From the NCBI RefSeq assembly GCF_006345805.1, contig NW_021829600.1, forward strand, positions 465 to 64,464: a DNA stretch of 64,000 nucleotides, read 5' to 3'. The position numbers and the translations under genes are program-made. Of this stretch, positions 1 through 64,000 are shown in pieces. Position 1 is the stretch's first letter; each line of letters opens with the position of its first letter. This DNA is from Octopus sinensis. Taxonomy: Eukaryota. Below the pieces are notes generated by a model. The model was not told the DNA's origin. It made no database searches and saw only the letters and a list, made by a program, of their open reading frames with translations.

Positions 1-246
1 AGAGAGGAGGAACTTTTATGAGCACATGTGAATCTATATGAGCGTGTATGCGTGCGAGCTTTGTACAAGAGTGTAAATGTTTGTGTGATTATGTGCGTGT
101 GTATGATTACTGCAGCCAGAGAGACCAACAAACTGTGAAACGAACACACAGACAGGAATCTTCGTTATATTTATATTTATTACATCATTCGCTGATGTAA
201 GATGTACGTACTATGTGTGTGTCTGCTCATGTATGTTTATATACAG

Positions 247-284
<38 letters not shown>

Positions 285-549
285 CGTGTATGTTTGTGTG
301 TCTGTGTTTGTCCCCCTAGCATTGCTTGACAACCGATGCTGGTGTGTTTATGTCCCCGTAACTTAGCGGTTCGGCAAAAGAGACCGATAGAATAAGTACT
401 AGGCTTACAAAGAATAAGTCCCGGGATCGATTTGCTCGACTAAAGGCGGTGCTCCAGCATGGCCACAGTCAACTGACTGAAACAAGTAAAGGGGTAAAAG
501 AGTACAGAGTATATATATATATATACATATATATAATCGTTTATCTTTA

Positions 550-862
550 CTTCTTTCAGTCATTAGACTGCGGTCATGCTGGAGCACAGCCTTGAAGAGG
601 TTTTAGTCAAAGGAATTGATCCCGCTACTTAATTATTTTGCTACGCCTGGTACTTATTTTATCGGTCTCTTTTGCCCTGCCGCAAAGTTACGGAGGCGTA
701 ACCAACACCGGTTGTCAAGTGGTAGTGGGGGAACAAACACAGGCACAAAAAATACGCGCGCGCACGCACGTACACACACATATATATGTATGGTGTGTGT
801 ATATATATGTGTGGTGTGTGTGTGTGTGTGTATAGGTGTGTGTGGTGTGTGTGTGTGTATAT

Positions 863-911
<49 letters not shown>

Positions 912-1090
912 TGTACATATAAATATATATATATACACAACGGCCTTCTTCCTGCTTCTGTCTCCCAAATCCACTCACAAGGCTTTGACCGGCTCGAAGC
1001 TATAGTAGAAGACACTTGCCCAAGGTGTCACGCAGTGGGACTGGACCCAGAACCATGTAGTTTGGAAGCAAGCTTCTTACGACACAGCCA
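550..1090 (-). mobile_element. tRNA-derived SINE family A (internal (TA)n/(TG)n tract), reverse copy
   Basis: Reverse complement of the full copy at 8647-9150 (gtggctgtgt...gtcccactgcgtg-caccttgggcaagtgtcttctactatag...ccagcatg-ccgcagtc). Confidence 0.8.
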
Positions 1091-1201
1091 TATATATATA
1101 TATATATATATACAAATTGAATAAGGGTAGAAATTGATATTAATTAAACCCAGTGGCCTAGCATATTAAAGAAATCCGAAGATTAAAATATTTTTACATA
1201 C

Positions 1202-1389
1202 AAAATTTAAAGGACTGACCACTAAAAGTTGACGGTCAATATGCTAGATATAAACGTCAAAATCGCCATTTTCCACGAAGAATGTGTTCCCAAGTACTTG
1301 AGAACACATTCTTCGTGGAAAATAGCGATTTTGACGTCTATATCTAGCATATTGACCGTCCACTTTTAGTGGTCAGTCCTTTAAATTTT
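1202..1389. repeat. 188-bp spacer-less palindrome (94-bp arms)
   Basis: Centred on caagt|acttg (1291-1300); arms pair throughout with 4 mismatches counted by eye. Confidence 0.95.
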
Positions 1390-1826
1390 ATATATATATA
1401 TATACATATATATGCATGTATGTAGGTATATATGTTTGCATGTGTACACATGCCTGTATGAATGTATGTTTGTTTGTCAATGTGTGTATGTATATGTATT
1501 TAATTCTGCGTATTATAGATATATACAATTTAAGCAAGAACGCCAACATGGTCTTAGCAGTTATAGTAAAACCAAATTAAAAATTACTTATATGCATGCA
1601 TGCATGCATGGATAGGTGGGTTTCCATCTATTTCGACGATGAGGAGCGAGTAGCGAGATCAAATGAATCACATGTTTATCAAATTAACGTGTAAGTGCCT
1701 GAACGTTCCAAGATGCGTGAACCCATAACGTAATTCAGAGGCAGAATCGTTAAGTTGGTTTTGAAACCACGAGATCTCTATTTCGATCTCCCGGCGTGGA
1801 ATCATAATTGTTCCCTTTTATTTATT

Positions 1827-3123
1827 TCTTTATTACCCACAAGGGGCTAAACACAGAGGGAACAAACAAGGACAGACAAACGGATTAAGTCGATTACATC
1901 GACCCCAGTGCGTAACTGGTACTTAATTTTATCGACCCCGAAAGGATGAAAGACAAAGTCGACCTCGGCGAAATTTGAACTCAGAACGTAATGGCAGACG
2001 AAATACGGCTATGCATTTCGCTCGGCGTGCTAACAATTCTGCCAGCTCGCCGCCTTGTTCCCTTTTATTATTAGAAACAATTACAAAGCGGCGAGCTGGC
2101 AGAGACGTTAGCACGCTGGGCGAAATTTTTAGCAACATTTCGTCTGCCGCTACGTTCTGAGTTCAAATTCCGCCGAGATCGACTTTACCTTTCATCCTTT
2201 CGGAGTCGATTAAATAAGTACCAGTTACGCACTTGGGTAGATATAATCGACTTAATCCGTTTGTCTGTCCTTGTTTGTCTCCTCTGTGTTTAACCCCTTG
2301 TGGGTAGTAAAGAAATAGGTATTTCGTCTGCCGCTACGTTCTGAGTTCAAATTCCGCCGAGGTCGACTTTGCCTTTCATCCTTTCGGAGTCGATTAAATA
2401 AGTACCAGTTACGCACTTGGGTAGATATAATCGATTTAATCCCTTTGTCTGTTCTTGTTTCTCTCCTCTGTGTTTAGCCCCCTGTGGGTAGTAAAGAAAT
2501 AGGTATTTCTTTCGTCCTCATGTTCTGAGTTGAAATGCCACCGAGGTCGACTTTGCCTTTTATCCTGTTGGAGCTCGATTATAAGTACCAGACAAGTACT
2601 GAGATCGATGAAATAAGTAATACTCAAATACTGAGGTGGATGACTTCTGCCGCCGCCGCAAAAACTACTGGCCCGGTGCCAAAATTCGAGACCGTTATAT
2701 GAAACAATAAAAAGATGGCGAGCTTGCAGAATCGTTAGCACGTCGGGCAAAATGTTTGCGGTAATTAGTCCGTCTGCACGTTCTGAGATCGAATTCCGCC
2801 AAGATCGATTATGCCTTTCCTTTCGGGGTCGACGAAACCGATTTCTCCCCTCCCCACAAATTTCAGGTCTTTTGCCTTTAGTAGAAAGGATTATCATCAT
2901 TATTAGATTAACGCAGTGAGTGGGCAAAATTGTTAGCATGCCGGGCCAAATGCTTAGCGGCATTTAGTCCGTCTGCACGTTCTGAGTTCAAATTCCGCCG
3001 AGGTCGACTTTACATTTCATTCTTTCGGGTATCGATAAATTAAGTACCAGTTACGCACTGGGTCGATGAAATCGACTAGTCCCCTCCCTACAAATTTCAG
3101 GTTTTGTGCCTTTAGTAGAAAGG

Positions 3124-3126
<3 letters not shown>
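1827..3126. mobile_element. Cluster of SINE family B (Meta-domain-like SINE): one minus copy, then plus-strand monomers and a head-less tandem multimer
   Basis: Recurrent ggcggcgagctggcagaaacgttagcacgcc...gagttcaaattccgccgaggtcgactttgcctttcatcctttcggggtcgataaattaagtaccag; B-box-like gagttcaaattcc; central part resembles the MetaSINE domain; 184-bp unit repeats at 2141/2325. Confidence 0.8.
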
Positions 3127-3170
<44 letters not shown>

Positions 3171-3178
3171 TACTACTA

Positions 3179-3216
<38 letters not shown>

Positions 3217-3280
3217 TTATAGTTGTTATTATTATTATTATTATATTATTATTATTATTATTATTATTGTTGTTGTTGTT

Positions 3281-3713
3281 GAGTGAGAGAGCAGTGAATG
3301 CCATCAAAGTGACACTGGGGTAAAATATACGAAGCCCAGTATACCCATCATGACTACCAGTCTGATAAGAGTACACTCGGCACATCTATCACAACCATAT
3401 GTGCGCGACATGGTGATCTCATATCAAGATAAACAGCACATGACCTTGCAGGTGGGGCCCAGTTAGAATTTTCTTCTGGTCGAGTAACCCATCCTGCTCA
3501 AAAGGTCCCTGAATAAGAGTTGTTTAAGGATGTTGAACGAAACGCCCATGTTTCCAGAGGTGAATTATTCAAACCCCAAAGAATCCCTCTCAACACATGG
3601 CTATGATGCTCCCCCACTATTTCTGCTCGTGATCAGAGATGCACATATCGTCAGCCACTGGTTAAGGTCAAACAACAGTCAAGCAAATCTGTGGTACTGC
3701 ATCAGTGCATTTT

Positions 3714-3715
<2 letters not shown>
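3281..3715 (-). mobile_element. Non-coding retroposon embedded in (TAA)n, internally deleted copy
   Basis: Reverse complement of 12294-12850 with two internal deletions; flanked by (TTA)n on both sides. Confidence 0.75.
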
Positions 3716-3744
<29 letters not shown>

Positions 3745-4207
3745 GAAGCATCAAACTGTCGAGGGAAAACTTTTTGTGGTATTTATTCTGGCACTTTATG
3801 TTCTGACTTTAAGTCATGCCGAGATGAATTCTTCATCCTTCCAGGATCAGTAAAATAAAGTACCAGTCATGTACAAGTACAGGAATCGACTAAACTTTTC
3901 CCCTCGAATTTGCGTGCCTTGTGCCAAAATTAAAAACCAGGGATGCTCACACTCTAAATTAAACAAATATTGATTTCAAATTTCGACCCAAATCTTGAAA
4001 TTTGGGGATGGGATAACTTGATAACATCGATCCAATGCTTAACTGGTAATTATTTTATCGACCCAAAAAGATGTATAGCAAAGTTGACTTCGGCAGAATT
4101 TGAACTCAGAACGTAAAGACGATCGAAATGCCGCTAAGCATTTTGCCTGACGTGCTCACGATTCTGCCAGTTTGCCTAAATTTACAGAGGTACTTGTACA
4201 TTAGTGA

Positions 4208-4435
4208 AGGTACGTGGTCTAGTGATTAGGCTGTTGCACTCACGATCGCCAAATCGTGGGTTCGATTCCCTGACTGGGCGGCGCGTTGTGTTCTTGAGCA
4301 AACACGCCATTTCACATTGCTCCAGCCCCCACTTCGATCAACAGGATTACGATATTTGAAGGCTGCAACAATACAAAAGCGCATTGTGACCAGCTATGTG
4401 TAACATCTGATAGCCTGGTCAGTCACGTGATCGCG
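4208..4435 (+). mobile_element. tRNA-derived SINE family C (V-domain-like), internally deleted
   Basis: A-box-like tggtctagtga, B-box ggttcgattcc, then gcgttgtgttcttgagcaa; tail catctgat...ggtcacgtgatc recurs at 51985-52085 and 59405-59520; heads recur at 32820-32900 (-) and 62250-62325. Confidence 0.65.
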
Positions 4436-5274
4436 TGGCCTGTACATTAGTAGAAATTATACAAATTTATCCATGCTTTACTGTGCATGAGACTAGTCTA
4501 TGCAAGATACCAGTAAATCGGTTTGGCAGTCACAGGAATTTGAAATTCCTGTTCGTAAATTATAAGAGGTTACAAACCATCGAGGTCCGGAAATGCTTTA
4601 TTAGTTCATTTCGTTCTTCTCGATTCCAAATTCAAACCCAGCCAGGACCATTAAAATGAAATATCAGTGCCTTACTGATGACAATCCAATAGACTAGAAT
4701 CTGTTCTTTGAACAATTAACATCAATATATATTTCTTTATTGCCCACAAGGGGCTAAACATAGAGAGGACAAACAAGGACAGACAAAGGGATTAAGTCGA
4801 TTACATCGACCCCAGTGCGAAACTGGTACTTTTATTTATCGACCCCGAAAGGATGAAAGGCAAAGTCGACCTCGGCGGAATTTGAACTCACAACGTAACG
4901 ACAGACGAAATACCGCTAAGCATTCCTCCCGGCGCGCTAACGTGTCTGCCAGCTCGCCGCAGGAGGCGGTCGATATAATTAACTACCCACTCCCAATTTG
5001 TGACAGTGAGCCTAGATATGAACCTAATATTAAGTCTCAGAACAATGGCTTGGCCGAGTCGTTTGAGCAGCGGACAAAATGCCTCGTGGTATTTAGGTAC
5101 GTCCTTTTGCGTAATGGGTTCCCTCCCTGAGGTCGACGTTTTTCTTTCGTCATTCTGGAGTGAATAAAATAATTACCAGTACTGAGGTTAATATAATCGA
5201 TTATATAATCGATTATACCTTTCCCTCTCCACCGCAAATATGTAGCCTTGTGCTTATGTTACAAATCAATGTTA

Positions 5275-6536
5275 CGAGGGGCGTTCAATAAGTAATGCCC
5301 CTGACCCACTTCTCATAGCAGTAGAGCAACGAAACTTGGCACAGTTATTAGTCTTTTCCTACATAGGAACCACCCAGAGTTAGGCATTTCTCCCATCGTT
5401 TGATACAGCTCTGGAGACCGTTTTTGTAGAAGACCCCAGCTTGGTCCTCCAACCACGACATGACTTCAGAAATCAAGGCTGCATCATCTGGGAAACGCTT
5501 TCCTTTCAAAATCAACTTCATGGCTGGGAAGAGGTGAAAATCAGAGGGTGCAAGGGGAGGAGTTCATAGCTCCACGCCTGTGCTTCTGATCTGGCGACAC
5601 GCGAGTTGTGGACCGGAGCGTTGTCCTGCAGGAGGAGGATGCCTTTGCTGATCTTGCCCCGCCTCTTGATTTTGATAGCTTCTCTTAATTTCCTCAAAAG
5701 TGAAGCATAATAGGCTCCTGTAATTGTGGTACCCTTTGCCAGGAAATCTGTCATCACTACTCCGTCCTGGTCCCAGAAGACTGTGAGCATAACCTTGTCA
5801 GCGGAGGGCTGCACACTTGCCTTCTTTGGAGGAGGTGAGTCACGGTGCTTCCACTGCATTGACTGGGCTTTGGTCTCTGGATCATAGTGATGGACCCAGT
5901 TTTCATCCTGTGTAATCAGTCTTTTGAAAAATTTTGACTCATCTTCTTGGCACATCTCCAAATTCATCCTCGAGCACTCAACGCGTTCTTGCTTCTGGAA
6001 AGGTGTGAGCAACCTGGAAATCCATCTGGCAGACACCTTTTGCATATGCAAATGGTCATGAATGATAGTTTCCACAGACCCGGTACCAATCTTGACCTTA
6101 TGGGCTATTTGGCGAATAGTTATGCGTCGATCTTCCAAAATGGCAGCCTCAACTTGACGGACAGATGCCTCATCAATGGCAGAAGGGGGGTGACCAGATC
6201 TGGGAGCTGTTTCCACAGAGTTCCGACTATGTCTGAATTCACAATGCCAGCGTTTTACAAGGTCATATGATGGGGCATCATCACCATAAGTTACTTTCAT
6301 TTCATCAAAAGTCTCCCGTGGTGTGCGTCCTTTCAAATACAAAAACCAGATCACTGCTCGACACTCAACAGGCTCCATTTCACACTTGACTCAGTTCAAA
6401 CATCTGTAAATCAGAAATCACATTTAGTTCATTCGCTACTTAATCTATAGAGGTATAAATAAGTGCACATGCAAAATTTCAGCTAGATCAAACAAATGCA
6501 AGTGGGTCAGGGGCATTACTTATTGAATGCCTCTCG
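5275..6536 (-). mobile_element. mariner DNA transposon, full length (copy 1)
   Basis: TIR cgaggggcgttcaataagtaatgcccctgacccactt at both ends; TA target duplication at 5273-5274 and 6537-6538; 1262 bp. Confidence 0.95.
5348..6378 (-). pseudogene. mariner D,D34D transposase, frameshifted near the YSPDLAP motif
   Basis: ORF 5518-6378 has an HTH N-terminus, WISRLL (WVPRLL-like), ITQDENW and QDNAPVH; a deletion removes YSPDLAP; the C-terminal YVGKD* lies in another frame. Confidence 0.9.
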
Positions 6537-8646
6537 TACATAGAAGCTCGAAGGCGGTGAGCTGGCAGAACCGTTAAGCACGCCGGGCAAAATGCGGCAT
6601 TCCGTCCGTCTGTACATATTAGGTCAAATTCCACCGAGGTCGACTTTACCTGTCATCCTTTCGAGGTCAATAAAATAAGTTAAGCACTGGGGTCAATATT
6701 AAATACAAGTTGAAAAATTCCGGATGATAGATGACTTATTCAACGACGCAGGTTCGATATGTTTGTGAAGTCTTCTCACATGTTTCACTAAATTCCTTTT
6801 AATAAGATGTAAACGTTACACTTTATTCGATATACATAGCTTAGTTGGACCCTTGACCCTTCGATAGGACTTGACAGGTGAAACATCTTAGAAACATTAT
6901 AGGCCCCTGAGCGATCAAAGGACTCGACGCTATAGGGATCTTATTATATTTCCTCCAACTACTTGCGGATTATTATTTTTTTTCACTAGGTTTTTGTTTT
7001 AATTTTCAGAAAAAAGTAGATACGATTTTTGTCATCAGCATGCAAAAGTACATGTTTTGAAAAAAAAAATCTGATGAAAATTTGAAAAACTTCAAGCGGT
7101 TGAAAAAATGTTACTAGATCCCCATGTAGTATTTATTATCTGACAGTAAGCAGCGGCATACATAGATCAGAGCTGGGCTCCTACACCCGTGAGGCTCCTG
7201 GGCGACTACCCAGTATACCCATGCCCAAAGATGGCGCTGCCTTGCAGTCTAGAAGGAGGAAGGGAATTTATCCTTGCGTCTTAGACCTGGCCCAAATACT
7301 TAAAACAAACACCACAGAAAGTCACTCAAGGGTCATGTGGTAGTTTTAAAATAGGAAAACGAATTAAGTATGACTACTAAGAACAGAAACGAACCCGTTG
7401 ATAAGCATCTACGCACTTTCCTAATACGAAATCTCACTCACAAGACTTTGGTCGGCATGAGATTCTGGGTAAATGCTACTTGCCTAAACTAAAGTGTCGC
7501 ACAGGCTAGTCAAAACTAAAACCATGTGTGAAGCGAACCTCTTAACCATAGATCCACGCCTGCACCCATATGGTGATGATAAGATATAATATACCGTACC
7601 AATTCTTGACATTTGATCCCCTGGCTGCTAACCAAAAATATTTATCCCACGTGATATTTTATGATTTATTTTTTATCTTGGAATCTATTTACTAGTTCAA
7701 TGGCACAAAGAAACGTAAATAATTTGACTTTTCAACATAAGGTCAAAGTTTAAATGATATATTTTGACATTCTAACGCCCTACTCTGACCATTTCCTTCG
7801 CTCCCGTCTTAAAGGAGAAAAAAACAAAAAAGAAAAGAAATAGAGGGATTTTTTTTCTTTCTGCTATAGGCACATCCAAAGCTGAGTAGTAAGTTTGATT
7901 TTCCAACCACGTGGTTCGAGTTCAGTCCCACTGAATAGCAACTGTCTTCTACTATATCCTCGTGCTAACCAAAGCCTTGTGAACGGATCTGGTAGACAGA
8001 AACTGAAAGTCACTAAGGCGGCGAGCTGGCAGAAACGTTAGCACGCCAGGCGAAATGCTTTGCCTTTCATCCTTTCGGGGTCGATTAAATAAGTTACGCA
8101 CTGGGGTCGATATAATCGACTTAATCCGTTTGTCTGTCCTTGTTTGTCCCCTCTGTGTTTAGCCCCTGGTGGGCAGTAAAGAAATAAGAAACTGAAAGTA
8201 AGTCAGTCATGTGTGTGTGTTCGTTCCCACCACCACCGCTTGACAACCAGTGCTGGTTTGTGCAAGCCTCCGTCCGTACCATACAGGTTCAGCGAAACAG
8301 ACAGATATTATAAATGCCAAACTATAAAAAAATAAAGTACTAGGGTCGATTTGTTTGACAAAACCCTCTAAGGCGGGGCCCCAGCGTAACCGCAGTCCAG
8401 TGATTGAAATAAGTGGAACAACCTAATACAAATCTGACAAACGCAATACACTTACATTCAAATAGACAACACAAACTCTCTTAGATATACATAGAATCAC
8501 AATATACCACTCAGACGACTAGAATTAACGTCACTTGTCTTCATATTAAGGTACTCAGCTTCAACAACGGTTACGCCATACATAGTGTACAGTGCTGCTA
8601 AAAGGGAAAAAATAACTGATATATCAAAGCATAAACATACCATATA

Positions 8647-8843
8647 GCAGGAGTGGCTGTGTGGTAAGTAGCTTGTTTACCAGCCACACGGTTCCGGGTT
8701 CAGTCCCACTGCGTGGCACCTTGGGCAAGTGTCTTCTACTATAGCCTCGGGCCGACCAAAGCCTTGTGAGTGGATTTGGTAGACGGAAACTGAACGAAGC
8801 CCGTCGTATATATGTATATATATATACATATGTATATATATAC

Positions 8844-8905
<62 letters not shown>

Positions 8906-9150
8906 TGTATATATATTATATATATATATATATATGCGTGTGTGTGTTTGTGTGTCTGTGTTTGTCCTCCTAGCATTGCTTGACAACCGATGCTGGTGTG
9001 TTTATGTCCCCGTTACTTAGCGGTTCGGCAAAAGAGACCGATAGAATAAGTACTGGGCTTACAAAAGAATAAGTCCCGGGGTCGAGTTGCACGATTAAAG
9101 ACGGTGCTCCAGCATGGCCGCAGTCAAATGACTGAAACAAGTAAAAAAGA
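8647..9150 (+). mobile_element. tRNA-derived SINE family A, full-length representative
   Basis: A-box tggctgtgtgg, B-box ggttcagtccc, body, internal (TA)n(TG)n, 3' part ending gactgaaacaagtaaa. Further copies or parts near 290-500, 10373-10662, 13776-14180, 38073-38770, 45120-45540, 46280-46670(-), 51395-51760, 52090-52580(-), 55960-56320, 56415-56620(-), 60163-60575(-). Confidence 0.85.
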
Positions 9151-10527
9151 AAGAGATATACAAAGTAGGCTATCCCTGCTGCAGAAACCAATGTTCACCA
9201 TGTAACAACAAAAACAAGCTGAAATTTACTGAAATGCAGAATTAATGAGCTACAAAACACTTTCAAAACATAAATGAAGCTCCTAACACTGAATCATCAA
9301 ATTGTAAACAATATCCTAGTTAAGCAGGACAAGCCAAATTACGGTGGAGGCCTCATTGAATTATATAGATCAGGGCTTAAATAGTTCTACAAACGATGCT
9401 AACAAACAGGGCCCTATAAGGTGCAAGCATGCAAAATAAATTAACACACTGATAATAATGGTTTCAAATTTTGACACAAGACCGACAATTTCAAGTGAGG
9501 GGCTAGTCGATTACATTGCCCCCCCCCCCCAGGTATTTGACAGGTATTTTATTGACAGGTATTGACAGGTATTTTATTTTATCGAACTCCGAAGGGATGA
9601 AAGACAAAGTTGACCTTGACCGGGAATTGAACTCAGAACGTAAAGCAGAAGAAATGCCGCTAAGCATTTCGTCGGCGTGCTTAACGATTCTACTATACCA
9701 ACCAGAAAAGTTAGAATAAACACTGTATCGAAGAGTCAGCAATTTTACCAAATTTAACAACTGCATCACATTATGTTACAGTTATATGTCCGTTCTTCAA
9801 TAGCAAGCCTAATACTTTAAGAAGAAAATTATCCTAAAATTAGTAACAAAGTAGACAGTTATATAAAATACAAAATACGAACGTTCCTTCAAGATCACTA
9901 ATTCAAAACGTAGATGGTAGTGCCCTTTGGGCTATGTTGCCAACTGACAAAGAGAGGTAAATGTCAAGCGGATGCTGTGGGGGGCACTGATTATTTAGAG
10001 GGGTCTTGATTAGAGGGGTCTCCATACACACGCAAGCATGTATCTGACTCATACACTGCTCACTTTCCAGACATTTGTACATTACTTCATGTTCTTTATA
10101 CGCACTTTTGACAAGTTGTGGTGCACCTGAGCACTGTATACGATAATTTCATTATTATAGTAGTAAAATATTTCAACCAAATAAAATACTTCAAATATGA
10201 TACAATATTTTAAACATATTTTTGAAAGCTTAATAAGGTTATGTTCAGTCATTAGACTTCAGCACACCAGTTTGCTTCTATTTATATTTGTAAGCAGGAA
10301 CATGACTGATGACGCTCCGAAGTCTACATGTAGCTTTATTATGTAAGACTTTGTCTTCTTTAGGAATGATTCAGTGGCTGTGTGGTAAGTAGCTTGTTTA
10401 CCAACCACATGGTTCCGGGTTCAGTCCCACTGAGTGGCACCTTGGGTAAATGTCTTCTACTATAGCCTCGGGCCGACCAAAGCCTTGTGAGTGGATTTGG
10501 TAGACGGAAACTGAAAGAAGCTCGTCG

Positions 10528-10579
<52 letters not shown>

Positions 10580-11499
10580 TGTGTGTGTGTTTGTCCCCCT
10601 AGCTTTGCTTGACAACCGATGCTGGTATGTTTATGTCCCCGTTACTTAGCGGTTCGGCAAATGAACCACTAACCAATAACTTTGGAACAAATTTGTAAAC
10701 TCTGCAGCCATCTCTGCGCCTTGTTGCACTCAGTGTTATGGTGAGTCTGCCTGAAGACTATAATAACGGTACGAGAGTGTAGAAAAATAAAATGTGATGT
10801 AGCAAATTTGATTCAAAGACCCAGCGTTATCGCATATATTGTAATGCTTGTTCTATCTGAGGATCACAAAAAGTATACAGCTATCTGTGGATTATTCAGC
10901 CACGTATGCTAAACTACTTGCTTCTGTGATGGAGCTTCTATACAGCCACTCGTAATGTTAGTAATAGTAACCAAATTCACTCAAATCACACACTGGTTTC
11001 GAATTTTGACACAAAGTAAGCAATTTCAGGGTGGGGGGGAGATAAATCGATTACGTCGACCCCAGTACTTAACTGGTACTTATTTTATCGACTTCAAAAC
11101 GATGAAAGGTAAAGTTGGTTTTGGTGGAAAAGGATGAAAGGCAAAGTTGATCTCGGCGGCATTTGAACCATGAACGTAAAGATGGACGAAGTACTGCTAA
11201 GTATTTTCCTCGGCGTTCTAACACTTCTGCCAACTCGCCGCTTCTCAAATCACATATTACCGTCATAAACTGGAAGAGCACACTGAACAATATAGCCCTG
11301 GCAATACCAAAAGGCGAAATAGACAGAGCTGAGACATTTTTGACTAGGACTTTCCAAGAGATATTTTGCATGGTACAACAAGTCTGCTTGTCGCCTCCTT
11401 CCCTTTTTATAGGAGGTCGGGGCTATTCACTGTTGTACCAATGTCGTAATCTTCAGGCTGATTCCCCATAACATTAACGATTCTGCCAGCTCACTGCCT

Positions 11500-11702
11500 T
11501 AATAATAATAATAATAATAATATTTTTTTTAAATTTATTTATTAGACATTCACTAGTACAACACCAAAAACAAAGAAGGAAAAAAAAACAAATATATGGC
11601 ACACTAAGCATAACAACAACGTGAACTTCCAACCTGTTGTCTCTTGAGGTCTCTGGGTGAGACTTGGAGCCAACTTGTACAAACATAAAGCAAAAGTCAA
11701 AC

Positions 11703-11778
<76 letters not shown>

Positions 11779-11992
11779 AAAATGCACTGATGCAGTACCA
11801 GGCAGTGGCTCTCGTGGCTTCTGATCTTAACTGATTGGAAGTGTTATCATGTACATTGTTATCATGTACATTATTTTATCGACCTGAAATGATGAAAGGT
11901 AAAGTCGATCTCGGTGGAATTTGAACTGAGAACGTAGCGGAAGACGAAGTACCTCAAAGCATTTTGCCCGGCGATTCTGCCAACTCGCCGCC

Positions 11993-12056
<64 letters not shown>

Positions 12057-12213
12057 TATTTTTTGACATTCACTAGTACAACACTAAATACAAAACCAAA
12101 TATATGGCACACTAGGCATAACAACATCACGAACTTCCAACCTGTTGTCTCTTGAGGTCTTTGGGTGAGACTTGGAGCCAACTTGTACAAATATAAAGCA
12201 AAAGTCAGACATA

Positions 12214-12296
<83 letters not shown>

Positions 12297-12872
12297 GCCC
12301 TGATGCAGTACCAGGCAGTGGCTCTCATGGCTTCTGATCTTAACTGATTGGAAGTGTTATCATGTACATTGTTTTGTCTTGGTATAAAAGATGGGCTACA
12401 GCAAATATTCTGCTCAATACCACAAATTTGCTTGTCAGTTGTTTGACCTTAACCAGTTGAGCATGTCCCTTAGTGGCTGACGATATGTGCATCTCTGATC
12501 ACGAGCAGAAGTAGTGGGGGAGCATCATAGCCATGTGTTGAGAAGGATTCTTTGGGGTTTGAATAATTCACCTCTGGAAACATAGGTGTTTCGTTCAACG
12601 TCCTTAAACAACCCTTATTCAGGGACCTTTTGAGCGGGATAGGTTACTCGATCTGAAGAAAATTCTAACTGGGCTCCACCTGCAAGGTCATGTGCTGTTT
12701 ATCTTGATATGAGATCACCATGTCGCGCACATATGGTTGTGATGCATGTGCCTGGTGTACCCTTATCAGACGGGTAGTCATGATGGGTATACTGGGCTTC
12801 GTATATTTTACCCCAGTGTCACTTTGATGGCATGCTCTGCTCGCTCACTCAATAATAATAATAATAATAATA

Positions 12873-12920
<48 letters not shown>

Positions 12921-12973
12921 TAATATAATAATAATAATATAATAATAATAATAATAATATAATGATGATAATA

Positions 12974-13005
<32 letters not shown>

Positions 13006-13332
13006 TAATAATAATAATATAATAATATATAATAATAATAATAATATAATATAATAATAATAAGAATAATAATACTAATAATATAATAATAATAATAATA
13101 ATAATATAATAATAATAATAATGATGATAATAATAATAATAATAATAATAATAATATAATAATAATATAATAATAATAATAATAATAATACTAATAATAT
13201 AATGATGATAATAATAATAATAATAATAATATAATAATAATAATATGATAATAATAATAATATATATAATAATAATAATAATAATAATATAATAATAATA
13301 ATAATAATATAATAATAATAATAATAATAAGG
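11500..13332 (+). repeat. (TAA)n field with stacked retroposon 3' ends
   Basis: Long (TAA)n tracts interrupted by two copies of a ~160-180-bp 3' end (11540-11705, 12063-12213: ...gaggtctYtgggtgagacttggagccaacttgtacaaa...) and by the ~555-bp element. Confidence 0.85.
12294..12850 (+). mobile_element. ~555-bp non-coding retroposon inserted in (TAA)n
   Basis: Same start aaatgcMctgatgcagtacca at 11779, 12294 and (minus) 3713; same end ctcactcaa+(TAA)n at 12850 and (minus) 3281. Confidence 0.75.
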
Positions 13333-13885
13333 AATTATAATAACACCTAGAAACGGCGCTATATTGCGCCGAGACTGTTCGCATTTGCTCTGTTCATAAC
13401 ACTGCAGCTTTGCTAACCTTGCTTGTTTTAATTTATTTCTAACCGATATTTGGAATCATTAACATTTCAGAATTTTGTTATTTGAACTTTTGTTTAGCTT
13501 CCATGTTTATATTTTACGGTAAAATACGTCGCATTAAAATATTAAGGGCAACAATTCTAAATATTTCTAGTTTATTAACAAACAATTGATGACGCATAAT
13601 GACAAATACTAACACACTTTGGATTTCTTTGTGTATGTGTTTTTGTTGTTGTTGTTGCTGTTACTGTTGTTGTTGTTGTTGTTGTTATTTACTTCCTGTC
13701 CTGCTCGAGCAGACCTATGATTAAAGGCGTTCCAACTCCGACCATCCACTGTGTATTTTGTGTTGCTAGATGTATAACCTCGGGCCGACCAAAGCCTTGC
13801 GAGTGGATTTGGTAGACGGAAACTGAAAGAAGCCCGTCGTATATATGTACATATATATATATGTGTGTGTGTGTGTGTATGTATG

Positions 13886-13987
<102 letters not shown>

Positions 13988-15180
13988 GTTTGTGTGTCTA
14001 TGTGCCCCCAACATCGCTTGACAACCGATGCTGATGTGTTTACGTCCCCGTAACTTAGCGGTTCGGCAAAAAAGATCGATAGAATAAGTACTAGGCTTAC
14101 AAAGAATAAGTCCTTGGGTCGATTTGCTCGACTAATAGCGGTGCTCCAGCATGGCCACAGTCAAATGTCTGAAACAAGTAATTGAGTATATGTAAAACGA
14201 TATGATTTGAGTGAGGTCTTGATACTCTTTCTAGAAGGTCGAACAAGGTTCCTTGTTGACTTTTGTATACGTATCAGTGTATATGAATGAATATGCAGGT
14301 GTTTGTATGTATGTGTGTATATACGTATGTATTTGTGCGTGTATATATATGTAAGAGAGTGTGTGTGTGTGTGTGTGTCTGTTAATACCATAGTCTAATA
14401 TTAAGTTCTTAGTAATCCAAACTTATGGAACAAGAAGAGTCATTTCTAGGGGACTTGTACAGGGCGTGCCCGACTCCAGACTTCTAAATAGATGAGGGTC
14501 CTTCGACTCTGTCGCCTCAATGAAATTCCTTATACACACACACATACACAGCGTGAGAGATATCCATATACAGAGAAAGAGTGAAAGAGGGTGTGGTAAA
14601 GAGGGATCTTTTCTGTTGCTGTCACAGATTTTTAAATTCTAAAATTAAGTGAGAACTTTCGAATTTGGTATATTAATGTACTTTTCACGCTGAATCCGAT
14701 TTTGTGATTTATTTAATCCAGAAAAAATTTTATAAAAATGTTTCATTGGTTTTAAAGTTTGACAATTTTTACCCAATCAGAAAACAAGATTTGAAAGCTA
14801 TCATTTCTTGCGTGATAGCTGTCTATGACAAAATGAAATTAAAACACAGCAACGAAGTTTTAAACAAAATGAAAACAATTGCGTACCACATCAAGAGAGC
14901 ATGCAAGAGAGAGGGGAAGTAGCATGCAAGAGAGATATACGTATACAAAGCGAGAGAGAGAGTGATAAAGAGTGTAGTAAATATATAGGGAGGGAGACAA
15001 GGCAGAGAGAGCTAGATAGAAACAGATAAAGAGTGATAGATTTGCCGATTTAAAAGTTATTTCTCGTAGAAAATTATATTTTTAATTAATTATAACCGAA
15101 GACCTTGTCGCTGGGCTGCAGATTTCAAAAATTAACATTTCTGTGACATATCGACATACATACACACATGCACTATCATT

Positions 15181-15245
<65 letters not shown>

Positions 15246-15369
15246 CACTATCATTTGTGAGTGTGTATATATATATACTTACTTGGAAAAGAATGTGTGA
15301 ATAATATATAAATATATGCATATATACATACATATATGTACATACCCACATATATATGTATATATGCAT

Positions 15370-15725
15370 GCATATATGAGTACAGGACATCAAAAAGACG
15401 TGCACATAATGAGAGACGAAAACATAAAAACAAAAACAGAAAACGAACTTTTTTTCGAACAACAAAAAATAAACAGAGAACCGAGACATGCAACATAAAG
15501 AACATTCCCTTCATTAGTTGTCCCTGTTTCATCTACTCCGCGCTCTGAAGGCAAGGACAATACGCGACTTCGTTGAAGCAGTCCTTCCCGCAAAGCAAAT
15601 TAAATAAAATTTGGGATTTTTTCCGGGGGGTGAAAGTGGTAACAAAAACAGACAGAGAGAACAAGACAGTAGAAACAAACGGTGAGCGCTGTTAAGCCAA
15701 GACGATGTGAACGCTGGAAAGACGA
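15370..15725 (-). repeat. Interspersed repeat resembling a Penelope pseudo-LTR end
   Basis: Homologous copies at 47000-47400 (same orientation) and 50980-51300 (opposite orientation); the Penelope assignment is inference. Confidence 0.55.
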
Positions 15726-15749
15726 GCTGTGAGAAGCTAGTTTTAAAAA

Positions 15750-17160
15750 TAAAATAAAATAAATAATCATTTGTAGAACATTATAGAAAAGGGGTAAAAT
15801 GGCTTATATACCAAAACTATGGTAAGGTATATTTAGCTTATTAACATCAATAGGTAATATATTTTTAGAAAAAATTTAATAATTCAAAATGTTAGACTAA
15901 AAATTATATTTACTTGTCACGATAATATCTATGAAAGACTGATGTTTAATGTCGCCAAAAGAAATAATTAAGTTATGGAACAAAAAAATTATTATCATCT
16001 AATCTTTTTATAAAATTAAGTGTTTATTATAGGTTTAATCAAATTGTTATTATTATACCTTACATGATATTTATATTTTCTAATTGGTACTTATTTAGAA
16101 ATGTTATTTATATAAAGCTCTTTATACATACTAAGCTCAGGAGGGTAGAGCTATCTGAGAGAAAGAGAAATCAAGTAATTCCTTCAAAAACTTTTCAATG
16201 TTATCATGCTGTATAAGGTTATAAAGTATTATTTAGGGTAACCAAAAATATTATTAAGAATGAGACTTTTAACAAACAGGATACCACAATTGACTTGTAT
16301 ACCAACATCCTTTAACTACAATGGAGGGAGGTAACAGAAAAATGCAAAGAAAAAGAAATAGATTAATGTTTATATACTTCTTAACTTATCTAAAAACTTT
16401 ACTTATTATAAGGTTTCTGTGGAGATTGATCAAATGGATTTAACTAATATTTAATATTTAATAAGAGTAACTGAGGTTAAAAAACACGCCCACTATATAC
16501 TGATTTAATTAAAATTTTATTTATTTATTTAATTTAAAATTTAGTGGAGATATAAGTAATATTATAGTTTTTAAAGAGTTCTTATTTGGAGGGGCTATTT
16601 AAAATCAATTTAAATATCAAAATTAAGGGAATTAAACATTTTAAGAAAAAGGGATGAAAAATTGTATTACTGAAACTAATAATACGTCACTTTTTGTATA
16701 AGGCTTTCATGGATATTTACCATTTAGATGAGTGAACAAATATATTATAAATTAGTTAAATCTTAATTTAGGCAGTTAAAATTTTGGCATTTAAATTTTA
16801 AAACTTTTGAAGATACCTATATTGTTTATTATAAGTTAAGTATGGTTATAAAGGGGTACAACAATTTAGACTTATATAAAGGTAATTATAGAGTATTGAA
16901 AAATATTAGGTAGAGTAGAAACATCACAGAAACAGATGTGAAAATAGCTAAATCCCTAAAATTTTGATGGAGTATGTATACAACTTAGTAACTTCAATAG
17001 ATGAAATTTATAGAATATATGCGATAATTTTAGAAATTAAAAATTATTTACTCAATTTGTCTATAGTTTTGACTAAAAAATTAATGTTGCAGGGTATGCT
17101 ATTTATGCATTGGTTTTAAAACTAAGAGGTATATTTTAAGATTTAAAAATTCAGGAATAA
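15750..17160 (-). mobile_element. Very AT-rich decayed retroelement, possibly Penelope-like RT, interrupted by mariner copy 2 and continuing at 19110-19190
   Basis: No open frame; minus strand of 19142-19180 reads PFRTRVSCLHSTT (PLRPIVS-like); abuts the pLTR-like repeat. Weak. Confidence 0.3.
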
Positions 17161-18045
17161 TACGAGGGGCGTTCAATAAGTAATGCCTCTGACCCACTTC
17201 CCATTGCAGTAGAGCAACGAAACTTGGCACAGTTATTAGTCTTTTTCTACATAGGAACCACCCAGAGTTATGCATTTCTCCCATCGTTTGATGCAGCTCT
17301 GGAGACCGTTTTTGTAGAAGACCCCTGCTTGGTCCTCCAACCACGACGTGACTTCGAGGTATATTTTAAGATTTAAAAATTCAGGAATAATACGAGGGGC
17401 GTTCAATAAGTAATGCCTCTGACCCACTTCCCATTGCAGTAGAGCAACGAAACTTGGCACAGTTATTAGTCTTTTTCTACATAGGAACCACCCAGAGTTA
17501 TGCATTTCTCCCATCGTTTGATGTAGCTCTGGAGACCGTTTTTGTAGAAGACCCCTGCTTGGTCCTCCAACCACGACGTGACTTCGAGGTATATTTTAAG
17601 ATTTAAAAATTCAGGAATAATACGAGGGGCGTTCAATAAGTAATGCCTCTGACCCACTTCCCATTGCAGTAGAGCAACGAAACTTGGCACAGTTATTAGT
17701 CTTTTTCTACATAGGAACCACCCAGAGTTATGCATTCTCCCATCGTTTGATGTAGCTCTGGAGACCGTTTTTGTAGAAGACCCCTGCTTGGTCCTCCAAC
17801 CACGACGTGACTTCGAGGTATATTTTAAGATTTAAAAATTCAGGAATAATACGAGGGGCGTTCAATAAGTAATGCCTCTGACCCACTTCCCATTGCAGTA
17901 GAGCAACGAAACTTGGCACAGTTATTAGTCTTTTTCTACATAGGAACCACCCAGAGTTATGCATTTCTCCCATCGTTTGATGCAGCTCTGGAGGCCGTTT
18001 TTGTAGAAGACCCCTGCTTGGTCCTCCAACCACGACGTGACTCCA
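17126..18045. repeat. Tandem array of a 230-bp unit (36 bp flank + mariner terminus), 4 copies
   Basis: Unit gaggtatattttaag... starts at 17126, 17356, 17586 and 17815; the last copy continues into the full mariner. Confidence 0.95.
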
Positions 18046-19107
18046 GAAATCAAGGCTGCATCATCTGGGAAACGCTTTCCTTTCAAAAACAACTTCATGG
18101 CTGGAAAAATCAGAGGGTGCAAGGTCAGGAGAGTAAGGGGGTTGGGGGAGGAGTTCATAGACGCACGCCTGTGCTTCTGATCTGGCGACACGCGAGTTGT
18201 GGACCAGAGCGTTGTCCTGCAGGAGGAGGATGCCTTTGCTGATTTTGCCCCGCCTCTTGATTTTGATAGCTTCTCTTAATTTCCTCAAAAGTGAAGCATA
18301 ATAGGCTCCTGTAATTGTGGTACCCTTTGCCAGGAAATCTGTCATCACTACTCCGTTCTGGTCCCAGAAGACTGTGAGCATGACCTTGCCAGCGGAGGGC
18401 TGCACACTTGCCTTCTTTGGAGGAGGTGAGTCACGGTGCTTCCACTGCATTGACTGGGCTTTGGTCTCTGGATCATAGTGATGGACCCAGGTTTCATCCT
18501 GTGTAATCAGTCTTTTGAAAAATTTTGACTCATCTTCTTGGCACATCTCCAAATTCGTCCTCGAGCACTCGACGCGTTCTTGCTTCTGGAAAGGTGTGAG
18601 CAACCTGGAAATCCGTCTGGCAGACACCTTTTGCATATGCAAATGGTCATGAATGATAGTTTCCACAGACCCGGTACTAATCTTGACCTCATGGGCTATT
18701 TGGCGAATAGTTATGCGTCGATCTTCCAAAATGGCAGCTTCAACTTGACGGACAGATGCCTCATCAATGGCAGAAGGGGGGTGACCAGATCTGGGAGCTG
18801 TTTCCACAGAGTTCCGACCATGTTTGAATTCACGATGCCAGCGTTTTACAAGATCATATGATGGGGCATCATCACCATAAGTTACTTTCATTTCATCAAA
18901 AGTATCCCGTGGTGTGCGTCCTTTCAAATACAAAAACCGGATCACTGCTCGACGCTTAACAGGCTCCATTTCATACTTGACTCAGTTCAAACACCTGTAA
19001 ATCAGAAACCACAATTAGTTCAGACATAAAAATTTGCACATGCAAAATTTCAGCTAGATCAAACAACTGCAAGTGGATCAGGGGCAGTACTTATTGAACG
19101 TCCCTCG
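17852..19107 (-). mobile_element. mariner DNA transposon, full length (copy 2)
   Basis: Same TIRs as copy 1; TA at 17850-17851, CA (mutated TA) at 19108-19109. Confidence 0.95.
17925..18969 (-). pseudogene. mariner D,D34D transposase with C-terminal frameshift
   Basis: ITQDETW, QDNALVH and YSPDLAPSDF in ORF 18061-18969; the tail FPAMKLFLKGKRF...RWEKCITLGGSYVEKD* is in ORF 17925-18191. Confidence 0.92.
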
Positions 19108-20872
19108 CAAAATATTATTTTCTAAAATATTTGAAGGTACGGGTAGTGCTATGTAAACACGATACCCTAGTTCTAAATGGTTATTTAACAGGTTTACATT
19201 ATCCACTGCCGGCGGTGGTGTTCCAGTTGGCTTGTTCTAGTTGGTGTTGTTGTTGGTGGTGATTGTCTTTGATGCTGTTGCTGTTCTTATCTTTGTCGTC
19301 TTCATTGATATTGTCATTGTTGCTGTTGCCGTTGTTGTTAGTGTTGTTTATAAACATTACAACAGATGTTTATTGCCATCCATCCGGATGTGGACTTTGA
19401 TATCCTCAAACTTTGATTAATCTAGCCACCCTCGTCACTTCTACTCTCATCCACCTCATCCTCATATCTTCTTGGTTTCACGCCTGCACTCTACTAGCTT
19501 TCATCCCTCACTCACCACATTACACACACAATCACACACGAACACATACGCACTCGAACACACACACACACACACCACACACACACACATCATATCACAT
19601 TGCTCTTTCATTTCAATTTCTTCACCAATCCTAAGATATACAACCAAAAAACTCAACACCGCTTTCTCATCTCTTTCTTCCTCACTCATCGACGAAGAGC
19701 GAGATCCCAAAACGTTAGATTTTCGCTTTTCATAGTATTTAAACTTAATAAACAATGGCGGTGCCCCAGCATGGCCACAGCTCGTTAGCTGAAACTAGAT
19801 AAAATAAAATAAAATAAAACCCTCTTATGAACACTCCTAACATTAGTGAAAGCTGGCACAGACATGGTCGCGTGAATAAGAAGTTCCCTTCGCATATACG
19901 TGGTTTCGGGTTAGATCCCACTTTGCCGTGTCTTGGGTAAGTGTCTCTTTTCATGGAATTAAGTCGGACAAAGCTTTGTGAGAGAAGTTTAGCAGATGGA
20001 AACTGTACGGAATCCCGTTTAGTGGATTATACCTATTCTTGAATAGTTGACTAAAACTATCATCTGGTTTAACATCCTTACTTGTCCTTAGGGACATTTA
20101 CTCTCATGCAGGTATTCCGGCTAGGCTTCCAGCTTGAAGACAACTTCCTCCTTCCAGGCAGTCTTGGAGGCACTGAATAGCCGTGGGTGCTACACTGCAA
20201 CTTTATCTAAGCCATTTAAAGAAATAGATGCAAGAAAAAACTTTACAGTTCTTACCATTTGTACGATAAGTGATCTGAATTTTAAACTGGTTCTCTTAAC
20301 TTATTTTCTCATTTATTCATTTGTCCTTTTCCCTGGAAAAAAGATTTTTGATTCGGCAGGTCAGCTCTCTTAAGACATTGGTCTTAGATGTTGTTCTGTT
20401 CTGTTAGGTCAACATCTAGAACTGTTTATTTATTCACAAATTAATTCGACCACAAACAAAAGCACCCCCACCCCATTCACTTTGTCTAGATTTAGGTGTT
20501 TCTGCGTATTAAATATAGTTATTGAACTATAATTCTAGATTTAGGCATCTCCAATGTTGCCAATACGGCGGCTAGAAATAGTAAGCAAATATCTCTCAAC
20601 TCACACCTTATAATCTTTAAAAAGAAAGACTACATTGAATGATCTAGACCCAGATACCACTAGAATGGTAGGATAGTCGAAGCCGAAAGTTTTTAATTAA
20701 AGGTCTGCCTGATGAGGGCTGACGTGAAATTGAAACAACATAAAGATCTTTGGAATTATAACCTTAAATAAAACAATAATAATCGATCTAATAGGACCCC
20801 TTTCAACTTTAGTGCAGCTATAATTGTGCCGCATGGTCACACTGTATGCTTGCAGATATGTACTTAAATGTA

Positions 20873-20927
<55 letters not shown>

Positions 20928-20940
20928 ATCTATCTATCTA

Positions 20941-21036
<96 letters not shown>

Positions 21037-21044
21037 AGAGATAG

Positions 21045-21101
<57 letters not shown>

Positions 21102-21126
21102 TAGATATAGATAGATAGATATAATA

Positions 21127-21166
<40 letters not shown>

Positions 21167-21177
21167 ATAGATAGATC

Positions 21178-21223
<46 letters not shown>

Positions 21224-21227
21224 TGAT

Positions 21228-21307
<80 letters not shown>

Positions 21308-21310
21308 TAG
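20873..21310. repeat. Compound microsatellite (TATC)n(TC)n(TA)n(GA)n(GATA)n
   Basis: Read directly; symmetric about the (TA)n core. Confidence 0.95.
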
Positions 21311-22303
21311 ATATGTATATAAGCTCTGGGGATGATTTGTTCGACTAAAAAATCATTAAAGGCGGTGCTCCAGCATGGACATAGTCAAATGACTCAAACA
21401 AGTAACAGAATATATATATACATACACAGAGTATATATATACAAATTCGTTTATATATACACACACAAAACTTTTCATATAGATTTATTTCTCTATTGCC
21501 TACAAGGGGCTAAACACAGAGGGGACGAACAAAGGGATTTAGTCGATTCCAGTGCGTAACTGGTACTTATTTAATCGATCCCGAAAGGATGAAAAGCAAA
21601 GTTGACCGCGGCGGAATTTGAACTCAGGACGTAACGGCAGACGAAATGCCTATTTCTTTACTACCCACAAGGGGCTAAACACAGAGAGGACAAACAAGGA
21701 CAGACGGATTAAGTCGATTACATCGACTCCAGTGCGTGACTGGTACTTATTTAATCGATCCCGAAAGGATCAAAGGTAAAGTCGACCTCGGCGGAATTTG
21801 AACTCAGAACGTAGCGGCAGACGAAATACCGTCTACCAAATCCACCCACAAGGCTTTGGTTGACTCGAAGCTATAGTAGAAGACACTTACCCAAGGTGCC
21901 ACGCAGTGGGACTCAACCCAGAACCGTGTGTTGGGAAGCAAGCTCATCACACCATCACGCCTGCTCCTAACGGTAAATAGTTTTGTGTGTGGTGGTGTGT
22001 GTGTGTGTGTGTGGTGTTGTGCGCGCTGCGTATTGTGTATATATTATATATATCTATATATATATATATATATATATATCGTCCATATCCCTTTTCTTTT
22101 TCGTACGCAAACATGAATGTTATGATCCGTCAATTCTTCTGAATGTAGCTTAAACAGATAACAACAGATTAGATCCTTGGTGAAGTCCAGGTATACCCCA
22201 TTTATATTTAAGTGGCGGAGTAATTGCTTTGACATCTAGTTACCAGAGCAGAGGTTTCTTTTTCAAATTTTCAAATTTGGTGCAGCTAAATGTGTGTGTA
22301 TAC

Positions 22304-22340
<37 letters not shown>

Positions 22341-22440
22341 TATATAAATGCATGTGTATTTTTTCAATGGGTAAAAATAACACGGATAAAATAAATAGTT
22401 ACAAGGGTAGCTAAAAAATAACATAATTGCCAAGGATATT

Positions 22441-22530
22441 ACCCCCACCCCCTCCAAAGCCCAACCGTTCTCCTCACCGTGGTGCTGGGGGTGGCAACAG
22501 CATATGGTAAGTATGCTGGCTAAACGGCTC
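22441..22530 (+). ncRNA. Candidate HDV-like self-cleaving ribozyme in the RTE 5' UTR
   Basis: P1 accccca/tgggggt, P2 ccgt/acgg, P3-L3 ctcc-tcaccgt-ggtg, P4 agcatat/gtatgct, J4/2 ggCtaa, in the nested double-pseudoknot order; HDV-like ribozymes are known at RTE 5' ends. Confidence 0.65.
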
Positions 22531-25530
22531 TGGCCTGGGGAAAGACCTGGCCACCTACCCCAGTATCCTGGCCAATATACTCTATGGATCAAAAGTGTAA
22601 GAATTCTAATATGATGGTACCAAACAGTGGGGACCCCCGGCTGCGAGATACCACATTGGCTACTGGGGAAGAGCACAAGGATAATCATAATAGCGGCGGT
22701 ATTGATGACGCGGATGGGACAAATCCTTCTGGACACCTGCCTGCTGATGTAGCGACCAGCGAACTGAGATCCCTGCGCTGCATAAAAGTCACAAAAATTG
22801 GAACATGGAATGTAAGGGGGATGAACATTGGGAAGTTGGACACCATCAATAAAGAAATGAATCGGTTAAACATCGATATCCTGGGAGTCAGCGAAGTTCA
22901 TTGGACTGGCAATGGTTTCTTCAACTCTGGTGATCATACAATGTACTTTTCAGGCAATAATAAGACCAGACAACATGGAGTGGGATTTGTTCTATACAAG
23001 AAAATATCCAAGTGCGTTGAAAGTTACCAGACCATGAGTGATCGAGTGATTACCATTCGCATCAAAGCCAAACTCAACAACATCACATTGCTACAAATCT
23101 ACGCGCCAACTGCCGACGCCGAAGAAGATGAGATTGAACAATTCTATGCAGAAATTCAGGGCGCAATCGAGGAAACATCACGAGCAGATGTTGTGTATAT
23201 TCTGGGAGAGTTCAATGCCAAAATTGGAGAAAGGGCAGAAGCAGACATCGTTGGCAAATTTGGATTAGGAGAACGGAATGAAGCAGGAGATCGACTGGTA
23301 CAATTTTGTCAAGAACAACACATGCGGTTAACCACTACTTGGTTTCAGCAACCAAGAAGGTTATACACCTGAACGTCGCCAAGTGGACAGTACCGCAATC
23401 AAATCGACTACATCCTATGTCAGCAACGGTGGAAGAGTTCAGTCCAAGCTGTGAAGACGTTCCCTGGGGCAGGCTGTGGATCTGACCATGAACTTCTGGT
23501 TGCCAAGATCAAGATGCGACTCTGCAGGTCAAGCGACCACCCGCTTAGCAGAAATTTAATATCAGCAAGATCGGTCCAGCATATACTGCTGAGATCAGAA
23601 ACCGCTTCGAACTGATCGCCATCGAAGAGAATCAAGAAGCAGAAGAAATATGGGAGAAGGTAAAGGAAATTGTCATTGAAACAGCAGAGAAACATGTACG
23701 ATCAGCAAAGTGGATTTCGGAGGAGACTATTGCAATAGCAGAAGAAAGAAGGAGAGCAAATGTTCCAACAGGCCGCCAGGAAGGTCAAAGAGAAATACTG
23801 GAATGAGGAATATGCAAGGGCAGAAGAGGCATACAGGAAAGGGAACATGAGAGAACTTTACCAACATGTAAAGAAGACCCGTACAGTATTCAGGCCAGAC
23901 AAGCAACCATCCGAGGAGAAAATTGTGAAGAACTGCATGACCAAGAAGGGATCAGGAAAAGTGGAAAGATACACTGAACAGTTGCATGCAGGGAACAACC
24001 TCGATGAACAGGCAAAGAGAAGCCACTGGAACTGGAACTGGAGCCAGACATCTGGAGGATGAGGTGGTATAGGCAATGAAAACAGCTGGCCAACCGAAAA
24101 TTTTCCCAAGTACTGATGGTATTCCACAGAAGTACTCACGCAATACCACCAAACACACTAAATCGCTTTGCCAACGAATATGGAGAACCTGTAAGTGGCC
24201 AAGGGAATGGAAGAGGTCAGTTTTCATCACAATACTAAAGAAAAGAGATACCAAGGACTGCGCAAACTACCGTAACATCGCCCTGATCTCCCATGTAAGC
24301 AAAATTCTCCTTAAATCATCCAGAAGCGCCTGAACACAACTATTGAGAGAGGAGCAAGCTGGTTTCAGAAAGGGAACAGGCACCCACGATCACATCGCCA
24401 ACCTACGGTGGATTATGGAAAAGGCAAGAGAATACCAAAAGAAGCTGTACATGTGTTTCATCGATTACTCCAAAGCCTTTGACAGCATTGATCATGACAA
24501 GTTATGGAAATGTCTGGAGGAAATGGGAACACCTTTACACCTTGTCCAGCTTATTAGATCACTCTATCAAAACCAAGAGGCTACAGTACGGACACCATAT
24601 GGCGACACTGATTGGTTTGTGGTTGGAAAAGGCACTCGGCAAGGTTGCATCCTGTCACCAGCAGCCTTCAACATGTACTCTGAGAAGGTCATGAGGAATG
24701 CAGGCCTGGAGCATTGGAGTGAGGATTGGAGGAAGAAATATTAATAACCTTCGCTATGCAGATGATACAACCCTGCTGGCGGAGAGTGGAAAGGATCTAG
24801 AGGATCTTGTCCTGCTGGTCAAGAAAGAGAGTGAGAAATTTGGGCTGTACCTCAATGTTAAGAAAACGAAGATCATGTTAACAGCAGCCACAACAAACAT
24901 CAGCATCAAGATCGATAATGAAGAGATTGAAGTGGTTGATGATTTCATCTTCCATGGCTCCAAAATAAATCGAGATGGTGACTGCACTCCAGAAATAAGA
25001 CGGCGGATAGTACTAGGCAGAGAGGCAATGGTCAGCATGAGCAGGGTCTGGAAGAGTAGAGACATCAGACTCGCTACCAAATGCAGATTGGTGAGTGCAA
25101 TTGTCTTCCCAATAGCAACATATGGATGCGAGACCTGGACACTAAAGAAAGCTGACCAGAAGAGAATTAATGCATTCGAGCTTTGGTGTTGGAGAAGACT
25201 TTTGCAGATTCCATGGACAGCGGGGCTCACCAATGGAGACGTTATTAAGCAGATCAGGCCGACAATGTCGTTAGAAGCTAGGATCACCAAGCATAGATTG
25301 GAATATTTCGGTCATATTATGCGGAGAAAATCCCTGGAGAAGGACATCATGCTCGGAATGGTCAGTGGCAAGAGAGGAAGAGGCCGACCAAGAACCCGCT
25401 GGCTTGACACCATCAAGAGTGACGCCGGAATGGACATAGCCAATCTGAAAGAAGCGGCCCAGGATAGAACTGACTGGAGGACACTGATTCAAAGAGTGAC
25501 CGAGAGTCGACTTCGACTGAGCGGAGAGAT
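22441..25530 (+). mobile_element. RTE-clade LINE, apparently full length (~3.1 kb), degenerate
   Basis: Single disrupted ORF from 22584 with APE motifs IGTWNVRGM, DILGVSEVHW, IYAPT, NQIDYIL, SDHELL and RT motifs FIDYSKAFD, QGCILSP, LRYADD; C-terminus YGCETWT...GKRGRGRPRTRWLD typical of RTE; several stops and frameshifts. Confidence 0.93.
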
Positions 25531-25659
25531 AGATACATACATACAAACACACACACACAGCTGCATATATAGACTGACAGAGAGACAATCAGACACATAC
25601 ACACATACATACATGGATTGGTAGTAAGAAAGAGAGGGAGAAAAAGAAAGATATATATC

Positions 25660-25746
25660 TGTATGTATATCCATATCTATGTATTATGTGCGTGTATATA
25701 TATGCATATATATATACATGTATATATATGTATGTATATATATATT

Positions 25747-25777
<31 letters not shown>

Positions 25778-26275
25778 TATATATATATTATATATATATA
25801 TATTATAGACATGCATATATATGCATATATATATACACTGTATGTGCGTGTATATATATACATTTATATATATATATATGTGTGTGTGTGTGTTTGTGTA
25901 TATATATTGTATTGTGTATATAATATATATATATAATATATATATATTGTAATATATATATATATATGTATATATAATATATATATAATACATGATATAT
26001 ATTGCATATATATATATATATATAATATTATATATACATGTATATATATGCATATATATATATATTATGTATATATATATACACTGTATTTGCGTATATA
26101 TGCATATATATATATGTGTGTGTATATATATACACTGTAATTGCGTGTATATATATACATTTATATATATATATATATATATATAATATTATACATGTAT
26201 ATATATGCATATATCTATATATATACAACATGTATAGATATATATTTGTATGTATATATATATATATATATATTA

Positions 26276-26325
<50 letters not shown>

Positions 26326-26360
26326 ACATGTATATATATGTTATATATATATATACACGC
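25660..26360. repeat. Degenerate (TA)n/(TG)n microsatellite field
   Basis: Read directly; source of the YI/IY pseudo-ORFs. Confidence 0.95.
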
Positions 26361-26544
26361 ACATACAGTGCGAGAGAGATGTATGTATGTACGATTGTAT
26401 AATTTGAGTAATTCACAGGAGAAATCTGTTTTTGTTTTTTTTTAATCTTTTTTTTTTTCCTTTTCGTGGTCAAGATATGTGTATCAAAATCAATGACATC
26501 TTCACCATCGGTCACTGTAAACTCCTACCCTACCCAAAACCCCT

Positions 26545-26606
<62 letters not shown>

Positions 26607-27525
26607 TCTCATAAAAGAAAAAACCAATTTTTGATAGTTTTCCCAACACAGTCGCCCTATTTACTCCCACGTTTTCTTCCCTCGAAAAGGACAATAGAAA
26701 AGAATAAAAATATTTCTGAATCGAACTTGAACTTTTAACCTTAGAAAAATATGCAGATGGGGAATGAAATTCATCTACACACCGTGGGACACGAGAATCC
26801 TTTATCTTGACTTAACTCTGAGACGTGTGTGTGTGTGTGTTTGTGTGTGAGAGAGAGAGAGAGACCAGTAATATCAGTAATACCACAAACTACAAGAGTA
26901 GCAACGCAAGGTATACTATATATGTAGGTGTAAGGTGGCGAGCTGGCAGACACGTTAGCGCGCCGGGCAAAATGCGTAGCCGTATTTCGTCTGCCGCTAT
27001 ATTCTGAGTTCAAATTCCGCCGAGGTCCACTTTGCCTTTCATTCTTTCGGGGTCGATAAATTAAGTACCAGTTACGCACTGGGGTCGATATAACCGACTT
27101 AATCCGTTTGTCTGTCCTTGTTTGTCCCCTTTACGCTTAGCCCCTTGTGGGTAATAAAGAAATATATATATGTAGGTGTGAGTGTTTGTGTGTGTTTGCA
27201 TTGTGTTTGTCCCCCTCCGCGACACTTGATGACCGCTGTTCGTTGTTTTATGTCTGAACTTTAGTGGTTCGGCAAAGAGGAGATGAGGATATTCTTGTCA
27301 TTCTGTTATTCTTTTGACTTGTTTCAGTCATTGATTGCGGCCATGCTGGAGCACTGCCTGAATGGTTTTAGTCGAACAAATCGAGCCCACAGGACATTTT
27401 TTTAAAGCCTAGTTAATTCTATTGGTGTCTTTTGCCGAACGCGCTAAGTTCCGGGACATAAACTCACCAATACCGATCGTCAAGCGGTGATGGAGGGAAC
27501 AACAGACTCAGTGAGACCCATCATT

Positions 27526-27583
<58 letters not shown>

Positions 27584-28118
27584 CTACTCATTAACCTAGA
27601 GTGTGCTTCTTTTTCGGATTTAAGTTCTACCGATGATATATATATACACTACGAGCTTCTTTCAGTTTCCGTCTACCAAATCCATTCATAAGGCTTTGGT
27701 CATCCCAAGGATATAGCAGTAGACACTTGCCCAAGGTACCACACAGTGGGACTGAACCCGGAACCATGTAGTTGAGAAACAAGCGTCTTACCACACAGCC
27801 ACGCCTACATATGCATACATTAATATTTAACAGAAGCAGAAGGGCGGCGAGCTGGCAGAATCGTTAGCACGACGGACAAAGTGCTTAGTGGCATTTCGTC
27901 CGTCTTCACTTCTGAGTTCAAATTCCACCGAGGTCGACTTTATCTTTCATCTTTTCGAGATCGGTAAAATAAATACCAGATTTGATCGACTTAGACCCTC
28001 TTAGATCGACAAAACCTGCTGGCCTTGTGCTAAAATCTGAAACCAATATTTGACACACACACACACACACACACATACATACATACATCATACATACATA
28101 CATACATACATACATACA

Positions 28119-28645
28119 TGGTGACTGCCCCCTCGTTATCGAGTATGGCCATTGCACGAAGCTTAACCAATGTTGTTATCGTGCAATGCCTGTGCAAGAA
28201 GATTTTTTTTTAAGTGGGGAAAGGCTGTGCACTGAGTCAATCCCACTCACTATGCAACAACAGCCAAGAAAAACAACAAGTCAACATCATCGGTAACCAC
28301 TGAGCCGCAGGTTTTATGTCGGAGTTATCCCAGTTACCTGAGTTACCGTCTCCTAGAAGGATGCCCTAACATCCCAATGGTTTAACCGCGCGATCGGATA
28401 TTCAGTCCGATTATTTCTATGTCCCCGCGCATGATACAGCCTTAAGGCATTTATTGGATGGCCGTTGACTCTCAAGAGTTCCTCCGCCCTTTGACGGGTT
28501 TTGTTTTTCATCCCGCAGAGTGTCCAATAAATACCCTCCTCACCAAGCAAGCTTGGTGGGTTTGCCGGTTTAGTCGCCGACGACCCGACCATGCAACAGG
28601 CTGTACTGGGTTACATGTTACCAGTAGCACTCGAAAGTGACCTGA
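28119..28645 (-). mobile_element. ~525-bp structured non-coding insertion in (CATA)n, probably a non-autonomous non-LTR element
   Basis: GC-richer block bounded by (CATA)n on both sides; many hairpins (caccaagc/gcttggtg, tttattgga/tccaataaa, ttgcacga/tcgtgcaa); strand inferred. Confidence 0.55.
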
Positions 28646-29646
28646 CATACATACATACATACATACATACATACATACATACATACATACATACATACAT
28701 ACATACATACATACATACGGGATCAAGGTGTAGGAAGAAAGTTAGCTGCAAGCAATCCGTAGTAAATATCGACCATGACCCTTATAGGATGGTCGACCCT
28801 TATTGACCATGAAATTTTGGAGTTTTCGCCCGGAAGGTAATTTTTTTATCTCTTATATAATTTTCTCTTAAGTTAAGAACTTGTTCAGATTTATACTTGG
28901 AAAAGTGACAATAAATATAATGGGGAAGGCAACTTGCAAAGCTGTGGACAGAGCACAGGTACAGGGTAAACGCCTATTCTTTCGCTGTCAGTCTAGTCAG
29001 CGGCCAGCCGTGAGCGAGTGAGGTTGTGAGTCGCGTTCGTCCATTGAAAGAATTGTACTGCACCGAATGGTAATGTAGAGAAATAGAATATTAAGACATA
29101 TACTTTAGTGATAAACAGTGAGTGAATATGACTTTGTGTGTGTTTGCATTGTGTTTGTCCCCCTCCGCGACACTTGATGACCGCTGTTCGTTTGTTTATG
29201 TCTGAACTTTAGTGGTTCGGCAAAAGAGACGGATATTCTTTCATTCTGTTATTCTTTGACTTGTTTCAGTCATTTGATTGCGGCCATGCTGGAGCACTGC
29301 CTTGAATGGTTTTAGTCGAACAAATCGACCCACAGGACATTTTTTTAAAGCCTAGTACTTATTCTATTGGTGTCTTTTGCCGAACCGCTAAGTTACGGGG
29401 ACATAAACACACCAATACCGATCGTCAAGCGGTGATGGAGGGGGAACAAACAGACACAGTGACACCCACTATTCAACATATATATATATACTACTCTATA
29501 ACTTAGAGTGTGCTTCTTTTTCGGATTTAAGTTCTACCGATGATATATATATATATATACATTACGGGCTTCTTTCAGTTTCCGTCTACCAATCCATTCA
29601 TAAGGCTTTGGTCATCCGAAGGATATAGCAGTAGACACTTGCCCAC

Positions 29647-30000
29647 ATGTTATGTGCTTTGTATACTTATTTTCACACCTTAGAACAAAATTTAGAGAAG
29701 CGAGACACAGAAATAGAAAAGCGTGACACGGAAATACAGCACAAATTTAACCTAAACGATTGTCAAGAATTAGATGCAAAGCTTCTCCCACCAGTCACAT
29801 GCGTTGAAAAGGTTGATAGACTGACAATAATAGTAACTTTTCAAGGCGAGGAGCAATTCTTGGGAGTCCCTGAAATTCCAACATCTTCAAGAGAACAGCA
29901 AGCTTTGGCTGTTTACTAAGCAGTGGAGAAGTGGGATATAACCGACAAAATTCAGGCATTTTGCTGTGATACGACAGAAAGCAACACAGGTCGAGTAAAT
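29647..30000 (+). pseudogene. hAT (hATm-like) transposase fragment
   Basis: DAKLLP...EKVDRLTIIV...EQFLGVPEI...AVY*AVEKW..DKIQAFCCDTTESNTG resembles the DGKLL / DTTASNTG motifs; possible element end taggatggtc at 28785. Confidence 0.65.
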
Positions 30001-30078
30001 ATATTTGAGTTAGTTTTAGGAACTGTATATTATTGTGTAATATATATAATATATATATATATATATATAAATATATAG

Positions 30079-30141
<63 letters not shown>

Positions 30142-30349
30142 TGTATATAGATATATTTAAGTGTTTGTGTGACTTTGTTTCTGTGTTTCACCCTCATCAC
30201 TGCTTCACAATCCCATAACTTACTGGTTTCACAAGAAGAAACTAACGATAAGTACCAAGCTTATCAACATAAAAAAGCACTACGCTGTGTCTCATATTTT
30301 TTGTTTGCCCCACCCAGTTGTATCTATCAACTTATCTTTGTTTTTTTGT

Positions 30350-30388
<39 letters not shown>

Positions 30389-30522
30389 CACACACGCACA
30401 CACGCACACACGCCCACACACACACACGCGCGGCACACGACACACACCACACACACACACATATATATATTATATATATATACATATATATAATTATATA
30501 TATATATATAGTATATATATGT

Positions 30523-30570
<48 letters not shown>

Positions 30571-31061
30571 TTGTGTGTGTGTGTGTGTGTGTGCGTGTGT
30601 GCGTGCTAGACCCTACCACATGTCTAAATACAAGGACAGAGCTTTTCGGATCATGCCCACATGTGACTAAATTTCTGTTACGTTTTTGGCCCCCTAAAGA
30701 AAACGGATAGAACATGCTTTCTGTGTATGTCCCAGAAGATTTTAATATATTTTTATATATTTTTATATATTTTTATGTATTTTTATATAATTTTTATGAC
30801 GAAAAATGCGAGCGATTGTATAAGTACGCAGGCAAAGCAGAGTTATAACAGAGTAATTTCCCTTCATTTTTAACGGTATTTTTTCATAACGTTTTCAAAT
30901 AGCCAGATAACCGAAGAGGGTTGTTGGTGGATTTCCACTTCGGCATCTGAAACTCAGAGTTTTTAATCTTGATACCGAGTAATGTAACATATTGTATAGA
31001 TAATTTCCTCTATTTACATAATATTGAGGTCTCTTTCTTTCTTTTGTTATCTTACCGTTTT

Positions 31062-31112
<51 letters not shown>

Positions 31113-31227
31113 TACACATGTATGTATATGTGTACATTCATATTCATTATAGATTCATAATGAAATTTTGGAACACAAAATCGAAGCCCAGGGAGAAGGG
31201 TAATGTTGTGTGTTTCATACAATTTTA

Positions 31228-31730
31228 TGGACCAAAATTACTGAATGGATCCTTATGATATTTGAAACTTAGATTCAATGCATAAGGGCGGGTATAATGC
31301 AATATGTTTGGTTTGAATTTCAGATGGCTTAAAAAGGGCAGAACCCCCCATGAAAATTCATAAACTTTCGATGTTGATGAAATTTCAACCATAGTAATTG
31401 ACACATATCAAGAAGTATTCTCAAAGTTTCCACTTCACATGATGATTCTAAAACATCCTAGCGGGGGCCTTAACTCCCAAATTTTAGTCCTTTCTTTTAT
31501 GATCCAAAACTAAGTCAAAAGTACTGAATGTATCTTTACGAAATTTGGAAATTATATTCTATGCATAAGGGCCATAACCCCCAAGACAATTCATATATTT
31601 TTGCTGTTGATGAAATTTTAACCATAGATATTAGATACAAATGAAGTAATATTTATAAAATTTCATCTTCTTACAAGTTAAAAAGACCCCTTCATGGGGA
31701 CTTAACACCCACAATTTTGTCATTTTATCT
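31228..31730. repeat. Degenerate tandem dimer (~285-bp period)
   Basis: Paired blocks tactgaatg, atgcataagggc, tgttgatgaaattt and gggggMcttaac recur in the same order. Confidence 0.6.
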
Positions 31731-32564
31731 AAGCAAAGACGAATGGTTGTACTCTTGGAAGCTGTGGGGTTATCCGAGCATAGAAGATGAGCATTATTTG
31801 TAATTCAATGGTACAACAGTGTAAGAGTTTGCTTTGACATACACTTACATTGTGATTTCTGCAATGTGCTGCATAAATTGGCAAGTAAATGAGAGGCACC
31901 TTTGTCTCCACTGATTCAGTTGCAAAGTGTTGAATAAAGTCATTTGATTGCAGATCTCCTTTCAGTTTTTTTATTATCACTGGGTCACACATAGTCCCCA
32001 GATGGTAACATTGATTTAAAGGCCTTCTCAGATGAGTGACTGGTTATTCAAAGACATTTATAGATTGCATATTTATTCTGTTCAGTTACGTATCAGTATA
32101 GTGGTCATTTGCAAACTCCAAATTTCATTTCTCCTTAGCCCTCACGTCACACAGTTGTTAATGTTTATTTCAGTTGGGTCACGCCCTTCCAATTGTTATA
32201 GATTCGTAATGCATCTAACGGCTGTGCCTGTCATCTTGATGGTGAGGAATACTACATTGAGAGTGGTAACGACTAGGGTACTGTAGCTGACTGCTTATTG
32301 TGATCATTCGTCTTTTGGTTTCCTGTAGCTTTGCTCTCTTTTACAAACCCAGTGAACATATATTTCCTATTTCAAAGAAATTCAAACAATAGATATAATT
32401 GTATCATATTAATACCATTATATTAATACATCTGTTTGTTGTCTACACCACCTGTCTTCGTCTTTTGTTTTATATATATATATAACAACCATATAATATA
32501 TATATATAATTATAATATATATATAAATATAAATATATAACAACCATATAAATATATAACAACC

Positions 32565-32605
<41 letters not shown>

Positions 32606-32919
32606 TGTGTGTGTGTGTGTGTGGTTGTTTATATTTTTGACAACATAATAGGTTAGGTAGGATGATATCTATATTACAATATTATAATAACCAATAATGA
32701 GTTGTACATCTATATTAAATTGTTTGTTGTTTGTTCCTTCTTGAGCCATGCCTGGCCAATAAGGGCTGGCTTCCCAGTTTCATTGGCATATATATATATT
32801 ATATATATATATATATTGGACACTATGAGCCGCTGGGAATTGAACTCACGACTTTACGATCGTGAGCCGAATGCCCTAACCACTAAGCCACGCGCCTTCG
32901 CATACATATATATATATAT

Positions 32920-32960
<41 letters not shown>

Positions 32961-32966
32961 CATATA

Positions 32967-33010
<44 letters not shown>

Positions 33011-33017
33011 TATATGT

Positions 33018-33048
<31 letters not shown>

Positions 33049-33118
33049 ATGTACATACATATATATTGAATAATATATATAATATATATAAGTAAGGCAT
33101 GTATATATATATATGTAT

Positions 33119-33163
<45 letters not shown>

Positions 33164-33190
33164 TATATCTATATATAAATATTCATACAG

Positions 33191-33223
<33 letters not shown>

Positions 33224-33806
33224 ATATATATATATTATTAATATATATAAATATACATACAGATGTATATAAATATACATAAACGTACATACATACTTCT
33301 CTCTCGTTAGATGGAACGTGGGAATATGTTCGACTCGACTTCGTTTTCTTATGTTAATTTCCGATATTGGTTTCAGTCCCGTCAGGATCAAAGGTTATGG
33401 ATATATAAACATATTCTTCAATGTTTATAAACAAATTAAGATTGGAGAATTATAAAGAAGAGGTCAGTAACAAAGCATTTCAATTATTTTATTTTATCTT
33501 TCCTATTTTTTCCTTTTTTTTTTCTTTTTGTTTGTTTCTGTCAGTGCCCTTATTTAGTGACTCGTCTGCTTAGCATAGCTCAACACGTATATAAAATCCT
33601 TTCTATTTATAGGCACAAAACCTGATATTTGGGGGGCGGAGGGTTAAGTCGATTACATTACATCTACACCAGTGAGCAACTGGTACTTATCCCATCGACC
33701 CTGAAAGTGTAAAAGGTAAAATCGACATCGGCAGAATTTGAACTCAGAACGTGAAGACGAATGAAACACTGCGAAGCGTTTAACGTTTCTGTCAGCTGGC
33801 TACCTC

Positions 33807-33847
<41 letters not shown>

Positions 33848-34589
33848 TTAATAATAAATAATAACGAGCACTCAGCGCAAATCTCCGCCAAGGCAACACC
33901 AACATCCTGATTTCTTTTATTAGGCACAAGGCCTCTTATAAAGATGGGACAATATAAAGACAGACAAAACAATACAGTGGGGTGGACAAAACATATAACG
34001 GGTGAAATTATGAAATGATAAATGAGATGAAATGGCTTACCTGCCCCCACCCCACCCCACACATATGCAGGCAGTTCCATTTTACTGTTTATGTATCACA
34101 CAGTTCATTATTCTTATTTTTTTCCATCATTTTTTAAAAGTCCTTATTTTAAAATTTTAAATATTTCACTTAACTTTCCTTTATATGAGATATTCCACTA
34201 TGTCATCAAATACTACCTATTTCTTTACTATCCACAAGGGGCTAAATACAGAGAGGACAAACAAGGACAGACAAACGGATGAAGTCCATTATATCGACCC
34301 CAGTGCGTAACTGGCACTTATTTTATCGACCCCGAAAGGATGAAAGACAAAGTCGAGCTCGGCGGAATTTGAACTCAGAACGTAACGGCAGACGAAATAC
34401 TGCTAAGCATTTCGCTCGGCGTGCTAACGTCTCTGCCAGCTCGTCGTCATCAAATACTACCACCGGTAACAACTCAGTGAATCGAAACTGTAACGGTAAA
34501 ATCTCTATCATTTATCCGAATATTTCCTTCAACCTTTCACACTCCTCTTTTACATACAAGACTGCATTAACTCCTTCATTTCACTCCCT

Positions 34590-35650
34590 GGACGCCAACT
34601 TCACCCTAATGACATTTTTTTTTTCTAGCTTTTTTTTCAATCTGTTTTCTCTCTTCGTCTTTCTCGCTTAATTTTGCCGACATCTCGTTTCTTTTCTGTT
34701 CGTTCGCTTTTCCTCCTCTTGGTAGCCCTTGTCTCTCCTCTACAATTACTTTTCTTTTCTTCATGAGACTCTTTGGTGGTGAGTCCGCGTTTTCTTGTTT
34801 TTTCTTCCTCTTCACCACTGTGTATCATTCTTCCATATTTTCCGCTGGCCTCTGCTCCTCTACGCCTTGCACCTCTACCTCTCCTTGCTGTTCCATCTCC
34901 GTCACCTTCTCTTCGTGTTTCTAGGAACACTTAGCTTTCATATGTCTCCGTACTTCACACTGGAAACATATAGGACGTATTCCCTCCACTACAACTCTTA
35001 GCTTCGTCTCGTCCGGTAACACTAAATCCTCTGCAACTTTGTGGAGGTCTGATAAACCGATGTGGACCGTCACCTCAAGGCCGTATCCCCTGCAGTTTAC
35101 CTCCGTAGTTCTTGTGATTTTAAGTATTTTGGTTTCCTCTTCTGTATTATAGAGGATAGTTGCCACCTGCCACGCCTCGTCAATCTTTGAGGGCACTCTA
35201 CCAATCCTAACTCTGGCCGAATGTTTTCCACAGTAGGTTGGTAGCAGTACCCACTCAGTTGATTTCAAAGGCACAGTGGAGTGTTTTAGCGCTTCTTGTT
35301 CACTCGCAAAGCGTACCTCCACTGTGCCGTATTTCTTTCCTCTGGTGTAGTACGTCGTTAGATCTTTAATTTCTTTCAAGCATTCTTCGACTGCTTCTAC
35401 TGCAGCTATTTCAACTCTTTTTGAAGCGATAGACAGCGTTCTGTATATTATTGTCCTTTCTTCGGTCTTTTACAAAATTTCCTTGGGTGGCGTCAGCCTC
35501 AGGCTGTCTCCTTCCTTTCGTAACAATTCATTATATTTCTTAAAATTTGTGTCGTTCAGTCGAATTTCTCTTACTTGCAGGATATTTGCCGTTAGACTAT
35601 TCCCAGTTACTGCAGCGTAACTGCCTGCTGGATCTGGTTGACTTTCCATA
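34590..35650 (-). pseudogene. L1/Tx1-like ORF1 (RRM-like region + CCHC zinc knuckle + basic tail)
   Basis: SYAAVT near the N-terminus, TVEVRFASEQEA, RVRIGRVP, LRVVVEGIRPICFQCEVRRHMKAKC (Cx2Cx4Hx4C); in-frame stops. Confidence 0.75.
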
Positions 35651-36064
35651 ATGTTGTTATTCACAACTTCACCCATAAATAGGGAAGAAAATAAAAAATT
35701 CACAGGTAACAATAAATTTCACAATTCAGTAATACAACGACTGGATGATGTAGACCTTCAACAATTCAAACAACAAGACTCACATGAAGCGAACACACAT
35801 CAAATGCAACAGAGAATCAAATGACTCGACTACAACACCAACGCCTTGTTCCTTTATTTGGTACTACGACCACAACACAGAGGGGACACTACAAACACAG
35901 ACACAATACCACAGTGGAGACAAAAAACATAAAACGAATGAAAATGAGATGTTATATAAAATGAAGTGGCTGCATGGGCCCCACTCACATGCAGTACCAT
36001 TTGAATGCTTATATAAACTATTTACAATCGTTCTATTTTCCTATTGTTTTTCTTAATCATCGTT

Positions 36065-38070
36065 TTTTTAACGAACTAACTTAGGCTTAGATTTCGGCGG
36101 CGGGCTATCTCCATTCCTAACACTACGACACCCCCTGGCAACCTATAATGCTCCATCCAGACCTCCACGCTTCTAACGAAAGAATCCCAGGCACCCGCAG
36201 TCGCGTCTTCAATGAGTTCCAATAGGGCCTCGGAGAATGCCGCCAACCAACAGGTATGCCCAGGACATGCAGCGTCGAGGAATCGATCTCTCCAGTCAAA
36301 ACAAGGAGAATATCTATCCTCTACTTGTGGATGGTAGTTGGCAGAAGACGGCCCCTTACTCTTGAAGACTCTCGCGGGTCCGTCTAGTCAGAGCTACCCT
36401 CTTGGTTCCTACCTGTTTGGCCGTTTTGCCTGCCAGGAACCGCACAATGGCTACGTTGATGTATCTAGCCCCGGCTACTAGTAACTCAGCCTCCTTCTCG
36501 ACGAGGACTGCTACTTCCTCGTCTGACCAGCAGTCCCTGCGTCTTTGGCCTGAGGCCTCAGCAGTAGCTGCTCGATCCGTACGCTTCCTCGCCAGCTGCT
36601 CTTTATGAGCAGCTATCCTGCGCTCATTGGCGGCGACAGGATGCTTATGGCGAACGTACTGCGATCGACCTGCAGCCGTCAAAAAAGAACGGCTGCAGTG
36701 GTCACACCCGGAAGAGGACTGAGTAGAGCCAGAGGCAGGCACACCAGATGCACCACCACATTTGCCTACGTGACACCTCATAGAATGGAGGTGTCCGCTC
36801 TCCCTATCACACTTACTACATCTGTAGATCGGCTTCACGCCGTGCCTACTGTCTATATGTTCTCCCCAACGACGGGGAGAAGAGAAGCGCAGGGGACATA
36901 GCGCACAGGCTATGGAGCAGGACGCGCAGGGAATTGGTAACGAAAACTCGTCTCCACGACCCCCTCTCGGATAACATCTAAAGTAAGTGAGCGATCGTCA
37001 TGGAGGGGATCTTGAGCCAAGTTCGTCGGAACCTAGGAACTACCAGAGTGTGTGTCGGATAGTCCAGAATGAACCGGCCCTGTCTACTTCTAATATAAGT
37101 CAGCGCCGGGTGCAACACGCGACTTCCGACGCTGACGGAGTCATTTTCCTGTTGACCACTATCCATACCTTAAAGAAGGTACGAAACCCAGCCCCAGGAT
37201 AAACAAACATACCACCATCCAACCATCAGAGTACCCACCAACCAACTAACACCGGAGTGTGTGCCCCGGAGGTTCTGCCTGGCAGTGCATCCACCCGCCG
37301 TCAGTTGTGAGTCCTGGCAGTGCATACACCTACCCGAAACAGCGCGAGGTCATAACATACCAGACAAACCCGGTGGTGCATCCACCAGCTGAAAAGACAG
37401 CAGGTCATAACGCACCGGGTCTCCACTCACCACCAACACCGGATCATTACGTACCAAGCATTGCCAACCGGGCCTAATCGCATCTACCGGTCCCTAAACA
37501 GGAACCGCCCGACATGCCAAAGAAGCTCCCAAACAAGACTAAACAAGAAAAACCTGAGAACGACCCACCCAAACAACCAAGGATCCCCCTGTGTAGTATG
37601 ATACTGGTGAATCGCGCCAGTAAACTGCTACAGTCCCGTTGGGAACCAACGCGACACTACACTTAGATGAAGCCAAATTTAGCCGGACCGGCATCTAACT
37701 AGCCGGCTCGGGAAGCAGACCAGCGGAAGTCTACCTACCCTAGCAGGGAGGCCCACACCTCCAAATCAGGATCACCCATACACTCCATGGTCCCCACCAA
37801 ATAAATTGGCACCACTACGGGGGAAAAGAAGAACACGTTTAGTTTGTCCAAAGTGAGGGGCCCAATCCGGCATGGTTGAACCTACCGGCACAGCTACCCA
37901 CACGGACGTAAGCTCTTTCACCGCGACAAGGTAGTGTTCATAAGGGTAAAGCCTGGCAGTGCATCCACTTACCCGAAACGGCGAGTCATAACAAACCAGA
38001 CGCCAAGAACAAGAGTCATGGTTGCGCATCCACCGAGTCAGGCAGGTCATAACGCACCAGGCCCCACGAA
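36065..38070 (-). mobile_element. 5' portion of an R2-A-like non-LTR retrotransposon (3 zinc fingers + Myb), no RT or endonuclease
   Basis: One frame 36907->36356 gives CALC-x12-HIDSRH, CSKC-x12-HVGKC, CDHC-x12-(Y)VRHKH, then Myb-like WSDEEVAVL...YINVAI...GKTAKQVGTKR; long GC-richer 5' region. Confidence 0.8.
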
Positions 38071-38361
38071 AGCGTCTTCTACTATAGTCTCGGGCCAGCC
38101 GAAGCCTTGTGAGTGGATTTGGTAGACAGAAACTGAAAGAAGCCTGTCTTCTCTTCGTTCACGTTTGGATTAACTATATATATAAATATGGAGGGTTCAC
38201 GAAAAAAACAAAAGACGAAAACAGGTGGTGTAGAAACAAAAATGTATTAGTATAACGCTCAGGAATTGAAAAAGTCTTTTACGTTTCGAGCCTACGCTCT
38301 TCTATAGAAAGGAACACAGAAAAAAAAAAGGAAACACACACACAACACACACACACACACC

Positions 38362-38423
<62 letters not shown>

Positions 38424-38538
38424 CACATATATATATATATACTATATATGCACATATATATACTATTATCTATATATACATATATGTATACACATATATA
38501 AATACATATATATATACATATATATATACATACATATA

Positions 38539-38570
<32 letters not shown>

Positions 38571-38576
38571 CATACG

Positions 38577-38635
<59 letters not shown>

Positions 38636-39066
38636 GTGTGTGTGTGTGTGCGTGTGTGTGTGTGTGTGTGTGTGACAATTATTCGGTAGCCACGATAGAG
38701 TCCTGAGGTCAATTTGTTTGACTAAAGGCAGTGCTCCGGCATGGCCGCAGTCAAATGACTGAAAGAAATAAAAGAATAATTCTCTCTCAAATCACACCCG
38801 TACTGTCTTAGAAAAAAATTACATTAAATAACATGGGCCGGTGAAACTTACACATAGAGAAGGAGAAAGGAGGCGGGATGAACTTTGACCGTGTGTCAGC
38901 TCGATAAAAACTGACCTGGGTCTTCTCAACTACAACAACAAAAAAACGTGCTGATCATCTTTTCCATTCAATCCTTCTTCAATTCTTCGGAATGTAAAGA
39001 CAGACGAAATTCCGCCAAGCAATTTGTCCGGCTCGCTAACAATTCTGCCAGCTGGTAGCCTTTTTC

Positions 39067-39116
<50 letters not shown>

Positions 39117-39367
39117 CTTTTCTACTAAAGGCACAAGGCCTGAAATTTGAGGGAAGAGGTAGTCGATTACATCAGCCTCAGTACTCAACTGGTACTTATT
39201 TTATCGACCCCGAAAGGATGAAAGGCAAAGTCAACCTCGGTGGAATTTGAACTCAGAGCGTAAAGACGAACGAAATGCCTCTAAGCATTTCGCCCAGCTT
39301 GCTAATGATTCTGACAGCTCGCCGCCTTAATAATAATAACAATAATAATAATAATAATAATAAATAT

Positions 39368-39878
39368 AATACAGACCGAACCATCAAGGCCAATAACCAG
39401 ATATTGTTGTGAAAGACCAAAAACAAAAGTTTGCTTATTGATCGACATGAGCATCCCCTGTGATCATAATATCTCAGCGAAAAGTTTGACAAGCTCAGAA
39501 AATATAAAGACCTACTCATTGAAATTGAGAAAATGTGGCAATCTCAAGGCGTTACAATACCAGTGATCGTAGGAGCACTAGGAATGATCAAGAAGGGAAC
39601 CGAAAATTATATGAGAATGATCCCTGGCTTACCATCCCTGCAAGAAGTGCAAAAGATTGTCTTAACTGGTACATCACACGTATTGAGAAGAGCTTGTCGA
39701 TGTGAGAACTGTTGCTGCTCATGTATTTTAATTTAACTTAAAAAAAAAAAAAATGATGAACGAACTATTGAGTTTGGTTTAATGGCCTACCAATGTATAC
39801 TATGAGTTTCTTTGCCCTAGGAGTCTGGAAGACACTCGGCAAGAAATGGAAGCAAATTTGAAAGAAGAAAAAAAAAGT
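39368..39878 (+). mobile_element. R4/Dong-like 3' fragment (restriction-like endonuclease) in (TAA)n
   Basis: TDRTIKAN-PDIVVKD...LLIDMSIPCD...KYKDLLIEIEKMW...IPVIVGALG across frameshifts; followed by a 3' UTR and (TAA)n. Confidence 0.85.
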
Positions 39879-39885
39879 AATAATG

Positions 39886-39939
<54 letters not shown>

Positions 39940-39942
<3 letters not shown>

Positions 39943-40459
39943 GGAAAAAGATGGTATAGGCACACATCAGAAAAGGTCACAGAAAACGAGAAAGCAACCA
40001 TACTCTGGGATATGCCAATACACACAGATAGAAATTAAGGCCAACAGACCAGATATAGTTGTCAGAGATCATGAAGAAAAAAAAATGCTTTCTAATTGAT
40101 GTATCAATACCAGCAGATGACAACGTGTCTCTAAAAGAAATGGAGAATCTTTCAAAATACAAAGATCTGGAAATAGAGGTAACCAGAACGTGGAATCTAA
40201 AAACAGAAACAATTCCTATCATAGTAGGTGCATTAGGCATGATAAAAAATATTCAGACAAATACATAACAAAAACACCAGGACTTACAAACTCATATAAC
40301 ATACAGAAAATTGCACTACTAGGCACTGCACACATCCTACGCAGAACACTTTCCATACAATAACCATCAGAGCATCACAACAAATCACAGCACATACCCG
40401 AGGCACACAGAGCTGCGCTCGGTAGTGAAGTGAAAGCACGCTATAAAAATAAAACTACC

Positions 40460-40462
<3 letters not shown>
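39940..40462 (+). mobile_element. Second, distinct R4/Dong-like 3' fragment in (TAA)n
   Basis: WYRH..EKVTENEKATILWD..IHTD..IKANRPDIVV...LIDVSIPADDNV...KYKDLEIEV...PIIVGALG...GTAHILRRTL*; different 3' UTR; (TAA)n on both sides. Confidence 0.87.
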
Positions 40463-40509
<47 letters not shown>

Positions 40510-41699
40510 GTTTCAAATTTTGGCACAAGGTCAGCAATTTTGGGGTAGGTAAAGTCGATTATACTGACTCCAGTGCTTAACTGCTATTTATTTTATCGAC
40601 TTCGGAAGGATGATAGGCAAAGTCGATCTTGGTGGACAATAGTACTAAAAGAAAATTCAAGGTAATTTTTCGTTAGAAAAATACCTATTTCTTTATTACC
40701 CACAAGGGGCTAAACATAGAGGGGACAAACAAGGACAGACATAGATATTAAGTCGATTACATCGACCCTAGTGCGTAACTGGTACTTAATTTATCGACCC
40801 CGAAAGGATGAAAAGCAAAGTCGACCTCGGCGGAATTTGAACTCACAACGTAACGCAGACGAAATACCGCTAAGCATTTCGCCCGGCGTGCTAACGTTTC
40901 TGCCAGCTCGCCGCCTTTTCGTTAGAAAAATACCGTAGGCCGCAGTTTACTTGATCTGCTATAAGTAACTATCAAATTTCCCTCAAATCATACCCCTACC
41001 GCCTTAGAAAAAGTTACATTAGATAAAAAAGAAATAACATAGACTGGTGTTCATTACACATAGTGAAAAAGACGTGATGAACTTTGATCGTAACTCTTTT
41101 CGATAGAGACTGACCTGAGTCTTCTCAACAACAAAATGAATAACCGCATTAATCATTTTTTCCATTCAATCCGCCTTATCATCACTATATGACCCCCTCT
41201 CCCTCTCTCTCTCTCATCTTCATTCTAGCAGTCGCTGACCAATAAGATTCTTGAAAACGACATCAACCATGCCAATGTCCTTTCGACAATAGTATATGAA
41301 CGACCTTTGCCTACTGAACTCAGAACTCAACACATGTAAGTCCAGACACTTTAACCGCTTCCCCAATCTCCACTTTGTACCGTGTCCACCCCACCCCACC
41401 CCACATGATTTCAAAGTAAACAATTTGTCAATCTTTTTTTCCTCCAGCACTGTACGTTTTGAAAAATGATCTCCTTACCTTTTATCTTTTACCTGTTTCA
41501 GTCATTGGACTGCGGCCAGAATTTCTTAATTGAAGGAATCGCCCCCAGTTGATTGACTGCTCTTTCTAGCAGATCGACAGTTCGTCTACAGGCATTTTTG
41601 CTGGCTCGTAAATTTTTCCTTCATTTATTCAAAACTTTTCCTGCTGATGCAGCAGATAGCACATTACATCAGCCTTTTAAGTTTCACGTTGATAATGTA

Positions 41700-41771
<72 letters not shown>

Positions 41772-41814
41772 GCTATTGCTGCTGCAGGTGGCGATGCTTA
41801 TTTTCAATGCAAAG

Positions 41815-42192
41815 TAATTCTCTAGAAAAACGACGACGCCGTGGTGATCTCATTCTCGCTCACAACATCATAAGCGGAAAGTGTAACCTCTCGAAAGAGC
41901 TGTTCTTCACTCCTGCTCCAGGGCGTCGGCTGCGGGGTCACTCCGAAAAGCTCTATCTGCGACGATTTCATCTCAATCGAAGGAGAGGGGCTTTCTCGGT
42001 CCGGGTTGCGGATCCGTGGAATAAGCTGCCGGACGAGATAGTGAAGATGCCGACGACCGCTCGGTTCAAAGACTCTCTTGACCAGAAATGGCCTGAACTC
42101 TTTGCATGATCCTCCTCCCTGTACATAACTCTGTGTCCCCCTACATGGCCTTGCTTTTTGCTTTTTGAGCCAAAAAATTAACTTAACTTAAT
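41815..42192 (+). mobile_element. CR1-like LINE 3' fragment
   Basis: SLEKRRRRGDLI...LRGHSEKL...AFSVRVADPWNKLP...FKDSLD C-terminal signature; short 3' UTR ending in (aactt)n. Confidence 0.85.
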
Positions 42193-42660
42193 TAGCCAAA
42201 TGATCATTCTTTCTAATTTTGGCACAAGGCCAGCAATTTTAGAGGGAAAGGAGTCGAATACATCGATCCTAGTACTTGAAAGGTATATATTATTATCGAC
42301 CCCGAAAGAATGAAAGGCAAACTTGACCTCGGCAGAATTTGAACTCAAAACATAAAACAGACGAAATGTTGCAAGGGAATTTTGAGGGAAGGGGCAAGTC
42401 GATTATATTGGCTCCAGTGCTTAACTGGTACATATTCTATCGATCCCGAAAGGCAAAGCCTACATCGGCGGAATTTGAACTCGGAACATAAAGACGGACG
42501 AAATGCCACTAAGCATTTTGTCCGCCATACTAACAATTCTTCCAGATCACCTCCTTAACAGTAATGGCTTCAAAATTTGGTGCAAGGCCAGCAATTTCAG
42601 GGGATGTAGTAAGTCGATTATGTTGACCCCATTGTTCTGACCCCCGAATAATTGTTATTT

Positions 42661-43243
42661 TAAGGCGGCTAGCTGGTAGAAACGTTAGCACGCCGGGCGA
42701 AATGCTTAGCGGTATTTCGTCCGCCGCTGCGTTCTGAGTTCAAATTCCGCCGAGGTCGATCTTGCCTTCCATCCTTTCGGGGTCAATAAATGAAGTACCA
42801 GTTACGCACTGGGGTCGATGTAATCGACTTAATCCCTTTGTCTGTCCTTGTTTGTCCTCTCTGTGTTTAGCCCCTTGTGAGTAGTAAAGAAATAGGTATT
42901 TCGTCTGTCGCTACGTTCTGAGTTCAAATTCCGCCGAGGTCGACTTTGCCTTTCATCCTTTTGGGGTCGATTAAATATGTACCAGTTACGCACTGGGTCG
43001 ATATAATCGACTTAATCCGTTTGTCTGTCCTTTTTTGTCCCCTCTGTGTTTAACCCCTTGTGGATAGTAAAGAAATAGGTTTCGTCTGTTTTTACGTTTT
43101 GAGTTCAAATTCCGCCGAGGTCGGCTTTGTCTTTCATCCTTTCGAGGTCGATAAATTAAGTACCAGTTGCATACTGATGTCTATCTGATCGACTGGCCCC
43201 CACCTCCTCAAAAATTTTGGGCCTCGTGCCCAGAGTAGAAAAG

Positions 43244-43245
<2 letters not shown>
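42661..43245 (+). mobile_element. SINE family B trimer
   Basis: Head plus three ~184-bp bodies joined at aaagaaatag|gt(a)tttcg; similar multimers at 21485-21831(-) and 49432-50002(-); monomers at 4732-4960, 8014-8188, 26931-27165, 34218-34445, 39117-39328, 40680-40917. Confidence 0.8.
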
Positions 43246-43294
<49 letters not shown>

Positions 43295-43692
43295 TCAAAT
43301 TTTTGCCACAAGGGCTGTTTGGGGAGGTGGGGATGAGTCGATTACATCGACCCCAGTATTCAACTGGTACTTAATTTATTGAACCCGAAAAGATGAAAGG
43401 CAAAGTCAACTTCTGCGAAATTTGAACTCAAAACGTTGTGGCAGACGAAATACTGAGACCCCCTTCGGTCATGACTTACCATGGGATTGCACCTAGTCCG
43501 CGCAAGGTTGTTTATGAAAGACCAACAGTCGCCCATGCATACCGGCCTCCCCTCTCCACGCTACCAGTGTTATGCAAGGGAAAGGCAAAGGCCGATACAG
43601 CTTGGCACCTGTGACGTTACAACTAATTTCTACGGCTGAGTGAAATGCTGGTATTTCGCCCGGCGTTTTAATGATTCTGCCAGCTCGCCGCC

Positions 43693-43756
<64 letters not shown>

Positions 43757-44441
43757 CAACAACAACAACAACAACCCTTTCTACTAAAGCCACAAGGCTT
43801 AAAATGGGGGGAAAGGGCTAGTCGATTACATCGACCCCAGTGTTTCACTGGTACTTAATTTATCGGCCTCGAAAGGATGAAAGGCAAAGTCAGCATCGGC
43901 GGAATTTGAACTCAGAATGTAAGAACGTACGAAATGCCGCTAAGCATTTTGTCCGGTGTTCTAACGATTGACTCTAGCGAACCAATTTTTATTCTCCTAT
44001 CAATTAGGTTATCTGTTAATTTTATGCAACACTTCGATGCACTAAAATCAAACGTCACAACGGAAGTTCTGCTCGTGCTTTGTGATAGCCGATAACAAAA
44101 AACGTTATCGATTTATCATACGAATGGAGCTTTTTGAGATTTATAAAAAAAAAAATAAAAAAACACTGACTATTGAATTATCGAGAGATTTGCAGTGATA
44201 GAGGTAAACGGCCGAGGAGATAACACGCCGTACTACAGGAATACCAACTGACGTCTGGAAATATTAGGAGCGGTAGAGTGGCAGGTCAGATTAGTACAAT
44301 ATTGCTCAGGTCCTTATAACCTGGGCTGTGTTAAGAATTATAGAAATAGAATAAATATGATAAGTACTCTCCCCTTCCCACTCCGATACACTCGGTCTCT
44401 TCCTCTGCCCTTTACCACTTTTCTCCCCCCCTACCACTAAC

Positions 44442-44834
44442 AGGTAGATGGCTTCCAGAGGAGAAAAGTAGAAATTGCCTCGTTTTCAGCTCTACAACAA
44501 TGTCCAGCAAACTGGACTCTCCTACCTTTCACAAGAGATGATACAGGTGGTAGTTTCCCATTTATTTGCATTTTGGTTGGATGACGCTTCCACGAGAGAT
44601 TTTGAGCTCTCATAAGGAGGCGAGTGTAAGTTCCATTCAACCGCCTCTCAAGCTTCTTTCATAACTTCCATCTACTCGCAATACCAGAGGGCACACACTC
44701 TCCTACCCTGATGTAATCTCCAGTGATACAGGCATCCAGCAACAGGACCTCCGTAATGCTATGATGGACCGTGAAGTCTGGCGTAGCATGGTAAATTCCA
44801 TTGTCTCGACCACGGTCGAACAATGATGATGATG
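44442..44834. mobile_element. RTE-like LINE 3' fragment with 5' inversion
   Basis: Minus 44670->44445 reads KKLERRLNGTYTRLLMRAQNLSWKRH...FAGHCCR...LLWKPS; plus 44672-44823 continues TRNTRG...NAMMDREVWR; (TGA)n tail; actaac TSD at 44436-44441 and 44835-44840. Confidence 0.85.
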
Positions 44835-45255
44835 ACTAACCGGTGCCACGTCGTTACCATCATTTTTCATCCCCATTTCCTTTTCACGTCGATCGCCAAG
44901 GCGACTAGTCGTGTTCCTCTTGTCCCCTACTTTCCTCTTGTCTCTCCACTTTTTCTGTCGTTTCTAATCCTTTATGATACTCTTCCTGGCATTGCCCATA
45001 TTTTTGTCTCATGTCTAAGCCCAGTGATACGTCATATAAGCCCTAAGGCCTTATTCTGTTTATTTATTTATCTCATTTCATTTTGTTTGTATGCCCATTC
45101 GGTCGTGTTTCTTAAGCGCAGGCATGGCTGTGTGGTAACAAGCTTACTTCCCAACAACATGGTTTCGGATTCAGTCCCACTGCGTGGCACTTTGTCTTCT
45201 GCTATAGTGTCGGGCCATCCAAAGCCCGACGAAAACTAAAAGAAACCCGTCGCAC

Positions 45256-45305
<50 letters not shown>

Positions 45306-45808
45306 ATGTGTATGGTTGTACGCGTGTAATACATGTATATATATGTGTGCTTGTCTTTGCGATTGTGCCCCTGCAGCTTGATAGCTGGTGTTGGTTTACT
45401 TATTTGTAGCTCGGCAAAAGAGACCGATTGAGTAAGAACCAGACTTTAAAAAAAAACAAAAACAGAAGTACTGGTGTCGCTTTGTTGCACTAAGAACGAT
45501 GTCGCAGCATGGTTGCAATCCAATGAAGGAAAAACTAAATTAATAATCTCAGCTGAAAATCGAAAGTGGAATTTCGGTGAATATGAAATGGAAAAGTCGA
45601 TAGACCAACCTAAATACTGTAAGCTCGGTTCTCTAGTATTTCTGAGAAGTCAGTTTGCTAACCTAAATACTGAAGAAAAAAAACACAATAATAATAATAA
45701 CTACAACAATTGCAGTTACAGTGATAATAGGAGTGGTGTTACTCAGGAGATAAACTCAAGTGTTCTGGAGTGCTAGAGAAAGTTCTAATCAATGATATAC
45801 CAGATATA

Positions 45809-45842
<34 letters not shown>

Positions 45843-46239
45843 CAAAGTTTTACAGGTCAATACGTTCTGGTACTCCCACACACCTGGGTTAGAATAAAAT
45901 GTTGATCAAGTCATCATAATAATAAAATTGATTGTTTATGCCACTTAAAGACTATTAAAAGCTCTCGTACTAATGTCCTGTTATTTGTTTTCGTGCACCA
46001 TTTCTGCGTTTTCTCCCCGTCCTTGTTTACGTATACATTCGCTGCGTTTTTCCAAAGAATCTAGTACTCTTAGGCTAGTTTTTCCTTGGGGCTGGCCAGA
46101 TTGGAGCAATATCAAGTATAACCAGCCGAAATTGCAAAGATAATCTGGAACCCGACTGAGGATAGAAAACTCCGAATAACCCGTCATGGTTTTCCTTATA
46201 TCGTCTGTCTGGATGTTTTGCGTTCTTGTCCCATTTTTG

Positions 46240-46276
<37 letters not shown>

Positions 46277-46683
46277 TTATTCTTTTACTTGTTTCAGTCA
46301 TTTGACTGTGGCCATGCTGGAACACCGCCTTTTAGTCAAGCAAATCGACCCCAGGACTTATTCTTTGTAAGCCTAGTACTTATTTGTCGGTCTCTTTTGC
46401 CGAACCGCTAAGTTACAGGAACGTAAACATACCAGCATCGGTTGCCAAGCGATGTTGTGGGGGGGGGACAAACACAGACACACAAACATATACACACATG
46501 TACATATATATACATAAATACGACGGCCTACTTTCAGTTTCTGTCTACCAAATCCAAATCCACTCATAAGGCTTTGGTCGGCCCGAGGTTATAGTAGACA
46601 CTTGCCCGAGGTGCCACGCAGTGGGACTGAACCCGGAACCATCTGGTTGGTAAGCAAGCTACTACTACGCCTATATTTTAATC

Positions 46684-46751
<68 letters not shown>

Positions 46752-46785
46752 CATATACTATACATATACATATACATTACATACA

Positions 46786-46823
<38 letters not shown>

Positions 46824-48385
46824 TATATTATATATATATATATATATATATGCATGTATATATACATATAGATCTAGGTAGGTACATATATATATGTATA
46901 TATGCATATTTTATATGTTATATATATAACATATAAATATATGCATATATACATATATATATATGTACCTACCTACATCTATATGTATATATACATGCAT
47001 ATATGAGTACAGGACATCAAAAATAACGTTGAGCACAATGAGAAACGAAAATATAAAAACTAAAACATGGAAACGAACTTTTTTTTTTCAAACAACGAAA
47101 AAACAGTGCACAAGACATACAACACAAGGAATATTCCCCTCCTTCAGTTGTCCCTGTTTCGTCTACTCCGCGTTCCGAATGTAAGGACCAGAAGCGTCTT
47201 CGTTGAAACAGTCCTTCACGCAAAGCAAATTAAATAAAATTTAGGATTTTTTGCAGATGGGTAAAAGTGGTAACAAGAACAGGACAGTAAGAACAAAACA
47301 AGACTGTAAAAACAATACAAGTAAAAACAGTAAAAGACAAGACAAAGAAATAACACAGTAAAAACAAACGATGAGGGATGTTAAGTCAAGACGATGGAAG
47401 AAATCTAATGAATCGTTCAAACGTGGATGTCATATATCTTGACTTTGCAAAGGCTTTTGATGAGGTTGACCATAGGATGATATGCCACTAGCTACGGGGA
47501 CTTAGCATAGTCGGGAAACTGGGAGAGTGGTTACATGACTTCTTAAAAGACAGAAGCCAGGCTGTAGCAACCAATGGAGCCCTCCCCAAGGAGACCGCAA
47601 TAGAGAGTGGAGTACTTCAGGGAACTGTATTCTGACCGCTACTGATCATGGTGGCCCTTTCAGATATGTCATCAATTACACAGACAACCACACTTTCTAG
47701 CTATGCCGACGACACAAAAGCAGTACAAGAAGTCAAGGAACCTTCTGATGTTAATCTTCTGCAGAAAGATCTAGATGCCATATATATATATAGGCAGGAG
47801 AAAACAACATGCAGTTTAATGCAGGTAAATTCCAAGCTCTCTTCTACCAACTAATTGGTGCTCACAAGCTGCAACAACGATACTTTGGACCAAAATGAGC
47901 AGCAGTACCAAAGTTACATATAGTGCGTGATCTGGGGATTGATATGGGCAAGATGGTTGCAATATGCAGACGCATGGATTCTGAGAATCTTCAGAACAAG
48001 GGACCAGGAAACTATGCTGGTTCTATGAAGGACATTTTTACTCAGCCGTCTGGGCTGCTACTCTCAATTGTGGTCACCCCACAATGTCAAATTAATAGCG
48101 GAACTTGAGGCAATTCAGCGATGCTGCGCCAGAATGATGGAACAGCTGAGCTACTGGGACGGACTGAAATCGGTGGAACAGCTGAGCTACTGGGAGAGAG
48201 TGAAAGAGCTACGACTCTACTCCCTGGAGTGAAGACGGTAGAGGTATACAGTGATATATGTGTGAAGATTCTGGAGGGGCTAGAACCAAACTTTGGTATC
48301 AAGAGCTATACAAGCCCCCGAACTGGACGTTACTGCATTGTTCCCAAGATCCCAGCTATCTCGTCTAGAGTGAGGACCATGTACT

Positions 48386-48721
48386 TACAGTACTTGTACT
48401 TGTGGCGACATTCACCCTGGGCGGGTTGAGTCGGCTTCTTCTACCACCCTCGAGGCAGAAGAAGTTTGGTGGGAATATGTGGATTTCACATGCGGTCCCC
48501 AACAATCCCGCATGTAGAGACATCCTGTTTGCCGAAACAGACACTCCGAGGATTTTCACTAGAGCCCCGTCTGCCGGGTTGTGGCCATAATACCACTCGG
48601 TGTCAGACCAATCCGTCTTGGGTGGCCCTACCAGGAACTGAAGTTCCCGACGGCATAGCTCTGACACTACCCGTTGCCAGCGTCCCCACCACGGTGAGGA
48701 GGGGATGGACTTTGGGGACGC
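48386..48721 (-). mobile_element. 336-bp ribozyme-headed non-coding retroposon
   Basis: TSD atgtact (48379-48385, 48722-48728); 3' tail caagtacaagta; no tRNA A/B boxes; removing it restores the host frame SRVRT-MYCNSLG. Confidence 0.85.
48564..48721 (-). ncRNA. Candidate HDV-like ribozyme with expanded P4
   Basis: P1 gcgtccc/gggacgc, P3-L3 ctcc-tcaccgt-ggtg, P1.1 ca/tg then gcaac, P4 gggt/accc enclosing gtgtcaga/tctgacac, J4/2 ggCaga, P2 ccc(c)/(g)ggg. Confidence 0.6.
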
Positions 48722-49107
48722 ATGTACTGCAATAGCTTGGGACTCAAGGACTCGCAGTTATTTAACACCTTGCCAAAATATCTGAGGGATCTACATGGAA
48801 TGGGGGTAGCTGTTTTCAAGAAACAACTTGACCTCCTGCTACCCAAGATCCCAGATGAACCGATATCAAGGCAGGTAACTCAAAAGAGAGAACTACCTCT
48901 TTCACCAAAAGCTAATCATATAAACAGCCTTGCCCGGACTTATGCCTTAGAATGGAATATTCTAGGTACAATCGCATAGTCATTCATGACTAAAGGGTGT
49001 TTTAATTTTTATTCTGAACAGATACTACTTCCGCCGCTGTTAACGTGTGTGTGTGTGTGTGTGTGTATGTGTCTGTGTGTGTGTGTGTGTGTTTTATAAA
49101 GAGTTCC

Positions 49108-49140
<33 letters not shown>

Positions 49141-50525
49141 CATACATACATACATACATACATACATACATACATACATACATACGTACGTACATACATA
49201 CATACATACATACATACATACATACATACATACATAATGTTGACATGACTAAATCGTGTTAGAATTATTGAAAACATTTTATATTAATTTTAACGTTTAT
49301 TTATTTATTTTGTAACTTCGTTGTTATTTGTACTAAAATATATATCATTATCATTACGTCATATATCATTTCCAACCGGTCACTGACACACTTATTTCCA
49401 TGATATACACGTCCGTGATGATTGCATTAATCTTTTCTGCTATAGGCACAAGGCCTGGAATTTTGGGGGAAGGAGTAAGTCGATCACATCGACCCCAGTA
49501 CTCAACTAGTACTTAATTTATCGACCTCGAAAGGATGAAAGGCAAAGTCGACCTCGGAGGAATTTGAACTCAAAGCGTAGCGGCAGGCGAAATACCTATT
49601 TCTTTACTGCCCACAAGGGGCTACACACCGAGGGGACAAACAAGGACAGACAAACGGATTAAGTCCATTATATCGACCCCAGTGCGTAACTGGTACTTAA
49701 TTTATCGACCCCGAAAGGATGAAAGGCAAAGTCGACCTCGGCGGAATTCGAACGCAGACGAAATACCTATTTTTTTTACTACCCACAAGGAGCAAGAACA
49801 CAGAGGAGACAAACAAGGACAGACAAACGGATTGAGTCGATTATATCGGCCCCAGTGTGTAACTGGTACTTAATTTATCGACCCCGAAAGGATGAAAGGC
49901 AAAGTCGACCTCGGCGGAATTTGAACGCAGAACGTAGCGGCAGACGAAATACCGCTAAGCATTTCGCCCGGTGTGCTAACGTTTCTGCCATCTCGCCGCC
50001 TTAATGATTATATTAATAACGCTGTCGGTATGTGAGTCCTACAGTCTTTAATACGCGGTCTCGTAAGACGGCACCCATTTTAATACCAACCCCTTGAACG
50101 CTCTTAGTAGAGGTAACGTGATGAAAACGTTTAATGACGACCGAGGTTTCTTGTCCATTTCACGTTATCCATCTCATACTTCTTGGCAGTATTTAATATC
50201 AGCTACTTCAGTCTTACTAAACGGTATCGTAGGTAACGCCCCAACACCTCGCCTCCAAGTTATGAAAGTATAATCAGTAATTAAACAATTGCAATTCTCT
50301 CTCACCTCTCTCTCTCTTTCTCTCTCTTTCTCTCTCTTTCTCTCTCTCTCCCTCCCCCCCTCTCTCTCTCTCTCTCTCTGTATGTGCGTATATACAGATA
50401 TATGTGTGTATGACATGCATGCAAATACATGTGTATATATGTGTGTGTTCGTAAATATGTGTGTGTATGTACGTATGTATGTGTGTATGTATATATGTTT
50501 ATATATATTTGTGTGTGTGTGTGTG

Positions 50526-50573
<48 letters not shown>

Positions 50574-50868
50574 TTTAATTCCGAAACGCGGTTAACCTAA
50601 TATCGATAGATTTTCGTTATTGTTCCATTTTGCCTGCGTGGGATTGTTTTCAAGTACTTTGGTTTTTCTGGAGCCCCCTTTTAAGTAGAAGGAATAGCTA
50701 ATATTTTTTGACTGCTATTTCTAAATTCGGTATGTGGTGAAACAAATCATTGCTGAACCCTAATATAAAGTATATATATATATGTTATATATATAGATAA
50801 TATATATATATCTATATATATTATATATATATATATATATAATATTTATATATATATATATTATATAT

Positions 50869-50900
<32 letters not shown>

Positions 50901-51339
50901 ATTATCTTGTTCTCCTTGTTTGTCTCTCACTGTTATATATTTATTTTTCACTGTTTATATATATATTTTTTACTGTTATATGTTTGTACTGTCGTTACCG
51001 TCTTGCTTTTTTTACCCCTCTGCGAAAAGATCTCAGAATTTTTAATTGATTTGCTTTTCGCGGGAAGGAATTTTCTTCGAAGTATACGTCTCGCTTTTAT
51101 CCTTCGAAACGTTTAGTAGATGAAATCTTAGCGAGAAGAAGGGGAATTTTTCGTTGTGCTATTGTCCTGTATCTCTCCCTTTTTTTGCTTGTCTTGTTCC
51201 TTGGTTTGTGTCTATGTGTTTTCGTCTCTCTATGTGTTCGACGTCTTTTTGGTGTCCTGTACAACATATGCGTGTATATGTACATGTAGAGGTAGGTACG
51301 TACATATATGTTTATATATATGCATATATTCTTTTATTA

Positions 51340-51376
<37 letters not shown>

Positions 51377-52317
51377 ATATATATACATGTATGTAGGCGC
51401 AGACATGATTATGTGGTAAGAAGCTTGCTTCCCAACCACATGCTTCCGGGTTCAGTTCAGTGAGCGAGTGTCTTCTACAATAGCCTTGGTCTGACTAAAG
51501 CTTTGTGAGTGGATTTAGCAAACGGAAACAAAAAGAAGCGTGTGTGTGTGTCTGTGTTTGCCCCACCTCCACTTCACAACCGATGTTGGTATGTTTACAA
51601 CCCTCACAACCCCATAACTTAGTGATTCGGCATAAGAGACCAACGAAATAAGTATTAGGCATAAAAAATATATTGAAGTCAATTTGTGTGACTAAAACCC
51701 TTCAAGGCGGTGCCCCAGCATGGCCACAGGCAAATGAATAAAACAAGTAAAAGATAAAAGATACGTGGGTGGGTGTATATATATATATATATATATTATA
51801 TAAAGAGTGCAGAGATTGCAATGAAAACCAGCTGGCAGAGAATTTGCCCGCGGTTAAACTAGTAAGTTACATTCATCTACCACTTTGATTTGGCTATTCG
51901 CTTTACTGTTTAATATCATTTGTTTCCTGAGAAAATATGGCCTCTCCATTTTCACGAATACCGCCATTTCTTTGACTATAGCCAGCGGGGTGGCGTCATT
52001 CGAAGGCTAAAACAATGCGAACGCATTGTGACCAGCGATGTGTAGCAACATTTGATGGTCTGGTCGGTCACGTGATCACGTGATATATTCTATTACTTGT
52101 TTTCGTCACTTGACTGTTGTCATGCTGGAGCACCGCCTTGAAGGATTTTAGTCGAACAAATCGACCCTGGGACTTTTTTAAGCCCAACACTAATTTTATC
52201 GGTTTCTTTTGCTCAACTATCAGGTTACGGGAACCTAAGCACACAAACACCGGTTGTGAAGCGGTCATGGGGGAGGGGAAAATAATACAGACACAAAGAT
52301 ACACACACCAACATACA

Positions 52318-52378
<61 letters not shown>

Positions 52379-52874
52379 AATAAAATAGAACTATGCAATA
52401 TATAAAACATATATGTACGTACCTACCTCTACATGTACATATAACGCATATATGTGTACAGGACATATATATACATACACACACGCGACAGGCTTCTATC
52501 AGTTTCCATCTACCAAATCCACTCACAAGGCTTTGGTCGGCCTGAGGCTATAGAGGCAAGCATCATACCACACAGCCACACATGTATTAATTAGGCTTTG
52601 CCTTTCAGGATCGATAAAAAGAAGATGGATTTAGTGGGGATTTGATGTTGTTGCCTACACGACTGATTTACAACCGATATTGGTTTGTTTACGAGGACGC
52701 AACTTAGCGGTTCGACAGAGTTAAAAAAATATATACTGGGTTCGATTTGTTTTACTTAAGGCAGTGTGGCAACAGGGCCCCAATACTGTTACTTAAAAAA
52801 TATTATGCGTGCGTACGTGCGTGTGTGTATGTGTGAGTGTGTGTGTGTGTTTGTGTATGTGTGTGTGTGGTGTG

Positions 52875-52905
<31 letters not shown>

Positions 52906-53095
52906 TGTTTTATTTCTCAATTTCTCACTATTTCTCTTGCTTTCTCTCTCTATCTCGTTCTCTCCCCACAGAAAATGTATGAGCACCCGTATGTGTGTGT
53001 GTGTGTGTGTGTGTGTGAATGTATGTGTGACTCTGTGTATGTGTGTGTGTGTGTGTGGTGTGCGTATGTGTGTGTGTGTGCGCGCGCGCGTATGA

Positions 53096-53127
<32 letters not shown>

Positions 53128-53414
53128 TGGGTGTGTCTGTGGCTGAATATATTTTTAAGCACTTGAAATTTTTAAAAACACGCTCACGGTGAGTGTCTGA
53201 GAAAGTTCAAAGTTCACATGAGGTTTTGTGTCGTGAGTAAACCAAGTTAAAGGTCCAGTATATACTGTTTAAACACCAGCCTTGAGGCTGTCGTGTTAGT
53301 AGTAACTGAAACAAAAAGGAGTGATGAAATCTATTTTTAAAAATAGATATAGCTGTCACAAAAAAATATTTAAAAAATAAGTGACGAACAGTAAAAGAAG
53401 TCACTAAATGAGGA

Positions 53415-55922
<2,508 letters not shown>

Positions 55923-56879
55923 TATGAATTGCTTGATGTAGCTCAGATACAAAAATGTTAGGAGTAGCTGTGTGGTAAGTTGCTTCCAGATTGAGCCCCA
56001 CTGCGTGGCACCTTGGGCAAGTGTCTTCCACTATAGCCTCGGGCTGACCAAAACCTTGTGAGTGGATTTGGTAGACGGAAACTGAAAGAAGCCCGTCGTA
56101 TATATATGTTTGAGTGTATATATTTGTGTGTGTGTGTTCCCCAACATCGCTTGACAACCGATGCTGGCGTGTTTACGTCCCCCGTAACGTAGCGGCTCGG
56201 CAAAAGAGACCGATAGAATAAGTACTAGGCTTACAAAGAATAAGTCCTGGGGTCGATTTGCTCGACTAAAGGCGGTCCTCCAGCATGGCCGCACTCACAA
56301 TGACTGAAACGAATAAAAGAATCAAAGAATATTGCTACTAGTGACAGACACTCACACACACACAAACACACACACACACACACATACTCATGAATGCGCA
56401 GACATACACACATTATTTTACTTGTTTCAGTCATTCAACTGCAGCCATGCTGGAACACCGCCTTTAGTCGAACAAATCCAAATCTACCCAAAGACTTATT
56501 CTTTGTAATTTTAGTACTTATTCTATTGTTCACTTTTTCCGAACCGCTAGTTACGGGGACGTAAACACACCAACATCGGTTGTGAAGCGATCGTGGGCGG
56601 ACAAACACAGACACACAAATACATACAGGCATACACTTTCCTAATGTTTGTAATTTATTATGCACGCCGGAAAAACAGTGCTGTTCAGTAAAGGTTCGGC
56701 CTAGGTCAAGCAATCCGATCCCGAGGTCTCCTTTGTCGTAGCGCTGGTGTATGTGACCTTATCGGGTTGTTTTTCCTCGATACCCCTAAGAAAAAGTTCC
56801 ACTCTGTTCCACCTTGGTATTTACAGAGATGACGCTCTGGACAGGACCTTTGTGGTTTGAATCCCTATCTCCAATTTTG

Positions 56880-57500
56880 TTCCAACTGTTTTCAAATTTC
56901 GTATATGGATTAAGTTTTGTTTATCTATTATGAAAATGAAAATCATTTCCCCTATAAATTTATAATTAAAAAGTTATTAGTCTTTAAATTTTACAAAATT
57001 TTGTTATTTTAGCCAATCAGAAGCGAGTATTTTACACATCATCTTGAAGTTCTGTAAGAATCAAAGAACTCTGTTTCCATAGTGACCAAAGAGTGTAACC
57101 ACCACGTGTTCCATAATTGTTTGTTTTCATAGCAGTAGGAATTAATTTCTAGAATGGTATAGAGATTTTAGAACAATGACGAGATGGCCACAACTTTAAA
57201 CCTTTCCTGTTTGATGGAAAAAGTAAAGACAGAAGAGGATGCAACATATTTCTTCCAAGAGAAAGGAATAATACCAGAAAGGACATTCCATGGAAAAAAA
57301 AATCGTGGGAATTTGTAGCCTTCTTCCCCTCCACTTCTCGCTACTGTGAGAAATGATGGAAGAGGCAGCGAACGCGCTGTTTATTGATTGGCTGAAATTC
57401 TGAAAATTACCAAACTTTGAACACCTGTAACATTTTCGCAAAATTTTTCTGGATTAAATGAATAACAAATTCGGATTCAGCATCACAAATTACATCTGTA
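56880..57500. mobile_element. DNA-transposon derivative (possibly Merlin-like)
   Basis: 57380-57480 is the reverse complement of 14688-14785; internal inverted agccaatca/tgattggct; short TEEDATYFFQEKGIIP peptide. Superfamily uncertain. Confidence 0.4.
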
Positions 57501-57529
57501 TACTACATTAAAAACATGTTTTAAAGATT

Positions 57530-59145
57530 TTGACACGCAGTGAATTAAACCTCAAAGATCCCCTAACCATCACTAGAGGAGTAAACGGGCACACACTAGA
57601 CAGGCTTAGGAAAGATCTAATTCGCACACTTGGCTCCATGGGACTGAAAATTACTATCGGGACTAATCTCACCACCGCGGACTTCTTAGACGCCACGCTC
57701 GACTTGAGCTCCGGTACATACAGGCCCTACCGCAAGCCAAATGAGAGGCTTACGTTCATCAATATAGTCGCCTGTCACCCACCCATTGTGTTCAAAAACC
57801 TGGTGAAGGGTGTTAGCAAGAGGATCACGAAACTTTCCTCCAGCCAAGAGATTTTTGATGCCACAGCCCCCTAATATAACGAGGCTCTAGCTGCTTGCGG
57901 ATATAGGGACTGCATCTCCTACATGCCGGGCCCCAACATCTGTAGAAGGAAGCGTCGCAGAAATATCGTTTGGTTGCCCCACACCCACTTCTCTCTTAAC
58001 GTAAAAACGTCTGTAGGTAGCATATTCCTTAAGCTAATAGATAAGCATTTCACACGTTCACATAGATACGGATGCATTTTCAACAGGCAGAACCTTAGCT
58101 GTGCCCCCAATATTAAGAGCATTCTAGCTAGCACCCCTAGACTGCAAACGAAGACATGATGCTATTGCAGGGGCCACAACAGATGCCCAGTGAGAGGCAA
58201 CTGCGAAACCAAGGGAGTAGTCTATGAAGCTGAGGTACTGGCCGATCCTAATATCAGCAGCAACTTCTCTAACAGCTGCTACTGTAGCAGAGTAGACAGA
58301 ACCAATAGTAACAGCAGCAGAGACACGAACAGAACCAACAGCAGCACCATCGCCAGCGACAACAACAATAACAACATCAACGGCAGCAGTGTCAGTATCC
58401 CTAACGGATATTGCAGCAGAGCCATCGCCAATGATATCTGTAACAGCAGTGACAGCGCCTCCATCAACATCGATGACCATAGTAACAACAGCACCATTAC
58501 CAACACCAGCAGTAACGGCACTAATACCATCGCCACCTCCAATGACACCAACACCAACAGCACCAGTATCAACAATAGCGGTAGCAGCAACGCCAACACC
58601 CAAGACGGAGATACATCGGTTGTTCCAGTAACACGTTCAAGCAACGCATCTCCAACCACAGATCTTCCTTCAGGATACTGGAAAGGAGATACGTTACGTC
58701 ATTAGCTAGCTATATATGGCAGCTGAAGGACGACGGGATTCCACACACAATATCTTGGGGAATCCTAGAAAATCTAGGCCCTTACATTAACGGGGCCATG
58801 CGTTGTAAATGTGCATAGCGGAACGGGTGAGGATACTAAACGACTCCCTCGACCCGAGGAACATCCTTAACTCCAGAGCGGAGGTCTTCGGACCGTGCTT
58901 GTATTTGAGGAAGTTCCTACTGGCTATTGGAACCCACAAGATAACAGGGTCACTTACAATCAATAGCCAAACGGAGACAATCCCCTTTATTGACATTGAG
59001 TAGCGAGATCCTTTCTTCCTCAATTTTCTAGAGAGGCCGCTCACCAGAGAGGTCATAAGCCAACAGGTTTGGGATCTGAGGATACGCCGTATAGCTATGT
59101 GCTTTATGGACGTGAAACCAAGGGTAATCCCATAAACCGGCCTTA
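57530..59145 (+). mobile_element. Penelope-like element 3' half (RT thumb, Cys linker, GIY-YIG), pseudogenised
   Basis: DFLDATLDLSSGTYRPYRKPN, CHPP, RRRNIVW, CYC..CPVRGNC..GVVY, YIGCSSNTFKQRISNHRSSF, SLASYIWQLK, ILNSRAEV; stops at 57872 and 58157 plus frameshifts. Confidence 0.88.
59066..59138 (+). ncRNA. Type I hammerhead ribozyme candidate in the Penelope 3' region
   Basis: Stem I tgggat/atccca, CTGAGGA (59076), stem II acg-ccgta/tatgg-a-cgt, GAAA (59114), stem III cc/gg, GTA cleavage triplet (59124-59126). Confidence 0.75.
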
Positions 59146-60078
59146 TCTAATCGGTAAGATGCTGAACAAAAAGCTTAGCGGCATTTCTCCCAATTTTACG
59201 TTCTGAGTTCAGATACCACCGAGGTTGACTTAACCATCCATCCTCTCGGTATCGATAAAATAAACGCCAGTAAAAAACTGGAGTCGATATAATCGACTTA
59301 ACGCATCCCCGAAACTCACACATGAGGTTGGGAGGCACACACACATGCATACATACATGCGGTTGGGAAGCAAACATCTTACCACACAGCCACACATATA
59401 AATATCACGTGATCACCTGACCGACCAGACCATCAGATGTTGCTACACATCGCTGGTCACAATGCGTTCGCATTGTTTTAGCCTTCGAATGACGCCACAC
59501 CGCTGGCTAAGCGAGCAGGCCAACAGAAGAGTGAGAGAAAGAGTGGTGAAAGAGTACAGCAGGGATCACCACCCACTGTCGGAGCTTCGTGGAGCTTTTA
59601 GGTGTTTTCGCTCAATAAACACACACAACGCTGCCCTAACCACTGGGCCATTGCGCCTCCACACACATAAACATATGTCATATAAATATATTATCGTTCA
59701 GCATTGTTCAGGAGGGCATGCATACGTATCCTTTGTTTTGAGGTGGGCGTTAGCATTATAGATAGGAGTATATAATAACTATATACGCAGTTGTGCTATA
59801 CGATGGTATGTGATGTATACATGTATATGCGCACAGACACACAACTATTAATATACATGCAAGCACACAAACACAGATGCATATATGCATACGCATGTAG
59901 ATTGGCGCATAGACATAACATACAAGCATACGTCATAATAGGCATTTTTCTAACAAGATGACAAATTTCATTATTTTTTATCGGCAGACGTTACAGAGTG
60001 GCTAAAAGATTAATAGTTTGATGTATAGTTCTTATTAACCATATGTGCATGTCTATGCGAATGTGTGTGTATATATAT

Positions 60079-60137
<59 letters not shown>

Positions 60138-61504
60138 ACATGTATATATATATATATATACTTTTTTACTTGTTTCAGTCATTTGAATGTGGCCATACTG
60201 GAGCACCGCCTTTTAGTCGAGCGAATCGACCCCAGGACTTATTCTCTGTAAGCCTAGTACTTATTCTATCGGTCTCTTTTGGTGTGTTTACGTGGGCGTA
60301 AACACACCAAAAGAGACCGTGGGCGTAAACACACCAGCATCGGTGGTCAAGCAACACAGACATACAAACATACACACACACACACACACACACATATATG
60401 TAAATATATACGATGGACTTCTTTCAGTTTCCGTCTACCAAATCCACTCACAAGGCTTTGGTCGGTCCGAGGCTATAGTAGAAGACACTTGCCCAGGGTA
60501 CCACACAGTGGGAATGAACACGGAACCATAAGGTTGGTAAGCAAGCTACTTACCACACAGCCACTCCTGCGCCCATAACATATATATAATAACATATATA
60601 ATAAATGATATATAATAATATACATAATAAATAATATATATATATAATTAGAAATATTGCCTTTCAAAATCTCTCAGAGAGTTATGCAGTAGCAGCACGA
60701 TAAAGTGATGGTATGTTGTCAACTTAATGTGGCAGTCCCAGGAAAAGGAAGAATGCTACTGCTATTTAGCCCCAAGAAACACCGTTTCCTGTTGGCTATA
60801 TGACTCAGTACTGCTCACAGAGACAAAATTTAAAAAATAAAAATATTTTATTAAATAAAAAGCCATACTACAAAAAATTAAGCAAAAATATTTCATCTTT
60901 TTATATAAAATAATTTAGACTAATGAAAATGAATATTAGAACTCTTTGCATCGATTTTTGTTGTCTTTTATCTTTTGTTGTGTGTGCGCCTTAGAAATAG
61001 TTTAGTTCTTATATGAGTAGTGTCCCTTTAATATCACGCAAAAATTGATAAAAATTTGAGAATTAAAATTAAATATCTTTTTTTCAAATGAATAAAATTT
61101 TACAAAACCGTTACATATATATTCGTTTAACATTTCTCTTTCATATTAATATTGATATAATAATTCTGAATCAAAATTGAAAGAATGGTGTGGATTCAAA
61201 GTGTCGATGTCGGGCTTTAATACTCGTCAGTCAACCAGTTTGGCCTATGAATTTTTCCGCTTAACTTTTTTTCTACTGCACCAGATTTTAAGTATTTTAT
61301 ATCTAAATGTAGCTTATCACTAGTCAAATATAGTTCAAAAAACAAAATTTGATTTCGATATTTCGATTAAAACTGAATTTGTAAGACTGCTTGGAAGACG
61401 CCGACTGCGACAAAAATGTAACGTTAAGAATATTATTCAACTTCTACCGGGGTTGAATGATATATATACACACATATATATATACATATATTTATTTATT
61501 TATC

Positions 61505-61724
61505 TAAAGGGCTAAAAAAAACCACTATGTGGTCAGCCATATGCTAGAAGTAGATCACCTGCGATCAAACTACAAAGAAAAGAACGTTCTCTAGAGAAAA
61601 ATTCAGCGGACACCAGAACATTCTTTTCTTTGTAGTTTGAGAACATTCTTTTCTTTGTAGTTTGATCGCAGGTGATCTACTTCTAGCATATGACTGACCA
61701 CGTTGTGGTTTTTTTAGCCCTTTA
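61505..61724. repeat. Inverted repeat, ~86-bp arms with a ~47-bp spacer
   Basis: 61505-61591 pairs with 61639-61724; spacer contains a 25-bp direct duplication of the start of the right arm. Confidence 0.93.
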
Positions 61725-61845
61725 TATATATACACATGTATTAGAATTTTCTCTGATTCTTCAGACTTTTGTATGCTAGGCTACTGGTTTTAAATTGATA
61801 TTAATTAAATTAATATTCAATTTATCTCCCTCATTATTTAAATGT

Positions 61846-61878
<33 letters not shown>

Positions 61879-62338
61879 CGCGTACACTCACTCAATCGAT
61901 ACGCACACATCCACACACGCATACATTCCCAACCGCAGCACAACCTCGCGCATTGAAGCAATATGTAGTCACCAAATAATATGCCAACTAATCATACACC
62001 CGCAAACAAATTTACATCTATATTCCAACACCATCAACACCAGCATCCTAAATACACACCCACATGTAGACGTCAAACACATAACCAAACATAGACACGC
62101 AAACACACGCGCGCGCACACAAGCACAAACGCAGATACACATAGGCACATACACATATTATGACGCATCAGCATGTAACAATTTGGGCGGCATAACTTTT
62201 ACCCTTAGATTTCCATTATTACCTCTCCTAGTAACCCTTCCTATTCTGTGAAGGCGTGGGGCCGTGTGGATATGGTGTTTTGCACTCACGATCACAAAAT
62301 TGCAGTTTCGATTCCCAGACCGAGAATCGAAACTACAT

Positions 62339-62375
<37 letters not shown>

Positions 62376-62385
62376 TTATATATAA

Positions 62386-62430
<45 letters not shown>

Positions 62431-62445
62431 TATATATAATATATA

Positions 62446-63100
62446 ATTCTATTATACCAGTGTATAATCAGTACTCGTAATAAAGTACGATTTTAGTTTG
62501 AAAGCACATCGTTAGAATTATCTAAAAGAATTTCTATCCATTACTCAACATTTAGAGATAGGAATAAATGTAACAGTACAGGGCTCAGTAAATTAATTTG
62601 TGATCTAAAAGACCACAATGAACAATTTAATTTAGAATGGTTGATTCTCTCAATCTCGATACCTTATGACAAAGGCAAGGAATTCTGTCTTCTCTGTAAT
62701 TCTGAACTATTTTTCATTATTTTTTCTAAAAATCCCCTAGTAACACAGTTATAGAGCGAGCATACAGATGTACACATTGGCAAAAACACACCTTTAGTGC
62801 ATATAAGCAATCTCTATCATTATATATAATTTAAACATTAATTTCATTTATATTTAACATTCACTATTAATATACCTGCTCTTTCTGTAAGCTACTTTTT
62901 AAACAATATTAATAGCGTTCAATTAATCGCTATACAAATCCATCATTTTTTGCTAAAATGTCTTATTGACGAGTTTTGTTTTTTCACTTTCCTGAACAGA
63001 AGATTGCATTGTTTATACCATTTATTCTTTTGAATAGTATCAGTGGAATTTTCGAAACGTGTGTCGAAAGTAAAAATATATGATTTATACCTGCGTTAAA
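62446..63100 (+). mobile_element. Penelope-like GIY-YIG C-terminal fragment and 3' region
   Basis: LYQCIIS...*FEST...KRISIHYSTF...STGLSKLICDLK...LEWLIL...PY...CLLCNSE, then a frameshift and RCTH; not in the ORF track. Confidence 0.78.
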
Positions 63101-63329
63101 CTCCATTTATTTATTCGTATATTATACAAAAATTCCACGTAAATACGAAATTTCTATCTTTATAAACAAGGAGCTACAACCTCTTTACTTGTGAGATTTT
63201 TTGCTACCCTTAAATCATTAAAAATATTTTAGCATGAAGGCCGCGGCCATGCTGGGGCACCACCCTGGTAACTATTTATTTATTTTCCCGTGTTAATGTT
63301 AACAAGGTAAAAATACACTCATCTATTTA

Positions 63330-63376
<47 letters not shown>

Positions 63377-63378
<2 letters not shown>

Positions 63379-64000
63379 CAATTAAGGACAACCACTTAAT
63401 AAGGAAAACTTAACAAGAAATTGTCAGGTAGATAGCGTGAAAACCTCATAAGAGAAAAATTTCGAAAATAATTATTCTTATTGAACATATTAATTTATAT
63501 ATAGAGGGCATTATACATACATGCAGATGGATTATACATACATGCCGATGGCATTATACATACATGCCACACGCTAAGAGGGACAATTAGTCATTTCTAC
63601 CAAAAATATTACTAATCCCACCGAATGCAATTTTTCAAAGTAAGACATTTAAAAAATATAGACTGTATCACAGTGATTTCATACTTACGTATTCATCAGC
63701 AGGCCTGGATGTATCATACATAAACGACCTGCCTCGCTTAAGCCGATCAGCTAACTGATCAACATCAACGAAGCACATGGGTGAGTTTACATATATTACA
63801 TCCTGTAAATGTCAGACTTTTTTACGAATGCATTTCGGGAAAGAAAAGTTTTTTCGGAATAAAAATTTAGCAAATAAGGACAACACTTAATAAGGAAAAC
63901 TTAACAAGAAATTGTCATGTAGATAGCGTGAACCTCATAAGAGAAAAATTTCGAAAATAATTATTTCTTATTGAACATATTAATTTATATATAGAGGGCA
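63377..64000 (-). repeat. ~490-bp direct-repeat unit containing a hammerhead (Penelope pLTR or retrozyme-like); second unit runs off the window
   Basis: 63377-63510 repeats at 63869-64000; internal 20-bp trimer attatacatacatgc. Confidence 0.8.
63663..63702 (-). ncRNA. Minimal type I hammerhead ribozyme candidate
   Basis: Minus strand ctg-CTGATGA-atac gtaa gtat-GAAA-tcac t gtga-TA-cag; all core nucleotides intact. Confidence 0.8.

What the first reader, a model, noticed from the sequence alone, without database searches (positions are those of the whole stretch)
48379..48728. SINE-like retroposon whose head is an HDV-like ribozyme instead of a tRNA promoter
Seen: a 336-bp minus-strand insert with TSD atgtact and a CAAGTA-repeat tail, no ORF and no A/B boxes; its removal restores the host CR1 frame. 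Its first base is G1 of a 7-bp P1 (gcgtccc/gggacgc), followed in HDV order by P2, P3/L3, P1.1, gcaac, a ~110-nt branched P4 and ggCaga. The 3' half is a run of hairpins (acatgcgg/ccgcatgt, cttcttctgcc/ggtagaagaag, ctgttt/aaacag). Known: HDV-like ribozymes cleave immediately 5' of P1 and process R2/RTE transcripts. Inference: a promoter-less non-autonomous family that cuts itself out of host transcripts and borrows an RTE-type RT. This is the best candidate here for an undescribed system. Caveats: P2 is short, P3 has a U-U mismatch, and G1 could equally be part of an 8-bp TSD.
Basis: partly seen in the sequence, partly recalled or inferred. Interest (0 to 1): 0.8.

Follow-up and report, generated by a model that had tools for sequence, protein, structure and literature searches.

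The report
Shrunken RTE retrotransposon keeping ribozyme head
This 336-base insert is one of hundreds of internally deleted copies of a 3.4-kb jumping gene in the same genome, keeping only its two ends, and its front end folds like a known self-cutting RNA that likely frees it from longer transcripts; the family appears undescribed but the design is known.

Summary
In detail: a 336-bp minus-strand insert (48386-48721) with a 7/8-bp target-site duplication in a host LINE remnant whose other copies show the empty site. It is multicopy, and its 5' ends stop at G1. It is not a new kind of SINE. All of it maps onto a 3.43-kb single-ORF endonuclease+RT LINE of RTE type in this genome (L031): nt 1-264 match the 5' UTR and nt 265-331 the last ORF codons and tail. 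It is therefore a bipartite (internally deleted) non-autonomous LINE, the class of R2 SIDEs, NARTc and RTESINEs. Three diverged sister subfamilies (B-D) keep the HDV-like fold with compensatory changes in P1, P2 and P4, and their 5' boundary moves with P1. The ribozyme is thus well supported structurally but untested. It is atypical: an A-U pair in P1.1, P1 of 6-8 bp, U-U in P3, only 4 contiguous bp in P2, and below Rfam thresholds. A side finding, weakly supported: the 5' UTR end is complementary to the ORF end 3 kb away, and deletion junctions fall between these two arms. Verdict: new member of a known kind.

The parts
48722..48728 (+). Target-site duplication, copy at the element's 5' side (ATGTACT; 8 bp if G1 at 48721 is counted)
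   Evidence: single copy at empty host sites
48378..48385 (+). Target-site duplication, copy at the tail side; overlaps the tail repeat (AGTA microhomology)
48386..48721 (-). Whole insert: bipartite non-autonomous copy of an RTE-type LINE (subfamily A)
48559..48721 (-). Predicted HDV-like ribozyme = first ~160 nt of the LINE 5' UTR
48714..48721 (-). P1 5' strand (8 nt); predicted cleavage 5' of 48721
   Evidence: pairs with 48680-48687; family 5' boundary
48688..48704 (-). P2 5' strand (48701-48704), P3 5' (48698-48700), L3 (48691-48697), P3 3' (48688-48690; outer pair U-U)
48678..48687 (-). P1 3' strand (48680-48687) and P1.1 3' strand UG (48678-48679, pairing with C-A of L3)
48575..48673 (-). 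Branched P4 domain (~100 nt) closed by a 5-bp base stem
48570..48574 (-). J4/2 GCAGA with the predicted catalytic C at 48573
   Evidence: C in 38/38 A, 29/30 B, 21/23 C, 16/16 D copies
48559..48568 (-). P2 3' strand (48565-48568) and 3-nt extension (48559-48561; TAG here, TGG in most copies)
48458..48558 (-). Remainder of the LINE 5' UTR, with a 56-nt deletion near 48529-48534; ends in the CTTCTTC arm (48458-48464) just before where the LINE start codon lies
48403..48457 (-). LINE 3' end: last ORF codons with the GAAGAAG arm (48435-48441) and the stop codon (48412-48414)
   Evidence: 98.5% to L031 element nt 3367-3433
48386..48402 (-). CAAGTA-type microsatellite tail
47636..48377 (+). Host LINE remnant upstream of the insert (CR1-like by recalled motifs; no Pfam hit)
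48729..48900 (+). Host LINE remnant downstream of the insert

Best explanation
The insert is an internally deleted copy of an RTE-type LINE present in this genome, made of that LINE's 5' UTR joined to its last codons and tail, and it was likely copied into place by the full-length LINE's endonuclease and reverse transcriptase after a predicted HDV-like ribozyme cut its RNA at G1. Shown here: derivation from the LINE, multicopy spread with individual TSDs, a 5' boundary at the first P1 base, and a conserved fold with compensatory changes. Inferred: (1) transcription by RNA polymerase II from upstream host promoters or an internal promoter; (2) self-cleavage 5' of G1 giving an uncapped 5'-OH RNA; (3) binding of the LINE protein in trans to the retained ends; (4) target-primed reverse transcription primed through AGTA microhomology with the tail, often adding an untemplated base or two at the 5' junction. 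Short copies arose many times from the LINE by different deletions and then outnumbered it.
For: Derivation: insert nt 1-264 match L031 element nt 1-316 (one 56-nt gap) and nt 265-331 match nt 3367-3433 at 98.5%; short copy L017 is 95.5% and 95.6% identical to L031's two ends. The LINE is 3,434 bp with an Exo_endo_phos + RVT_1 reading frame; its best homolog is a 1,035-aa EN+RT protein, 71% identical. Copies: 128 exact head 28-mers, 280 exact tail 28-mers, reversed-pattern controls 0. Of the first 50 listed tail matches, 37 are short bipartite, 11 are 5'-truncated LINE ends, 2 are full-length-type LINEs; of the 37, 23 start at nt 1-3, 10 at nt 4-16, 4 further in. TSDs of 7-19 bp were found in 20 of the 35 head-anchored copies with a tail (40 fetched) and of 7-14 bp in 24 of 33 top copies; the published RTE range is 7-15 bp (PMC6007223). 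Fold: majority P1 is G-C,C-G,G-C,U-A,4xC-G in A; C-G,U-G,A-U,3xC-G,U-A in B; 5xC-G,U-A in C; C-G,C-G,U-A,U-A,C-G,C-G,U-G in D. Conservation begins at the first P1 base in A (34/38 G vs near-random two bases upstream), B (20/30) and D (13/18). P3 is a full A-U,C-G,C-G in D; P2 and P4 also change in pairs. Untemplated 5' bases were T/A-rich with no G next to G1 in the 14 junctions that had extra bases, a hint of an uncapped template.
Against: No cleavage data. Rfam: nothing at gathering score; best relevant match HDV-F-prausnitzii 15.6 bits vs 44 needed, E 4.8. Geometry departs from published norms (P1 6-7 bp, P2 at least 5 bp; PMC3774820, PMC4908430): subfamily A has 8 bp P1 (or a 4-bp P3), U-U in P3 (38/38) and 4 contiguous P2 pairs. 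B, C and D start with C, not G. 75% of head columns (120 of 160) are identical across subfamilies, so invariance of the catalytic bases alone proves little. In the pair count, the number of pairs with two-sided change was not above shuffles (8 vs 7.1; 209 of 500). Subfamily C 5' ends are ragged or chimeric (13 of 25 keep J1/2). RTE clade was assigned by anatomy, not by a tree with named references. No intact LINE copy was found among those read (L031, L041, L045, L046 have stops, frameshifts or deletions).
Confidence: 0.78

Rival explanations
1. Same bipartite origin, but the head is a decayed or non-catalytic HDV-derived fold in subfamily A; the 5' end is set by an internal polymerase II promoter starting at G1 and the structure serves protein binding or translation.
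For: Atypical P1, P2 and P3 geometry; sub-threshold Rfam score; L1Tc's first 77 nt are an internal promoter starting at +1 (PMC3185411 passages); Kojima expects polymerase II transcription of bipartite LINEs (PMC5786205 section 23).
Against: The 5' boundary tracks the P1 partner of the base before P1.1 in subfamilies with different P1 sequence and length; a start site has no reason to do so unless inherited from a ribozyme; no extra G at 14 junctions with added bases.
Confidence: 0.17
2. One reading: an independent SINE-like family with its own ribozyme head that only borrows an RTE tail, an undescribed system.
For: Short copies greatly outnumber the LINE (37 vs 2 of 50 tail-anchored copies) and spread on their own with TSDs.
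Against: Head and body are the LINE's own 5' UTR at about 95% identity; each sister subfamily has its own LINE with the matching head; more than ten different deletion junctions link short copies to the LINE; the design is published (PMC3414825, PMC4035085, PMC5786205).
Confidence: 0.03
3. The short copies are passive products of deletion during individual LINE insertions rather than self-propagating families.
For: Many different junctions exist, several seen once.
Against: Identical junction classes recur at unrelated sites (18, 7, 6 and 5 copies among the 60 resolved of 78 examined); the window's junction recurs in L188.
Confidence: 0.05

Closest known systems
Bipartite non-autonomous RTE LINEs (RTESINE1/2, WALLSI3, MAR4_MD, Bov-A; Kojima 2018, PMC5786205)
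   Same: Only the 5' and 3' parts of an RTE LINE, no ORF, no small-RNA head, keeps the LINE's 5' end; the paper links this to 5' ribozymes predicted in RTE families.
   Different: Different host and LINE lineage; here the ribozyme fold is resolved by covariation over four subfamilies, and many independent junctions coexist.
R2 SIDEs of Drosophila (Eickbush and Eickbush 2012, PMC3414825)
   Same: [quoted passage not shown]
   Different: R2 is site-specific in 28S rDNA with polymerase I co-transcription and tested cleavage; this family is dispersed, has an APE-type partner, variable TSDs and a microsatellite tail.
NARTc, RIME and SIDERs of trypanosomatids (PMC3185411, PMC4035085)
   Same: Dispersed short derivatives with an HDV-like ribozyme at +1; P1.1 of 1-2 bp; relaxed consensus; a C1 start is mentioned for one active SIDER ribozyme.
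   Different: Ingi clade, 77-nt compact ribozyme doubling as promoter, poly(A) tail; here a ~160-nt ribozyme with a branched P4.
HDV-like ribozymes at the 5' end of RTE elements (Ruminski et al. 2011; not held, known here only through citing papers)
   Same: Position at the 5' end of an RTE LINE and nested double-pseudoknot order.
   Different: A-U in P1.1, P1 of 6-8 bp, U-U in P3, short interrupted P2; I could not compare with that paper's alignments.
Perere-3 of Schistosoma mansoni (PMC8501958)
   Same: RTE clade, single APE+RT ORF, GTAA-type 3' repeats, ribozyme at the 5' end beside the TSD; the nearest named homologs of this LINE are flatworm proteins.
   Different: Perere-3 uses a twister variant and is autonomous.

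Membership tests
Bipartite non-autonomous LINE (SIDE) | 5' part equals the 5' end of an autonomous-type LINE | tested here: met
Bipartite non-autonomous LINE (SIDE) | 3' part equals that LINE's 3' end and tail | tested here: met
   98.5% over 67 nt
Bipartite non-autonomous LINE (SIDE) | Coding region deleted | tested here: met
   LINE nt 317-3366 absent
Bipartite non-autonomous LINE (SIDE) | Amplified as short copies with their own TSDs | tested here: met
Bipartite non-autonomous LINE (SIDE) | Mobilised in trans by the LINE protein | not testable with these tools
   inferred from shared ends and TSD pattern
RTE clade (partner LINE) | Single ORF of about 1,000 aa with APE endonuclease and RT, about 3.4 kb | tested here: met
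   P0001 has only EN and RT Pfam hits
RTE clade (partner LINE) | Microsatellite 3' tail and TSDs of about 7-15 bp | tested here: met
   range from PMC6007223
RTE clade (partner LINE) | RT groups with named RTE elements in a tree | not tested
   no labelled reference sequences were available
HDV-like ribozyme | Nested double pseudoknot in order P1, P2, P3, L3, P3', P1', P1.1', P4, J4/2, P2' | tested here: met
HDV-like ribozyme | P1 of 6-7 bp directly before P1.1 | tested here: inconclusive
   7 in B and D, 6 in C; in A 8 bp, or 7 bp with a 4-bp P3
HDV-like ribozyme | 3-bp P3 closing a 7-8 nt L3 with U first and G sixth | tested here: inconclusive
   L3 met in all four; outer P3 pair U-U in A-C, A-U in D
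HDV-like ribozyme | P1.1 of 1-2 bp | tested here: met
   A-U in all four, plus C-G in A-C
HDV-like ribozyme | J4/2 C-N-R-A with catalytic C (motif recalled) | tested here: met
   CAGA, CCAA, CUAA, CUAA
HDV-like ribozyme | P2 of about 5-7 bp | tested here: inconclusive
   4 contiguous bp plus a 3-bp extension after an internal loop in A-C; 6 bp with a bulge in D
HDV-like ribozyme | Element 5' end at the first base of P1 | tested here: met
   A, B, D; C ragged
HDV-like ribozyme | Mg2+-dependent self-cleavage 5' of nt 1 | not testable with these tools
   needs in vitro assay
SINE (polymerase III, small-RNA head) | tRNA, 5S or 7SL-derived head with internal promoter boxes | tested here: not met
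   head is a LINE 5' UTR

The most novel reading that the evidence does not exclude
This RTE lineage carries an active, structurally deviant HDV-like ribozyme (A-U P1.1, P1 drifting between 6 and 8 bp, mostly C1 starts, U-U in P3), and its full-length RNA closes into a loop through a helix between the end of the 5' UTR and the last codons 3 kb away. That helix would set or select the deletion breakpoints, explaining why RTE elements so often spawn bipartite derivatives, which PMC5786205 calls unexplained.
Probability: 0.25. Interest if true: 0.58.

Novelty: new member of a known kind. Interest (0 to 1): 0.33.

Why it matters
The design is known, so the main value is a clean natural series: four related subfamilies with full-length and deleted forms whose P1 changed sequence and length while the 5' boundary followed it. 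It gives ready test cases for how far HDV-like ribozymes can depart from the 7-bp P1 and C-C/G-G P1.1 rule, a minimal set of cis-sequences for an RTE protein, and a testable idea (5'-3' pairing) for why RTE LINEs generate bipartite parasites.

Tried and rejected
Rfam at gathering score: nothing in the window; at E up to 10 only a sub-threshold HDV match among 7 weak hits. No second copy of the core motif in the window. An alternative register (an upstream base pairing with U, P1.1 = GG) was rejected because it fails in B and D. The subfamily C P1 tally used an offset one base off and is replaced. Metagenome scan: 80 distant loci (25-41% identity); the 15 with 5' regions that I screened showed no convincing similar head. 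Sequencing runs: no RNA holder listed, contigs only; they cannot show RNA starts or expression. The long-range helix was the best partner of the 5' arm in only 1 of 5 full-length copies scanned, and A and B arms cross-pair as well as or better than cognate ones. (LINE body of subfamily C, 11 matches) added nothing further. Earlier findings of the scan: none by words or by sequence. Ruminski 2011 was not held. Repbase and Dfam could not be searched.

Full report
Observation. The duplication is 7 bp, or 8 with G1 shared. Six of seven other copies of the host element show the empty site with a single duplicated word. There are no polymerase III boxes, tRNA or Rfam family. The insert folds better than shuffles (z -2.69, 0 of 100).

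Family. The insert finds 1,604 first-look candidates in the 2.72-Gb genome, 40 scored. Exact 28-mers give 128 heads and 280 tails with reversed controls at 0. With a median divergence of 4.3% in 40 copies this implies several hundred short copies (inference). Of the 30 best copies, 28 start at the same GCGTCC and 2 are shortened; that set is biased to full length. A tail-anchored sample avoids the bias: of the first 50 listed tail matches (40 fetched new, 10 already held), 37 are short bipartite copies, 11 are 5'-truncated LINE ends and 2 are full-length-type LINEs. Of the 37, 23 begin at nt 1-3, 10 at nt 4-16 and 4 further in. Upstream of G1 the flanks are unrelated apart from an excess of T at -1 (24 of 38). 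Contigs of two other coded organisms show loose ends before the same places (502, 503 and 505 of L031; 36/16/14 and 30/14/15 contigs; list truncated).

Origin. One hit continued into a 3,434-bp element, L031 (G000:C1:181633201 onward), whose first 337 and last 68 nt match short copy L017 at 95.5% and 95.6%. It carries one long endonuclease+RT reading frame, broken in the copies read. The best of 186 homologs is a 1,035-aa EN+RT protein at 71%; the nearest named ones are flatworm proteins at about 50%. The window insert is LINE nt 1-316 (less 56 nt) joined to nt 3367-3433. In 78 copies examined, 60 junctions were resolved and fall in 19 length classes, the largest with 18, 7, 6 and 5 copies; the window's junction recurs in L188. 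So the short elements are repeated internal deletions of the LINE that then spread.

Ribozyme. Searching with the LINE's 5' region and endonuclease found three diverged subfamilies, each with a LINE-type copy and short or partial copies: B (about 72% identical LINEs), C and D. Majority P1 pairs are all canonical in A (8), B (7) and D (7), and 6 of 7 in C (13 of 25 copies with an intact 5' region), with four different pair types at the third pair. The start of conservation moves with P1: offset -20 in A, -19 in B, -22 in D. L3 keeps U first and G sixth; P1.1 is A-U in all and C-G in three; J4/2 is C-N-R-A in all; D has a full 3-bp P3 and a longer, different P2; the P4 base changes U-A to C-G between A and B. 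On a 38-sequence alignment, leaving out P1, the P2 core and the P4 base because they were out of register, 91.5% of cells pair against 29-43% for slid controls, and 28 cells show two-sided change against 14.4 +/- 3.0 (0 of 500 shuffles); the count of such pairs was not above shuffles (8 vs 7.1). Against: the Rfam HDV match is sub-threshold; P1 of 8 bp, U-U in P3 and a 4-bp P2 depart from the 6-7 bp P1 and at least 5-bp P2 reported for R2 and other HDV-like ribozymes (PMC3774820, PMC4908430, passages); 120 of 160 head columns are unchanged across subfamilies. I put genuine HDV-like ancestry at about 0.9 and present activity in subfamily A at about 0.75 (judgement).

Mechanism. Shown: derivation, spread, boundary, fold. 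Inferred: polymerase II transcription, self-cleavage at nt 1, binding of the LINE protein in trans, target-primed reverse transcription using tail microhomology. TSDs of mostly 7-15 bp fit RTE (PMC6007223 passages). In the 14 junctions with extra bases between TSD and G1, these were T/A-rich and none had G next to G1, a weak hint of an uncapped template (inference from recalled RT behaviour).

Side finding. The end of the 5' UTR is complementary to the last codons about 3.07 kb away in A and B, and with different sequences in C and D (D seen only in short copies). In 27 of 29 new short copies the 5' part reaches that arm and in 28 of 29 the 3' part starts at or before the other. Thermodynamic support is weak: best partner in 1 of 5 full-length copies, and A and B do not discriminate. 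Retention could also reflect two separately required signals.

Comparison with the known. PMC5786205 (passages and section 23) lists bipartite ORF-less LINEs from RTE, Ingi, Vingi and R2, notes they keep the LINE's 5' end and ties this to 5' ribozymes. PMC3414825 (passages) shows R2 SIDEs with active HDV-like ribozymes. PMC3185411 and PMC4035085 (passages) show the same for NARTc and SIDERs. PMC8501958 (passages) shows a twister variant heading the RTE element Perere-3. PMC9115989 and PMC13282606 (passages) report RTE LINEs and many unclassified SINE families in octopus; 'ribozyme' occurs 0 times in either main text. Six searches found no paper on this family or on a cephalopod HDV-like ribozyme. 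Ruminski 2011 was not held, no supplements were opened, and Repbase and Dfam were not searchable, so the family may already be catalogued there.

Verdict. Real feature, correctly observed, over-interpreted as a new system. New member of a known kind, interest 0.33; the atypical ribozyme series and the possible 5'-3' helix are the parts worth a bench test.

Noticed in passing
L031:503-3936 and window 48435-48464: Complementarity between the end of the LINE 5' UTR and its last codons, with different sequences in subfamilies A/B, C and D; deletion junctions lie between the arms.
   Followed up: partly
L096, L097, L125, L127, L130, L132, L135-L137 (5' of L3): A group of subfamily C copies has P1, J1/2 and P2 replaced by another shared upstream sequence, so the ribozyme front half is swapped; several lie near each other on one contig.
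   Followed up: no
L020, L026, L033, L045, L175, L307 (5' junctions): Partial duplications of the element's own head directly upstream of G1, suggesting template jumps or re-priming at the 5' end.
   Followed up: no
L042, L043, L054: LINE copies with an inverted internal or 3' segment next to the 5' end, resembling twin-priming inversions.
   Followed up: no
L161 and L162; L029 and L164; L116, L120, L126, L128: Groups of copies sharing the same 5' flank, probably segmental duplications or insertion into another repeat; they are not independent insertions.
   Followed up: no
window 22524-23372 and 24695-25624 (+): Remnants of another non-LTR element with endonuclease (weak Pfam hit) and RT (Pfam hit), RTE-like by recalled motifs.
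   Followed up: partly
window 5518-6390 and 18061-18981 (-): Two near-identical open frames that look like mariner transposases (recalled motifs; not searched).
   Followed up: no
window 36356-36997 (-): Open frame with several zinc-finger-like motifs, possibly the N-terminus of an R2/R4-type element (recalled; not searched).
   Followed up: no
window 44437-44658 (-): Short frame resembling the C-terminus of another LINE; no Pfam hit.
   Followed up: partly
window 48140-48200 (+): A short tandem duplication inside the host LINE remnant upstream of the insert.
   Followed up: no
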